DNA of 64,000 bases from Octopus vulgaris. Its lineage: Eukaryota. The stretch covers positions 74,772,001-74,836,000 of the forward strand of contig OX597814.1 in the NCBI GenBank assembly GCA_951406725.2. Direction: 5' to 3'. Positions 1 through 64,000 of the stretch are shown piece after piece (position 1 is the first letter of the stretch; every line of letters starts with the position of its first letter). Below the pieces are notes generated by a model, which did not search any database, was not told where the DNA came from, and saw only the letters and a list, made by a program, of their open reading frames with translations. Position numbers and translations under genes: made by a program.

Positions 1-969
1 TTTTTTCATTTTTCAATTTTCTTTCTTTTCATTTTTCATTTTTAGCTTTTCGTTTCTCCATTGCTAATTACTAATTCCTCAATTGTCACTTTCTTCTACC
101 TGTTCATTCTTCCTGTCATTCCTCCCTTCATTCCACCTATCACGTTCACAGGCGTCTTAACTCGTACCAATACTAACTTTTCTTCACTTCTCTTGTTGTC
201 TGTTTGTACGTTACCATGTATCCTGTCACCAAAATGTCGTTCTAACTGCTGGAACCTCAAAGTTGTTCACAGTTATTTCATTCATCACCTTGAGTTTCAT
301 TCACTCCTCAGTTATCCACAAGTAAGACGGCCTTAGAGCATCCAGATCTACCGGCATCTCTATGATCTGTCACTCACCAAATGTCTCAGGCTCACGGGAA
401 TGTTAGCAAAAGTAATGTTGATGCTTTTTAGCAAAATGCTTACATATATTGTACACCCGTCTCACGTTTTTTTTAGATCTGAAGACACCTGTCAGGTTGC
501 ACTACTGTAACTAATACAAAGATGGTTCTCATTATCAACTCTGTACGCCATAGTTCCGTTGTTTTCTACGCTTTTCTTTATGTACAGTCTTCTTGTCACT
601 TCTTAAAATATCTAAACCGGCTTCTTGTCACTTCTTAAAATATATAGCCTCATTTTGGCAATAACAGTCTTTCCAGTTCACATCTAAACATTCTACACTA
701 GGACCTCATATGCACACAACCCATCCTCACAATAAATATGTGTATCAAGACTTTGAGAATAGTATTCAATAGTAACGTGGCAACTTAGTTTTTGTTCAAG
801 AGCACAGAGATAATAAATCACTACACATATCAAGGACACGTCCTTGTACTTCCTCCTCAACCTTCAAGGTCTCTATGAACATTAGAACTATACATACACA
901 TATCTATACACACATATATGCATGTGTACACATATTTACATATATGTGCATATATATATATGTTCATAT

Positions 970-1015
<46 letters not shown>

Positions 1016-2639
1016 GCATACATATATATGTATATGTATACACAGACACGGGCACAGACACACACACACACACAAATACATCTGTGCATACATATATTGC
1101 GCTTAAAACCAGGATAAATCTTCCAATCCAATAACTATCTCGGACTTAATAAGGAATGACGCTGCTGCAACAAGTAGACACATTCGAAACTGCTATATTA
1201 AAAAAAAACAAAAGAACAAAAGCGCCTTTCAAATATTTGGCGGTGGTTCACTCACCAGCACACCTCAACTTCTGGCTCGCTATGTACGGTCTCCTTTCTT
1301 TACCCATTTTTTAAAATTTATACTAGAACAATTTCTGCACATCTGAATTAACATACTAAATCCTAGAGTTGAAAGGCTTGGTATTTACTCTGCGTCTATT
1401 TAATCCTCCTTCTCGCACCACCCTAACTGTCTTTTACTCCAGAACTCCACAATGAGCACTTCTTCCAGTCTTTTCTTCAGAAAATTTCAAGCTCTTCAAT
1501 TCACTGCAATCTCACTATTTTCCTTCGTAGACATTAACCAATCGATGTTTAAATATTTGCATTAATCTCACGATTGTGCAGGTGAGGAAAAGGCTAATGG
1601 GCATTCCCCACTCTTGCTTGACTAACTCATATAAAATTATATGGAGCTTTGGTTAACGGAAATGAATATTTCCTTTATTGTCTTATTATCGGTGACAGGA
1701 ACAAGAACTAAGAGTCAATGTATGAAAACAGAGTTATTTCCATTCCTAGTTGAAAGCAAATTACAATTCATTAAATCTCTAAATGAATTTTCTTGGAAAA
1801 ACTATGAGTCTCTCTATAACTCATTTGCCCATAACCAGATATTATAGGATCTTGTTCCTAGTCGAAGATACTTATATACTAACTTTAATTTTAATAATGG
1901 TATCAGTGAGAGTATTCAATAAGTCTTTGCTATATTGCTCGTTATACGTTATTTTGAAACCTATACACACTGATAATTATTAGTGTGTATAGCTTTGAAA
2001 ATAAGTTATGAATGACTGAATGATAGCTAACAGCTATCGACTCTCTGTTTATATCATTCATTTGATGACAAATAGGTACAATAAATTTAGTGAGACGCAG
2101 GGGCTTGGACCGAATGTCTTGAAGAATTTGTTCTTGTTATTTTCGCTCTGAATTCAAAACTGACTACTTGGATTAGCATAAGCGGTCGCCCAGTTAAAAA
2201 TCGTCACTTGTTCCTTGGGTACCTTTATCAATACTTTCTTAAGATGTAAAGGATAATAAACAAAACAAGACACAAGCCTTCAAAACATTGCTACCAAGCA
2301 GGTAGCAGGTGAAAATTAACTCCAAATTAAAAAGAGAAACATACATAAATATATGTCTGCGTATATATGTAAGCATGCATACACGTATGCATGTACGTAT
2401 GCATTATATATACACAAACATATATATACACACACACGTTACATACATATACATACCTGCTTACATGCATATGTATACGTTTATTTGCTAATAGGAATAA
2501 ATTATTAATCATAAATGTTGCAATCTGACAACAAAATTACGATGTTGATTTTTAAAATTATCGAAATACACAAACTATTATTTTTGATATCCATTAAAAA
2601 TACTCATTTTGAGGTCAGATTGACAAATCCATCCAGTAG

Positions 2640-3450
2640 TAGCACTCTGAGTTTTGTCAGAAACTATCTCCAAAAGCCGGTACTATGTATTTGTAAAGAA
2701 AGCATATAAGATGCTCTTAATTAGTGTCGATTCAGCTACGACCAACAGATTCATTCTTCACTTGCCGCAAAGTGCCAATTGAAATAGCAAACACATGATG
2801 GACTTTATGAAACACCACAATCTAATTGCTATTAATGCAAGGCTTCAGAATCGTACAGTTAGGCCTTGGACATGTCGTCGTTCATGTAGCAACAGGAAAA
2901 AAGTCGATTAATAGCAAAAAGTTGCTTACATAGAACTCTTTTGAGAACTGAATCTGAATACAGGAAGGTAAGTTACTGCAAGATAAGTACCAGTTAGAGT
3001 TCCTATGAAACAAAGCGACAAAGGAAATGTAGCAGGTGATGCTAACCTATCCGAGATGTTTACATTTTTAGTACACAACAGCTTCATCGCTTTCTGGGAT
3101 GAACTTGAGGAAAAGAATTGCAGCAGAGCTGTATGTAACACACTAGCCACTACCAACAGGGATATAGCAATGGGATTGCTATCAAGGAGACACAATGAGA
3201 AGGTTAAAAGGGTCCGAAAACGTTTAAAGAAAGTTGCCAAAAAACATTTTTCGTGCTCCATTAGGAATGCTGAAATATAACTCAAATTAAGTTAAAACAC
3301 TTGATGAAGTGTACAAAGTGGAGCCAAAAGTACACATTAAGTCCAAAACTGAAGAAGTCTACGATCTCCACAACGAAAACAACTTATTGCCGCCTAAGAA
3401 GCTCTGAAGAAATTTCTAGCACGACAGCTTTTCCAGTGATCTACATTATG
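2640..3450 (+). mobile_element. Degenerate LINE fragment (APE endonuclease C-terminal half plus linker, RTE-like)
   Basis: Manual translation near 2790-2870 gives NSKHMMDFMKHHNLIAINARLQNRTVRPWT, resembling the N.NG..L.DF....NL...N..F......WT block of LINE APE domains; many stops and frameshifts. Confidence 0.4.
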
Positions 3451-4046
3451 TGGGAAACCACCGGCAACATCTAGTTTCAGCACTTTATATTGTTACGTGG
3501 AAGCAAGATGAAAAAAATCTAATTGGGCTAGAGACCAAACCAGTAATTTATTTTATGTAAGATAACTGAATTGAAAAAAATTAATGAATCACTATTTCTC
3601 CGTACAGAAGTACCCCACTGGCTCCTGTGGACTTCTGGTTTACCTCTAGCACTAAAGAGATTTTTCCAATGTGAAATAAAGGATTTTCTACAGTTCAAAG
3701 AATGTCACGCTTCGTTGACCTGATGCTAAACAAAAATGTGGAACATTGTCCTGATATCTTTATACGTAAATACTTTATCATGAGTATCCCAATTGATTGG
3801 CACCCTTTCAAAGACAAAAATGGTTTGTTTTCATTTCACGAAGTTAGCCAGTTTTAGATTCATTGTTGTTATATCCAAAAGTAAAACAAGAGCTCACATG
3901 TGGATTTCTCGGGTTGGGACTGGAAATGACTAATATAATGAAAATTTAGATACATAACCATGTTTGGCGAATATATATATATATTCGCCAAACATGGTTA
4001 TGTATCTAAATTTTCATTATAGTCATTTCCAGTCGCAACACACACA

Positions 4047-4104
<58 letters not shown>

Positions 4105-4238
4105 TGTATGTACATGCACAATTGTAAATGTGCGTGTATATATATATATATTAAATTAGAGATAAAACCACTATTAGGCAAATCAAACAGTGCAAAACAT
4201 AAACCAAAACATAAAAATAAAAATAACTAATATAACAT

Positions 4239-4456
4239 ACTCTTTTACTCTTTTACTTGTTTCCGTCATTTGACTGCGGCCATGCTGGAGCACCGCCTAT
4301 AGTCGAGCAAATCGACCCCGGGACTTATTCTTTGTAAGCCCAGTACTTATTCTATCGGCTTCTTTTGCCGAACCGCTAAGTGACGGGGACGTAAACACAC
4401 CAGCATCGGTTGTCAAGCAATGCTAGGGAGACAAACTCATACACACACATACACAC

Positions 4457-4493
<37 letters not shown>

Positions 4494-4652
4494 TACTACA
4501 GGCTTCTTTCAGTTTCCGTTTACCAAATCCACTCACAAGGCATTGGTCGGCCCGGGGCTATAGCAGAAGACACTTGCCCAAGATGCCACGCAGTGGGACT
4601 GAACCCGGAACAATATGGTTGGTTAGCAAGCTACTTACCACACAGCCACTCC
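4239..4652 (-). mobile_element. tRNA-derived SINE, family A (octopus-type, internal microsatellite, (AAAAGAGT)n tail)
   Basis: Reverse strand reads GGAGTGGCTGTGTGGTAAG (A box) ... GGTTCAGTCCC (B-box-like), then internal (AT)/(GT) repeat and AAGTAAAAGAGTAAAAGAGT tail; similar copies at 20964, 31791, 39175, 42912, 63038. Confidence 0.85.
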
Positions 4653-4894
4653 ACAAAATGTCATATAAAATATAAAATATAAAAATTTAAATTATTTAAA
4701 TTTAAAATTAAAATTATTAATTTATATTTATAAATTCTTATATATATATATTTTATTAAATATATATAACTATCAAAAAGTATTAAAAAGTTTCGAAACA
4801 TACATAATATATGAGACAAAAAGAACAGGGCAGGCTGCATATGCATACTCGGGACGTCTATATATCAGGTGATATTATACAAATATATATATAA

Positions 4895-5040
4895 ACTGGT
4901 GAGGTAATCTGGAACTCGACTGAGGATAGAAAGCTCCAAATGATCCGTCCTTATTTTTTCCTGTCCTTTTTTGTATCGTCTAACTGTCCGGATGTTTTGT
5001 TGTCGCCTGTTACGTTCTTGTTCCATCTTTTGTTTTGTTT

Positions 5041-5137
<97 letters not shown>

Positions 5138-5343
5138 CGTTGGGGGTGTGACCGTGTGTGTATCGTTGGCGAATTTCTTTCTCTGTCTTCCCTTCTTTGA
5201 ACTTTTTCTATATTTCTGATGAAGAGCTCCGCTCGAAACGTGGAATCCTCTTTCTTTTCTTTCCTTTCCTGAGCGTCCAATAACACAGTATTTGTAACAC
5301 GTCGGCGTGTTGCTTTTTCTTGTATGTTCTTGTTCGTATTGAC

Positions 5344-5345
<2 letters not shown>
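4895..5345 (+). mobile_element. PLE-derived 3' end (pseudo-LTR) with hammerhead-like motif, ending in (AT)n
   Basis: CTGATGA-A-GAGC-TCC-GCTC-GAAAC-GT at 5216-5241, then a short tail abutting (AT)n/(ATGT)n. The cleavage triplet reads GUG, so this copy is probably inactive. Confidence 0.6.
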
Positions 5346-5395
<50 letters not shown>

Positions 5396-6013
5396 TGTAT
5401 GTATGTATGTATGTATGTATGTATGTATGTATATTGCATTTACAAATACATAATATATGAGACAAAAGGAACAGGGCAGGCTGCATATGCATACTCGGGA
5501 CGTCTATATATCAGGTGATATTATAGAAAGCTTCTGTCGAAGGTACATAACAGCCGATCATGCAATCCTTGTAAGTCATCCCGCTGCACACCTTCGAAGT
5601 TAGCCAAGAGAAAGGTAAGTGTATATATATTTTTTCCACCCGTATCGTCGCAGGCATTACCATCATAATCTAAATAACATGAAAAGATACTGCAAAGCAT
5701 ACCGATCACGGTCAAAAAATTACGACAGTCCACTCATCTAAACTGAAATTTGTTGAATGGAAAGTAAAGTTGACCTCGACAGGATCTGAACTCAAAACGC
5801 AGAAAACTGAAACAAAGTATTATATCGTAACGCATTTTATACAACTACTCTAACAACAGTAAAATTTTCCCCCTCTCGTTCTATCAATCTGTACACACAC
5901 ATACACACACACACACATATGTATGTGTGTGTATACATTTATATATCAATATAATACATATGTGGTTACACATATACATACACGCAAATATACATATATA
6001 ACTATACTTATAC

Positions 6014-6112
<99 letters not shown>

Positions 6113-6440
6113 GTATGTGTGCGCGCGCACACATACTCATAGAAATATGCTCACATACATAGAAACACGTGTGGGTACATGAGTGTATGCGAGCGTGTAT
6201 GTTTTGTGCGCGTGTGAGAACAGTATATACGAATCTCAGCTTTAGAGAACATTGTGACCCTGACGCAACCTACGTTATGCTGCTAATCTACACTTGACAG
6301 GTGTACCACCTTACCATATACGTATACTTACAAGAAAGAAAGAATGGGAAAACGAGACTTAGCGTGTGTGTGTGTGTGTATGTATTAATACTTATGCAAA
6401 TGCGATTCTGTGTGCGCGCGAGCGTGTGTGCGTGCGTGCG

Positions 6441-6471
<31 letters not shown>

Positions 6472-6794
6472 AATAGGTATAACACCTATTACATGCTCAA
6501 CTTGCTATATACTGCGGGGGTGTTGAAACATATTTTACATTCATGAAGGTATTCGGCACCAGAAATACTACATAGTTATATAACTATTTTTTTTTACTTT
6601 TAATATATGCCAATTAACCGATTGCAGGATATTTGCTATTAATTGTTTAATGTAATTTTTTTATTGTTCATATTTTAAGGAAGTCTATAATCTATCTCAG
6701 ACTAAGGCGTAGTCATTAAATTGCCAGCGAAAACTCGTTTCATTATGAGAAAATAGGCAAAAATAAGTACATATATATATATATATATATATAA

Positions 6795-6830
<36 letters not shown>

Positions 6831-7084
6831 TTATATATATATAATTTACACATATATATATATATATATATATAAGTACATATATAATGTACTGTTCCGT
6901 GATAAAAAAAATGAACAAAGAACTACTCCATCAGGTGAGAGGTAAATATTATTTATTTCAAGGGCACAATACATGCATTTAACTGCTATGATAGTTTCAT
7001 ATCGTGAGAAATACTCAAACGTTTTCTTCAGGCGCAAACCACATATCGTAACGAACTTTAAATAAACACTCCACAAACTCACTC

Positions 7085-7178
<94 letters not shown>

Positions 7179-7348
7179 ACACATATATTTAAAAATTGAG
7201 AAGACGAGTTAAGAACAGCTTTCTGCATGCTTTGTTAGTTCGCCGGTTTACTGTTGCGGTGCGCTCGAAGGACGACTCCCTCATTGCACTGGGTGTTAAA
7301 CTGAAAGTCACAGAAAGGCAGAACAACTCACCTAAGATCCTATATATA

Positions 7349-7377
<29 letters not shown>

Positions 7378-7380
<3 letters not shown>

Positions 7381-7685
7381 TTCAAAATAGAAAATTACCG
7401 TTTAACAGGCAATTTTTACATGCTAGAAATAGCAGTCAAACACGGCCAAAGACCACAATTTTATAGCAAATTTCGAAGTAAATGAAAAATAAAAACCTTT
7501 ACCTTTTCATTTACTTCGAAATTTGCTATAAAATTGTAGTTTTTGGCCGTGTTTGGCTGGTATTTCTAGCATCTAAAAATTGCTTGTTAAAGGATAATTT
7601 TCTGTTTTGAAATACGAATATGTTGTCTCTTGACTTTTTATATATGCTAGGCCACTGGTGGTGATATTTATAACGAGTATTCGCC

Positions 7686-7690
<5 letters not shown>
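7378..7690. repeat. Fold-back (about 110-bp arms) of a repeat 3' end, between (AT)n tracts
   Basis: 7378-7488 is the reverse complement of 7504-7614; 7504-7690 is a diverged direct copy of 8040-8228. Confidence 0.85.
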
Positions 7691-7746
<56 letters not shown>

Positions 7747-7902
7747 CTTATGAATATGTTCTTAGCATTCTCAAAGTTTCAGCTCGGTATTGTATCTATT
7801 GCTGACTGTAAATGCGCTTGAGCGCGATATTTGAAAAACTATAGCATATAATGATGGGACACGTGTTATTTTGTCTCTGAATTATAAGTTAGTTGTTTAG
7901 GC

Positions 7903-8013
7903 CGGTTAATGACGAGAATTCGCCTGGTAGATAATATGGTCTTGCTAAATTATCTATTAAAATATGGCAAGCAATATTATTTGCTAAAGAAATTCGAAAC
8001 CATAGTATAACCG
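7903..8013 (+). ncRNA. Type I hammerhead-like motif with 70-nt branched insertion in stem II (C3A variant)
   Basis: Stem I CGGTTA/TAACCG; core ATGACGA; stem II GAATT...AATTC; GAAAC-CATA-GTA. Confidence 0.6.
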
Positions 8014-8279
8014 TTATATAACAAGGTAAAGGTTTTTATTTTTCATTTACTTCGAAATTTGCTATAAAATTGTGGTTTTTGACCGTGTTTGGCTGCTATT
8101 TCGAGCACGTAAAAATTGCCTGTTAAAGGGTAATTTTCTGTTTTGAAATACGAATATGTTGTCTATTGACTTTTTATACATGCTAGGCCACTGGTTGTGA
8201 TATTTATAACGAGTATTCGCCACCCTATACATACATACATACAAACATACATACATACATACATACATACATACATACA

Positions 8280-9020
<741 letters not shown>

Positions 9021-9039
9021 ACACACACGCACGCGCGCA

Positions 9040-9092
<53 letters not shown>

Positions 9093-9101
9093 GCACGCAC
9101 A

Positions 9102-9141
<40 letters not shown>

Positions 9142-9144
<3 letters not shown>

Positions 9145-9630
9145 GAAAGTGTAACAAATGAACGAAAAGAGCACTTAACACATTTTGTAGGAGTTACATA
9201 TATTATTTAAAATAGCTTGATTCGCCTTCATGTGATTTAAAGTTTCGCAGGCCTCTAACAGAAACCCGTCTCCTTCAGGCTTTGGATTACCGAATGGAGA
9301 AATACAGGAAGTCAACGATGGTTACCGGAAAATAAGTTGCTATTGATTGAGGCAAGTTACATGATGTTGTCAAAGTGATATCAGTTGCCCATCGACACCT
9401 GTTTCTTTAAAAAAAAGACAGGAAGCTGGTGGATCCTAAAATTCTGAGTGTGGCAGAAGTGAGTCTAGCTAGTATGTGAGAGTAAGTTTGTGTTGGTGTA
9501 TGCGTGTCTGAACATTTATACGAAAGGTATGAATGCGTAGAAATGGGTGTGATTGTGTGTATGTATGCATCATTGCTAACTACATACGCGTGCACACGTG
9601 AACGCATTTAGGATGCGAGTATGGGTGCGT
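9142..9630 (-). mobile_element. Probable PLE 3' end inserted in (CA)n, degenerate hammerhead-like motif
   Basis: Minus strand 9242-9280 reads CCTGAAGG...stem-loop...CGAAAC; the 3' end fuses to (TG)n. Confidence 0.4.
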
Positions 9631-9635
9631 ATACA

Positions 9636-9979
9636 TCTATATAAATAAAACTCAACTGCGTATGTGTGTGCATCTGTGTGTGTGTCTGTGTGTTTAACTT
9701 CCCGGCACATCTCCTCCTAGCCAACAAATCGTAGAACCACCAAAAATGAGTCACTTAAAGTTTAGGCGAATGAAAATTGAACTGCGCTATTTCTGTTCCG
9801 AAATTCATCTCGCAAGTGCAAAAATCGATAATGTGTTTGTTTAGGCCTTATCCCATGCATTGAATAGTGAACTTTACTCAGTCAGCTGTTGACGTGAACT
9901 GTGTTCACCACGCGTGCAAGCATGCGTAAATTGCATGAAAAATAAAAAATCAAGATATAAAAACGAATCGCCGTAAATA
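9636..9979 (+). mobile_element. Possible non-autonomous Helitron 5' portion (truncated)
   Basis: Begins A|TCTATATAAATAAAA followed by a (TG)/(TCTG) run, typical of non-autonomous Helitron 5' ends; no CTRR 3' end seen. Confidence 0.35.
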
Positions 9980-10063
9980 TTGTAGAAATTCGGCAAAGAA
10001 ATGAATTTTCGGGATGTAGCCTGGAGGGTTTTTCGTATTAATATATATATATATCATCATATA

Positions 10064-10132
<69 letters not shown>

Positions 10133-10181
10133 AAACAAGTCAAAAATAGAAAATGCTAAGATGATTTTATAGTGAATCTTT

Positions 10182-10219
10182 CAGTACCGGTTTCGGTCAT
10201 TTTGAGACCTTTTCAACTG
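10182..10219 (-). ncRNA. Minimal type I hammerhead in the PLE pLTR, U3-A8 covariant core
   Basis: Minus strand CAG-TTGAAAA-GGTC-TCAAAAT-GACC-GAAAC-CG-GTA-CTG; palindromic ACCGGT stem III. Confidence 0.75.
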
Positions 10220-10474
10220 TAACGATTAAATAATTAAATTTTGAAAAATTTAGAAAAATTAGAAGAAAGGTTTTTTTAAAGGAATACTTCCATAGTAGTG
10301 TTCAGATATATGTGGCATTCTGCCTTTCTCTGACTCCCTTGTTTGCACTTGTGTATTCGAGGTCGTTGTGAGTTCTTGAGGGGGTGGGAGTGGGAAAATC
10401 TGGGCTGGTCAGTGGCGACCGGCAGTCGCTGCGTAGGCGTTATACTTAAAGACATTAGTGGGGGTAGAAGGTGG

Positions 10475-10660
10475 AGAAGTAGAAGAAGAAGAAGAAGATG
10501 ACGGTGCCGATGATGATGACGATGAAGAAGAGGAAGGAGAAGGAGAAGATGACGATGATGATGGTGGTGATGACGATGACGACGATGATGATGATAACGA
10601 TGATGATGAAGAAGAAGAAGAAGAAGAAGAAGAGGGAGAAGAAGAAAAAAAAACAGAGAA
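10475..10660. repeat. (GAA)/(GAT) trinucleotide low-complexity tract in the PLE 3' UTR
   Basis: GAA/GAT/GAC triplet runs seen directly. Confidence 0.9.
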
Positions 10661-10775
10661 GGGAGAATATGAATGGGTGAAGATATAGCTGTTTTGGGGC
10701 GATTAGTAATGGATTCTATGGAATGTAATATTTGTGTGTGTATATATATTTCTTTTATTCTTAAGTTGAGCTATA

Positions 10776-12622
10776 TTAATTGTTTGTCGTAGACCCGTTA
10801 AGAAGTGGCCTGTATTTTATAATAAAGAGATTTTCTTTACTTATTCGTTGTCTCGAGGTTGTATCGTCCCTAAATTGGTAGAGGGGGAAAATTCTGAAGT
10901 TTGGTGTTTTTTGTTGGCGCAAGTATCTATGTGTTGGCTAAAAGCTATTTTTCTGTTTTGGGGAATTTTTATCTGGGATCTGTGCAGGGCCATTCGTTTA
11001 CGCAAACCATTTTTTGTTTGGCCTATGTACTGCTCTTGACACCCGGAGCAGGTTAGTGAGTATATTAGGTTCTCCGAAGCACATGTGAAGTTGCTTTTCA
11101 CTGTAAACCGTTGTCCCTGTTTGAAGGAGAACTCAGAACCCTCGATTAGGTAGTCGCATATCCCGCAATTGGGTCTTCCACATTTTTTTACTGTCGGCTT
11201 CTGTGTTGAAGAGTGAATTCGGGCTTGTGTTAGAAGACTTTTCATGGATCTAGGCTGTCTTTTGCTTTTTATGATCGTGTGTGTTTGGAGGATTGTGTTC
11301 ATTCTGTGGTCTTTTTTTAGGAGGGGTATGTTGTGGAGGATGGTGCCGAAGGCTTCGTTATTGAGAGGGTTGTGTGTGGAGATGTATGGTAAGGCTTTTG
11401 GTTGTAAGTTTTTCTTTGATTTGGGATGTCTCAGTTCCTTGATGTTAAGTTGAAGGGCACGTTGAATGCACTTGTCAATAAGTGAAGGTGGATAGTTCCT
11501 GGTGATAAGGGTATCTTTTAGTTCTTGTAGTCGTGTGTCTCTGGTGTTTGCGTTAGAGACTATAGTGCATATCCTTTTTGCTAGATTGAAGGGGATATTC
11601 ATCCTGGTGGGTCTGGGGTGGCATGAATTGAATGGAAGATATTGCTTAGAGTCTGTAGGTTTATAGTATATGTCTGTTTCTATTATATTATTAGCTTTCT
11701 TAATGAGGATATCGAGGAAGGGAAGTTGTTGCTGGCTATATTCCATCGTGAATTGGATGTTTACGTCCAGCCCGTTTAAAATTTCCTGGAATTCTATGAG
11801 TTTTTCTATATTTTTATGCCAAAGAATGAAACAGTCATCTAGATATCTCTTCCAGTTGTTTTCTATGTAGATGGAGAAAGGGCTGCCATATCTTTCTAGA
11901 ACCTAACGATATAGACTGATCTCTAGGTATCCTATGACTAGGTTGGCAAAGGAGGGGGCCATTCGTGTACCCATCGCAGTCCCCGATTTTTGTCGGTAGA
12001 AGTTGTCATTGAAGGCGAAGAAGTTATTTTCCAGGATGAATTTAACCCCTTCTATCACGAATTCTTTTTTGATGCGGTGTGGTAGTTCGTTGGCGTGATT
12101 CTCTAGCCAGAATTGGATTGCCTCTAGTCCTAGGTTGTGGGGGATATTGGAGTAGAGGTTGACTACATCGAAGGATACCAGTATGGTGTTTTGGTTTATA
12201 GTATTCGGTAGGTGATTGAGCATATCTAAGTCGTCCCTTATATAGCTTTTGACATGTTTGAGGAGTGGTTTTAACAGGGTGTCTAAAAAGTTACTGAGGC
12301 GGTGGGTTTCGCATGCGGGACCTGCTATTATGGGTCTCAATTTGAGGTCATTAGGATTAGGGACTTTAATTATTTTGTCTGTGGCTATCTTGCATGCGTT
12401 GCTTATTTTTTCACTTTTGTGGATCTTAGGTATACCGTAGAATTGGCTAGTTTTACTTGTGAAATTGGTCATATAATCATATTCTTTGTCGGTGAGCCCT
12501 GCTTTGTATGGGTTAAATATGGATTTTAGTTCCCTCATTATTTTTTGTTGACTGTAGTTTTGTGCCTTTTCATAGTATGTTGTGTCTTCCAGCATAGAAA
12601 GAACCAAAGTTATGTAAAAGTT
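10776..12622 (-). pseudogene. PLE RT-GIY-YIG ORF with one in-frame TAG (11903-11905) and one frameshift in an A-run (about 10910)
   Basis: ORFs 11903-12607 and 10841-11746 are in the same frame; the gap translates VLERYGSPFSIYIENNWKRYLDDCFILW...QFT. A one-base shift at the A-run restores the C-terminus ...FRIFPLYQF...RISKENLFIIKYRPLLNGSTTNN*. Confidence 0.9.
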
Positions 12623-12623
12623 A

Positions 12624-12683
<60 letters not shown>

Positions 12684-12689
<6 letters not shown>

Positions 12690-13184
12690 TATATAGAAGG
12701 AGCTTCTACAGGACTAGTACTGTTTCATTCAAGAGAAATCTTCAGGAAGCTATTTAACAAGAATTGTATTAGCATTTATACATTTAGGCAGGTTTAAAGG
12801 AGTGGTGGTGGGGGACTTTTTGGGGGTAGGCATAGCGCAAAATATCATACTTGGGGGAGTGGTCAAGGAGTCAGTGGTAAGTTAGATGAAAGAATAGATA
12901 AATAAAAAAATAGATAAATAAAATAAAAAAATAAAAAAATAAAAAAATAAAAATGAAAAATAAAAATAAAAAGATAAAATAAAAGAATAAAAAAAATAAA
13001 AAATATAAAAAATATATATAAAAAAAATATATATATATAAAATATATATATAAAAAAATATATATATAAAAAAAAAAAAAAAAAAAGGGGGGATAGAGTT
13101 ATAGGTAAATAAGGAGATTCTCACTTATACCTATACACACATGTATACGTATCTACACACACATACACACATACACATATATAT

Positions 13185-13231
<47 letters not shown>

Positions 13232-13684
13232 CCTACACATACACACATACATACATACAAATTTACATATACATATATATATATATACAATCCAATACAG
13301 GCCCATTCCCTAATTTTAATTTTATTATCTTCATTTATTACTTTTGTTATCTTTGATCGCTAGGGCTAAGAATCCTGGCAGTGGCTGCCTGTCCATTTGT
13401 CTGTCTACTAGAAGGCAAGTACTCATTCCCGCACGCACACTCATTAGCACGTACATTCACCCATTCGTACACTCATACACATACACGTACGCACGCGTTA
13501 TATTCATACATACAAACATCTACATACGTTCACGTATATACACATACGTACTCGTACCTACAGATTCGTGTCTACACTTTAGGAGGCTAGTCTATACATA
13601 TACACCAATAAATATACATATATATATATATACCCGCACATACATACACACACACACATATATACTCCTACATACAGATACATA

Positions 13685-13734
<50 letters not shown>

Positions 13735-13921
13735 CATACACCTACACACATACATATACACACACATACATACACATATATATACATACACAAACATATA
13801 TACACACACATATATATACATACACACATACACACATACATACGTATACATACATACATACATCCATACATCCATACTTACATGCATTTATACGCATACA
13901 CACACCCATCTATATATATGC

Positions 13922-13953
<32 letters not shown>

Positions 13954-14235
13954 TCACACATACATATACAAATCTACGCACACACATACATACATACACG
14001 TATACGCATACACGCACATACACATATACATGCGTACCCATACACGTGCACACACGCACGCGCATCCATATATATACACACACACACATATATATATACA
14101 CGTGTGCAAGCATACATACATACTCATACGCGCACACATACTTACAAATACATATATGCACACACTTACACACATATATATACATACACATATACATGCA
14201 TACATACATATATGCATACATACACACACGCACTC

Positions 14236-14268
<33 letters not shown>

Positions 14269-14273
14269 TATGC

Positions 14274-14304
<31 letters not shown>

Positions 14305-14942
14305 CACACATACATACACATACATACATATATACATATATAGACATACATACACATACATACACATACACATACGTACACACATATACACACATATATA
14401 TATATATACATATATATATATACACATATACACATACATATATACACATATACATACATATACATACACACACACATACATATATACATATACACTGATA
14501 CACATACCCATACATACACATGCATATACTTATATTACTACATACTCACATATATAAACATATATACATATACACACATACATATATACCTGTACATACA
14601 CATACGCATGCATATATATATATATACATACACATATATACACATATATATATATATATATATACATACACACACACACACACATACATATACACATATA
14701 CATGTATACATACGCAAAAATGATACGCATATATACACATACACACACACAGACAGATGCATATACATACATATATATATATAAACTACATATCTATATA
14801 AATACATACATAATACACATATACACACACATATATATACATTCATGCATATACATATACAAGTATACATACACAAACATACACACACACGCGCACACAT
14901 ACATATACACACACACATATACAAATACATACATACACACAT

Positions 14943-14991
<49 letters not shown>

Positions 14992-15382
14992 CATGTACAC
15001 ATATACATATGTATATATATATCAACAAGGGAGGGTAAAGTTAATTAGTTATTAATCAATTTCATCAAGTGTTCAGTATGTAAAGGGACCATTATTATTT
15101 TGAGTAAACAATGTTAGAGGGAAAAAAATTCTCTAAGTAGTGGAAGAGGCTAAAAAACTTTATTGGCTGCTATTTCTAGAAAGTTTAGTATGTGGCAAAG
15201 TAATTTATTTTATTTTCCTAAGCCCTAATTATATAATATTTTATACATACATACACATACATAAGCACATACATCCACACATACATATGCATATACATAT
15301 ATACACATATACATACAAACACATATACACATATACACACACACACACATACAAGCACATACATATATATACATACATACAT

Positions 15383-15423
<41 letters not shown>

Positions 15424-15706
15424 AATATATATACATATATATTTTTTTACATGCATACATACACACACACACACATAATACATGCGTATATTCCTACTGT
15501 ACCCATGCATTTCTATACATATATACATACATACATACGATACACATATACAAGCGTGCACATATAATATGTGAAAGGTCTTAGGAGAAAAGGTAATCGG
15601 GGGTGCTAGGGGAACAGTGGGGTTGGGGGGGGGGTTGTAGGGGGGGGGGGGGGGGTTGTGTGTGTGTGTATGTATGCATGTAAAAAAATATATATGTATA
15701 TATATT

Positions 15707-15747
<41 letters not shown>

Positions 15748-16138
15748 ATGTATGTATGTATATATATGTATGTGCTTGTATGTGTGTGTGTGTGTATATG
15801 TGTATATGTGTTTGTATGTATATGTGTATATATGTATATGCATATGTATGTGTGGATGTATGTGCTTATGTATGTGTATGTATGTATAAAATATTATATA
15901 ATTAGGGCTTAGGAAAATAAAATAAATTACTTTGCCACATACTAAACTTTCTAGAAATAGCAGCCAATAAAGTTTTTTAGCCTCTTCCACTACTTAGAGA
16001 ATTTTTTTCCCTCTAACATTGTTTACTCAAAATAATAATGGTCCCTTTACATACTGAACACTTGATGAAATTGATTAATAACTAATTAACTTTACCCTCC
16101 CTTGTTGATATATATATACATATGTATATGTGTACATG

Positions 16139-16179
<41 letters not shown>

Positions 16180-16830
16180 GTGTGTGTGTGTATGTGTGTA
16201 TGTATGTATTTGTATATGTGTGTGTGTATATGTATGTGTGCGCGTGTGTGTGTATGTTTGTGTATGTATACTTGTATATGTATATGCATGAATGTATATA
16301 TATGTGTGTGTATATGTGTATTATGTATGTATTTATATAGATATGTAGTTTATATATATATATGTATGTATATGCATCTGTCTGTGTGTGTGTATGTGTA
16401 TATATGCGTATCATTTTTGCGTATGTATACATGTATATGTGTATATGTATGTGTGTGTGTGTGTGTATGTATATATATATATATATATATTGTGTATATA
16501 TGTGTATGTATATATATATATATGCATGCGTATGTGTATGTACAGGTATATATGTATGTGTGTATATGTATATATGTTTATATATGTGAGTATGTAGTAA
16601 TATAAGTATATGCATGTGTATGTATGGGTATGTGTATCAGTGTATATGTATATATGTATGTGTGTGTGTATGTATATGTATGTATATGTGTATATATGTA
16701 TGTGTATATGTGTATATATATATATGTATATATATATATATGTGTGTATATGTGTGTACGTATGTGTATGTGTATGTATGTGTATGTATGTCTATATATG
16801 TATATATGTATGTATGTGTATGTATGTGTG

Positions 16831-16904
<74 letters not shown>

Positions 16905-17183
16905 TGCGTGTGTGTATGTATGCATATATGTATGTATGCATGTATATGTGTATGTATATATATGTGTGTAAGTGTGTGCATATATGTATTTGTAAGTATG
17001 TGTGCGCGTATGAGTATGTATGTATGCTTGCACACGTGTATATATATATGTGTGTGTGTGTATATATATGGATGCGCGTGCGTGTGTGCACGTGTATGGG
17101 TACGCATGTATATGTGTATGTGCGTGTATGCGTATACGTGTATGTATGTATGTGTGTGCGTAGATTTGTATATGTATGTGTGA

Positions 17184-17215
<32 letters not shown>

Positions 17216-17402
17216 GCATATATATAGATGGGTGTGTGTATGCGTATAAATGCATGTAAGTATGGATGTATGGATGTATGTATGTATGTATACGTATGTA
17301 TGTGTGTATGTGTGTATGTATATATATGTGTGTGTATATATGTTTGTGTATGTATATATATGTGTATGTATGTGTGTGTATATGTATGTGTGTAGGTGTA
17401 TG

Positions 17403-17452
<50 letters not shown>

Positions 17453-17905
17453 TATGTATCTGTATGTAGGAGTATATATGTGTGTGTGTGTATGTATGTG
17501 CGTGTATATATATATATATGTATATTTATTGGTGTATATGTATAGACTAGCCTCCTAAAGTGTAGACACGAATCTGTAGGTACGAGTACGTATGTGTATA
17601 TACGTGAACGTATGTAGATGTTTGTATGTATGAATATAACGCGTGCGTACGTGTATGTGTATGAGTGTACGAATGGGTGAATGTACGTGCTAATGAGTGT
17701 GCGTGCGGGAATGAGTACTTGCCTTCTAGTAGACAGACAAATGGACAGGCAGCCACTGCCAGGATTCTTAGCCCTAGCGATCAAAGATAACAAAAGTAAT
17801 AAATGAAGATAATAAAATTAAAATTAGGGAATGGGCCTGTATTGGATTGTATATATATATATATGTATATGTAAATTTGTATGTATGTATGTGTGTATGT
17901 GTAGG

Positions 17906-17952
<47 letters not shown>

Positions 17953-18451
17953 ATATATATGTGTATGTGTGTATGTGTGTGTAGATACGTATACATGTGT
18001 GTATAGGTATAAGTGAGAATCTCCTTATTTACCTATAACTCTATCCCCCCTTTTTTTTTTTTTTTTATATATATATTTTTTTATATATATATTTTTTATA
18101 TATATATATTTTTTTTATATATATTTTTTATATTTTTTATTTTTTTATTCTTTTATTTTATCTTTTTATTTTTATTTTTCATTTTTATTTTTTTATTTTT
18201 TTATTTTTTTATTTTATTTATCTATTTTTTTATTTATCTATTCTTTCATCTAACTTACCACTGACTCCTTGACCACTCCCCCAAGTATGATATTTTGCGC
18301 TATGCCTACCCCCAAAAAGTCCCCCACCACCACTCCTTTAAACCTGCCTAAATGTATAAATGCTAATACAATTCTTGTTAAATAGCTTCCTGAAGATTTC
18401 TCTTGAATGAAACAGTACTAGTCCTGTAGAAGCTCCTTCTATATAATAAAT
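12684..18451. repeat. Giant inverted repeat: about 2.8-kb arms (12684-15474 / 15657-18451), about 180-bp G-rich spacer
   Basis: Unique islands (12690-12900, 13290-13600, 15020-15240) recur as reverse complements (18240-18450, 17540-17850, 15890-16110); mirrored ORFs appear on opposite strands in the track. Confidence 0.95.
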
Positions 18452-18516
18452 TAATTTTACTCTGCTATGTATTGAGTACCTTACTTACTGTGGTTAACCC
18501 CGAATCAACCCGGGAC

Positions 18517-18520
<4 letters not shown>
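15657..18520 (+). mobile_element. Non-coding, microsatellite-rich PLE-type 3' region ending in a pLTR with hammerhead-like motif
   Basis: CTGAAGA-TTTC-TCTT-GAAT-GAAAC-AGTACTA-GTC at 18390-18423, AATAAA at 18445, then a tail of about 65 bp into (AT)n; mirror copy at about 12712-12745. Confidence 0.6.
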
Positions 18521-18583
<63 letters not shown>

Positions 18584-18735
18584 TGACGTATTTTTGCCAT
18601 TTCAATATGGCTAACCCCTAAGGGTGGATGCTACTGTAGTTTTTAGCCCCAGGAGGACACACTCCTCCAGCTGGCCATAGACACACTATCTGTGTCCTGT
18701 CAGTATTTGCAAAGGGAAGTCATCCTTCCCGTCTT

Positions 18736-18805
18736 CAACTTATGATACACACGGACTCGAGTTTCGAGGTATTGACCTCTCGTCAGCGTGTGACAATCAT
18801 AGTTG
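18736..18805 (-). ncRNA. Type I hammerhead ribozyme (copy 1), predicted cleavage after GUC between 18754 and 18753
   Basis: CACACG-CTGACGA-GAGG-TCAATA-CCTC-GAAAC-TCGA-GTC-CGTGTG; stem I extends (CAACTATGAT/ATCATAAGTTG) beyond a UGU/U internal loop. Confidence 0.93.
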
Positions 18806-19088
18806 TCGCCGAGAATTAGATTTCCTTCACAAATACTTATACTTTTTCCAGCGTCCACTGTCGCTGATATTGAAAAAGTGAAATCAAACAATGATAAATA
18901 TCAAAGTGAGTTATATACAGTAGCGGTAACACATCGTGACGTATTTTTGCCATTTCAATATGGCTAACCCCTAAGGGTGGATGCTACTGTAGTTTTTAGC
19001 CCCAGGAGGACACACTCCTCCAGCTGGCCATAGACACACTATCTGTGTCCTGTCAGTATTTGCAAAGGGAAGTCATCCTTCCCGTCTT

Positions 19089-19158
19089 CAACTTATGATA
19101 CACACGGACTCGAGTTTCGAGGTATTGACCTCTCGTCAGCGTGTGACAATCATAGTTG
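19089..19158 (-). ncRNA. Type I hammerhead ribozyme (copy 2)
   Basis: Identical to copy 1, offset by 353 bp. Confidence 0.93.
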
Positions 19159-19420
19159 TCGCCGAGAATTAGATTTCCTTCACAAATACTTGTACTTTTT
19201 CCAGCGTCCACTGTCGCTGATATTGAAAAAGTGAAATCAAACAATGATAAATATCAAAGTGAGTTATATACAGTAGCGGTAACACATCGTGACGTATTTT
19301 TGCCATTTCAATATGGCTAACCCCTAAGGGTGGATGCTACTGTAGTTTTTAGCCCCAGGAGGACACACTCCTCCATCTGGCCATAGACACACTATGTGAA
19401 GGAAATCTAATTCTCGGCGA

Positions 19421-19490
19421 CAACTATGATTGTCACACGCTGACGAGAGGTCAATACCTCGAAACTCGAGTTCGTGTGTATCATAAGTTG
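19421..19490 (+). ncRNA. Type I hammerhead ribozyme (copy 3, inverted; GUU cleavage triplet)
   Basis: CACACG-CTGACGA-GAGG-TCAATA-CCTC-GAAAC-TCGA-GTT-CGTGTG on the plus strand. Confidence 0.9.
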
Positions 19491-19683
19491 AAGACGGGAA
19501 GGATGACTTCCCTTTGCAAATACTGACAGGACACAGATAGTGTGTCTATGGCCAGCTGGAGGAGTGTGTCCTCCTGGGGCTAAAAACTACAGTAGCATCC
19601 ACCCTTAGGGGTTAGCCATATTGAAATGGCAAAAATACGTCACGATGTGTTACCGCTACTGTATATAACTCACTTTGATATTT

Positions 19684-19741
<58 letters not shown>

Positions 19742-19779
19742 CATATATATATATATGATGATATATATATATATATATA

Positions 19780-20960
19780 TATTAATACGAAAAAACCCTC
19801 CAGGCTACATCCCGAAAATTCATTTCTTTGCCGAATTTCTACAAATACTTTTCAAAAATTCCAATTCTAAAGGGTCTAAACAAACCGAAACGCTGGGTGA
19901 TACTGCTAGTAACTATATACATTCTTGCGTTTGTGTGTGAAAATATGAGTGCGAATATGCGTGTGTGTATGTCTGAAAGGTCATATGCGTATGAGTGTCC
20001 GTGTGTGTAAATGTGCATGTGCAAGTGTGTGTATATATGCTTTTGTTATTTATGTTTGTGCATCTGTTAGTGTGACAGATGTGGTCTTTATGAGTGCGGT
20101 AGTGATGTATGCTAGTGTAACTGCGTGTACGTATGGGTGTGAGTGTGTGAGAGAGTGTGTGTGCGTGTGTGTGTGTGTGTACGCGTGTGTGCGTATGCGC
20201 ACGAGAGTGTGAGCGTGTGTCCGTGAGTGTGAGCGTGTATAGGAATATGTGAGGAGGCGTGTGTGTGTGTGTGTGTGTGCACATAAATGCTTTTGTGTAT
20301 ATTTATATGTATTTATTTGTGTGCACATGATGTATAAGGAAGCAAAATTAGAGGCTTGCAGGGGATACATAATGTTGTGGTGTCAGTCTGCGTAGGCATT
20401 TGTGGAACAGCCGACGTTCAGGTGGTATATCTGGATTGTCGGCAGTCAAGGGTTTGAAGTTCACCAGGGGGGAATACCTCTGGTAGCAGCAATAAGATAG
20501 TTCATATTTCCTGCTGACAGATACTACAAGTTAATGGAGGATGTGCAGTCTTTCACGAAGTAGAGCTGGTAATTGCGGCCCTGGGTAAATAGGATGCTAC
20601 CCTATCGACGATGGTTCATTCGATGTTAGGTGTTTCGTTCCGGAGGTCGCGAAGCCTCCGGAACAAAACACCCAGAGTCAAATAACCAAGAAGTGGAATT
20701 CTCTCTATGCCTGAATTTGTATGAGTGCAAGGGCTGTATGTACCTTCTCTTGAAGTCGTTGGCTGTCATGCCCGTGTAGTACCTTGTGGTGCTATCGGGT
20801 GGTATGACGGTAGATCTGTAGACTATAGCCCTTGAGAGGCAGGATCCCCATAGAGCGCAGCAGATACATTTTTGCGCCTGTTGTAGTGGGCAATATTAGA
20901 AGTAATGTTATCTAAGCAGGCGCAACTCACCTTGACGTTATGTGGGTTAAAGAGCCTATA
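19780..20960 (-). mobile_element. Degenerate 3' fragment of a second, different PLE (GIY-YIG domain plus 3' UTR)
   Basis: Minus strand 20960-20540 gives RLFNPHNVKVSCACLDNI...CALWGSCLSRAIVYRSTV...RYYTGMTANDFKRRY, a GIY-YIG-like VY...Y.G.T...FK.R pattern with frameshifts. Confidence 0.65.
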
Positions 20961-20963
20961 TAT

Positions 20964-21576
<613 letters not shown>

Positions 21577-22134
21577 AAAAATTTAACAAAAACGCTACAA
21601 AAGGAACATTCTTAGCTAATTCCTCACCAGTCAACGTCGAAAAGATAACAACAATTTCTCGCCTTTAACGATGATATTGTTCACTTTTGGTGACACCAGC
21701 AGCGAGAAACAACTGGGAGCCACTGAGAAAAGCTAACGAACGTACAGGACAATGATGAAAGCAAATACGACAAAATAAAATAATTATACATATACGACGA
21801 AAAAAGGCCGTGCGGCTGGAAGACGGACAAGTATAGGGTAACGCAAACGAAAATGAAAATGTCCTATACGACGGAAAAAGAGAGAGAAAGAGACAGAGAG
21901 ACAGTCAGAACGAATAAGGAAGAAAACAAACAGTGTCGAAAAAGTGTAGGAATAGATACATATATATATAGTTTTCATTCTCTGTCGGGTGAATTTCTTA
22001 TAAATGTCTTACAACATATTTTTGCTACATGTACACCTTTGTAATTTCTATTAAGAAATGAAACTCGAGTAATGGGAAATAAATAATGGCAAATAATTTT
22101 GCCAATCTCCTGTCTTTATATACATTTACATACA

Positions 22135-22166
<32 letters not shown>

Positions 22167-22869
22167 GCGCGCGTGTGTATGTGTGTGTGTGTGTGTGTGT
22201 GTATAATCGGAGTAAATGTGCTAAGCACTGTTTATGTATAATCACAATTTAGGTTAGTTGAAATATGTTTGTCACATATTTCAACTGCTAAAGGCAAATA
22301 CACAGCAGTTACCATACAGAAAAAAATTCTCTCTTATGGTAAAAAGGTGTGAAAACAACCCGTTCGTTCACTGTCGCCCTCTCTCGGGAATCTGAGATAT
22401 CGATGTCCTGAGTTTGTTGACTCTTGTCGACACACACACACACACAAATATACTTCTTAAGGAAAATGAAAAGTACTTAATGTGTTGTAAGCATGTACAT
22501 GGAGAAACATCATATTTAGTGGACACTTGTATTGACACTCACATACATACACATGAACACATATATACACACATGCATGCTTATATAAACGTGTACGCAC
22601 GCACATACATATACATAGACACATTGACACATCTCATCGTTGTTGTTTTCGGCAATCCCTCGATTTTAAAGGATGATTGTCATCAGATTTAACTATTGCA
22701 GTTTTGCATGTGACAATTACAATTAAAAATTCTTTTATAAAATATAATGTTCTCTAAAAATTATTCCAATAATCAGTGGCAAACAACGCAACGCACACTC
22801 CTGATGTTGTAATGACAGTGAGCAACAAATACAAATGATTCTGTTTTTATGACACTATGTTTAATGGAT

Positions 22870-23030
22870 GAGGAGGCGCGTGGCTTAGTGGTTAGGGTGT
22901 CTGCACCATGATCATAAGATTGTGGTTTCGATTCCTGGACCGGGCGACGCGTTGTGTTCTTGAGCAAAACACTTCATTTCCCGTTGCTCCAGTCCACTCA
23001 GCTGGCAAAAATGAGTAACGTTGCGATGGA
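22870..23030 (+). mobile_element. tRNA-derived SINE, family B
   Basis: GGCGCGTGGCTTAGTGGTTAG (A box) ... GGTTTCGATTCC (B box), then TTGAGCAA...GTTGCTCCAGTCCACTCAGC body; second copy at 41925-42150. Confidence 0.75.
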
Positions 23031-25902
23031 CTGGCGTGTGTGTGTGTGTGAGCATGCATGCATGTGTGTGTGTAAGGGAGAGAGAGAGCGAGTATTGCGA
23101 ACCGCATTTTTTGAAATATATCGTTACTATTATGTTAAACTGTCGTATGTCCCAATTTGGCCAAATGCGTTTTCTTCAATATTTAATTTTGCTTGCAATA
23201 GCCGGTTCTTTTGGTTAAACTATCTTATCTCCAGCTGTTTCAGATGCCATGATATGAAAATCATACATAGTACAACGGTTTAGCATTTTTCAAAAGTGTA
23301 GTAAGTCCCACATACGACAGTTTTGCAAAAATATTTCTGATTGAAAATATCATACATGCATGGAATTACGGTTTTGTACATCCAACAAAGAATTATTGTT
23401 AAGCCGAAACTGTTGCTAGTGTAAAAATATATGGAATGCTGAAACTGTTTTCTAAAAAAAGCAACTTTTTTTTTTTACTTAAGACACTTTTGCATAATAG
23501 CAACAATATATATTAGAAGCACAACTATATTGATGTTTGATTTGTTTTATTAAAGACATTCCTATTTCTGTATTAGTTCTTTCTGCTAGGTTTGGGACAG
23601 TAACGATCTTAAATCCATTAGTCTCACGTTTCACAATTTTCACAGTTGTTGTAATAGCGTTATGTTTGTGCATTCTGGGTTAACTGCAAACGGGCTTGAA
23701 AATAATCTCAGAATAACAACTTTACATAAAATTCCACGAAAATAAAAATAATAACCAGTAAAAATTTACAAACCGCAAAATACAAACCTAAATTATATAC
23801 CTAAATGCTTGCACGTAAAAATATATTGTGATACCATGATATCGACAAATATTTATTGTTATATAATTTTGAATCCGGCGTTGATGATTTAAACAGTTAT
23901 AAAATTATTAACAACTCCCTTTACAACTTACCATAGAACGCGCGAATAACGCGTCGGTACAACAGTTTGTTTAAAATGAGATTGTAAAAGCTTCGAAACG
24001 TGAGAATTAGGGATTTACGAATGTTATTCCAAACCAATTATTTGGGTCCAATAAGAAAATATGAAAAAATAATTCTTAATAAAAATATCAAACATTAACA
24101 TAATCCAGTGTTAAAATCTATTTGTGTCACACATACTTTGTTACACGTGACAAAAAAAAAAAACACTCACACATATGTTGCGACGTTAAAGAAAGCAATA
24201 AAGCAATAAAAATTCTCCTCAAGTCATAAGGTAGACTGTGGGAGTAGGAGGCTGTATACTTGGTGACAATGATCGCACCCACATACATTTATGTGAACTT
24301 ACAAGGACGCACACATATAGATACATACAAGCACACACACGAATATATTATACCCATATACATGCATAAGTACATGCATATATATATATTTATATATATG
24401 TATGTATATATATATATATGTATATATATATGTATATGTATACACACACACACACACACAAACACACACATGAAAGTAACAGATAAGAAAGCGAGTAATC
24501 AACATTGCATTAATGAATGAGCAACTTCTTTTAGATTGATTGGTGGTAATGCGATACCAATGGTTTCATGGTGAGTCATGATGAGTAATAACAATTTTAA
24601 CAATTATTCAACCACAGATAGAATAACTCTGACACAGCAGCCATATTTGTTAGGATGCATGTGAACGAGATGGCTAGCGAGATTTCGTTTAGGAACAAAT
24701 GGTAAAAAGACAAGAGGTTAATGGAATTAGGGAAAGGGATGTAAATTATTCAGGGATTATTATAGCGGTTATTTCCTATGTCTTGCATGTTTGCAAGTTG
24801 CTGACGACTTTGATTTACAAATGCTTATGTGTATATAACGTATAAAAGCTCTACCATTGTGCAAATTTACAATAGTTAATTGATATTCCGTCTAATGATA
24901 TATACGGCAGTACGTAATGCACTAATACACAAATACACACATATATATATTGCAGTTTACCGTATACACGTAGTGAGCAGAAAATTGCTGGTGTTACAAC
25001 TGAATGATAAGAACTGTTCAACTATATGTTATATGTATAGTATTTGTATTACAATTGTCCATTGAAACTTTGTATCCATGTATATACCCATATGTATATA
25101 AACGCAAGATTGCTCAAAAGTGTAATCATACGTCATTGTCTGTTCAAATACGTAATTACGCAAAACCTATTTAAGATATGACAATACGCATTCGATTATA
25201 AATAGAAGTCAACAAGCTGTGAATTGTATGATGTAAATTATAAGTGCAAAATATGTGGGAAAACATTAGGCGTGTTTCCGTTGGCTGAACTCGGTGGCGA
25301 CAAGGTGGTAAGTAGAGTGAACTGCCTTGATGGGTTTAGTCGACCAAATCGAACCCGGTACATGTTTTTTAAAGCTTGGTGCATATTCTTTCATTTTGCT
25401 GAACCGCTAGGCTACGCAGAGGAAGACAAACTAATACCTGATTTCAAGCAGTCTCGGTTGACAAACACACACAGCGCGCGCGCATGTAGGTGTGGATTAT
25501 AAAAGTGCTTTCCGTGCATATGTGCTGAAATAGATTGATGAGTTTTTCCTAAAATACTTAAAAATTACTTTCAAAATATATTTTTCTGTTGTTTTTGCTT
25601 GAAGTTTTTGCTTGAACTAACAACTATGAATATTCAAATCAACGTGCAATGGACACTACTCTAAGACACTGGTCGAACTAGAATTCTTGCAGTTATCTAC
25701 AAAGGATTGTAAATATATTTACGCAGTATGCACAATGCTCTTAGCTAAACTAATTCTTGTGTTATGCTCTAAACTAATTACCTTGTTAAGAAGCTTTCTT
25801 ACTAGATACTTATACTATTTACTCACGCGTCGATGGTATTCTTTTAAGTACATATCTTATGAGTTCTAGCGAGTCCATTAGGCTGTGAAGTGTGTGTTAC
25901 AT

Positions 25903-27060
25903 ACACAGTGCATTCCAAAGGTTTTTAGACTTTTTCTGGAGAGATATTTATTAATTTCGAAGAAGTGCAAAACTCTAATTTCCTTGAAAGTATGATCCTC
26001 TGACTTCAATACTCTTTATAGCATTCCAGCCGACACTTCGTGGAGGGTTCCATGGAAGTCCTTCAAAGTGAAGGTGTCTAAAACCATTGTCAGAGCCTCC
26101 TTTATCTCCTTTAGCTTGGGGAACAGCCAAAATTGACAGAAAGGGAGGTTTGGATTGTAGAGAGGATGGGAGACAGTTTTGATGCCCATCTCTGTCAAAT
26201 AGTTGGTTATCAAGTTGTAATTGTGGACTGGTGCATTATCCTGGTGTATTTGCTCTGTCTTTTTGCAAAGAAATCTTTTTCTTAACTCTCTCAAAGCTCT
26301 CACAAAATACTCTTTGTTGACCGTTTGGTCAGAGCGAACCCAATGGATGTAGATGATGTCCTTGCTGTCGAAAAGGGGATTATCATGAGTTTCCCATGCT
26401 CTTCTTGGCCTTTTGTTCCAGCCGAAAGCAAACGTTTGGCTCATACAAGTTAATCTGTTACACTGCGTAACACGATTTTTGTCCTTGGTTAGCAACTGTT
26501 AGGGGTAAGCAACTGTTTGCTTACCTCTAGAAAGTATGAAAAATGGCTAATATTTCCTTCAAACTTTGCTTTTGTTACATTTATTTAAACTTTAAAGAAT
26601 CTCTCTCAAAACATGGCTATGATGTTCCCCCACTACTCTTGCTCATGATCAGAGATGCACATGTTGTCAACTACTAAGGGACATGCTCAAGTGGATAAGG
26701 TCAAGCAACTGACAAACAAATCTGTTATATTCAGAAAATATTTGCTATAATGATATTTCTGATTCAGCAACTCAGTGCTGAATCTGTCTGAAATGTAATG
26801 GAAAATAGGTCCATTTCAAAGCATCTCCATGTCAAGAAAGCTAAGTTTGAAAGGAATAGCAGCCATTTCCTTTGATTTTGAGATAGAAGCAAATAAGAAA
26901 TAACATTTACCGACAAAAAAAAAAGCTAAAATTTTGTTATACAGCGTTAAAGTCTGGAGCAGTTTATAAAATTTTGTAGCGTTTTTTCCTAGTTTAACAC
27001 AAAACTTGATAACATGTCGAACTTCCAAATTTTCTTCACGCCTCGACTGCATTCTGCAAA
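25903..27060 (-). mobile_element. Degenerate mariner transposon, interrupted at about 26500-26940
   Basis: N-terminal HTH RHVIKFCVKLGKNATK (26950-27052); catalytic remnants HQDNAPVH and HPLYNPNLPFCQFWLFPKLK (ORF 26016-26495). Confidence 0.8.
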
Positions 27061-28149
27061 CTAGTCAACTGTGACAAGTAGTGTTTAATAAGGTTATGTT
27101 CAAAGTGCTGTACAGCCTCCTCCTTCAATCTAGCATAACAAAAGTCGGCAGGTCAGCTTATTAGATGTAGAGAAATTACATACTGAAATTAAATTAATCT
27201 AGGACAGTTATGATTGTCTCCTAAAAAGACGTCTCATACCTTAAGGGATGCAACTCGTATATGCTTAATTTCAGATCTTCGCGCAGCCGATGTACGGCAA
27301 ACTAAAATTCTTATATACTGGTTGGGTGTATATATTCCTCACCAATAATTTCATCGTCCCGCAAAACAAATGTACTCAACAATTTTCTAATATGTCGTTG
27401 ACGAAAATGCTTATTGAAATATAGTACATCAACTATACGTAAATATAATGTTGAACTTCTCAGGTCAATTGGATAATTTATGCTAATTAATCTATGAAGC
27501 ATTGGTAACTAAGCTTCCGAGACAACATGTAGAGAATATTTACGATTTTTTTGTTGTTGTATGGTTGAGGAAAACCCATGGTAATTGATGGTACAGTAAA
27601 TATTCATTAGTGTGATAACATTTTGCCAATTTCATAGGTTTTGAAACAATAAAGGATACTTTTCAAAATGTAGTTTTTTTCATAAATAGTAAAGGGGTGC
27701 TTTTTATCTTTTCTTTTTTTATTCATTATTTTAAGTTATTCATGAAAGCTCATGTAATAGAATGGTGTTACCAAACAAATTTTGTGATGTTCACAGTCAT
27801 TAAGAAATTAGAATTGTGATATAAGGTCTTAGGAACTGCTTTACAGAGTTCTAATAAATATTATACAAGTCTTACAAAACACATGAAATGAAAAGAAAGG
27901 CCCCAGATTTTTTCTTTTAAATTTTAACTATTCTAGTTACTGCTGAAGAGAAAGTATGAAAAGCTTTGTTCATTTCATATCCAATAACTATGGGCAATAT
28001 TTCAAAATGGTTGACATGGACAAATAGTGCCTTTTTTGATATATTTTGTTTTCAGTTGTGTTAAGTTTAGTCCTTGCATTTAAATATTATAAAGACAAGA
28101 TCCTTTATCATCAGATACAACAGTTTCATCCACTAAATTCTAGCAATTT

Positions 28150-29050
28150 ATTGGATGCACAACTCTGTGCATTGCATTTCAGTGTCACTGCAGCATGATC
28201 CCTGTAAAGATGTTTTTACTTTCAAATTTGGCTCATATCTGCAATTACCTTTGCAACTGCAGTGGGTGAGTTCCACAGAGTCACCCAGAACTGGTGGAAG
28301 CCTGCATCAGACAATTTTAAGATTCTTGAAACCATCAACATCCTCCAACTTTGGGGCTGGGAAGATTTTATTTGCTTCAAACCTTGGCGAAATAAACCTA
28401 GTTGATAATTAGCACTTTTTTATGAGATTCATTAGGGAGTCTATGTTTAGAGATTGTAATGCTTCTACTTGTGTGTAATGTTGAAACATCATACTGGGAT
28501 CTCCTTGGTCATACATATGACACACAGCTCAAAGCAAGAAATCAGCTTGTCAGATGGAACGGAAGTTGAACCAAATTCTTGAAAGGTATTTATATAGCGT
28601 TTGCTCCTTTCCCCCAAAAATCTACTTAGAGAATCACTGTTGAAGAAAGGATAGAATCTGACCCAGGCTGACATATTATAGTAGCCATGATGATTACAAA
28701 GGGACTTAACATCAAGAGTGCGGACTTTGACATCGCGACTAATGGAACTTTTGTCTACACCCCGTGTAGATAATGTGTACACCAGTGTCTATATGATAGC
28801 GAAACTGATGTGATGCCCATGGTGTTGACTGATGAACAGCCTCCATCAGTCACGAAGTAAAGAGCCAACGTTCCTGGTTTTTGCCTTTCGCCATTAGTAG
28901 AGGAGAAGAAAGGGGCTCTTATTTTAATTATGAGCAAAACCAAAGTAACAACACTACCCTCTCTGTATCCTACCCTCAGATCAAGAGCAATGCTACGAAA
29001 ACATCAGCTTCCCTCTTCACGATAACTGAACATTTTATAGTGTACTGTTT
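28150..29050 (-). mobile_element. Fossil Academ-like transposase C-terminus (XPG-like nuclease plus Cys-rich finger)
   Basis: Minus-strand pieces EADVFVALLL, HIIYTGC, FQEFG...FELCV and LPPV...ELTHCSCKGNC...CTELC occur in the order expected for the XPG-like/Cys8 tail of Academ proteins; heavily disrupted. Confidence 0.45.
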
Positions 29051-29451
29051 GTTGACATTGTACAAATAATGGGAGCGGCATGAACCAATTAGATAATGAA
29101 TTGGTATTAGTCCATGTTGTAGGAGAGCCGCTGAGGAAACGTAAACTGCCATCAGATGTCAAGGACCGATAAAGGAAGAGGAAAACACATCTGACTTTCC
29201 CGAAGTAATATACAGTCTGTTATTCAAATAAATATAAATATAAATAGAGTAGAACAATGACATGAAAAGAAGATAAAGCAATACTAAGAACTGGGTCAAA
29301 GTAGGACTGAACGCGATGAGATGTATGTAACGCATTTGATGTGAAGGGTACTGACGTGGGCATGAGAGATGTTATTAATTTAATTGATATGCTCGAGTTT
29401 ACCGAAGTTGAAACCGTTGACTCTAGCTTCTACATATGAAAATGGAAGAAA

Positions 29452-29513
<62 letters not shown>

Positions 29514-29832
29514 GTGTGTGTGTGTGCGTGTGTAAACGATATTTCTTATCTTTTTTGGATGATCCTTGGGAAAGTTATGATGCCAATAACCCAGCAAAGT
29601 CAACTGACTCCGTTCATCTGTGCTAGCTTTTCAGTTGACTGGTGATAAATTTTCGAGTTTAAAACTTATGCTGGAAGCTGAAAATTCATTTACTGTGGCG
29701 ATAGTAAGGAAATTAACCTCTCCCCTTCTACATATATGTGTGTGTGCATATATGGACGATTGTACGCTTATATCTTTAAGTATGTAATAGTGTATCGGCA
29801 GCGATACTGGTTGTTTCTTTACCACTGTAAGT

Positions 29833-30990
29833 TTTTACAGGACTGGACAATATTTCGGCAGAGTTAATGAAATCGGGTGGCCAGATCATGGTAGAAAGGT
29901 TGACACAGTTATGTAACGCATGCTGGGTGGGAAAAAGGGTACTTGATAAGAGGACCAAAGGAATCATTATTAAACTACCAGAGAAAGAAGGTTTGAGCAA
30001 CTGCCAAAACTGGAGGGTAATATCACTATTGTCAACGCCGGGTAAAGTGCTGTGCTCAGTGTTGCTGTTCCAGTTGAGGTTTGTACTAGATGTAAAGCTG
30101 AGAGAACAACAAGCTGGATTTCAACCCAGCAAATCGCGCTGCGAGCAAATATTCACACTGCGCAACATCGTAGAACAATGCATGGAACACCAAAGAACAC
30201 TAATAATAAACTTCATTGACTCCAAAAAGGTGTTTGACAGTGGGCACAGAGAAACTCTCTAGAAGATTGTAAAAGTGTATGGAATACCAGATGATTACAT
30301 AAGTCTGCTTAGCAGTTGCTACAACTGAAGCTGCTGCATTAGAACAAAGAATGGAATCACTAGTTTTATTAAAATCGTCACTGCAGTAAGATGTTGTTTC
30401 TGATGGTCATCGATTTTTATGTGAAGATCAATGGTGAGATCGGCTGTAGACATATCATGAACGGCGAGGGACTGGATAACAGACTTGGATCTTGCCGGTG
30501 ACATTGCCATGATGGCTGAGAATCGCCTAACATTACGAAAAATGGCAGCAAAAATGGAAAGGGTAGTGGCGAAGAATTGGTTGAGAATCAGCGGTCAAAA
30601 AATAAAGGTAATACAAGTTGCAAAACAACTAGAAAGTGTACCAGTGAAAGTTTGACAAAAACCAGTCGAAGTTATAAGCTTCACATATCTGAGAAGCATA
30701 GTGACAAGCAACGGTGATGCATATACAGATGTAAGCTGCAGAATTGGCAGGCAGCGGCAGTATTCAGGAGACTGAAAACACTTTGATGTAGCAATAACAT
30801 AAGTATAGAGCTGAATATTGGTCTGTACAAAACAATACTGCCAACAGCGAGCTAAGCAGGTGAGACCGGGAAGATGACAGCAAAACGCAAAATGAACATC
30901 ACCTGGGAATAAGCATATTGGTTGGCCAGGGACGGAGATAATTGGCAATGACTGACTGCCTGATGTGCCGCTCAAAGGCACCAACGGACC
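29833..30990 (+). mobile_element. 5'-truncated, decayed RTE-clade LINE (RT) with (GAA)n tail to about 31100
   Basis: KGIIIKLPEK..LSNCQNWRVISLLSTPGKVL, LREQQAGF, EQIFTLRNIVEQ, FIDSKKVFDS, and a degenerate FADD (DLDLAGDI). Confidence 0.9.
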
Positions 30991-31156
30991 GAAGAAGAAG
31001 AAGAAGAAGAAGAAGAAGAAGAAGAAGAAGAAGAAGAAGAAGAAGAAGAAGAAGAAGAAGAAGAAGAAGAAGAAGAAGAAGAACAAAAAAAGAAGAAGAA
31101 CCGGCGCAATTGTATGTCTTTTGTGTAATCTTAACACGTTAATATCACTCATTCAT

Positions 31157-31211
31157 GATGCAATTGCCCTACCTCTCAACGTGCATATACATGTACGCGT
31201 GTGTGTTGATA

Positions 31212-31259
<48 letters not shown>

Positions 31260-31401
31260 GGATTAAGCACATAAATGTGAAACGAGGTGGATAAAAGAGT
31301 ACTCAAATACCACAGGTAGAGTAATATGTCCGATGGGCGGGAACGTGAAACTCCGAGTAACAGCTTTTGTTATATTTCTGCTGCTTTTAAATAAAAAAAA
31401 A

Positions 31402-31434
<33 letters not shown>

Positions 31435-31629
31435 TACTCTATTTAAAAGCAGCAGAAATATAACAAAAGCTGTTACTCGGAGTTTCACGTTCCCGTTCGT
31501 CGGACATATTACTCTACCGCTGGTATTTTAGTACTCTTTTCCACCTTGTTTCACATTTATGTGCTTACTCCGGCATATATATATATTATGTGCTTACTCC
31601 GGTATATATATATATTATGTGCTTACTCC

Positions 31630-31689
<60 letters not shown>

Positions 31690-31750
31690 TATATATATCA
31701 ACACACACGCGTATATGTATATGCACGTTGAGAGGTAGGGCAATTGCATA
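31157..31750. repeat. About 600-bp nested palindrome around (AT)n with two hammerhead-like pLTR pieces
   Basis: 31157-31215 inverted at 31692-31750; 31262-31394 inverted at 31440-31570. The minus strand at about 31473-31503 reads CCGACGA-ACG-GGAA-CGT-GAAAC-TCCGA-GTA. Confidence 0.85.
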
Positions 31751-31790
31751 TAAATATATATATGCATATATATTTATACAGTATAGACAC

Positions 31791-32304
<514 letters not shown>

Positions 32305-33082
32305 TATGAATGTTATACATATGCGCATCGTTATTTTAATTTAATACTATTGCAGATGCGTGCGTGTGTGTGTGTGTACATACATTTTATGTCAATGTAT
32401 CTATAGTTACATATGTATTTCTATAGTTGCTTAAGAAATTAGTTATATGTATGTAGGTATTATTTATATAATTAAATCATTCTCTCACTCGGAAGCTACA
32501 TACATCGCTTCACGTCATGTTAATGTATGCAAATGTCATTAGACATTCCTCTAAACAAATAATTCCTACTTTCAAGGGAGTGATCTGATGTACTTCCTTT
32601 ATGAGAAAGAGGAAATGTACTAAACATATATTTACACTATGGCATTAAAAGGGAACTTGCGGACATGGCACCGATCACGTACGTTGTCGCGGAATTGTCA
32701 GCGTTTATACAAAATGTGTTAAAAGTGTAATGATGCCATCAGTTCTTGGAGACATAACTATGTGTACGTCACATTATGTTGCGCCGTTCAGGTGGTTCTT
32801 TTAGGTAACTAGTACCGATACGAATGCCATCGCTCACTGTGTTTGATTGGTAGAATCGTTAAAGCACCGAACAAAAAAAAATGTTTTGCGGTGTTTAGTT
32901 AAGACAATTTCTGTTCTGAGTTCAAATCCAGCGGAAGTCGACCTCGCTTCTTATTGTTTCGGTGTCCATAAAATTAAAGTACGATTCAAGTACTGAATTA
33001 TGGTGACCTTCTGTCTCCGTTAAAAACCAATATCATAACTGTCTTAAATGATCACCGATTATATAGGGTGCGTATAATTATA

Positions 33083-34657
33083 CAGGGTGCGTAAGATATT
33101 TCAGGACAGATTTGTGTTTATATAATAACAGATAATAACTTTGTTTATCAAAAGTGCTATGAGGATAAAAATAAACCTTCTTTTCTATAATGTTGATCAA
33201 TAAAGCCACCTTCAGCTTTAACAACTGTTTCTATATAAGATCTAAATCATCTACATGCTCGAATCAAGTGGTCCTGGTTCATTTTGGACATTACTCTGAC
33301 TATGGCAGCTTTCAAAGAATTTTTGGCATTATGGGCATGTTCACTGATCTCTCTCTCAACAACGCTCCACGTGTAATAGGCCAACGGATTGAGATCTGGG
33401 GAATTGGGAGGTCAAATGTTAGGGGTTATGTGATCATGAAAATTTTCAACCATCCATTCCTGTGTTACTAGAGCCATGTGTGATAGTGCAGAGTCTTACT
33501 GAAGCACATACGGCCTTCTATTGCATACACTGTCTATCCAAGGCTTAACAATTATTTCCAGGTCCTCAATGTAGCGGTATAGTTAACTCTAAGGCCTTGT
33601 GGATAGAAGGAGGCATCACATGTTCTTCATTGCTGACAACCCCTAAAACCATGACAATTGCAGGAACTATTGTATGCAGAAGGGTCTGCATACAACCATC
33701 TGTCATTTCTTCTGTTAACTTTTTGATTTTGGTCGAAGTATTTCTCGTTGAGTTAAACCAAATCAAATCTTCTGCTGGGTTTCTCAGTTTGTTCAAGAGC
33801 CTTTTAGATTTAATGTAGTGATTTTCCTTTGCTTTTTCTGACAAAGTAACCTTTCTTCATCATATAAGACTTATGTCTGATGTCATCGTGGACAGCGTTT
33901 CTGGCTGTTCCTTCTGACACATGGAGTTCTTTTGCAATTGACCTCATGGACCTTCTGAGATTGTAATCAATGGTCTGTTGAACTTGATGGATAAATTCAG
34001 GTGTGCTGATGATTTGAGAGCGTTTAGAATGCTTTTTTATTTACATTATTTACATTTGACGGATATTTGTCCTCATCTTGTTTGTTGTTAACACAACGTT
34101 TCGGCTGATATACCTTCTCTTCATCAAGTGTCTTGGGGAAATTTCGAACCTGAGTTCTAATTCCTAAGGTATTTTTCGATATTATTATTATTATTATTAT
34201 TATTATTCATGTCACTGTCTGGAATCGAACTCGGAATCTTGGGGTTAGTAACCCGCGCTCTTAACCACTACGCCATATGCCCTGATGAAGGCTGGAGGGT
34301 TTTGTTAACAGCCGAAACGTTTTGTTAACAATAAACAAGATGAGTACAAATATCCGTCAAATGTAAATAATTCTTCATCTCTTAACTATAGAACTGTATG
34401 CTCTTTTATGTTTTGATACTGGTGATACGTTTCTATCTTCAGTTTCTAGCTCCTTACAAACTTTACAGACGAAAGATCGAGACATTTCTAAATCGCTATG
34501 CTCAGCCTTTATAACCAGAATAACAGCATTCCTTTTCATTTTTTGAGTAAGCTGAGGGTCTGCCATTATTATTTTCAGAAACAAAGATTATACAGAGTTA
34601 GCAAAAAGGCTGCAATGACCCAAAAAAGGTATATTCTCAAATATCTTACGCACCCTG
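33083..34657 (-). mobile_element. Degenerate Tc1/mariner superfamily element, maT/DD37D-like
   Basis: TA|CAGGGTGCGTAAGATATTT ... AAATATCTTACGCACCCTG|TA inverted ends; minus strand *PPNSPDLNPLAYYTWSVVE and MVLGVVSNEEHVMPP. Confidence 0.85.
34041..34397 (-). mobile_element. tRNA-headed SINE with hammerhead-bearing pLTR-like tail and an inverted tail copy, inserted in the maT element
   Basis: Minus strand head GGGCATATGGCGTAGTGGTTAAG...GAGTTCGATTCC (34282-34211), (AAT)n, tail TTGATGAAG...CAGCCGAAACGTT; plus-strand tail copy from 34281; flanking 12-mers ATGCTTTTTTAT / ATGCTCTTTTAT. Confidence 0.75.
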
Positions 34658-34675
34658 TATATAAAAGAATTTGGG

Positions 34676-34731
<56 letters not shown>

Positions 34732-36133
34732 TCTGGGCTATGTAAAGGTTAGTCTGGTTGACACGACTATATGGCTTTAATTTTGCTTTGCAGTTGTGTG
34801 AATACACGTTCGAATCTACTGCACTGTAACTTACTCTTCTACCTTAGCTTAGGCATAACACAAATATTGTCCGTGAAAATGGGTAGAACAGTGTAGAATC
34901 CCGTCGGATGGGCTAAGCTGTCACCCTGTTTAATATCAGCACCTGGTTTTGGGGTGCCTTTCGTTGAGTCCATTCTGTTGTAAGTATTCTAACCGAGAAC
35001 ATCAAGATCTTACCTTTCATTTTGTCTCGGAAGTATTCGTAGAAAGGTAGCATCAATATGCTGTTTTCCACTTATTAGTCACAAAAAGTTGTATCTTCTC
35101 TTTTCCGAAACAGTCTAGCCCGAACTCCCATATCTGCCCAAATTCAGATTGCCTGTTAGAAAAATCATACGCGACAAATAACATGTGCCCACGCTCGAAA
35201 ATAATACTATTCTTTCATAAGCAAAATTTCCGCCAGAGAACATTTTAGAATATTTTGTCTGACAATATTTTGATAGTAATTCTAACGCACTAATTTGAAT
35301 TGTCGTCTTAAAATTTAGTCCTGAGTAAAGAAACATAGTAGTTGTCAAAGATGTACAACTATTTGCAGAACCTAATTCAAAATTTACTTAAACATACACT
35401 TTTTCTCCCAGGGAAGGCACTGTTGAATAAATATATTAATTCCACCAGGATTTCTGGAATTCCTATGTGGATGATGAAATAGGTTCTTATGGGCATCATC
35501 ATATAACAATTGCCGTAATTTACAAGATTATAAAACGTCTCAAAAGCTTTTAATGAAATGCCTGTCGTATCATACTTCATACATATATTTGATTATTTAT
35601 GTAATATACATATATATTAATACATACATACACACATATACTCGTTTGTAAATAAAAGTAGATAAATGAACAGAATTCCTAAAGGCGTCTATTATTTCGG
35701 TTACAATTTGTTAAAATGCATACCAGCCCTAAAAGAATAACCAAATACTGTTACAAGAAATTACCGAAAATAAATTATTTCTCGTTAATTCCAGTAGTTT
35801 TTAAGCTACGGGCAACCACTTACAATTCAGCATCTTTGAAAAAGTTAAAATCTAGTGCAGAAACGAAAAATTCAGCATGGTATCACATATCACTCGCAAA
35901 AAATTTGTAAAGCTTTGACATATTTCTAGTTTTATAAAGTTTGGAGAAGAGGTTTATCGAGGATTCAGTTAAATCTAGAATATATTATTAGCAGTTATTT
36001 TTTTTTCGACCTCAACGATGAAAGGTAAAAGTCTAATGCTTTTAAGTTTCGGAACTTTAAGAGACGATACTACATTTTGAATTTTGCAAATTATTTTGTC
36101 CAGAGTCTATCTCTTCTACTATCCACCACAATT

Positions 36134-36582
36134 TCTATATTATAATTCTGAAATGCAAAAAGTTTGTTTGTCTGATTTTGGTATTGGAACGTGTTAAATG
36201 GCCCTAGATCCCGTCGGATTGACTCCAAAATTTATAGGGACATGTAAAATGAGGTGAGGATGCCAGTGGGCTAGGTTAGAAGTCCCCAGCTTAAAAGGTG
36301 TCGTTGCAAGGGCCAAAAACGCACACTTTGACAAGTCTACTCTCATTCTTTTATGTGTCTGTCTTTCTCCATCTCTCTCTCTTTCCTCCCTTCCTCTCAC
36401 CTTCTCTCTATAACGTCGCTTCACAGCGTCTATTATCTTTCCCCCGCCGCCATTGCATTCTATTATCTGCCTGTCTTTCCCCATCTCTCTCTCTCTCTCT
36501 TTCCTCCCTTCCTTTCACCTTCTCTCTATAACGTCGTTTGATAGCGTCTACTATCTTTCCTCCGCCGCCTTTGCCAGCGCTG

Positions 36583-36619
<37 letters not shown>

Positions 36620-38199
36620 GTCTGTCTGCATTCATAGAGAGAATTATCATCGCCACCACCACCACCACCACCACCACACAATCGTGAGAATCTTTCTCTT
36701 AAAACAAATAATCTTTAGGTTTCAAAATATTTGATTTTTCAGTCCTCTCTTTCATATATCACCTTTTCTTCCTCGATCTCTCTCTTTTCCCCTTCCCTCC
36801 ATTTCTCTCTCTATAACGACGTTTGACACCTCCGCCGTCTCTCTTTCTTCTCCAACGCGTCTCTCAATGTATTTCTGTTTGTATCTATAAAGACGAAACG
36901 TGACAGCCCCAAAAGTTTAAATATTCCCACCACAGGTCTTTCAGAAAGGTGAATTATTATCTCCCACCACCACCGCACAATTATAACAGATATTATTTAT
37001 CAGAAGATATGTTATTATTTTACGTGGATAAAAGATTTGCTGTGCTAAGAAACATTATACCCTTTTAAAGAATTTATTTGTATGCTCAAGGCGACCGTCG
37101 TTAACAAAAATTTTCCAGTTTTGAAATATTTGCTTCTTAACTATTCTATTCGTTTTCTCATTCTAAACCTAATCATCTTTAGGTTTCCAAATATTTTATT
37201 TTTCAGATTTGCTTTTCAATATGCCTATGCGTAAGCGCTCCAACTTATCAAACCACCGAGCTAGAGTGAGGAAATTGCAAAAGAGGGAGGCACTTGCTCG
37301 GGTAATTTTTTGATTACTAAATAGCCTTTTTACCCAAAAGAAAAATATTTCTAATACGGGCTATTCGCTTGCCTTCTGGTGATAAGTTTCCGTTTTTAAA
37401 TTTTATTTTTTAACATTTTACTTTACTGACAATATTAAAATCATTGAGAGTGGACTAGGTTAGAAATCCCTATCTTAAAAGGTGTGGTTACTAGGGCAAA
37501 AAATGCACATTTTGACAAGTCTACTCTCATTCAATTATCTGCCTGTCTTTCTTCATCTCTCTCTCTTTCTTTCCTCCCTTCCTTTCACTTTCTCTCTATA
37601 ACGTCGTTTGATAGCGTCTACTATCTTTCCTCCGCCGCCTTCAATATATTTAAACCCTTCGTCGTTATTCTCATTCACTCATTATTACTTTCTCTCTCCC
37701 CCTCTCTCTCTCTCTATCTATATATATAGAGAAAGATTCTCATGATTGTGTGGTGGTGGGGGTGGCGATGATAATTCTCTCTATGAATGCAGACAGACGT
37801 AGAGATAGAGAGAGTGACAGCGCTGGCGAAGACGGCGGAGGAAAGATAGTAGACGCTATCAAACGACGTTATAGAGAGAAAGTGAAAGGAAGGGAGAAAG
37901 TAATAATGAGTGAATGAGAATAACGACGAAGAGTATAAAAAGCGTAAAAATATTTTCTTTCTCAACTTACTCAAGATCTTTTGTTGTTTATAAATGGGAG
38001 AGTGATAGATAGAGAAAGATAGAGAGTAAGAGAAAGCGAGGGAAAATCCGAGAGAAATGAAGAGTAAGAGAGTGGGAAAGTGAGAGAGAAAGGAGAGAGA
38101 AACAAAGAGGAAGAATGTGGCGATAAGAAACAGAAAGGAAGCAACAGAAAGTAACAACCACAACCTCACCCGCATGTAGAGCGGGTCACCTTAAGCTAG
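36134..38199 (+). mobile_element. Non-autonomous Helitron-like element with internal duplications and an inversion
   Basis: 3' end ACCCGC-ATGTAGA-GCGGGT hairpin, 9 nt, then CTAG|T; 5' TCTATATTATAA (approximate boundary). Confidence 0.65.
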
Positions 38200-39174
38200 T
38201 TCTAAAATAATAAGTAATCGTAAAGCAACATATTAACACTAACGTTCTTCTATCGGATTAAAAAATCAAGATTGTTTAACCTTTCTTTTACTCGAATCTC
38301 TAGGTTCAAATACAGCTCAAATGACGTTGATTAAATCAACTATAACCTTTTATAGACCAAGAGGCATAAATAGGTAAGATGTTAGACAACTTGCCAATGA
38401 ATCTTTACATCAAATCTGCTACAGGCGTTTCATTGCATTATATATACATTTATATGTTCGTCAGAGAACTTTATTCTACGTATATCACCTCAAATAGATA
38501 TTGAAAATAGCTTTCAAATAATTTTACAATGTTATTTGTGATACAGACTATGCAAGAAGTGATTTTATCTTCCAAACGCTTCATTCAACAAATTAGGAGC
38601 TAAGTACCTATTTTTAGCAGTTCATTAGAATTTAGTAACCATATTGCATAACACCTGATTTTGTATAAATTACATTTATGCCTCGTTAAAATGTATCCAT
38701 TTCAACTAAACGTAGTTTATTAGCTGGTGTGCCAAATGAAACTGGGTATTCGCTTTTGTCACCAGTACTTCAGTTTTCTGCACAATTTGAAATCTTCATA
38801 TTTTGTTAATTTTCTACATATTAATCTTACTTAATTTATGGTATAATTTTTAATTGATAGATTTAGAATAAAAAATTATAATAAATTATAAAAAGGTATA
38901 TTACAAATTTTTTGAAAAATATTGTGTAAGAAAAATCTAAATCTCGTACAAAATGAAAGTTATTCTAACAACACAGTAAAGCATGTAGAGCAGTTTGTTT
39001 CTAGATTATTAAACCTATTGTTTTGTAACTTCTTGTTAAAATTGCTCGGCAGTCTCTTGAATTTTGTAGTCTTCCGCTTACTTTTGTAGTACTTCCGCTT
39101 ACGAGATTAATTGATAAAAACATACTCAAAGATTCTGTCTAACAGGAAACTCCTTTGTTTTGCTATTCTACATG

Positions 39175-41378
39175 GGTGCAGGAGTGGCTGTGTGGTAAGT
39201 AGCTCGCTTACTGCTACCAAGTTGTCGCGTTGTTTTTCGTCGCAGTGGAAGTCACGTCGTACGTGAAAAATTGAACATTTGAAGCACGACTACAGGTAAA
39301 GCATTTGTTTTGGGGGAGTTTAGTGGGGTCTGCTGTTTGTATTTAAGTATTTTTTCGAACAAGGGTCTCCACTGGGTTCCAGGCATTTGTTTGCCAGTGG
39401 TCGTATAAAAATTCTCACTTTATAATGAGAATTGTGTTTAATTTGGGAGGCGTGTCCTTCCGAAAATTTGTTGGTATTTTCGATGACTGTGTTTGTGCCC
39501 TTTCAAGTGGATTTTTACATAACGGATAGGAGTACAGCCAGAGTTGGACGGAATACTATTTGTGCTGCAAAGGACTACCAGTTTGGATTACCAGAGTAGC
39601 AGAATCGTGTTGTGTTGTGTTGCCATTTTGGACTATCTTCCTTCGCTCTTTCTTCTCCTGTCTGTCTTTCTGATCTTTTTTGGGTGTCTTTATAGACTTT
39701 CATTTGAGCATTTTGATTTTTGTTTGTAGATTTTTATTTTTGTTTTGGCTATTAACATGGCAACTGTGAAATCCGCTTTGGAGTGGCAAATTGTGACCCC
39801 CAAAGAATGGTTGAAAAATTATACAGAGAGAATGGTGGTGTTAAGAAGCTATTCCGGAGTCCTTCACACCATCAAGGTCTTCTCTCAGGAAGAAATTGAG
39901 GAGGAGTTGGCAGGCTATCTGCCAACTGTTAAGTTTATCCGCAGGGGTGCGAAGTACGCAGCTGTGTGTACTTTTTGACACCCCTGCGGAAGCTCGTGAT
40001 TTTGTGAGCATGCCTTTGGAGGGGGAAAATATTTTGTTTCTCCCTACTTATGGCGGTAGAAAGTTGACAAGAGCCTGGGTGTGTAGGCTGCCACCCGGTA
40101 TAGAGGCCGAGTGAATAGAAGACAATTTCCGTCGGGGTCTGGGTGGCGGCCAAACTCTTAAATGCAAAAATGTTGCCTGCGGTTGATTGGGTCGGGTCAA
40201 AAGCAATTTTTACCCTATGGACCCAATCAGCCGATGATCTGGTTTTACCAGATTTTTTAACAGTGGCCGGTTCCAGGTATCCGGTGATGGTTGAGGGACG
40301 TAACCCCAAGTGTCACCTGTGCCTGGAATTGGGTCATATAAAGAAAGAACTGATACCGGACCAGGCAAAGGTCCTGGAACAGTTAATTGAAAAGGTGTCC
40401 CCTACTCTCCCAGTGGAGGAAAAAGTCGAGGAGGAGGTAACCTCCTCGAAAACAAAGGGGAAGAAAAGAAAGAAGGTGGGCAACAATAGTTGCCCACCGA
40501 TAGATCTTGAGATGGCGTGGGTAGGGAAGGTCCTCCGGAGATGTCGGAGTAACTCTACCCTCCCGTCGTAAAAGGAAAAAAGGAGAGAAAGAAGAAAAAC
40601 AGGGCATTGCCGGCGACGGCATGTCCCGAAATTCCTTCGGTGGGATGTGTGTCACCGGAGGGGGAGAAGAAGATAACCTCGTCGGTGGGATGTATGCCAC
40701 CGAGCGAGGGTGTTGAGGCCCCTCTCAGTGAAAGTGGTGAAGAATATATGTTCTTCTATCTGAGGGGAGGGGCTATTAACAGTTTCGTGGAGAATGATAT
40801 GGATAGTCGGGTCCTGAGGGACCCGACTTGTATTGACAACCCAGAGTGGCCTCCGCAGGTGGCTGCTCTAGTGCTGGAAAGAAAGTACTGTGATCTTATA
40901 ATTTTGACTCGTGTAAAAACAAGAATTATAGAATTCTTTTTTGGAGCTCCGGATTGCGGTTGCAAGAATGCCTGCAAGTCGCAAGAAAATTACTCGGCGA
41001 AGGATTGTAGAGGCTTATCGCATCCAATTGTGCATAAATTGTGTTTTATATTTGTATGGACTTTTTAGTACAAATATATTGTATTTTAAATTGTAGTAAC
41101 ACCTTGGGCAAGTGTTTTCTACTATAGCCTCGGGCTGACCAAAGCATTGTGAGTGGATTTGGTAGCCGGAAACTGAAAGAAGCCTGTCGTATACATATAT
41201 ATATACTTGTGTGTCTGTGCTTGTCCCACTCCAACATCGCTTGACTACCGATACTGATGTTTACTTCCCCGTAACTGAGCGGTTCGGCAAAAGAGACATA
41301 GAATAAATACTAGGCTTACAAGTGGTGCTCCAGCATGGCTGCAGTCAAATGACTGAAACAAATAAAAGAATGAAAGAA
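39175..41378 (+). mobile_element. Family A SINE split in two (39175-39219 and 41093-41378)
   Basis: Head GCAGGAGTGGCTGTGTGGTAAGTAGC and body ACCTTGGGCAAGTG... are collinear with the copy at 31791; about 25 nt including the B box is missing. Confidence 0.8.
39220..41092 (+). mobile_element. ORF1(gag-like)-only retroelement, L1/Tx1-like, inserted in a family A SINE head
   Basis: Frameshifted ORF from ATG 39757 to about 40570 with zinc knuckle CHLCLELGHIKKE and basic KGKKRKK; no ORF2 seen; SINE halves on both sides. Confidence 0.6.
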
Positions 41379-41499
41379 TACGTCACAATCTGATGAAAAC
41401 TACAGCATGTCTTACGTGATCAGCGTAGAGTATTCACTTCGAATTTTCCAAGTTCAATGACATTGGAATTTTTACGATATTTGAATCAATATAACTGCT

Positions 41500-41770
41500 C
41501 TTCGGCCCATTTAAGAAGTTGATGATTTTATTTGCTGTAAATATAATGTAATTTTTGCGATGTGTAGTCCGGTGTTGTTTTGCAGTAAAATAGGAGTGGA
41601 TCTGTTGACTAATCTAGGCTGGGTTTTTTTTGTAAGTTTCTGCATCATCTGGTCCAGTTGGCTGCAATATACTTCGGCCGTGATTGATGAGCCAGGTTTA
41701 ATGAAATCATAATGGATCACGCCTGCGCCAGACTACCAAACACAGATCATCAGCCTCTTTTGATAACTGT
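41500..41770 (-). mobile_element. Mariner transposase fragment
   Basis: IHYDFIKPGSSITAEVYCSQLDQM...PILLQNNT; nearly identical to 47790-47950. Confidence 0.8.
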
Positions 41771-41924
41771 TGCATTCCAGCAGAGCCCATTTTACCTGCT
41801 TCTGCCCGGTCTCCACGGAAACCTACATGCAAAGAGAAATATATTGAACAACATATTCATTGCTGCACAAGCCACATACTCAGACTGCTGCACAACACCA
41901 TATGCAATATCTTACTTTATATGT

Positions 41925-42150
41925 TGGTGTATGGCTTAGTGGTTAGGATATTCGGCTCACGATCATACGGTCGTGAGTTCAATTCCCGGCGATACGTTGT
42001 ATCCTTGAGCAAGGCACTTTATTTCTCGTTGCTCCAGTCCACTCAGCGGGCAAAAATGAGTGTGACCAGCCTTGTCACACTCTGTGTCACGCTGAATCTC
42101 CCTGAGAACTACGTTAAAGGTATACGTGTCTGTGGAGTGCTCAGCCACTT
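41925..42150 (+). mobile_element. tRNA-derived SINE, family B
   Basis: TGGCTTAGTGGTTAG...GAGTTCAATTCC and the same body as 22870. Confidence 0.75.
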
Positions 42151-42911
42151 ACACGTCTCAAGGAATGTACACACAACCATGTATCCTTCTCCGTGTTCAC
42201 TTTGAATTTAACATGTCATTATACTATAATGAGTTGATTATAACCTAGATAACTTTTCTTATAACCTAGATTGTTGAAAACTTTAAAACTTTAGAGAATT
42301 TTAATTTCTCTCCTCTCTGACGCCTTCTATTTACAAAAGAAACCTGTTATTGAGTTTTTATTTAGCTTAATTATACTGTGACTAATTATTTAATAATTAT
42401 AGATAAAACACTCATTAGCTTGTCTCAACTGGTAAATATTTTCTCTATTAATATGTCACGGTATAATTAAGCCAAATAAAATTAATTAAACTTGCTATAC
42501 TAGAAGAATATTGTTGCTAAATGGAAAGTTTGCATTATGCTTTGCTATCATAGCAGTAGTAAGTGAAAACTCGCTGCAAGACCAGCTGATAACAGCAGAA
42601 ATCTTCAAAGGAAGAACTCCCATCAAGCAAGTGTTTCAATCTGTTATTTCCTGGCATTGTAAAGGTGCTGAATCTACTAAGGTCATGATTTCTAGGTGTT
42701 CTGCTGTTTTTGAAATACTACCATTAGTGAGTATTGAACCTGGAACCTTCAGATGATCTTATTCCCCTGATCTGGATGTATATCCCTCGGTCACGAAGAC
42801 CACCGAATACACTTGCACAATAGATCTATTTCAATTTCGCCTTTTATCCTACGATTGTCTGTTAAACGGCTGGTAATATTCTTTTTCAGCTCCATGTTTT
42901 AGTTAGTCGTT

Positions 42912-43422
42912 TATCTTTTATCTTCTATCTTCTATTCGTTTCAGTCATTAAACTGTGGCTATGCATGGCATCACCTTGAAGGATTTCAGTCGAACAAATC
43001 GATCCCAGGACTTAGTTTTTAAGCCTAGTACTTATCCTATCGGTTTCTTTTTGCCGAACCGCTAAGTTAAGGAGACATAAACATACCAGCACCGGTTGTC
43101 AGGCGGTGATGGGGGAAAACACACACAGACATATATTAACTACTAGCATCTTTCAGTTTCTGTCTACCAAATCTATTCACAAGGCTTTGGTCGGCCAGAA
43201 GCTATAGTAGAAGACACTTGCGCAAGGTGCCACGCAGTGAAACTGAACCCGGAACTATGTAGTTGAGAAGCAAGCCAAGTGTTTGAGAAGCAAGCCAAGT
43301 GTTTGAGAAGCAAGCCAAGTGTTTGAGAAGCAAGCCAAGTGTTTGAGAAGCAAGCCAAGTGTTTGAGAAGCAAGCCAAGTGGTTGGGAAGTAAGCTTCTT
43401 ACCAAAGAGTCACTCTTGCGCC
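42912..43422 (-). mobile_element. Family A-related SINE with a 20-bp tandem expansion (6 units, 43261-43380) in its head
   Basis: SINE body similarity; (GTTTGAGAAGCAAGCCAAGT)x6. Confidence 0.8.
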
Positions 43423-44649
43423 TAAGTTAATCAAAATTAAAATGCTACTTTGTGAATGTTTTAGCTCTCTGTTCTTTGTAAATGAAATTATTAACAGAAT
43501 TATATTGATGCATTGAATTACGATAGGAAATTTAATTAAATGTCTCTCACAAGCGCCATAAACATTAAAACCCCCATTTTATCATTTTGCATGCATTACA
43601 CACATAGTTGAAATAATACAGGATGAGTAAATATACAATGATCTGATGCTAAACAATATCTTGCCCAAATTTTCCTGGGTCGACTTCGGAAAAGTAAATT
43701 ATACACTCTGGAGAAATTATTAAGGAAATATAATCCATAATTCTGAAGAAGCAGATTTTACTATGCATATCTATTTCAAGTATCACAAATAAATTTTCTC
43801 TATTATTTTTTTAACGTTATCTCAGTTTCAAAGTTCAAAATTTGGTGCATATGGAGAGCATTATAAGACAAGCTGTAAACATATTTTTAATCTTTGGTTC
43901 AGGCTATTTTCTTTCTCTTACTTCATTATCATTGGGGAGGGCATAAACATTTCAGTATTCTATTTATGTCTCTTAAATACAGAACTGCATATTCGGTACA
44001 TGCGATCCAAGTATCGTAGATGGTTATGGCAGTTTTATGCCACTTAAGTCGCTACTACTGTTATGAAAATCATGAATTAATTTTGTTTTTGCTATAAATC
44101 TGACACTCTTCGGTATATGTAGAAAGTCAAATGTGTTGCTTTTCTTAATTTTTGTTTCATAAATCCCTCAATAATATAGCGTTGTTTTAATCATCTTTAC
44201 ATCAAACTTTTTAAGACATTCTACTCGACAGTAGCCAGTATTGATCATAGGTGATCAGGGAGAAATAAAAACAAGAATGAATTATTTGTTAGTTTACCTT
44301 TCATTTCCTAATGTAATAATAATATAGTAAGGGATAATTAGGGTGGCCTTAGCTAATATTAGGGGGATCTTTCTGAATATGAAGTCGGTTTTGCTCCATT
44401 ACATCTAAACTTTGACAGAAAAGATACCCTCTATATACCAAAATTATAGAAATGTAGCATGCAGTACGCCAAGCGTTCTTATTTGTCTTTTAAGAATGCC
44501 TTTGATCGTCTTTTTTAGGGTGGGATGTCTAATGTTGAGGGGTTTAATAAGAAAACTGATGAGTATATAAAGTATTCTAATTTTTCATCTGCCATAAGAT
44601 GTATGAAGATGAAATTCCTCCTGTGACAAGCAATAAGCCATTAGTAAGT

Positions 44650-45050
44650 CAAATGATGACCCCGATGACGAAACGGAATATGAGGACCAAATGGATGACA
44701 AGGATTTTGAAATTTCTCATTCATGCCCTAAAATAGGTCAAGAACAATTGGATCGTTTTGTTAAAAAGTTGTGACTTACCAAGAATCATGCTTACCTGGC
44801 TGGAACAATGCTCAGAGACTTTGGAGTCATAGCCCAAGGAAACAAAACAACAGCGTGCAGGCACCGAGAGAAGAAATTTGTTGAATCTTTCGACACACAT
44901 GATGAAGTGGGTTTAGTTTATTGAATGGGCATTACTGGTTTGATGGTAGCACAGGGAATTTCCTCTCATGTCAAGATAGATTAGAGATTATTCCGTGATG
45001 ACAGTTTTTCCAGCTGAAAGGCAGTCCTTTTGCATGTTGTGAATCACCAT
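44650..45050 (+). mobile_element. Fossil DNA-transposase fragment, Chapaev3/CMC-like
   Basis: Translation QEQLDRFVKKL*LTKNHAYLAGTMLRDF...LVY*MGITGL...D*RLFRDDSFSS*KAVLLH resembles the WRLFIDSS..SLKAVLLH block; family assignment is from memory. Confidence 0.5.
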
Positions 45051-45059
45051 CACCCACCA

Positions 45060-46900
45060 CATTGGCAAGAAACTCACAAACACAATAAGAACTGCTTACG
45101 ACTGGAAATTTCCTGGTATTGACAAGGTGTCTAATTTCTTTGAGCGGTCGGTATTAAGAGTGTCGGGTATCGATTATGGAAATGTATAATTTGTATTGTA
45201 TTAGCTGTTGATAGTGTAGTGTATGTGTTGTGCTATATTGTTTAGTGTGTAGTTTGTCATTTTATTCATATTTTATTTACTTCCTTCTCCATATTTTACT
45301 TCAATTTCAAAATCGTTCGGCAGTTCTTCCGTCTCTTTTCGGGGAATATTTTGATCAGAAACGATCGTGTCTCCTAAAATACAGACATTTTCCTTTCAGT
45401 TTATTATTATATCTAGACAAGTTGCTTTCATCTCCATGTCAGCTTGAACAGGCATCACCCAGATGAGTGTGACCAAATCTTTGTCAGGTAGCGTGTTTGT
45501 TATATGTTTACACCACTTCATTTACACATCGTCGAAGTGTCAGTATATTGACCAGTAGACATAACTGCCAACTCGAGCTTGTCTGTTCTTGACTAGCAGT
45601 CGCGAATGATATAGTCAACAGTTACACTGTATCGGTTACATAGCCTGTAGTTGTTAGTATCTTTTGTATCCATTCGTGCAATTGTTTGTGGCTTGACATC
45701 AGTCTTGTGCAACTAAAATCAGATCTGTTTCAACTTTAACGCCATAGTTTTTGAGCTGCTGTTGACGTTCACTTCCTCTCAACTGAGTCTTGTAGAGTAT
45801 TGAAAATGACATAGTTTCTCTCTCCGTTTGTTTTCCTCCGGCATTTTAGAATTCTGTCATATTTGTTTCAACATCAGGATTGCTGGCGCTGCTGGGCATT
45901 TACCATGTCGTACCTTTGCACAGATCTGAGATATCATTTGGTTTGGCTCGTGCTTCTATTTGCTTTGCTTTCACAGTGGTTTCTTCTCTCTCATCTAATT
46001 GCGCCTCAGTATCGGTGATCTTTAATTCTTTCACATATTTCTATGCTTCTTCTGATACTGAATTTAGTTTCTTGGTATTTTCAAGCAATTTCAAGCATCC
46101 AATTATAAGTATTCTTTAGATAGGCATATAATGCTATGGTTGGTGTGTTTAGAGATAGTTGTAGCTGCATCAGTGCACGTCTCACATCCTTTTGTGAAAT
46201 GTATAGTCTGTCTACAATCGTCTTTAGGAGATGCATGCAGTGCATTGTGAAAAACGCGTATTTTTGTGATACTAAAGCTGCATATCACAACAAGATAACC
46301 ATGGCATTATTGGTATTAACCCTATTTCTCGCATTCATTTCGCTTTTCAAGATATCTCTAACTCTACAACAACATTCTTTCTATATTTTCTCGCGCATTT
46401 GTGTGTACTGAAATCCATCTCCTTCATACACACCAAAATATTTATAGGTATTTTTTTTTCAAGATCTAATTTCTTGATTAAGGTAAATTTGTTTAGCTGT
46501 GTGTTGTACGTTACCCAGGGCAGTCTCGTTTTTAATACCGTCACTTAACTGTTTTACTCTAGTTAAAAAAGTTCTAACTACTGATCATCTTTTGCGAAAG
46601 GCTTTTGATCATCTACGTAAAGGATGTGATTAGTTGGTCTGTCGTATATTCTGTACCCATGTTTTGAGTCATTCAACAGCTTACTTAAGGGAATGAGGAC
46701 CATGCAAAGAGAAATGGTGGTAGAGAATCGCCTTGAAAAGTGGCGTAGTATGACAATGTCACCAGTGTTCACAATACCTGCGTCTAAATTCAATAAAAGA
46801 ATTTTTTTCACTTCTTTTCTTTTTTATCCTTTACTTCATTCAGTCATGAAATTGCTGCTAAGATGGAGCGCCAACTTGAAAAGTTTTAGTCGAATGAGTC
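45060..46900 (-). mobile_element. Highly decayed R4/Dong-clade non-LTR element
   Basis: LIPLSKLLN..KHGY...HILYVDDQKPFAK (RT domain 5) at 46578-46700; remnants of zinc finger/RLE region at about 45330-45700. Confidence 0.55.
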
Positions 46901-47295
46901 AATCCTAGTACTTTTTCTATCGATCACTTTTTACCGGACCGCTATGTTACGAGGACGTAAACACAGCAACATCGATTGTCAACCAGTCATGGGAGACAAT
47001 CACGAATACACACACACGCACATGCACACACACTCACACACACACACACTCACTCACACACACATGTATATAGTTGGTATCCTCGAAAAGACCAGTCAAG
47101 TAAGCCTTGCTGGCCTCCTGTAAAGATATTACGGCAGAGCTCTGGAAACGAGGCTGTGGTAAGAAGCTTCCTTCCCAACCACATGGCTCCGAGTTCAGTC
47201 CCACTGCATAGCACCACAGGCGAGTGTCTTCTGCTATAGCCTTGTGTCGACCAAAGACTTGTGAGTGGATCGGAAACTGGAAGGAGGCCGTCGCA
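46885..47295. mobile_element. Family A SINE pieces: 3' half on minus (46885-47010), 5' half on plus (47145-47295)
   Basis: Similarity to the other family A copies. Confidence 0.65.
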
Positions 47296-47319
47296 TATAT
47301 ATATATATATATGTGTGTT

Positions 47320-47387
<68 letters not shown>

Positions 47388-47429
47388 TGTATGTATGTAT
47401 GTATGTATGTATGTATGTATGTATGTACA

Positions 47430-48270
47430 TTAGGTCATCAAGTATGAAATTTGTAGAAAAGAAAAACATTTTGCCAATGTTTTATAAATACAAGGAATAG
47501 TTTTATTCATCAAAGTATGCACCCTTATTGTCAATACACTTTTGCCATTTCAGCGGTAGCTTGTCCAGCCCGAAACTGCAAAAAGCCTGCCAATCTAGAG
47601 TCAATAAAATCTTGGAAGGCCTGTTTTACAGCTTCGTCGGAATTGAATTTTTTCCTATCAAAAAGTTATCCAAATTCTGGAAGAAGTGGTAGTCAGTGGG
47701 GGCATGATCAGGTGAGTTTGGTGGATGATGGAGAACTTCCAACTCCAGCTCCTGTAGTCTGTGGTCCGGTGTTGTCTTGCAATAAAATATGAATGAATCT
47801 GATGACTAATCTAGGCTTTTTTTGTAAGTTTCTGCATCATCTGGTCCAGTTAGCTGCAGTATACTTCGGCCGTGATTGATGAGCCAGGTTTAATGAAATC
47901 ATAATGGATCACGCCTGCGCCAGGCCACCAAACACACACCATCAGCGTCTTTTGATGAATTTTGCTTTCTGGGCTGTGTTTTGGTGGCTGAACGTTTACG
48001 GTTGTTGTAGTGGATCCATTTCTCATCACATGTTACAATTCGATTCAAAAATGATTCATTTTTGTGACGAGAAAGTAGCATAATGCAAGCTTCCAAACGA
48101 TGCTGTTTCTGATTTTCATTGAGTTCATGTGGTACCCACTTATCCAACTTTTTCAATTTCTAACATCAAACAACAACGATAATTCACGGGCACTTTGAGA
48201 GAAGGATCTGACTCGACGGTGGCTAACAGTTCGCCATTATCCACCTTTGTTTCTGGTAGACCGCCAAAAT
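47430..48270 (-). mobile_element. Degenerate mariner transposon
   Basis: KKLDKWVPHEL, RIVTCDEKWIHYNN motifs. Confidence 0.88.
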
Positions 48271-48299
48271 TATTTCTTCTAAACTAAATCAGTGCGTAA

Positions 48300-48670
48300 C
48301 TGGTACTTATTTCCTCGACTCCGAAAGGATGAAGGGCAATGTTGACCTCGGCGAAATTTGAACTGAGAACGTAGCGACGTGCGAAATGCCGCTAAGCATT
48401 TCGTCCAGCGTGCTAACAACTCTGTCAGCTTGCCGCCTTAATAACAATAATAATAATGGGTTCAAATTTTGGCACAAGGGCAACAGGTTTGGGGGAAGGG
48501 ATAAATCGATTTCATTGACTCCAGTGCTCAACTAATATTATTTTATCGACACCGAAACGATAAAAGGCAAAGTCGACCTTGGCAGAATTTGAATTCCGAA
48601 CGTGAAGACATGAAATACCGCTAAACATTTCACCTGCTGTGCTAAAGGTTCTTCCAGATCGCTGCCTTGG
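48300..48670 (-). mobile_element. Two short tRNA-derived SINE copies, family C
   Basis: Minus strand AAGGCGGCAAGCTGACAGA...GTTCAAATT..GCCGAGGTCAAC...TTCATCCTTTCGG..GATAAAATAA; related copy at about 32850-32995. Confidence 0.65.
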
Positions 48671-48741
<71 letters not shown>

Positions 48742-49568
48742 GCAAAGATGGTAAGATACAACCAAAGAATGAAGGGTTCCCACCAGAATAGGTTATTCAG
48801 AGGAGATCAGAAGAGATTCTATAAAGAAAGAAATGGAGAGTGTACAGATGAAAAGTTGATACCAGATAACATTGAAAGTCAAAGGTTTGGAGTGACAACT
48901 GGATCAAAGACAAGGAGTACAAGAAGGATGCTGAATGGTTGCCAGAACTGAAGCAAATAGGAGTCTGTCCAAAACAGGCAAAACTAGTCATTTCAGTTAG
49001 GGAAGTGAAGGAAATCCGCAAACAAATGAGCAACTGGAAGGCTTCGGGACCAGATGGAGTTCAAGGCTACTGGATCAATAGATTTGATGAATTCCATGCA
49101 CGAACAGCTGTGCAAATCAACACCTTGTTAAATGCCGACCAAGTAACACCAGAGTGGTTGACATTGGGTAGGACAGTGATGTGCCTGAAAAACATCGAAA
49201 AAGACAACACAGTAGACAATTACAGGACGATATCCTGTTTGCCACTTATGTAGAAGATATTGACTGGAATATTCGCAGAGTCAATGTACGAACATCTGGG
49301 AAAAAATGATGTTCTGCTACATGAGCAGAAGGGTTCCAAGCGTAAGTGCAGAGGTACCAAGGCTCAACTCCTGATAGACAAAACTGTACTTAGAGACTGC
49401 AAGAGGAGAAAAAGTAACTTAGTCATGTCATGGATCGACTATCGTAAGGTGTACGATATGATCCCACATTCTTGGATTATGGAGTGTATGAAACTATTTG
49501 GCATTGCATCGAATGTTGAGCGATTGCTTGGAAATAGTATGGCGAAATGGATGACGGACCTGACAGCA
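48742..49568 (+). mobile_element. R4/Dong-clade LINE, RT N-terminal fragment adjoining (TAA)n
   Basis: [64 protein letters not shown]. Confidence 0.88.
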
Positions 49569-50085
49569 TGTCATCTGTTGGTATTGATACATCGTTTAGA
49601 AAGTATTTTTTCATGATCTCTGACAACTATATCTGGCCTATTGGTCTTAATTTCTCTATTTGTATGCATTGGCATATCCCATAGTATTGTTGCTTTCTCA
49701 TTTTCTGTGATCTTTGCTGGCATGTGCCTATACCATCTTTTTTCTGTTGTTATTCCATAGTGTTGGCGTAGCTTTCAGTGTATGTAGGTCCAAACTCTGT
49801 CGTGAAAATATTCCTTCTTAGCCAGGACTGGGCAGCCAGAGACAATATGATTTATTGTTTCTTGTCAATCTCCACATTTTCTGCAGTTACACTTGTTATG
49901 TTTCTTTTCATTGTATGTTTTTGGTAATTTCTGGTGGGGAGGCTTTGGTATTGTGCTGCAATTAAAAATCCTTCAGTCTCTGCTTTGAGTCCTTTGCTTT
50001 TCAGCCATTGTTGGGATTTTGCTTTGTCTATTTCTTTTGCGTTTAGTTTAACCCAGTAATTCCATTAAGGAGCTTTTCTTGCCTA
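49569..50085 (-). mobile_element. R4/Dong-clade LINE, C-terminal fragment (CCHC finger plus start of restriction-like endonuclease)
   Basis: Minus strand LKAETEGFLIAAQ, CRKCG...ETINHIVSGC, ILWDMP, NRPDIVV. Confidence 0.85.
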
Positions 50086-50114
50086 TAATAATAATAATAT
50101 TAATAATAATAATA

Positions 50115-50179
<65 letters not shown>

Positions 50180-50229
50180 CATTATTATTATCATTATCAT
50201 TATTATTATTATTATTGTTGTTGTTGTTG

Positions 50230-50788
50230 TGTGAGAGAGAACAGCTCATGCCATCAAAGTGACACTGGGGTACAAATATACGAAACCCAAAATGCTCATC
50301 TGATAAGGATACACCAGACATATGCATCACAACCATATGTGCATAATATAGTGATCTCATATCAAAATAAACAACGTATGACCTCGCAGATGGTGCCCAG
50401 TTAAAATTTTCTTTAGATCAAGTAGCCCATCCCGCTCAAAAATTCTTCGAATAAGATTTGTTGAGATGATGAACAAAGCACCAATGTTTCCAGGGGTGAA
50501 TTATTCAAGCCCCAAAGAATTCCTTTCAACACATGGCTATGACGCTTCTCCACTACTTCTGCTCGTGATCAGAGATGCACATATCGTCAGCCACTAAGCG
50601 ACATGCTCAACTGGTTAAGGTGAAGCAACTGACAATCAAATCTGTGGTATTGAGCAGAATATTTGCTGTTGCCCGTCTTTTATACGAAGACAAAACATGT
50701 ACATGATAGCACTTCCAATCAGTTAAGATCGAAAGCCATGAGAGCCACTGCCTAATGCTGCATCAGAGCATTGGTACTGCATCAGGGT

Positions 50789-50790
<2 letters not shown>
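50230..50790 (-). mobile_element. Non-coding interspersed repeat embedded in (TAA)n/(CAT)n tracts
   Basis: 50530-50670 recurs at about 26610-26750; flanked on both sides by trinucleotide microsatellites; orientation inferred. Confidence 0.55.
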
Positions 50791-50823
<33 letters not shown>

Positions 50824-50824
50824 T

Positions 50825-50883
<59 letters not shown>

Positions 50884-53800
50884 ATTTGTGGAAAATCCTA
50901 GAAACCGAAATACCTTGAATAGTTAAGGTGAGTATTGCAAATACTATTCTTATATTAGCTCTTCATTATTATAGCTATTGAAAATTTTCAATTAGCCTTG
51001 GTAGCTTCTGTCAGTTGCCTTTCGTTAATATCCTTTCCAGAATTTAAACAATAAAATGTGCTTAATGTTTGGCCAAAAAGAAAAAAAGAACAAACAAAAA
51101 ATGCGAAAAGTGATAAGCAAACTTTGCAGGAAATACAATGCCATTAATATTACAGACGAATCCTAGGAAAGTACAATATCACTTTCTGTATCTATTAATT
51201 GATTTAATTAGCTAAGCGAAAAAGTAAACGTGGGTTATAAATTGAATTCACAAATTTTTCGCCATTAAAACAGCAATAAAAGAAGGTTAGTGATCTGAAT
51301 TTTTTATAACACTGATTTTATATGAGAATGCTGGTGGGGCTGAAAATTCATAATTACTGTAAATCTTTTATGAAATATTTTCGTTTTAGATTTTTCTGAA
51401 TTCCTACACGGTTTATTTCATCAAAACATTTTACTATCCGAAAAATGAAACTGCAACAAATGGAAATTTGTATAAATTGTGAAAATTGAATAACCAAATT
51501 TTGTTGGCTTTGGTACGTAAAATATCAAAATATAAATCTGTAGATTAGTTAAGAAATGTAATACTTAGACTTAAATTCAATACTTAGCTGTAATTATGTA
51601 TGTATGTATGTATGTATGTATGTATGTATGTATGTATGTATGTATGTATGTATGTATGTATACAGTGGTGTTTCGCAGTTTTCATTCTTTTAAGGCAGTC
51701 ATAAGGCATTGTTCAGCCTGTCTTTAGAGTGGGAGACACTTGCCGAAGCTTGAGCACAGTGGAATTCAACCTGAAACCATGTCATTGTTAAGCGACCCTC
51801 TTAACTGTACAGTCATGCCTGCAGCTATATGTATAAGTGTATGCGCGCGTGTTTCATTGTACAAACGAAATGTAAAAGAACTCAGTAGATATAGAAATTA
51901 TTCTTACATCCACAGTTTAAAATTCTCTACTTCATCACTTAACACACACACATATATGCCTATAGGTACGTGTGTGTGTGTGTGTGTGTTTGTGTAAGTG
52001 CGCGCGCCTGAGGGTGTGTGCTTATTTGTCTGTTTCCGCTTTTATTAGTAAGTAAATTCCTTCAAAACGTTGCCGTTAATGAATAACGGTGTCCTCAACG
52101 AATGGCTGGTGGTAACTGTATGATATATTTGGCTAGACAGTGGTTTGTCTTTGACTTTTTCTTGGTATTAAACTGACAATTACTTTTTGTAATATCTTTG
52201 TTTCTATCGTTTTAAATAGTGTATATAGATACACTTGTAAAATATCAAAATGTATCTGGCAGTACTTAACCTTCATAGTGTCAGTACAGAAAATAGCTTG
52301 GAAATAGGAATGTAGTTATCAAGAATTTGTTGCAAATATTTCGCGATAACGATACTATGAGCTACTTGAATTTGAACCCCATACAGTAAAAGTAAATTTT
52401 CAGGAATCTTAGTTATTATTTGAACGCTAGGGTAAGCAAGTATCGAACATAACGCAAGAAATAATTTGGGGCACTAGGTGATCTATGGTAGAAATGGTGA
52501 AGTGCCGAATAAAGTGTCGTGTTTATACTCAGATATCAAATCATTTCGAGGTTGACTTTCGTGATCTAATTTACGCAGTGTATTGTTTTTAAGTGGATTA
52601 CCTCTAAAATCATTTTAAGTTTGTTTGAGCTTAAATCCGTTTTTCACAGCTCTCTCTTTGAATAAAACTGCCAGTCTATTCCCTGAGATTTGATTCCAAT
52701 ATTTCGGTGTGTCAAATGATTCATCTGTTATACGATAGATTTACTGCTTACACGGATGAACTACTCTTCTTTACAGAACATGTTTGAGGAATTAGAATTT
52801 TGAATTACGTGTTTTTCTACGAAGACCTTGTAGTACAGAAGTCAAGACACGAATCACCATCATCTTCACTCACTGAGCCTTCCAGCATATAAAATATATA
52901 TAAAACGAACCATTTTCTCACATCAAAACATCCCAATTTTAAAAAAAAATCTCATTACGTTAAAGGTAGATTTTTACCTTTTAGTACAGAGTTTTTACTA
53001 CAATTGGATTAATGGTATTTATTCCTACAAATCACAGACACTTATCAATCTTAAATAGATGAAAGTCAAATTTGATCTCAACAAGCTTTTAATTCGACAA
53101 TATGGGTCAAAACAAGACGCTATATAGCCTCCACATCAGCATTCTATTTACTGTCTGAACATTATCGGCGCTCTACATTAAGTACATTAAGTACATATTC
53201 ATGACTTAAAAGTGTGTGATGTAAAGAAAACAAAAGGCTTCTATTCAGTAGCGTTCATGATTCAATTTCATTTCCCAAATGAAAGTAATTCACTTTATTT
53301 CTGTTGTTGATGCGCCTGGAAAAAGAATAAACGTTACATCATCCTATTTGTCTCTCCAAAATATATGGCTTTGTGTACAGATAAAATTCAAGGAAGAACG
53401 TACCGATCGTGTCTTTATTTAAAGAATTTATGATGTGTTTGTTACTAAAAGGAAACGGATTCAGTCGAGAATCGAATCCAAAACACTGCATCGATTCGCA
53501 AGATTTTTGCGGTGCAGATTTCCATAAATTTAGTGCTAAGCCTTTTCACATAGTTTTCTATTCTAACATTATATACTAAGTGAAATACGCTGTTTCCTGT
53601 TATCCCACTACGCGTTAATAATGTATGTGAAGTTAAGTTGTTCTAAAAATGTAGCGCTGACTGGGCTCGTCTACAACATTAAGCATATATCTGTATCAAA
53701 ATGTAAAGCTTATTTATGCTTTGGCATAAATTCATGCATTTTATTTAATGTGGAAAATTATGAATATATGTTGTTCATGCCATTCTAAAGAATATTGAGG

Positions 53801-54161
53801 AGGTGTAAATAATGTGATGCAAACAAAGAATCGAAATCGAGTCACAATCCTCATTTGTCAAGTTTACCTTTTGCTCTCCACGTTTGGAAAATATATTGGC
53901 ACTATTTTTTTTTTTTAGCAATACACATTTATATTCATTGTCATAATCTTCAAATTAATTCTTGTTGGTGTTTCGTAAATGAAAAAACAATCATATTTTC
54001 ACTTTCGATTATAACTGATAAAATTTGAAAATAAAACGGTTCATACCAACTTTAATGGCTCTTGACAGTTGGATTTGATGGTTGCATCTGCTCTCTTGAT
54101 ATTAATAACTAAAATTTCCTCCTTGAATGAATCAATTTAGGTGATAAAAATTCATGTTTTA

Positions 54162-54287
54162 ATGACTTTATGATAAATTACTCTCAAACGTTATTTTATA
54201 ACTCCACATTAGATTTCATTACAATTAACATATGCAATTGGAGTGGTAATAAAAGTCCTAGACAACGATCCCAAAAAATTATATGTA

Positions 54288-54357
<70 letters not shown>

Positions 54358-54575
54358 CTTTCACTTAAATTACATTTATAAAATTATTTGTATTTGTTCC
54401 ATTTATCAGATTCTTTCTATTTTAAATAAACGGAAAAATTTGGAGTTTATTCTTTCCCAACGATGACTTTAAGATAAATTACTCTCAAACATTATTTTAT
54501 AACTCCACATTAGATACCATTACAATTAACATATGCAACTGGACTGGTAATAAAAGTTCTAGCCAACGATCCCCA

Positions 54576-54632
<57 letters not shown>
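54162..54632. repeat. Direct duplication of about 125 bp (period 301), each copy followed by (AT)n
   Basis: 54162-54285 closely matches 54463-54585. Confidence 0.85.
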
Positions 54633-54635
<3 letters not shown>

Positions 54636-54857
54636 CCCAGATGATGCAGCCTTGATTTCTGAAGTCACGTCGTGGTTGGAGGACCAAGCTGGGGTCTTCT
54701 ACAAAAACGGTCTCCAGTGCTGCATCAAACGATGGGAGAAATGCGTAACTCTGGGTGGTTCCTATGTAAAAAAAAAAAGACTAATAACTGTGCCAAGTTT
54801 CGTTGCTCCACTGCTATGGGAAGTGGGTCAGGGGCATTACTTATTGAACGTCCCTCG
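54633..54857 (+). mobile_element. 3' end of the mariner family found at 58252-59542
   Basis: FPDDAALISEV...KRWEKCVTLGGSYV and right TIR ...TTATTGAACGTCCCTCG|TA. Confidence 0.9.
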
Positions 54858-55146
54858 TATCAGACAGCTCAGTTATTTGCCTGCTAACAGTACTGTTTCA
54901 GAGAGACATGCTTCAGCTTCTGAAGTTCAGAACTCCCTAGCACATTCGATATAATATCTTTGCGGTAAGGCAATATCAACTCCTGGCCGATATTGACGGG
55001 CTTTTTTGGCAACAACTGTTTTTCCTGAAACCTCGTCGGATACTTTCGAAACAGCCGTAATATTCAGCGATAACATTCCCGTCTCATCAAGTCTGGATTT
55101 CGTCAATCTGTTGGCTTCACATCTGAAGAAGTCAACATCTCTATTT

Positions 55147-55290
55147 ATTGAGACCTTTTCAACTGTAAGTATAGAAAAAAAATTAATTTTTTTCCATACT
55201 TACAGTTGAAAAGGTCTCAATGGCCGAAACCGGTACTGAAATGTTTTTATAAAATTATTTTTGCATTTTCTACCTTGACTTTTTTCCATA
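55147..55290 (+). mobile_element. Solo pLTR of the Neptune family with U3-A8 hammerhead and 5' fold-back
   Basis: CAG-TTGAAAA-GGTC-TCAAT-GGCC-GAAAC-CG-GTA-CTG at 55203-55238; 55147-55221 is a near-perfect palindrome; homologous to 10130-10225. Confidence 0.8.
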
Positions 55291-55314
55291 TATATGTGTG
55301 TTTGTGTGTGTGTA

Positions 55315-55350
<36 letters not shown>

Positions 55351-56512
55351 TGTATGTATGTATGTATGTATGTATGTATGCATGTATGTATATCGTGGTT
55401 ATAGTTTTTCAAATTAACTATACTTTGATCTTAGCTAAAACGCCGAGAAACTGCCTTTCACCTAAGAAAGTTGAATTTTTAAATTGTCAAAATTTATCCG
55501 AGCTTCCGTATGGGCAAAATCCTGTGACCTGAGGTTGTCATAACACAGGGTAACCTACGCGCGTGTGTGTGTGTGTGTGTACATGCGTACACAAACACAC
55601 ACATGTGGTCCTGCCAACGGTTACAGCTGTTACGCGAGCGGGCTATATATACTTAATGTTTCTTTACATCCCCCTATCAATTGCTTGTGATGATTATCCT
55701 TCTGATTAAACTATAGTTATGTGTATGAGTACGCACGCGTTAATGTGTGTGTCATGCACGAGAGATTGCATCTATGAAAGTGTGTGAGAGTTTAAGCATG
55801 TGTGTGTGTCCCTCGACTGCGTTACTTCAGGTGTCTTTAGTCGCCCCCTACCACTACATATCAATTTCAATGTTCCTTTTGAGCATACTGTTTTTAAAGA
55901 ATGTCTCTAATTTGAAATGTGCTTGCTTATGTATGACTGTTTGTACATGTATGTGTGTGTTTGTGTGTGCTTTTTTATGTTCTGATGAGTTCTTTGTAAA
56001 TATTTGCCTGGATAGATTCATTACTGTAACAATATATAACCAATTTTATTATAAATATTTAACAACTCTTATTAACTACAACGTACTACTCGCGATATGG
56101 AATACAGACAAATAGCAGAGTTTTTTTTCTTCTTAACACAGTCATTCAATAAGCTACGTCTGGAATTCTTAATCATAATTAAGCGCAATCATATGCGAGC
56201 CAGTTGGGCAGTCTCCATGCATTTACTTCATCAGCAATAAATGACAGTCAAATAACTCTTACAACACACCCTACAACCTTAAAGAGAATTTTGTATTATT
56301 AGATTTTGAATAATGTAAATAAATTCATTCGTAGCGCTCTATACAGCATTTTTAAAAACGTAAAATATAATTTTATATAAACATACAATTTTAGCTTTAG
56401 AAAAGTGAAGAAAGTCGTTGAAGTACAGGTTTTCATCTCTCTGTGAACATAGGAAGTTCAATGTGACTAGTATCAAGTCTTCTTAGACATTCATTAGAGA
56501 AACAATACCCAT

Positions 56513-56572
56513 CGTCGGTCCATGGAATTAGTTGATTTATATCTATAAATCAACTAATTCCATGGACCGACG
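56513..56572. repeat. Perfect hairpin: 29-bp arms, 2-nt loop
   Basis: CGTCGGTCCATGGAATTAGTTGATTTATA-TC-TATAAATCAACTAATTCCATGGACCGACG. Confidence 0.95.
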
Positions 56573-57379
56573 GACTCAGATTAACTGGTCAGTCTGATAT
56601 ACATAACAGCATTCACCAACATCGTGGATTAAATCAAATTATTAATTTACAGTGAATTGCAAAGCATTTTTTGAGTGAGAGGGATCGAAATGTGAAGTGT
56701 ATATTTCATCTATTTCAATAATTATACTATTTCAACCCCGCTGTAAAAAAGTAAACTGTTTTCTATATGAGTTCAAACTTCACTTCTGTTCTTTGCTATT
56801 TGCTCTAACATTAAAAGTATTTTCCAGCTTCCTTTCAACATTTTATGCACACTGCCATCAGGTCCATATATTCTACACGGCGCACTAGACAACGATATCG
56901 GTGAGTTCTGGTGTCTCTTTTCTTCCTCCTACAATCCCCACTTCATAATCTTAACAGACAGAGCTACAACTTTCTTACTCAGCCTGAAGCAAGAAAGCAC
57001 TGCCTAGTCGGCAGTCCCTCATCACATCTCCACATATAATACTACATGCCGTTGCCACTTATCCAAGGACTTACCCCTCTCTGAAGCTCGAAACTGGGAA
57101 ATGGCCTCAACTTGATCCTACTTACATTCATGGTAGATAAATTCTGGAGAGGCGCAGTTCTTTCATCGGATTCAAGCGAGAGCATCCATCTACAATATGG
57201 AACATGAACATCAGCCCCTGAGAAAGATACGAAGCTCAAGTGGTATAAGCCTAATAGTGGAATAGCCTTGGGTCAATTATGTTATACTCCTGATCTCTTT
57301 CAATTAAGATTTTCCTACATACATATGATCCTGCGTAATGTCATTTGCGTATGTATGTATCCAATTACGTGTGTGTGTA

Positions 57380-57467
<88 letters not shown>

Positions 57468-58251
57468 GGATGCTGCTTTTGAATGTATGATCGATATTTT
57501 TCTCCAATGTTCAGTTATTCCTACTTCAAAATTTTCTTTCAGTGCCTTACCTTCCAAGCGCTAACTTCCTCTTTGCTTTCCGTTCCCAATATCAACTATT
57601 TTCTTTTTCCTCTCCTCACTCAACACTTACCTTAGTCTTTTTTTAAAGCTGCCATACTCTACATCACCCCTCTTCCACTTTTAATTTAACCCACCTTCAT
57701 TCAACGTATACACCACTCACACTCTGGCATTTTCCCTTGCTCCCCACATTTACACTCTATCGATTAAAAGTTTTTCACTAATATTTTTTTTATTTAAATA
57801 TTTTATTAGCCTTCTGGATGCACGCGTTCTTTGTTTCCTCACTCCCTCTACATATCATTTTGATAATGATATTGATATGTGAATCTAACTTTCTAGAGTG
57901 AGACGCCATTTAAATTATAATTCAATATCTAATTTAGAAGAAATACTTCAGATCTCATCAATGATATCAAAATTTAAAAATTTAAAAAAAAAACAGTCTC
58001 TTGTTTAGTATAGTTCAAGCATGCTACTCGAAATATGATCATGATTCCACTTTAAAAGTAATTTAACTTCACTTAGATAATGCTCTAAAAAAACAAAGGC
58101 ATTAACGTTATAGCATCTCAGTTCCTCTCTCCTCATTGAGATTGTTTCCTAGTAAAAACAGTTTTGTTTAAACATTTCATAACATTACGTAAAATAGAAT
58201 AAATTCGATTGCATTTTATTCGCTTAACAGGTCTTGAAAATGAAAATAATA

Positions 58252-59542
58252 CAGGGGCGTTCAATAAGTAATGCCCCTGACCCACTTCCCATAGCAGTAG
58301 AGCAACGAAACTTGACACAGTTATTAGTCTTTTTCTACATAGGAACCACCCAGAGTTACGCATTTCTCCCATCGTTTGATGCGGCTCTGGAGACCATTTT
58401 TGTAGAAGAACCCAGCTTGGTCCTCCAACCTCAACGTGACTTCAGAAATCAAGGCTGCATCATCTGGGAAACGCTTTCCTTTCAAAAACAACTTCATGAT
58501 TGGGAAGAGGTGAAAATCAGAGGGTGCAAGGTCAGGAAAGTAGGGGGGATGGGGAGGAGTTCATAGGCATACGCCTGTGCTTCTAATCTGGCGACAAGCG
58601 AGTTGTGGACCGGAGCGTTGTCCTGCAGGAGGAGGATGCCTTTGCTGATCTTGCCCCGCCTCTTGATTTTGATAACTTCTCTTAATTTCCTCAAAAGTGA
58701 AGCATAATAGGCTCCTGCAATTGTGGTACCCTTTGCCAGGAAATCTGTCATCACTCACTCCGTCCTGGTCCCAGAAGACTGTGAGCATGACCTTGCCAGC
58801 GGAGGGCTGCATCCTTGCCTTCTTTGGAGGGGGTGAGTCACGGTGCTTCCACTGCATTGACTGGGCTTTGGTCTCTGGATCATCGTGATGGACCCAGGTT
58901 TCATCCTGTGTAATCAGTCTTTTGAAAAATTTTGACTCATCTTCTTGGCACATCTCCAAATTCACCCTCGAGCACTCGACGCGTTCTTGCTTCTGGAAAG
59001 GCGTGAGCAACCTGGGAATCCATCTGACAGACACCTTTTGCATATGCAAATGGTCATGAATGATAGTTTCCACAGACCCGGTACTAATCTTGACCTCATG
59101 GGCTATTTGGCGAATAATTATGCGTCGATCTTCCAAAATGGCAGCCTCAACTTGACGGACAGATGCCTCATCAATGGCAGAAGGGGGCGACCAGATCTGG
59201 GAGCTGTTTCCACAGAGTTCCGACCATGTTTGAATTCACGATGCCAGCGTTTTACAAGGTCATATGATGGGGCATCATCACCATAAGTTACTTTGATTTC
59301 ATCAAAAGTCTCCCGTGGTGTGCATCCTTTCAAATACAAAAACCGGATCACTGCTCGACATTTAACAGGCTCCATTTCACACTTGACTCGGTTCAAACAC
59401 CTGTAAATCAGAAACCACAATTAATTCAGAGCTGTAATTTGCCACTTACTCTATAGAGATATAAATAATTGCACATGCAAAATTTCAGCTAGATCAAACA
59501 ACTGCAAGTGGGTCAGAGGCATTACTTATTGAACGTCCCTCG
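58252..59542 (-). mobile_element. Full-length (1.29 kb) mariner (DD34D) with frameshifted transposase
   Basis: TA-flanked TIRs (CAGGGGCGTTCAATAAGTAATGCCCCTGACCCACT); WIPRLL, QDETW, LLQDNA, PPYFPDLAPSDFHLF; at least 3 frameshifts. Confidence 0.95.
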
Positions 59543-61232
59543 TAAGTACCCGAAGAATGTTTTCATTTAAGTAACTATATATAAGATAAGGCTGTTATGC
59601 GAAAGATACTGTTTATTGTAACATCGAATAGAAATATATTCTCTACTGTATCAAGATGTTAATTTGAAATTAAAGTTTTTGACAGATTATTCATTTATGC
59701 TATTATTTAATACAACAGTATTTCCATGATGAATAATTCTAGAAATAATTTGAAACTGTTAAACACTGAGAAATGGGTGGGTTCAAAATCTAATATAATT
59801 TCTAGGAAATATTAACATCGATATATTCGGACACATGGGAAATATTTGTAGTGAAATAGTTAAGCTGATTTAAATCGATCCCAAAAGAATACAGATAGTT
59901 AATCTATTAGCAACTAGGTGATAAACAGCAAAGTCAACCATCATGCAATTTTAACTCTTCATTGTCAAATTAATGTAATTTTTGTCTGTCGGTGAAATTT
60001 CTAATCCTGAAGAGAGTTTTATCAAATACAAAATAAAGATCTAATTTTAATCATTATGTTTAAGCGTTTCCAAGAGTATTGGTGGTGCATGTGAAATGGT
60101 TTAGCTTCAATAGTGAAACTAAATTGCTACCAAAGAATTGCTTCATCGAAAGCTTACCTTGAACTTGCACATTTAATTTTAATGTAAGCACAAAACGATA
60201 CTTTTTGGTGTGGAGCGTAATGTCAGGTATGAACCCTAGTTCATATTTTTTTTCAATTCCATCTTCAGAGGGCTGGAAGACGAACTTGCAACTCATAGGA
60301 AATAGAACACAAAATGTAAAAAGAAATAATGTTCCAGGTCATTTTGCCCGAGCGCTCTACTGATTCTCTGATGCTCACCCATTTTTCATACGCATATTAC
60401 TTATGACCATATATCGAATTAGTGCCGACACGAATTAATAACTTGAACTACATATATATATTTGGCCATTAATTACAAGTGGATACATACTTATTCATGT
60501 TTTCTTTCTACTATGGAGACTTGAGAATCACTTGACAAGGAAAAGTGTTTTAAGAAGCAATGAATATTTTAAAAGAAAGCTTGTTAAATATACTGTAATA
60601 CATGTGTGTGTGTGTACTAGATATTAGCTTTGGTAAAGAAACAGGTGCAACTGAAGAAAAAAGAACATGGGAGAGTTCTTTCATATCACAAGCGTTAAAA
60701 CGATGTCTAATTAAGAAAAAGATAAAACAGCAATGTAATTCAATGATAGCAAATGCTTGTTAAATGTAACAAGCATTTATAATGATAAACGCGCGCGCGG
60801 GGTACAAGCACAAATGCATATGCATCATCATTATTATCATCATTACAAATGCCATCAATTAACGGAGTGTTGAGTTACTGTAACATCAGACCAGTATTTA
60901 CCAGTCATTTTACTTTAGATCGTTCTTGAGAGTTATCAAAGTCCGATCATTCCTCCATTCTTAGGAGATCGATCATGGTGATATGAATCCAAATTTAGAT
61001 TAAATACTAAAATATATCAAGTGGAATAGAGAAGACTTGAAATAGACCTTCCTCTTACCTATAGTGAAGACAGTGACAACCTCCACTATCCAACTATCTA
61101 CGAAAGTAACAGACTGTTTGGTAACATCAAGACGTAGATTTTTAAAGAATTTATTTGGCGGAAAATCTGGGTTTTGCCCTTTGCTACTCAAAAAGTGACA
61201 GTCCAACAGATAGCTAGAAAGACTAAATATTT

Positions 61233-61963
61233 GGATCGTTACCTTTTGACGTACAGATTTTAAAAATGATTTTTTTGTAACTAAACACTATCAAACTTCG
61301 GACACTGGTAGAATCTGTCATATAAAACATGTTTTACTCTTAGCATTTTTGAGAAAAACATATATTTACGAAGTTATTCCACATTAAAGTAGTAAAATTT
61401 CGGTAATTTCAACAAATCAATGACGTGTATTCAGCTGAATAAAATTACTGCCGTTGTTTGTCAACAAGAACTTCCGGCGGTGTATTTTTCGTTTGTCACT
61501 GTTATTTATGACAACCCTAACCCTAAAACCCTAACCCTAAAACCTTAACCTTAACCCTAACCCTAAAACCCTAACCCTAAAACCCTAACCCTAAAACCCT
61601 AACCCTAAAACCCTAACCCTAACACTCTAACCCTAAAACCCTAACACTAAAACCTTAAAGCTAAAACCAGTACAAACGCACGAACGATGTCATAAATAAC
61701 AATGACAAACGAAAAATACACCGCCGATGGTTGTTGACAAACAACGGCAGTAATTTTATTCAGCTGAATACACATCATTGATTGGTTGAAATTACCGAAA
61801 TAGGACTACTTTAACGTGAAATAACTTCGTATATATACATTTTTCTCGAAAATGCTAAGAGTAAAACATGTTTTATATGACACATTCTACCAGTGTCCGA
61901 AGTTTGAAAGTGTTTAGTTACAAAAATTATTTTTAAAATCTGTAGGTCAAAAGGTAAAGATCC
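61233..61963. mobile_element. MITE with about 280-bp TIRs (GGATC...GATCC), apparent 8-bp TSD AAATATTT, Merlin-like
   Basis: 61233-61513 is inverted at 61688-61963; AAATATTT at 61225-61232 and 61964-61971. Confidence 0.8.
61514..61668. repeat. Telomere-like (CCCTAA)/(CCCTAAAA) array inside the MITE
   Basis: AACCCTAAAACCCT 14-bp periodicity seen directly. Confidence 0.9.
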
Positions 61964-63037
61964 AAATATTTTAACCCTCTTTTGTCGTTGCAAGAATAAT
62001 CGATTGTGGACTTATTCAAATTTTTGACTGAACTGTATGTATTCAGTTTGATTCATGCTGAGTGACCTGATATTCCTGAATAAACTTTTAACTAAACGGG
62101 CATATCGGTATAATATGCTTCATTTTCTCATAATTTTTATTTAGTCTAGTACTGACTGTCTACACAGCTACTGCCAAAGGTGAAACGATTTTTTTTTTTG
62201 TATTCAAATTTCACAAGAAATAATTTAACCTTTCGTTCTTCCGAAGTCAATAAAATAAGCACAAATAAAATTCTACAATAGAGTTATTAAAACAGTCCGT
62301 ATGTCTAGCTAAAGTGAAAACGGAGATCAATATTTCATTATCTCTTGAATGGATTACTTTCGAGTATTATCTAATGCTGTTTTTGAACAATGTTCAGTTC
62401 CTTTATAAAGCATTAAAAGTTGTAATGCAAAAATTAGCGATATGCAAATTGGTTATGTGTATATGATGTCCAATACTTTGTTTATCTGTATCATTCTTGA
62501 TGCAATATAATTCTTCTGATGCTAATCTTTTGATTTTTGTACAAGACTAATTGCTCAAAGTCGAGACAGCTAAATCTTCTGCAGTGTTGTTACTCATACA
62601 TTTTCAAATCCAGTTAAAAAGTAACTTGGCACTGAGAAGTAACGAAACTAAATAATCTATAATATATAATCAAACTATAATTTTAGCTACTACCCGCTTC
62701 TCAAAACATCAGTATTAATTTCACTTTTCATCGACATCGTGGCTAAATCTCCAGTTGTATTTAGAGGAGGACAATCGATTCAGTCATTTGTTTATCTTAT
62801 TGATTCCAGGTGATCGAAAAACTCTGGTGATATTTAAATTTAGCACATCAAGTTTTCAAATCAATCAAGTTTGAGGAACAAATTCATTATTTAATTGATT
62901 ATTTAGGAATAGGTTACATACATATTACTTGGAAGGCATAATATAGCTTCTAACATGCAGAATAGAATTATATACTAAAATTGCATTTTGCTCAGCTCTT
63001 TCATTTTTTATCTAATGTTCAATGCAATTTCTTTTTT

Positions 63038-63392
63038 AATTGTTTCAGTCATTTGACTGCGGCCATGCTGGGGCATCACCTTGAAGATAATTAATCGAAC
63101 AAATCGACCCCAGGGCTTCATTTTTTATTATATCGATAACTTAAGCGAACCGCTAAGTTACGGAAGCGTATACACACCAGCACCGGTTGACAAGCGGTGG
63201 TGGAGGACAAACACACACATACACACACATACGACGGGCTTCTTTCAGCTTCCGCCTACCAAATCCACTCACAAGGCTTTGGGTGGTCCGAGGCGATAGT
63301 AGAGACATCTGCCCAAGATGCTACACAGTGGAACTGAACCCGGAACTATGTGGTTAAGAAACAAACTTCTTCCCACACAACCAGATCTGCGT
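63038..63392 (-). mobile_element. tRNA-derived SINE, family A, diverged
   Basis: Similarity to 4239-4652. Confidence 0.8.
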
Positions 63393-64000
63393 CTATAGTA
63401 GATTTTTTTTTATGGTGGCTCAAGGCCAGAAATTCATATTGCTTTTGACCAGATACAGATTGACGGCTACAAGAAAAAACATTAGTCAGGAGTAATTCCG
63501 GAGATGGGGATGACGTTATGGCAGAAGGGAAATGATGAAGTATCTAGAGAAGAGCCAAGGGTGGACACAACATGAACGACCAAAGGAGGAATGAATCAAA
63601 GGGTGTGATTGGGGATAGGACGATACCAACCTGCTCCGAAAAGCAGAGGCTACTGTAGTATCCCTAAAATGTCAGAATGCGGAGACAGCACGTGAGCCAG
63701 AAATTGGAGTGTGTCGACGAGTGACTTCATACAAATCAATTGGGTGACTTTTTTAGATGACCGTATGTGTAATTACAAAACCATCTTAGATGTAAGATTA
63801 ATATTCTATTATTCTCACTTCAGATATCTAATGGGTGAATAGTTGTTGAAAACTGAAGTATTTCATGACTGTGAAGTTGAAGACCAGTCTTTCTAATAAA
63901 TAATCTACTTAATTACTATCAATACAACTACCATAGAGCCAAATATATTAGAGACCTGCTTTCGATGTCATTTACCAGTGAGTGAGATCAAGTGCAGCGA

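What the first reader, a model, noticed from the sequence alone, without database searches (positions are those of the whole stretch)
9980..19844. A 10-kb train of three hammerhead-bearing elements linked by (AT)n and bracketed by an inverted duplication
Seen: about 95 bp at 9980-10075 is the reverse complement of about 19735-19844, including the same CATCAT interruption in the (AT)n. Between them lie the Neptune PLE (10130-12622), the giant palindrome (12684-18520) and the retrozyme array (18580-19688), each separated only by (AT)n. Inference: one microsatellite served as a self-renewing landing pad for an autonomous PLE and its non-autonomous dependants, and flank DNA was copied in inverted form during one event. 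The Helitron-like piece at 9636 is cut off exactly at the left repeat.
Basis: partly seen in the sequence, partly recalled or inferred. Interest (0 to 1): 0.72.

Follow-up and report, generated by a model that had tools for sequence, protein, structure and literature searches.

The report
Retroelement pile-up inside one Helitron
Three young, abundant jumping elements that carry self-cutting RNA motifs sit side by side in the AT microsatellite of one older Helitron-like repeat, and the mirror-image ends around them are a short fold-back of a kind also found at AT tracts without inserts, so this is likely a chance pile-up of known parts and not a new system.

Summary
The mirror-image bracket is real, but the reading changes. 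The 61-bp piece and its CATCAT tail are the normal interior of an abundant Helitron-like repeat (15 copies elsewhere with the same junction). One copy starts at 9636 and ends at 19909, so the train lies inside it. About 210 bp of it are replaced by an inverted copy of its own left side, through a junction unique in the genome. Such AT-centred fold-backs also occur without inserts (2-4 of 641 random tracts). The three passengers are a broken, 5'-truncated Neptune-like copy, a two-armed 3' UTR of a second coding family (Hydra-type by motifs, at least 4,768 ends), and a 353-nt retrozyme. All show the published Penelope insertion pattern: (AT)n target, outward 3' ends, one tailed end on double arms. 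(AT)n is left on both sides of insertions, but neighbours are no commoner than random targeting predicts (2 seen, 1.6-3.3 expected; 7 seen, 3.3-6.8 expected). The scan had already noted the two-armed retrozyme pattern in other genomes. Read data on the junction were inconclusive.

The parts
9636..10040 (+). 5' part of a non-autonomous Helitron-like repeat (TC start after A); includes the 61-bp segment 9980-10040 that is duplicated
   Evidence: 1,113 candidates, 40 scored at 97-100%; extent; ends
10041..10128 (.). The repeat's own internal microsatellite (AT)7-CATC-(AT)5-GT-(AT)29; landing tract
10129..12622 (-). Neptune-like Penelope element, single arm, 5'-truncated, short (tail-less) 3' end; in-frame stop at 11903-11905 and a one-base frameshift near 10910
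10182..10219 (-). Minimal type I hammerhead, core UUGAAAA (U3/A8 in place of C3/G8), palindromic helix III
12623..12683 (.). Interrupted (AT)n linker, about 30 units
12684..15658 (-). Left arm: whole microsatellite-rich 3' UTR of a Hydra-type Penelope element, short 3' end; hammerhead at 12701-12751
15657..18519 (+). Right arm of the same insertion, tailed 3' end (about 68 nt longer); hammerhead at 18384-18434; 2-nt overlap with the left arm
18520..18579 (.). (AT)30 linker
18580..19394 (-). Retrozyme, 2.3 units of 353 nt, short 3' end; hammerheads at 18748-18792 and 19101-19145
19395..19688 (+). Inverted retrozyme arm, tailed 3' end (42 nt longer); hammerhead at 19434-19478
19689..19844 (-). 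Inverted copy of the Helitron microsatellite and of 9980-10040, standing where about 210 bp of the Helitron are missing
19846..19909 (+). 3' end of the same Helitron-like copy (CTAG, then T); junction 19844/19846 unique in the genome

Best explanation
The 10-kb train lies inside one Helitron-like repeat whose internal (AT)n holds three Penelope-type insertions, likely made in three separate events, and the bracket is likely a local fold-back at that self-complementary tract with no special link to them. Inferred order: (1) the Helitron-like copy landed with its built-in (AT)n-CATCAT-(AT)n; (2) at a break or stalled fork in the tract, the right-hand DNA end lost about 210 bp, switched to the left flank at a 2-nt TA microhomology and copied 61 bp plus the microsatellite, leaving a short AT-centred palindrome; (3) GIY-YIG endonuclease/reverse transcriptase complexes of Penelope-like elements cut in the (AT)n and wrote cDNA from one or both cut ends, using a short start site on one side and a tailed start site on the other. 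Each insertion left (AT)n on both sides, and later insertions hit it at about the genome-wide rate. Shown: anatomy, family identity, uniqueness of the junction, family-wide insertion pattern, neighbour counts. Inferred: order, template switch, two-ended priming in vivo, which family moves the retrozyme.
For: Host: 14 of 15 outside copies with the CATCAT junction carry the same 3' end downstream in the same orientation, none has the inverted piece; 5 of 21 distinct copies have other inserts in this microsatellite. Local origin: one genome match to the junction at up to 2 mismatches; the two 49-bp cores are identical, which holds for 3 of 91 pairs of other copies, though 3 of 14 copies equal this sequence. 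Fold-backs without inserts: 2 clear and 2 diverged cases at 641 random tracts, plus window 3913-4039 and 31158-31749; at double-arm insertions 1 of 59 (L146), Fisher p 0.23-0.36. Separate ordinary insertions: 156 of 162 3' ends abut (AT)5+; tail-out pairs at 28 of 39 Hydra-type and 11 of 34 Neptune-like loci, all one short plus one tailed end; 20 of 38 retrozyme loci likewise; single Neptune-like arms with the 5' end on (AT)n at 12 of 21 loci, by eye. No excess neighbours: 2 seen vs 1.6-3.3 expected, 7 vs 3.3-6.8; 1 of 156 element ends vs 11 of 711 random tract ends face a hammerhead end. Age order fits: private changes 5 in 426 for the Helitron, 3 in 2,300 and 3 in 1,109 for two passengers, 2 in 2,790 between arms. 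In vitro a Penelope protein cuts and extends both strands and starts at two sites that define the tail (PMC11167929).
Against: A three-insert train of these families is expected only 0.3-1.4 times per genome (retrozyme number assumed), and a bracket at 0.3-0.6% of tracts, so both together are unlikely if independent; selection by the scan and other hammerhead families (9-39 trains expected) soften but do not remove this. Among the first 100 listed Hydra-type tails, two tail-to-tail pairs lie about 85 and 170 nt apart, outside my pattern's 16-76 nt range and more than the null predicts; not examined. The bracket copies differ at four slippage sites, which a second Helitron copy would also explain. 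Only three of the possible junction types were counted. No empty or intermediate allele was seen.
Confidence: 0.6

Rival explanations
1. The bracket arose during the first Penelope-type insertion: one cut end was resected and copied the other end before priming cDNA.
For: L146 shows a 28-34-bp inverted copy of unique flank beside a Hydra-type insertion, also with TA at the switch point. L1 insertions produce inversions and templated flank insertions (PMC11702581, passages).
Against: 1 of 59 double-arm sites is not above the background of 2-4 of 641 tracts; 0 of 38 retrozyme loci and 0 of 16 single-arm loci under a stricter mask.
Confidence: 0.2
2. A second, 5'-truncated Helitron copy inserted inverted into the first, and the DNA between the two (AT)n tracts was deleted.
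For: The family is abundant and truncated copies exist (L014, L028); the right copy is nearer the family majority than the left at the T run and GTATGT.
Against: Needs an insertion within 210 bp of the same element plus a deletion; identical cores favour one source about four- to five-fold; no clean A|TC start at 19844; simple fold-backs are common.
Confidence: 0.1
3. The tract is a true hot spot: a cruciform-prone AT palindrome, or a freshly extended (AT)n, draws repeated Penelope insertions. This can hold together with the best explanation's origin of the bracket.
For: Low joint expectation of train plus bracket; flanking tracts sum to a median of 32 units against 16 for size-weighted random tracts; 7 vs 3.3 at the loosest null, p 0.05; two further close pairs.
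Against: The other counts match chance; a preference for long tracts would give the same flank lengths.
Confidence: 0.2
4. Assembly artefact (fold-back reads).
For: AT-rich palindromes are hard to assemble (stated for these elements in PMC8557442).
Against: Arms end at two fixed family sites, centres are asymmetric, arms and brackets differ in sequence, and the same layout recurs at dozens of loci.
Confidence: 0.04

Closest known systems
Complex insertions of endonuclease-bearing Penelope-like elements (PMC8557442 Fig. 2 legend; PMC3846280 passages; PMC11167929)
   Same: 5' truncation, inverted 5'-truncated second copy, tail on one end only, (TA)n targets, hammerhead near the 3' end.
   Different: Three families in series inside one host repeat; the Hydra-type tail is about 68 nt against the 30-40 bp described.
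Hydra clade of Penelope-like elements (PMC8557442 section 11)
   Same: RW(R/K), DKT, CxCX5C linker, no CCHH, CxxC and CxH near the C terminus, hammerhead, (TA)n target.
   Different: Described members are generally under 3 kb; this family has a 3' UTR of about 2.9 kb of microsatellites and at least 4,768 tailed ends.
Neptune (or Nematis) clade (PMC8557442 sections 3 and 6 passages)
   Same: RT followed by CX4CxxC linker and GIY-YIG with CCHH; GLKF and DKG motifs; (TA)n target.
   Different: This copy is truncated and broken; clade not placed on a tree.
Metazoan non-LTR retrozymes (PMC7229834 passages; bioRxiv 10.64898/2026.07.22.740005 part 1 of 5 and passages)
   Same: Tandem non-coding 353-nt units, each with a type I hammerhead.
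   Different: Inverted second arm, two fixed starts and (AT)n target; the word 'tail' occurs in neither main text and 'inverted' not in PMC7229834.
Canonical non-autonomous Helitrons (PMC4067079 passages)
   Same: 5' TC, 3' CTAG, between A and T, no duplication, internal microsatellite as in related rolling-circle repeats.
   Different: 3' hairpin weak; autonomous partner not sought.

Membership tests
Hydra-clade PLE (family of the palindrome) | RWK-type and DKT motifs | tested here: met
   RWR and DKT in the frame upstream of the same UTR at L222
Hydra-clade PLE (family of the palindrome) | CxCX5C linker, no CCHH, CxxC and CxH around the last E and N | tested here: met
   read by eye in L222 and L131
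Hydra-clade PLE (family of the palindrome) | Hammerhead and (TA)n target | tested here: met
Hydra-clade PLE (family of the palindrome) | Single intact ORF | tested here: inconclusive
   the one near-full copy read (L222) is in two frames, 506 + 225 aa; no Pfam or PDB hit for the 506-aa part
Hydra-clade PLE (family of the palindrome) | Placement in the Hydra clade on an RT tree | not tested
   no reference sequences in hand
Neptune-clade PLE | RT plus C-terminal GIY-YIG with CCHH | tested here: met
   RVT_1 E 4e-8 and GIY-YIG E 0.0012 (below the curated cut-off) in the 785-aa frame of L155; motifs by eye
Neptune-clade PLE | CX2-5CxxC linker | tested here: met
   CGRPNCGIC in window and L155; shared with Nematis, so not decisive
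Neptune-clade PLE | Placement on an RT tree | not tested
   no reference sequences in hand
Autonomous element (window copy 10129-12622) | Complete open frame | tested here: not met
   5'-truncated, stop and frameshift absent from 15 rows of 8 other loci; 785-aa open frames at 6 of 15 loci
Non-LTR retrozyme | Tandem 150-400-nt units each with a type I hammerhead | tested here: met
Non-LTR retrozyme | No coding frame | tested here: met
   no frame of 120 aa or more in 18580-19688
Non-LTR retrozyme | Self-cleavage and circular RNA | not testable with these tools
   needs bench or RNA data; no RNA runs were laid
Non-autonomous Helitron | 5' TC, 3' CTRR, between A and T | tested here: met
   window ends; 14 CTAGT and 1 CTGGT matches among 17 loci
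Non-autonomous Helitron | 16-20-nt palindrome about 11 bp from the 3' end | tested here: inconclusive
   weak hairpin, -3.6 kcal/mol in L004, decayed in the window
Non-autonomous Helitron | Rep/Helicase partner with the same ends | not tested
   no search made

The most novel reading that the evidence does not exclude
An (AT)n-centred fold-back makes a cruciform-prone palindrome that becomes a shared hot spot for GIY-YIG retroelements of two clades and their retrozyme passenger, with a Helitron carrying ready-made AT targets around the genome; roughly 9,000-19,000 such fold-backs (extrapolated) would then be preferred landing sites and would show that DNA structure, not only sequence, guides Penelope insertion.
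Probability: 0.2. Interest if true: 0.6.

Novelty: new member of a known kind. Interest (0 to 1): 0.33.

Why it matters
As a locus it is mostly a textbook figure: three Penelope-type insertions and a fold-back in one host repeat. Two side results have some value. Thousands of near-identical copies show the two-start, two-arm signature in a Neptune-like family, a Hydra-type family and a retrozyme, which fits the in vitro two-strand priming result and supports Penelope-driven retrozyme movement. And a Hydra-type element with a 2.9-kb microsatellite UTR is spreading microsatellites and multi-kilobase palindromes through this genome. Whether palindromic AT tracts attract these elements can be tested by a single whole-genome count.

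Tried and rejected
Rfam scan: no hit at gathering thresholds, so hammerheads rest on my own motif scan (0 hits in reversed control sequence). Reads: contigs of runs X2 and X11 match the right flank 19858-20130 without a difference; none of the 32 listed pieces from X2, X11, X3, X4 bridges 19845/19846 (longest 35 bases; 1,094 pieces not shown). With no positive control this is no evidence either way. A first flank test masked too much and missed a known fold-back; the milder rule was re-run on 59 double-arm sites and the random set only, not on the single-arm sites. A larger sample of 60, then 20, Hydra-type loci could not be fetched, so two close tail-to-tail pairs stay unexamined. No exact count of retrozyme ends was made. 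Pfam and PDB gave nothing for the Hydra-type frame. Rejected: 'common repeat inserted twice as such' (junction unique); 'palindrome is a non-autonomous element' (coding frame upstream in longer copies). Ten literature searches listed no paper on such trains or brackets in cephalopods; supplements were not read and subscription papers are not covered.
Full report
Setting. The window lies on contig C1 of a 2.8-Gb genome in 227 contigs. From size and repeat content it is likely an octopus; that is my inference, no call names it.

The bracket. 9980-10040 and the microsatellite after it are the reverse complement of 19689-19844, with no substitution in the 61-bp part and four slippage differences. 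A genome search with the left piece gave 1,113 candidates. In other loci it is the interior of a repeat that starts TC, continues through (AT)n-CATCAT-(AT)n and about 210 further bases, and ends CTAG before T. The junction with CATCAT occurs 17 times exactly, 15 outside the window. In the window the 3' end of this repeat sits at 19846-19909 in the same orientation as 9636-10040. So the train is inside one Helitron-like copy, about 210 bp of which are replaced by an inverted copy of its left side. That junction has one match in the genome at up to 2 mismatches, and none of 15 outside copies has the inverted piece. The switch point shows at most a TA microhomology and one extra base.

The passengers. 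(a) 10129-12622: RT, CX4CxxC linker and GIY-YIG with CCHH, so Neptune-like by the features in PMC8557442 (passages and sections 3, 11 read). This copy is 5'-truncated and has a stop and a frameshift that other copies lack; 6 of 15 loci read have a 785-aa open frame. Exact short ends number 1,152. (b) 12684-18519: longer copies continue into a coding frame with RWR, DKT, CxCX5C, CxxC and CxH and no CCHH, the Hydra features. The palindrome is thus two arms of that family's 3' UTR. Its protein is 22% identical to family (a) over 222 aa. Tailed ends number 4,768. Both arms share two minority variants, so they come from one source. (c) 18580-19688: 2.3 units of 353 nt plus an inverted arm, at least 2,365 candidates genome-wide. 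Six hammerhead motifs were found, each on the strand whose 3' end faces an (AT)n.

Insertion pattern. 156 of 162 3' ends abut (AT)n. Tail-out pairs were found at 28 of 39 Hydra-type and 11 of 34 Neptune-like loci, each with one short and one tailed end; for the retrozyme 20 of 38 loci were short plus tailed, 17 single-armed with the short end, 1 other (L236 was split by my clustering and is two-armed). These loci were the best-scoring hits, so they favour young copies. The layout is the one drawn in PMC8557442 and described in PMC3846280 (passages). PMC11167929 (parts 1-2 of 4) reports that a purified Penelope protein cuts and extends both strands and starts at two sites that define the tail. 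I infer two-ended priming here; PMC3846280 proposes self-priming instead, and these data do not exclude it. The window's three inserts are ordinary members of their families.

Is the pad self-renewing? In part. Flanking tracts have a median of 15 units a side, 48 of 59 sites keep at least 8 on both sides, and the sum (median 32) is twice the size-weighted random tract; a preference for long tracts would look the same. Re-use is not in excess. From 60 regions of 10 kb at round-number positions the genome has 0.8-1.7 million tracts. Hydra-tail facing Neptune-short: 2 seen, 1.6-3.3 expected. Hydra-tail facing Hydra-tail: 7 seen, 3.3-6.8 expected. Hydra-tail facing retrozyme: 1, the window itself. 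These patterns allow gaps of 16-76 nt only; two pairs at about 85 and 170 nt among the first 100 listed tails hint at more and were not examined. One of 156 element ends faces another hammerhead end, against 11 of 711 random tract ends. The same null expects 0.3-1.4 three-insert trains of these families, or 9-39 if all hammerhead-bearing inserts are counted (both totals are estimates).

Is the bracket tied to insertion? One of 59 other double-arm sites (L146) has an inverted flank copy of about 30 bp. But AT-centred inverted copies of 26-64 bp occur with no insert at 2 of 641 random tracts, with 2 more diverged cases, and twice elsewhere in this window; the rates do not differ (p 0.23-0.36). 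The bracket is best read as one of these. L1 is reported to cause inversions and templated insertions at its sites (PMC11702581, passages), so formation during the first insertion stays possible.

Other papers seen: PMC7229834 and bioRxiv 10.64898/2026.07.22.740005 (retrozymes; passages, and part 1 of 5 of the latter), PMC4067079 (Helitron ends; passages), PMC4209133 (minimal hammerheads with palindromic helix III; passages). That U3/A8 can replace C3/G8 in the hammerhead core is recalled, not from a call. The scan's earlier notes hold nothing for this genome but describe the two-armed retrozyme pattern in other genomes.

Verdict. A real but composite locus made of known kinds of element.

Noticed in passing
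window 3913-4039 and 31158-31749: Two more (AT)n-centred inverted duplications without inserts, 56 bp and over 130 bp of arm.
   Followed up: partly
window 55147-55375: Older, short two-armed stub of a related Neptune-like element with the same minimal hammerhead.
   Followed up: partly
window 61225-61971: Inverted repeat of about 290 bp at 91% around an (AACCCT)n-like tract, probably a MITE-type repeat.
   Followed up: no
window 7378-7614: 237-bp palindrome next to (AT)n with no hammerhead by my scan; part of it recurs at 8015-8277.
   Followed up: no
L163 4066-6599 (also L071): A 92%-identical Neptune-like arm joined 5' to 5' with a retrozyme arm, no (AT)n at the joint; a possible mixed-template insertion.
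   Followed up: partly
L227 6549-9248: A second Neptune-like family (899-aa frame) lies between two arms of the Hydra-type UTR.
   Followed up: no
L155 2514-3827: A 437-aa frame with no Pfam hit overlaps the start of the 785-aa Neptune-like frame, also at L152; possibly an ORF1 joined by frameshift.
   Followed up: no
L003, L027: Small palindromic inserts of other families in the same Helitron microsatellite.
   Followed up: no
G000 C1:37505623-37505816 and C1:40703268-40703377: Two tail-to-tail pairs of Hydra-type ends among the first 100 listed, more than the null predicts.
   Followed up: no

Follow-up and report, generated by a model that had tools for sequence, protein, structure and literature searches.

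An inverted, two-armed retrozyme insertion in Octopus vulgaris, probably made by PLE-type two-ended priming on what may be a circular RNA

Results

Structure of the locus

The window, i.e., the whole stretch of DNA that was analysed, comprises 64,000 nucleotides of Octopus vulgaris contig OX597814.1, and coordinates given without a locus name refer to it. Between two (AT)n tracts, located at 18518-18581 (TRF) and at 19687-19782, lies a two-armed inverted insertion that occupies 18580-19688. The left arm (18580-19395, minus strand) is 816 nt long and contains 2.3 units of a 353-nt repeat, running from unit phase 65 to phase 174, where phase 1 is the base directly after the predicted hammerhead cut. 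The right arm (19395-19688, plus strand) contains 294 nt from phase 276 to phase 216 and shows one mismatch to its left counterpart. The arms meet head-to-head (5′-to-5′) at 19395 with a 1-nt overlap, joining phase 65 to phase 276. The left 3′ end, GTCACGAT followed by ATAT, is located at phase 174 and belongs to a site that we call A; the right 3′ end, TTTATCAT followed by ATAT, is located at phase 216 and belongs to site B. The original prediction had placed the flip of the array at 19395, with both blocks pointing outward in the ribozyme sense and both 3′ ends running into (AT)n at different unit phases, neither of them at the cut. All of this was confirmed, the left arm being minus and the right arm plus in the ribozyme sense. 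The interval it gave, 19286-19688, includes the right 3′ end but not the left one at 18580.

The hammerhead core, a stem I of 6 bp, a stem II of 5 bp and a palindromic helix III are present in all three copies in the window. The first predicted type I hammerhead (18748-18792, minus strand, cut between 18754 and 18753) is composed of CUGACGA, stem II, GAAA, the palindromic CUCGAG helix III and GUC^; the second is located at 19101-19145 on the minus strand (cut between 19107 and 19106). Both were found by a motif and stem scan with pattern matching. The third predicted hammerhead (19434-19478, plus strand) has a private C-to-T change at the cut nucleotide (19472, GUU^). A 5-bp hairpin is predicted at 19615-19630 (plus strand), 13-16 nt before site A, within a conserved enclosing helix in which unit positions of about 116-122 pair with 183-189; site A precedes the 3′ strand of this helix and site B follows it. 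Both elements are predicted from 12 aligned copies that represent four subfamilies. All four subfamilies keep the hairpin just before A, and the helix shows two-sided changes in 6 of 37 pairs, which represent few independent changes. The sequence between site A and site B, here referred to as the tail (19647-19688, plus strand), is terminal on the B arm only.

On both sides the locus is flanked by high-copy repeats and (AT)n. The region 10128-19688 forms one (AT)n nest with three PLE-type insertions, of which the retrozyme pair is the last. The first is a 5′-truncated autonomous PLE of family 784 (10128-12620, minus strand; RT and GIY-YIG, broken frame) that ends at its own A site in (AT)n. 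The second, a 2.8-kb palindrome at 12684-18518, consists of two arms derived from the microsatellite-rich 3′ region of PLE family 775b; its A end is at 12684 and its B end at 18518, and the two end sites are 67 nt apart. An assembly fold-back was considered as the origin of this palindrome and rejected on its two-armed architecture. The outer flanks of the nest (9980-10128 and 19689-19844) are inverted copies, 93% identical, of a high-copy repeat end facing (AT)n and carry identical microsatellite interruptions; they stem either from an inverted duplication or from two insertions of a further family that targets (TA)n. Elsewhere in the window, an inverted repeat (61225-61971, 92%) flanks an (AACCCT)-rich telomere-like array (61513-61668), short palindromes are found at 31241-31589 and 7378-7614, and a frame at 58564-59235 resembles what we take, from its motifs, to be a fragment of a mariner-type transposase.

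The retrozyme family and its two fixed 3′ ends

The 353-nt unit is non-coding, low in GC, tandemly arranged and dispersed, and it folds far better than shuffled sequences (z = −7.5). The 2.8 Gb genome contains 442 exact matches to its 31-nt ribozyme core. An Rfam search gave no match at the gathering score, and none of the insertions examined includes a linked ORF or a terminal repeat; PLE frames in their vicinity possess ends of their own. With one predicted type I hammerhead motif per unit and a short, non-coding, dispersed unit, the repeat can be classified as a non-LTR retrozyme. The feature in the window is one of hundreds of young insertions of this repeat with its predicted self-cutting RNA motif.

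Loci were picked by the intact 31-nt ribozyme core. The 99 core matches listed on contigs C1-C3 correspond to 59 loci, the window included, with 61 insertions; 20 further insertions were added to this set, giving 81 sampled insertions in all. Clusters shorter than 100 nt, alignments below 92% identity, the second copy in L090 and overlapping loci were dropped before counting. One locus, L034, was left out only of the junction-phase and arm-overlap tests and of the cut-crossing count for unselected arms. The C1-C3 set consists of 30 two-armed inverted and 31 one-armed insertions, and the two-armed pattern is present in 41 of the 81 sampled insertions.

The original prediction regarded the 3′ endpoints as arbitrary and circularly permuted, which turned out not to be the case. 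Among the 91 terminal 3′ ends of the 61 insertions, 51 are located at site A (phases 171-174) and 30 at site B (phases 216-221), the distance between the two sites being 46 nt. The remaining 10 ends lie at other phases, three of them at 210-213. Since the two sites hold most of the 3′ ends (81 of 91), the endpoints are fixed and only the 5′ ends scatter; 5′ ends are slightly more frequent near site A than expected (13 compared to 7.3), an observation made post hoc and not relied on. Fixed ends had been named as an outcome that speaks against PLE mobilisation, yet two fixed ends are the signature of the PLE tail as described in the available text of two studies (PMC11167929, PMC8557442). The stop on an AT dinucleotide, also predicted, is seen at this locus but does not extend to the family, in which 27 of the 51 A ends stop at phase 171 (CAC followed by TATA). 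The expected enrichment of (AT)n was found: 81 of the 91 ends adjoin (AT)n, against 4.5% of random flank positions (1853/40832).

One-armed copies end mostly at site A (A 23, B 4, other 4; n = 31), and two-armed copies combine the two sites (24 A+B, 4 A+other, 2 B+other, none AA or BB; n = 30). When the 20 extra insertions are included, there are 35 two-armed copies in which neither end lies outside A and B, and all of them are A+B pairs (p = 3e-11 against 0.5). L032 and L034 as well as two L071 copies look like duplicates, so the independent counts are slightly lower (34/34). No coupling of the sub-ends 171/174 with 217/220 and no correlation between arm lengths were detected. Arms reach a length of 2122 nt.

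Two sister subfamilies use the same sites A and B: R2, which is about 83% identical to the main family, and R3 (358 nt), which is about 60% identical. R3 loci (L172-L200) often have flanks of AT-rich unique DNA and not (TA)n, which may reflect a different protein partner. Further hammerhead-bearing repeats with two-armed structure or (AT)n-anchored ends are located at L116:2870-3130 and L046:6300-6780.

Autonomous PLE families with the same footprint

The genome contains at least five young PLE families with an RT and, at the C terminus, a GIY-YIG domain preceded by a CX4CxxC linker (775a, 775b, 781, 784 and the L161 family). The first four are 45-67% identical to one another, have many identical intact frames and end at two fixed sites in (TA)n. 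Every two-armed copy of these families with both ends in view is an A+B pair (775a 4, 781 4, 784 6, 775b 6; 20/20, none AA or BB), the 775a and 784 pairs having been hand-picked as inverted and the 775b loci chosen with a B-end query. Comparison with PLE insertions of the same genome, which the original prediction had proposed, thus revealed the A+B, (TA)n footprint in four autonomous families. Naiad elements also target (TA)n. The fifth, more distant family was two-armed in 1 of 20 loci, but these loci were selected differently, so that this number only hints that the footprint is specific for a class of PLEs. To measure target duplications of the PLEs, ends outside microsatellite DNA were sought with two patterns, which gave 0 matches and are uninformative; the ends sampled from autonomous families are all in (AT)n.

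The tails of the sampled families are about 30, 34, 34-36 and 67 nt long, compared to 46 nt in the retrozyme, and a sensitive blastn search detected no homology between the unit and the ends of the five families. None of the sampled families has a 46-nt tail, and the footprint indicates the enzyme class, PLE, and not one family. The PLE sample comprises 150 scored out of 6136 GIY-YIG candidates, and the genome holds more PLE lineages than were sampled. All candidate families carry a linker of the Neptune/Nematis type. The CX2-5CxxC linker of Neptune is also described for Nematis (PMC8557442), and an assignment to Neptune by the linker motif alone is unproven.

A retrozyme in L055 sits in (AT)n at the end of another PLE. 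At L106, a unit match 1.3 kb behind a PLE ORF was considered as the pLTR of the partner and rejected, as it is an unrelated older R2 insertion and the ORF has its own ends. Three loci (L312:3835-4703, L321:3830-4627, L317:3890-4640) contain short derivatives of an L161-type PLE terminus with periods of 551, 536 and 538 nt, respectively; each derivative has a separate deletion junction and one minimal hammerhead, and ends in (AT)n at the family 3′ end. L312 crosses the new junction twice (1.56 units) and L321 appears to do likewise; the three loci are candidates for retrozymes being born from a PLE end.

Target site duplications

Target duplications were measured in unique DNA, the window locus being embedded in (AT)n. 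All six two-armed copies in unique DNA, two of this family (L064, L083) and four of R3 (L175, L184, L187, L192), have exact duplications of 12-13 bp; swapped-flank controls (n = 30) gave at most 6 bp, and 1 of 15 one-armed copies had a target duplication. The duplications on two-armed copies fit a staggered double-strand cut with both 3′ ends serving as primers.

Taken together, the two fixed ends, the A+B pairs, the (AT)n flanks, the duplications and the same footprint in autonomous PLEs argue for PLE-type two-ended priming, for which this genomic evidence is strong. The inverted 5′-truncated arm, the one-sided tail and the short target duplication all correspond to marks of PLE-type insertion. 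The fixed paired ends and the PLE footprint make a firmer case for PLE-type mobilisation than the original prediction had argued. We infer that a PLE protein very probably mobilised the retrozyme in trans, and priming from both target ends is quite probable.

The template of the insertions

At seven non-CpG polymorphic sites, arm-to-arm comparisons gave 1 discordance in 202 (shuffle mean 54, minimum 31), and 38 of 39 minor alleles were common to both arms. Laps within one arm were discordant in 2 of 326 cases. Rare variants were found in every covering copy of one insertion in 21 instances, 12 of them in both arms, against 128 variants seen once; 17 rare variants are fixed across 2-6 laps in 13 insertions, and 11 haplotypes are uniform. 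Of the 42 arms that were not selected for the ribozyme, 41 read past the cut site, where chance alone predicts 2.0 stops, and all 146 crossings of the cut site are free of indels. A higher count, 96 of 111 arms crossing the cut, was set aside because it is inflated by selection on the ribozyme core; the same selection would hide any one-armed copies that stopped by running off at the cut.

One haplotype over arms and laps, together with intact read-through of the cut site, suggests that each insertion repeats one monomer haplotype, as rolling around a circle would give. Both observations favour a circular monomer as template, towards which we lean, although they may also be accounted for by a young source array of uniform sequence or by repeated jumps on a single cleaved molecule. 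The evidence for a circular template is moderate, circles and cleavage being predicted from the genomic sequence. Copying of more than one unit from a probably circular template, as originally proposed, is in line with these data.

It is unlikely, but deserves consideration, that the same PLE two-ended priming used an uncleaved multimer, linear or circular, transcribed from a young and nearly uniform source array. Four insertions (L038, L043, L060, L083) carry a variant in both arms but in some laps only, and in L060 both arms have the same lap pattern, with the majority base at the same lap. The latter is at odds with a monomer circle and in line with a heterogeneous multimer template or with subsequent gene conversion. 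In addition, hammerhead cleavage is described as unneeded for insertion in vitro (PMC11167929), one of nine Xenopus retrozyme dimers is reported to be cleaved in vitro (10.64898/2026.07.22.740005), and a sample of 81 insertions leaves room for uniform source arrays. However, the rare variants fixed over 2-6 laps and the 11 uniform haplotypes would require repeated reduction to a monomer bottleneck and renewed multimerisation. Of the lap-specific variants, 43 occur in one arm only and none is common to both arms at the same lap, and 5′ truncation alone would shorten arrays in each round, in contrast to the arm lengths of up to 2122 nt.

Junctions between the arms

The 35 clean junctions comprise 23 with overlaps of 1-10 nt, 3 blunt ones and 9 with small inserts. 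The two 5′ phases at a junction are independent of each other: 6 of 30 pairs lie no more than 30 nt apart, against a shuffle mean of 6.1. All 30 clean pairs have a B arm that continues beyond site A, into template that the A arm also copied. Both findings argue against fold-back and against L1-style twin priming.

In L1 twin priming, two primers from two target strands generate an inversion that is joined by microhomology, as here, and L1 inversions show short junction overlaps comparable to the 23 observed. Intact-looking LINE frames are also common near the loci. It is nevertheless very improbable that ordinary twin priming by a LINE protein gave rise to the inversions. The second L1 primer varies in its internal position, and the two arms are copied from separate, non-overlapping parts of the RNA, whereas here both start sites are fixed and internal, and the arms copy overlapping template. 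Moreover, both outer ends are fixed without poly(A) or a free 3′ end, and the footprint matches that of PLEs of the same genome.

Even less credible is an inversion generated by fold-back, i.e., self-priming of one cDNA or antisense template, or by chimeric-read assembly: palindromic Penelope junctions have been read as self-priming (PMC3846280) and the 19395 junction is without read confirmation, no spanning piece being among the listed short assembled contigs from four sequencing runs, but besides the independent phases, each arm has a different fixed end site, a terminal tail is present on the B arm and absent from the A end, and target duplications at both outer ends in unique DNA accompany a pattern that recurs in half of the sample. 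Equally hard to sustain is growth and homogenisation of the arrays at the DNA level (unequal crossing-over, gene conversion) after insertion of a monomer: this route has been proposed (10.64898/2026.07.22.740005), and L038 and L083 share a variant of the junction-proximal lap in both arms, as arm-to-arm conversion would give, but with 43 arm-private against 4 partly shared variants conversion is too rare to make the arms identical, the median divergence is 0.33%, and the exact A and B ends and the target duplications are kept.

Discussion

The locus in the window is likely a two-armed non-LTR retrozyme insertion made by PLE-type two-ended priming on a probably circular RNA monomer. A borrowed PLE reverse transcriptase-endonuclease would write the insertion in one step. 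Its cut in (TA)n would be staggered by about 12 nt, and the two DNA ends would prime at the two fixed RNA sites, one at A and one at B, which lies 46 nt beyond A. The RNA, probably a circular monomer, would then be copied outward from both DNA ends, and the two cDNA 5′ ends might be joined by short-homology end joining. Priming by one end alone, mostly at A, would result in a one-armed copy, usually without target duplication. A more specific version, in which one PLE protein dimer acts on a single circular RNA, is tentative, and we would not quite commit to it. Here the RNA would be recognised by its fold without sequence likeness, and the 12-nt stagger, the obligatory site pair and both cDNAs rolling round the circle would follow one scheme.

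Elements of this mechanism are known from PLEs. A purified PLE protein has been shown to cut both strands at AT-rich DNA, and two internal RNA start sites define the tail (Frangieh 2024, PMC11167929). PLEs are described with an inverted copy, a tail at one end and duplications of 8-10 bp (Craig 2021, PMC8557442; Arkhipova 2013, PMC3846280). The EN+ PLEs in these studies, including Poseidon PAc in vitro (PMC11167929), share with the retrozyme the head-to-head arms, the one-sided tail, two internal starts, AT-rich targets, a short duplication that inverted copies carry and some one-armed copies lack. In contrast to them, the retrozyme is without an ORF, its tail is longer (46 nt compared to 30-40), its duplication measures 12-13 bp compared to 8-10, and its arms are multi-lap copies of one short unit. 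The strict A+B pairing seen here is unstated in the available text of PMC8557442, PMC3846280 and PMC11167929.

The metazoan non-LTR retrozymes (Cervera and de la Pena, 2020, PMC7229834) likewise have a short non-coding unit with one type I hammerhead each and are dispersed as dimers to hexamers. That study shows cleavage and circles, which are predicted from sequence alone here; it proposes that circles are copied into tandem cDNA, with PLEs as a strong candidate. The fixed ends, inversions, tail and (TA)n targeting reported here have no counterpart in its available text. Hammerheads with a palindromic helix III are reported to cleave as dimers and to be spared in monomeric circles (Cervera 2014, PMC4209133), and circular templates and PLEs as mobilisers have been proposed (Cervera 2014, PMC4209133; Cervera 2020, PMC7229834). 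Mobilisation of retrozymes by PLE machinery has also been proposed on the basis of Xenopus data on co-occurrence and on homology to pLTRs (Li, Clavereau, Pollet 2026, 10.64898/2026.07.22.740005) and is therefore already in print. Our conclusion is the same, but local tandem growth is favoured there, while pLTR homology is not detectable here and the evidence consists of the insertion footprint and the uniformity of haplotypes. A literature search, with most subscription journals outside its range, found no report of fixed paired ends, inversions or target duplications for retrozymes.

In the studies considered here, the enzyme that moves retrozymes, the use of circles as template and the origin of PLE inversions and tails are open questions. 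The insertion footprint can assign the class of the mobiliser where sequence homology fails. The family allows a direct test, as it provides the start sites 171-174 and 216-221, a predicted stagger of 12 nt, a 353-nt substrate and four young PLE families. If a PLE dimer indeed acts on a single circle, one mechanism would explain the PLE tail, PLE inversions and the tandem arrays of retrozymes, and a programmable insertion reaction, two-ended and rolling, would have a minimal substrate in the 353-nt circle.
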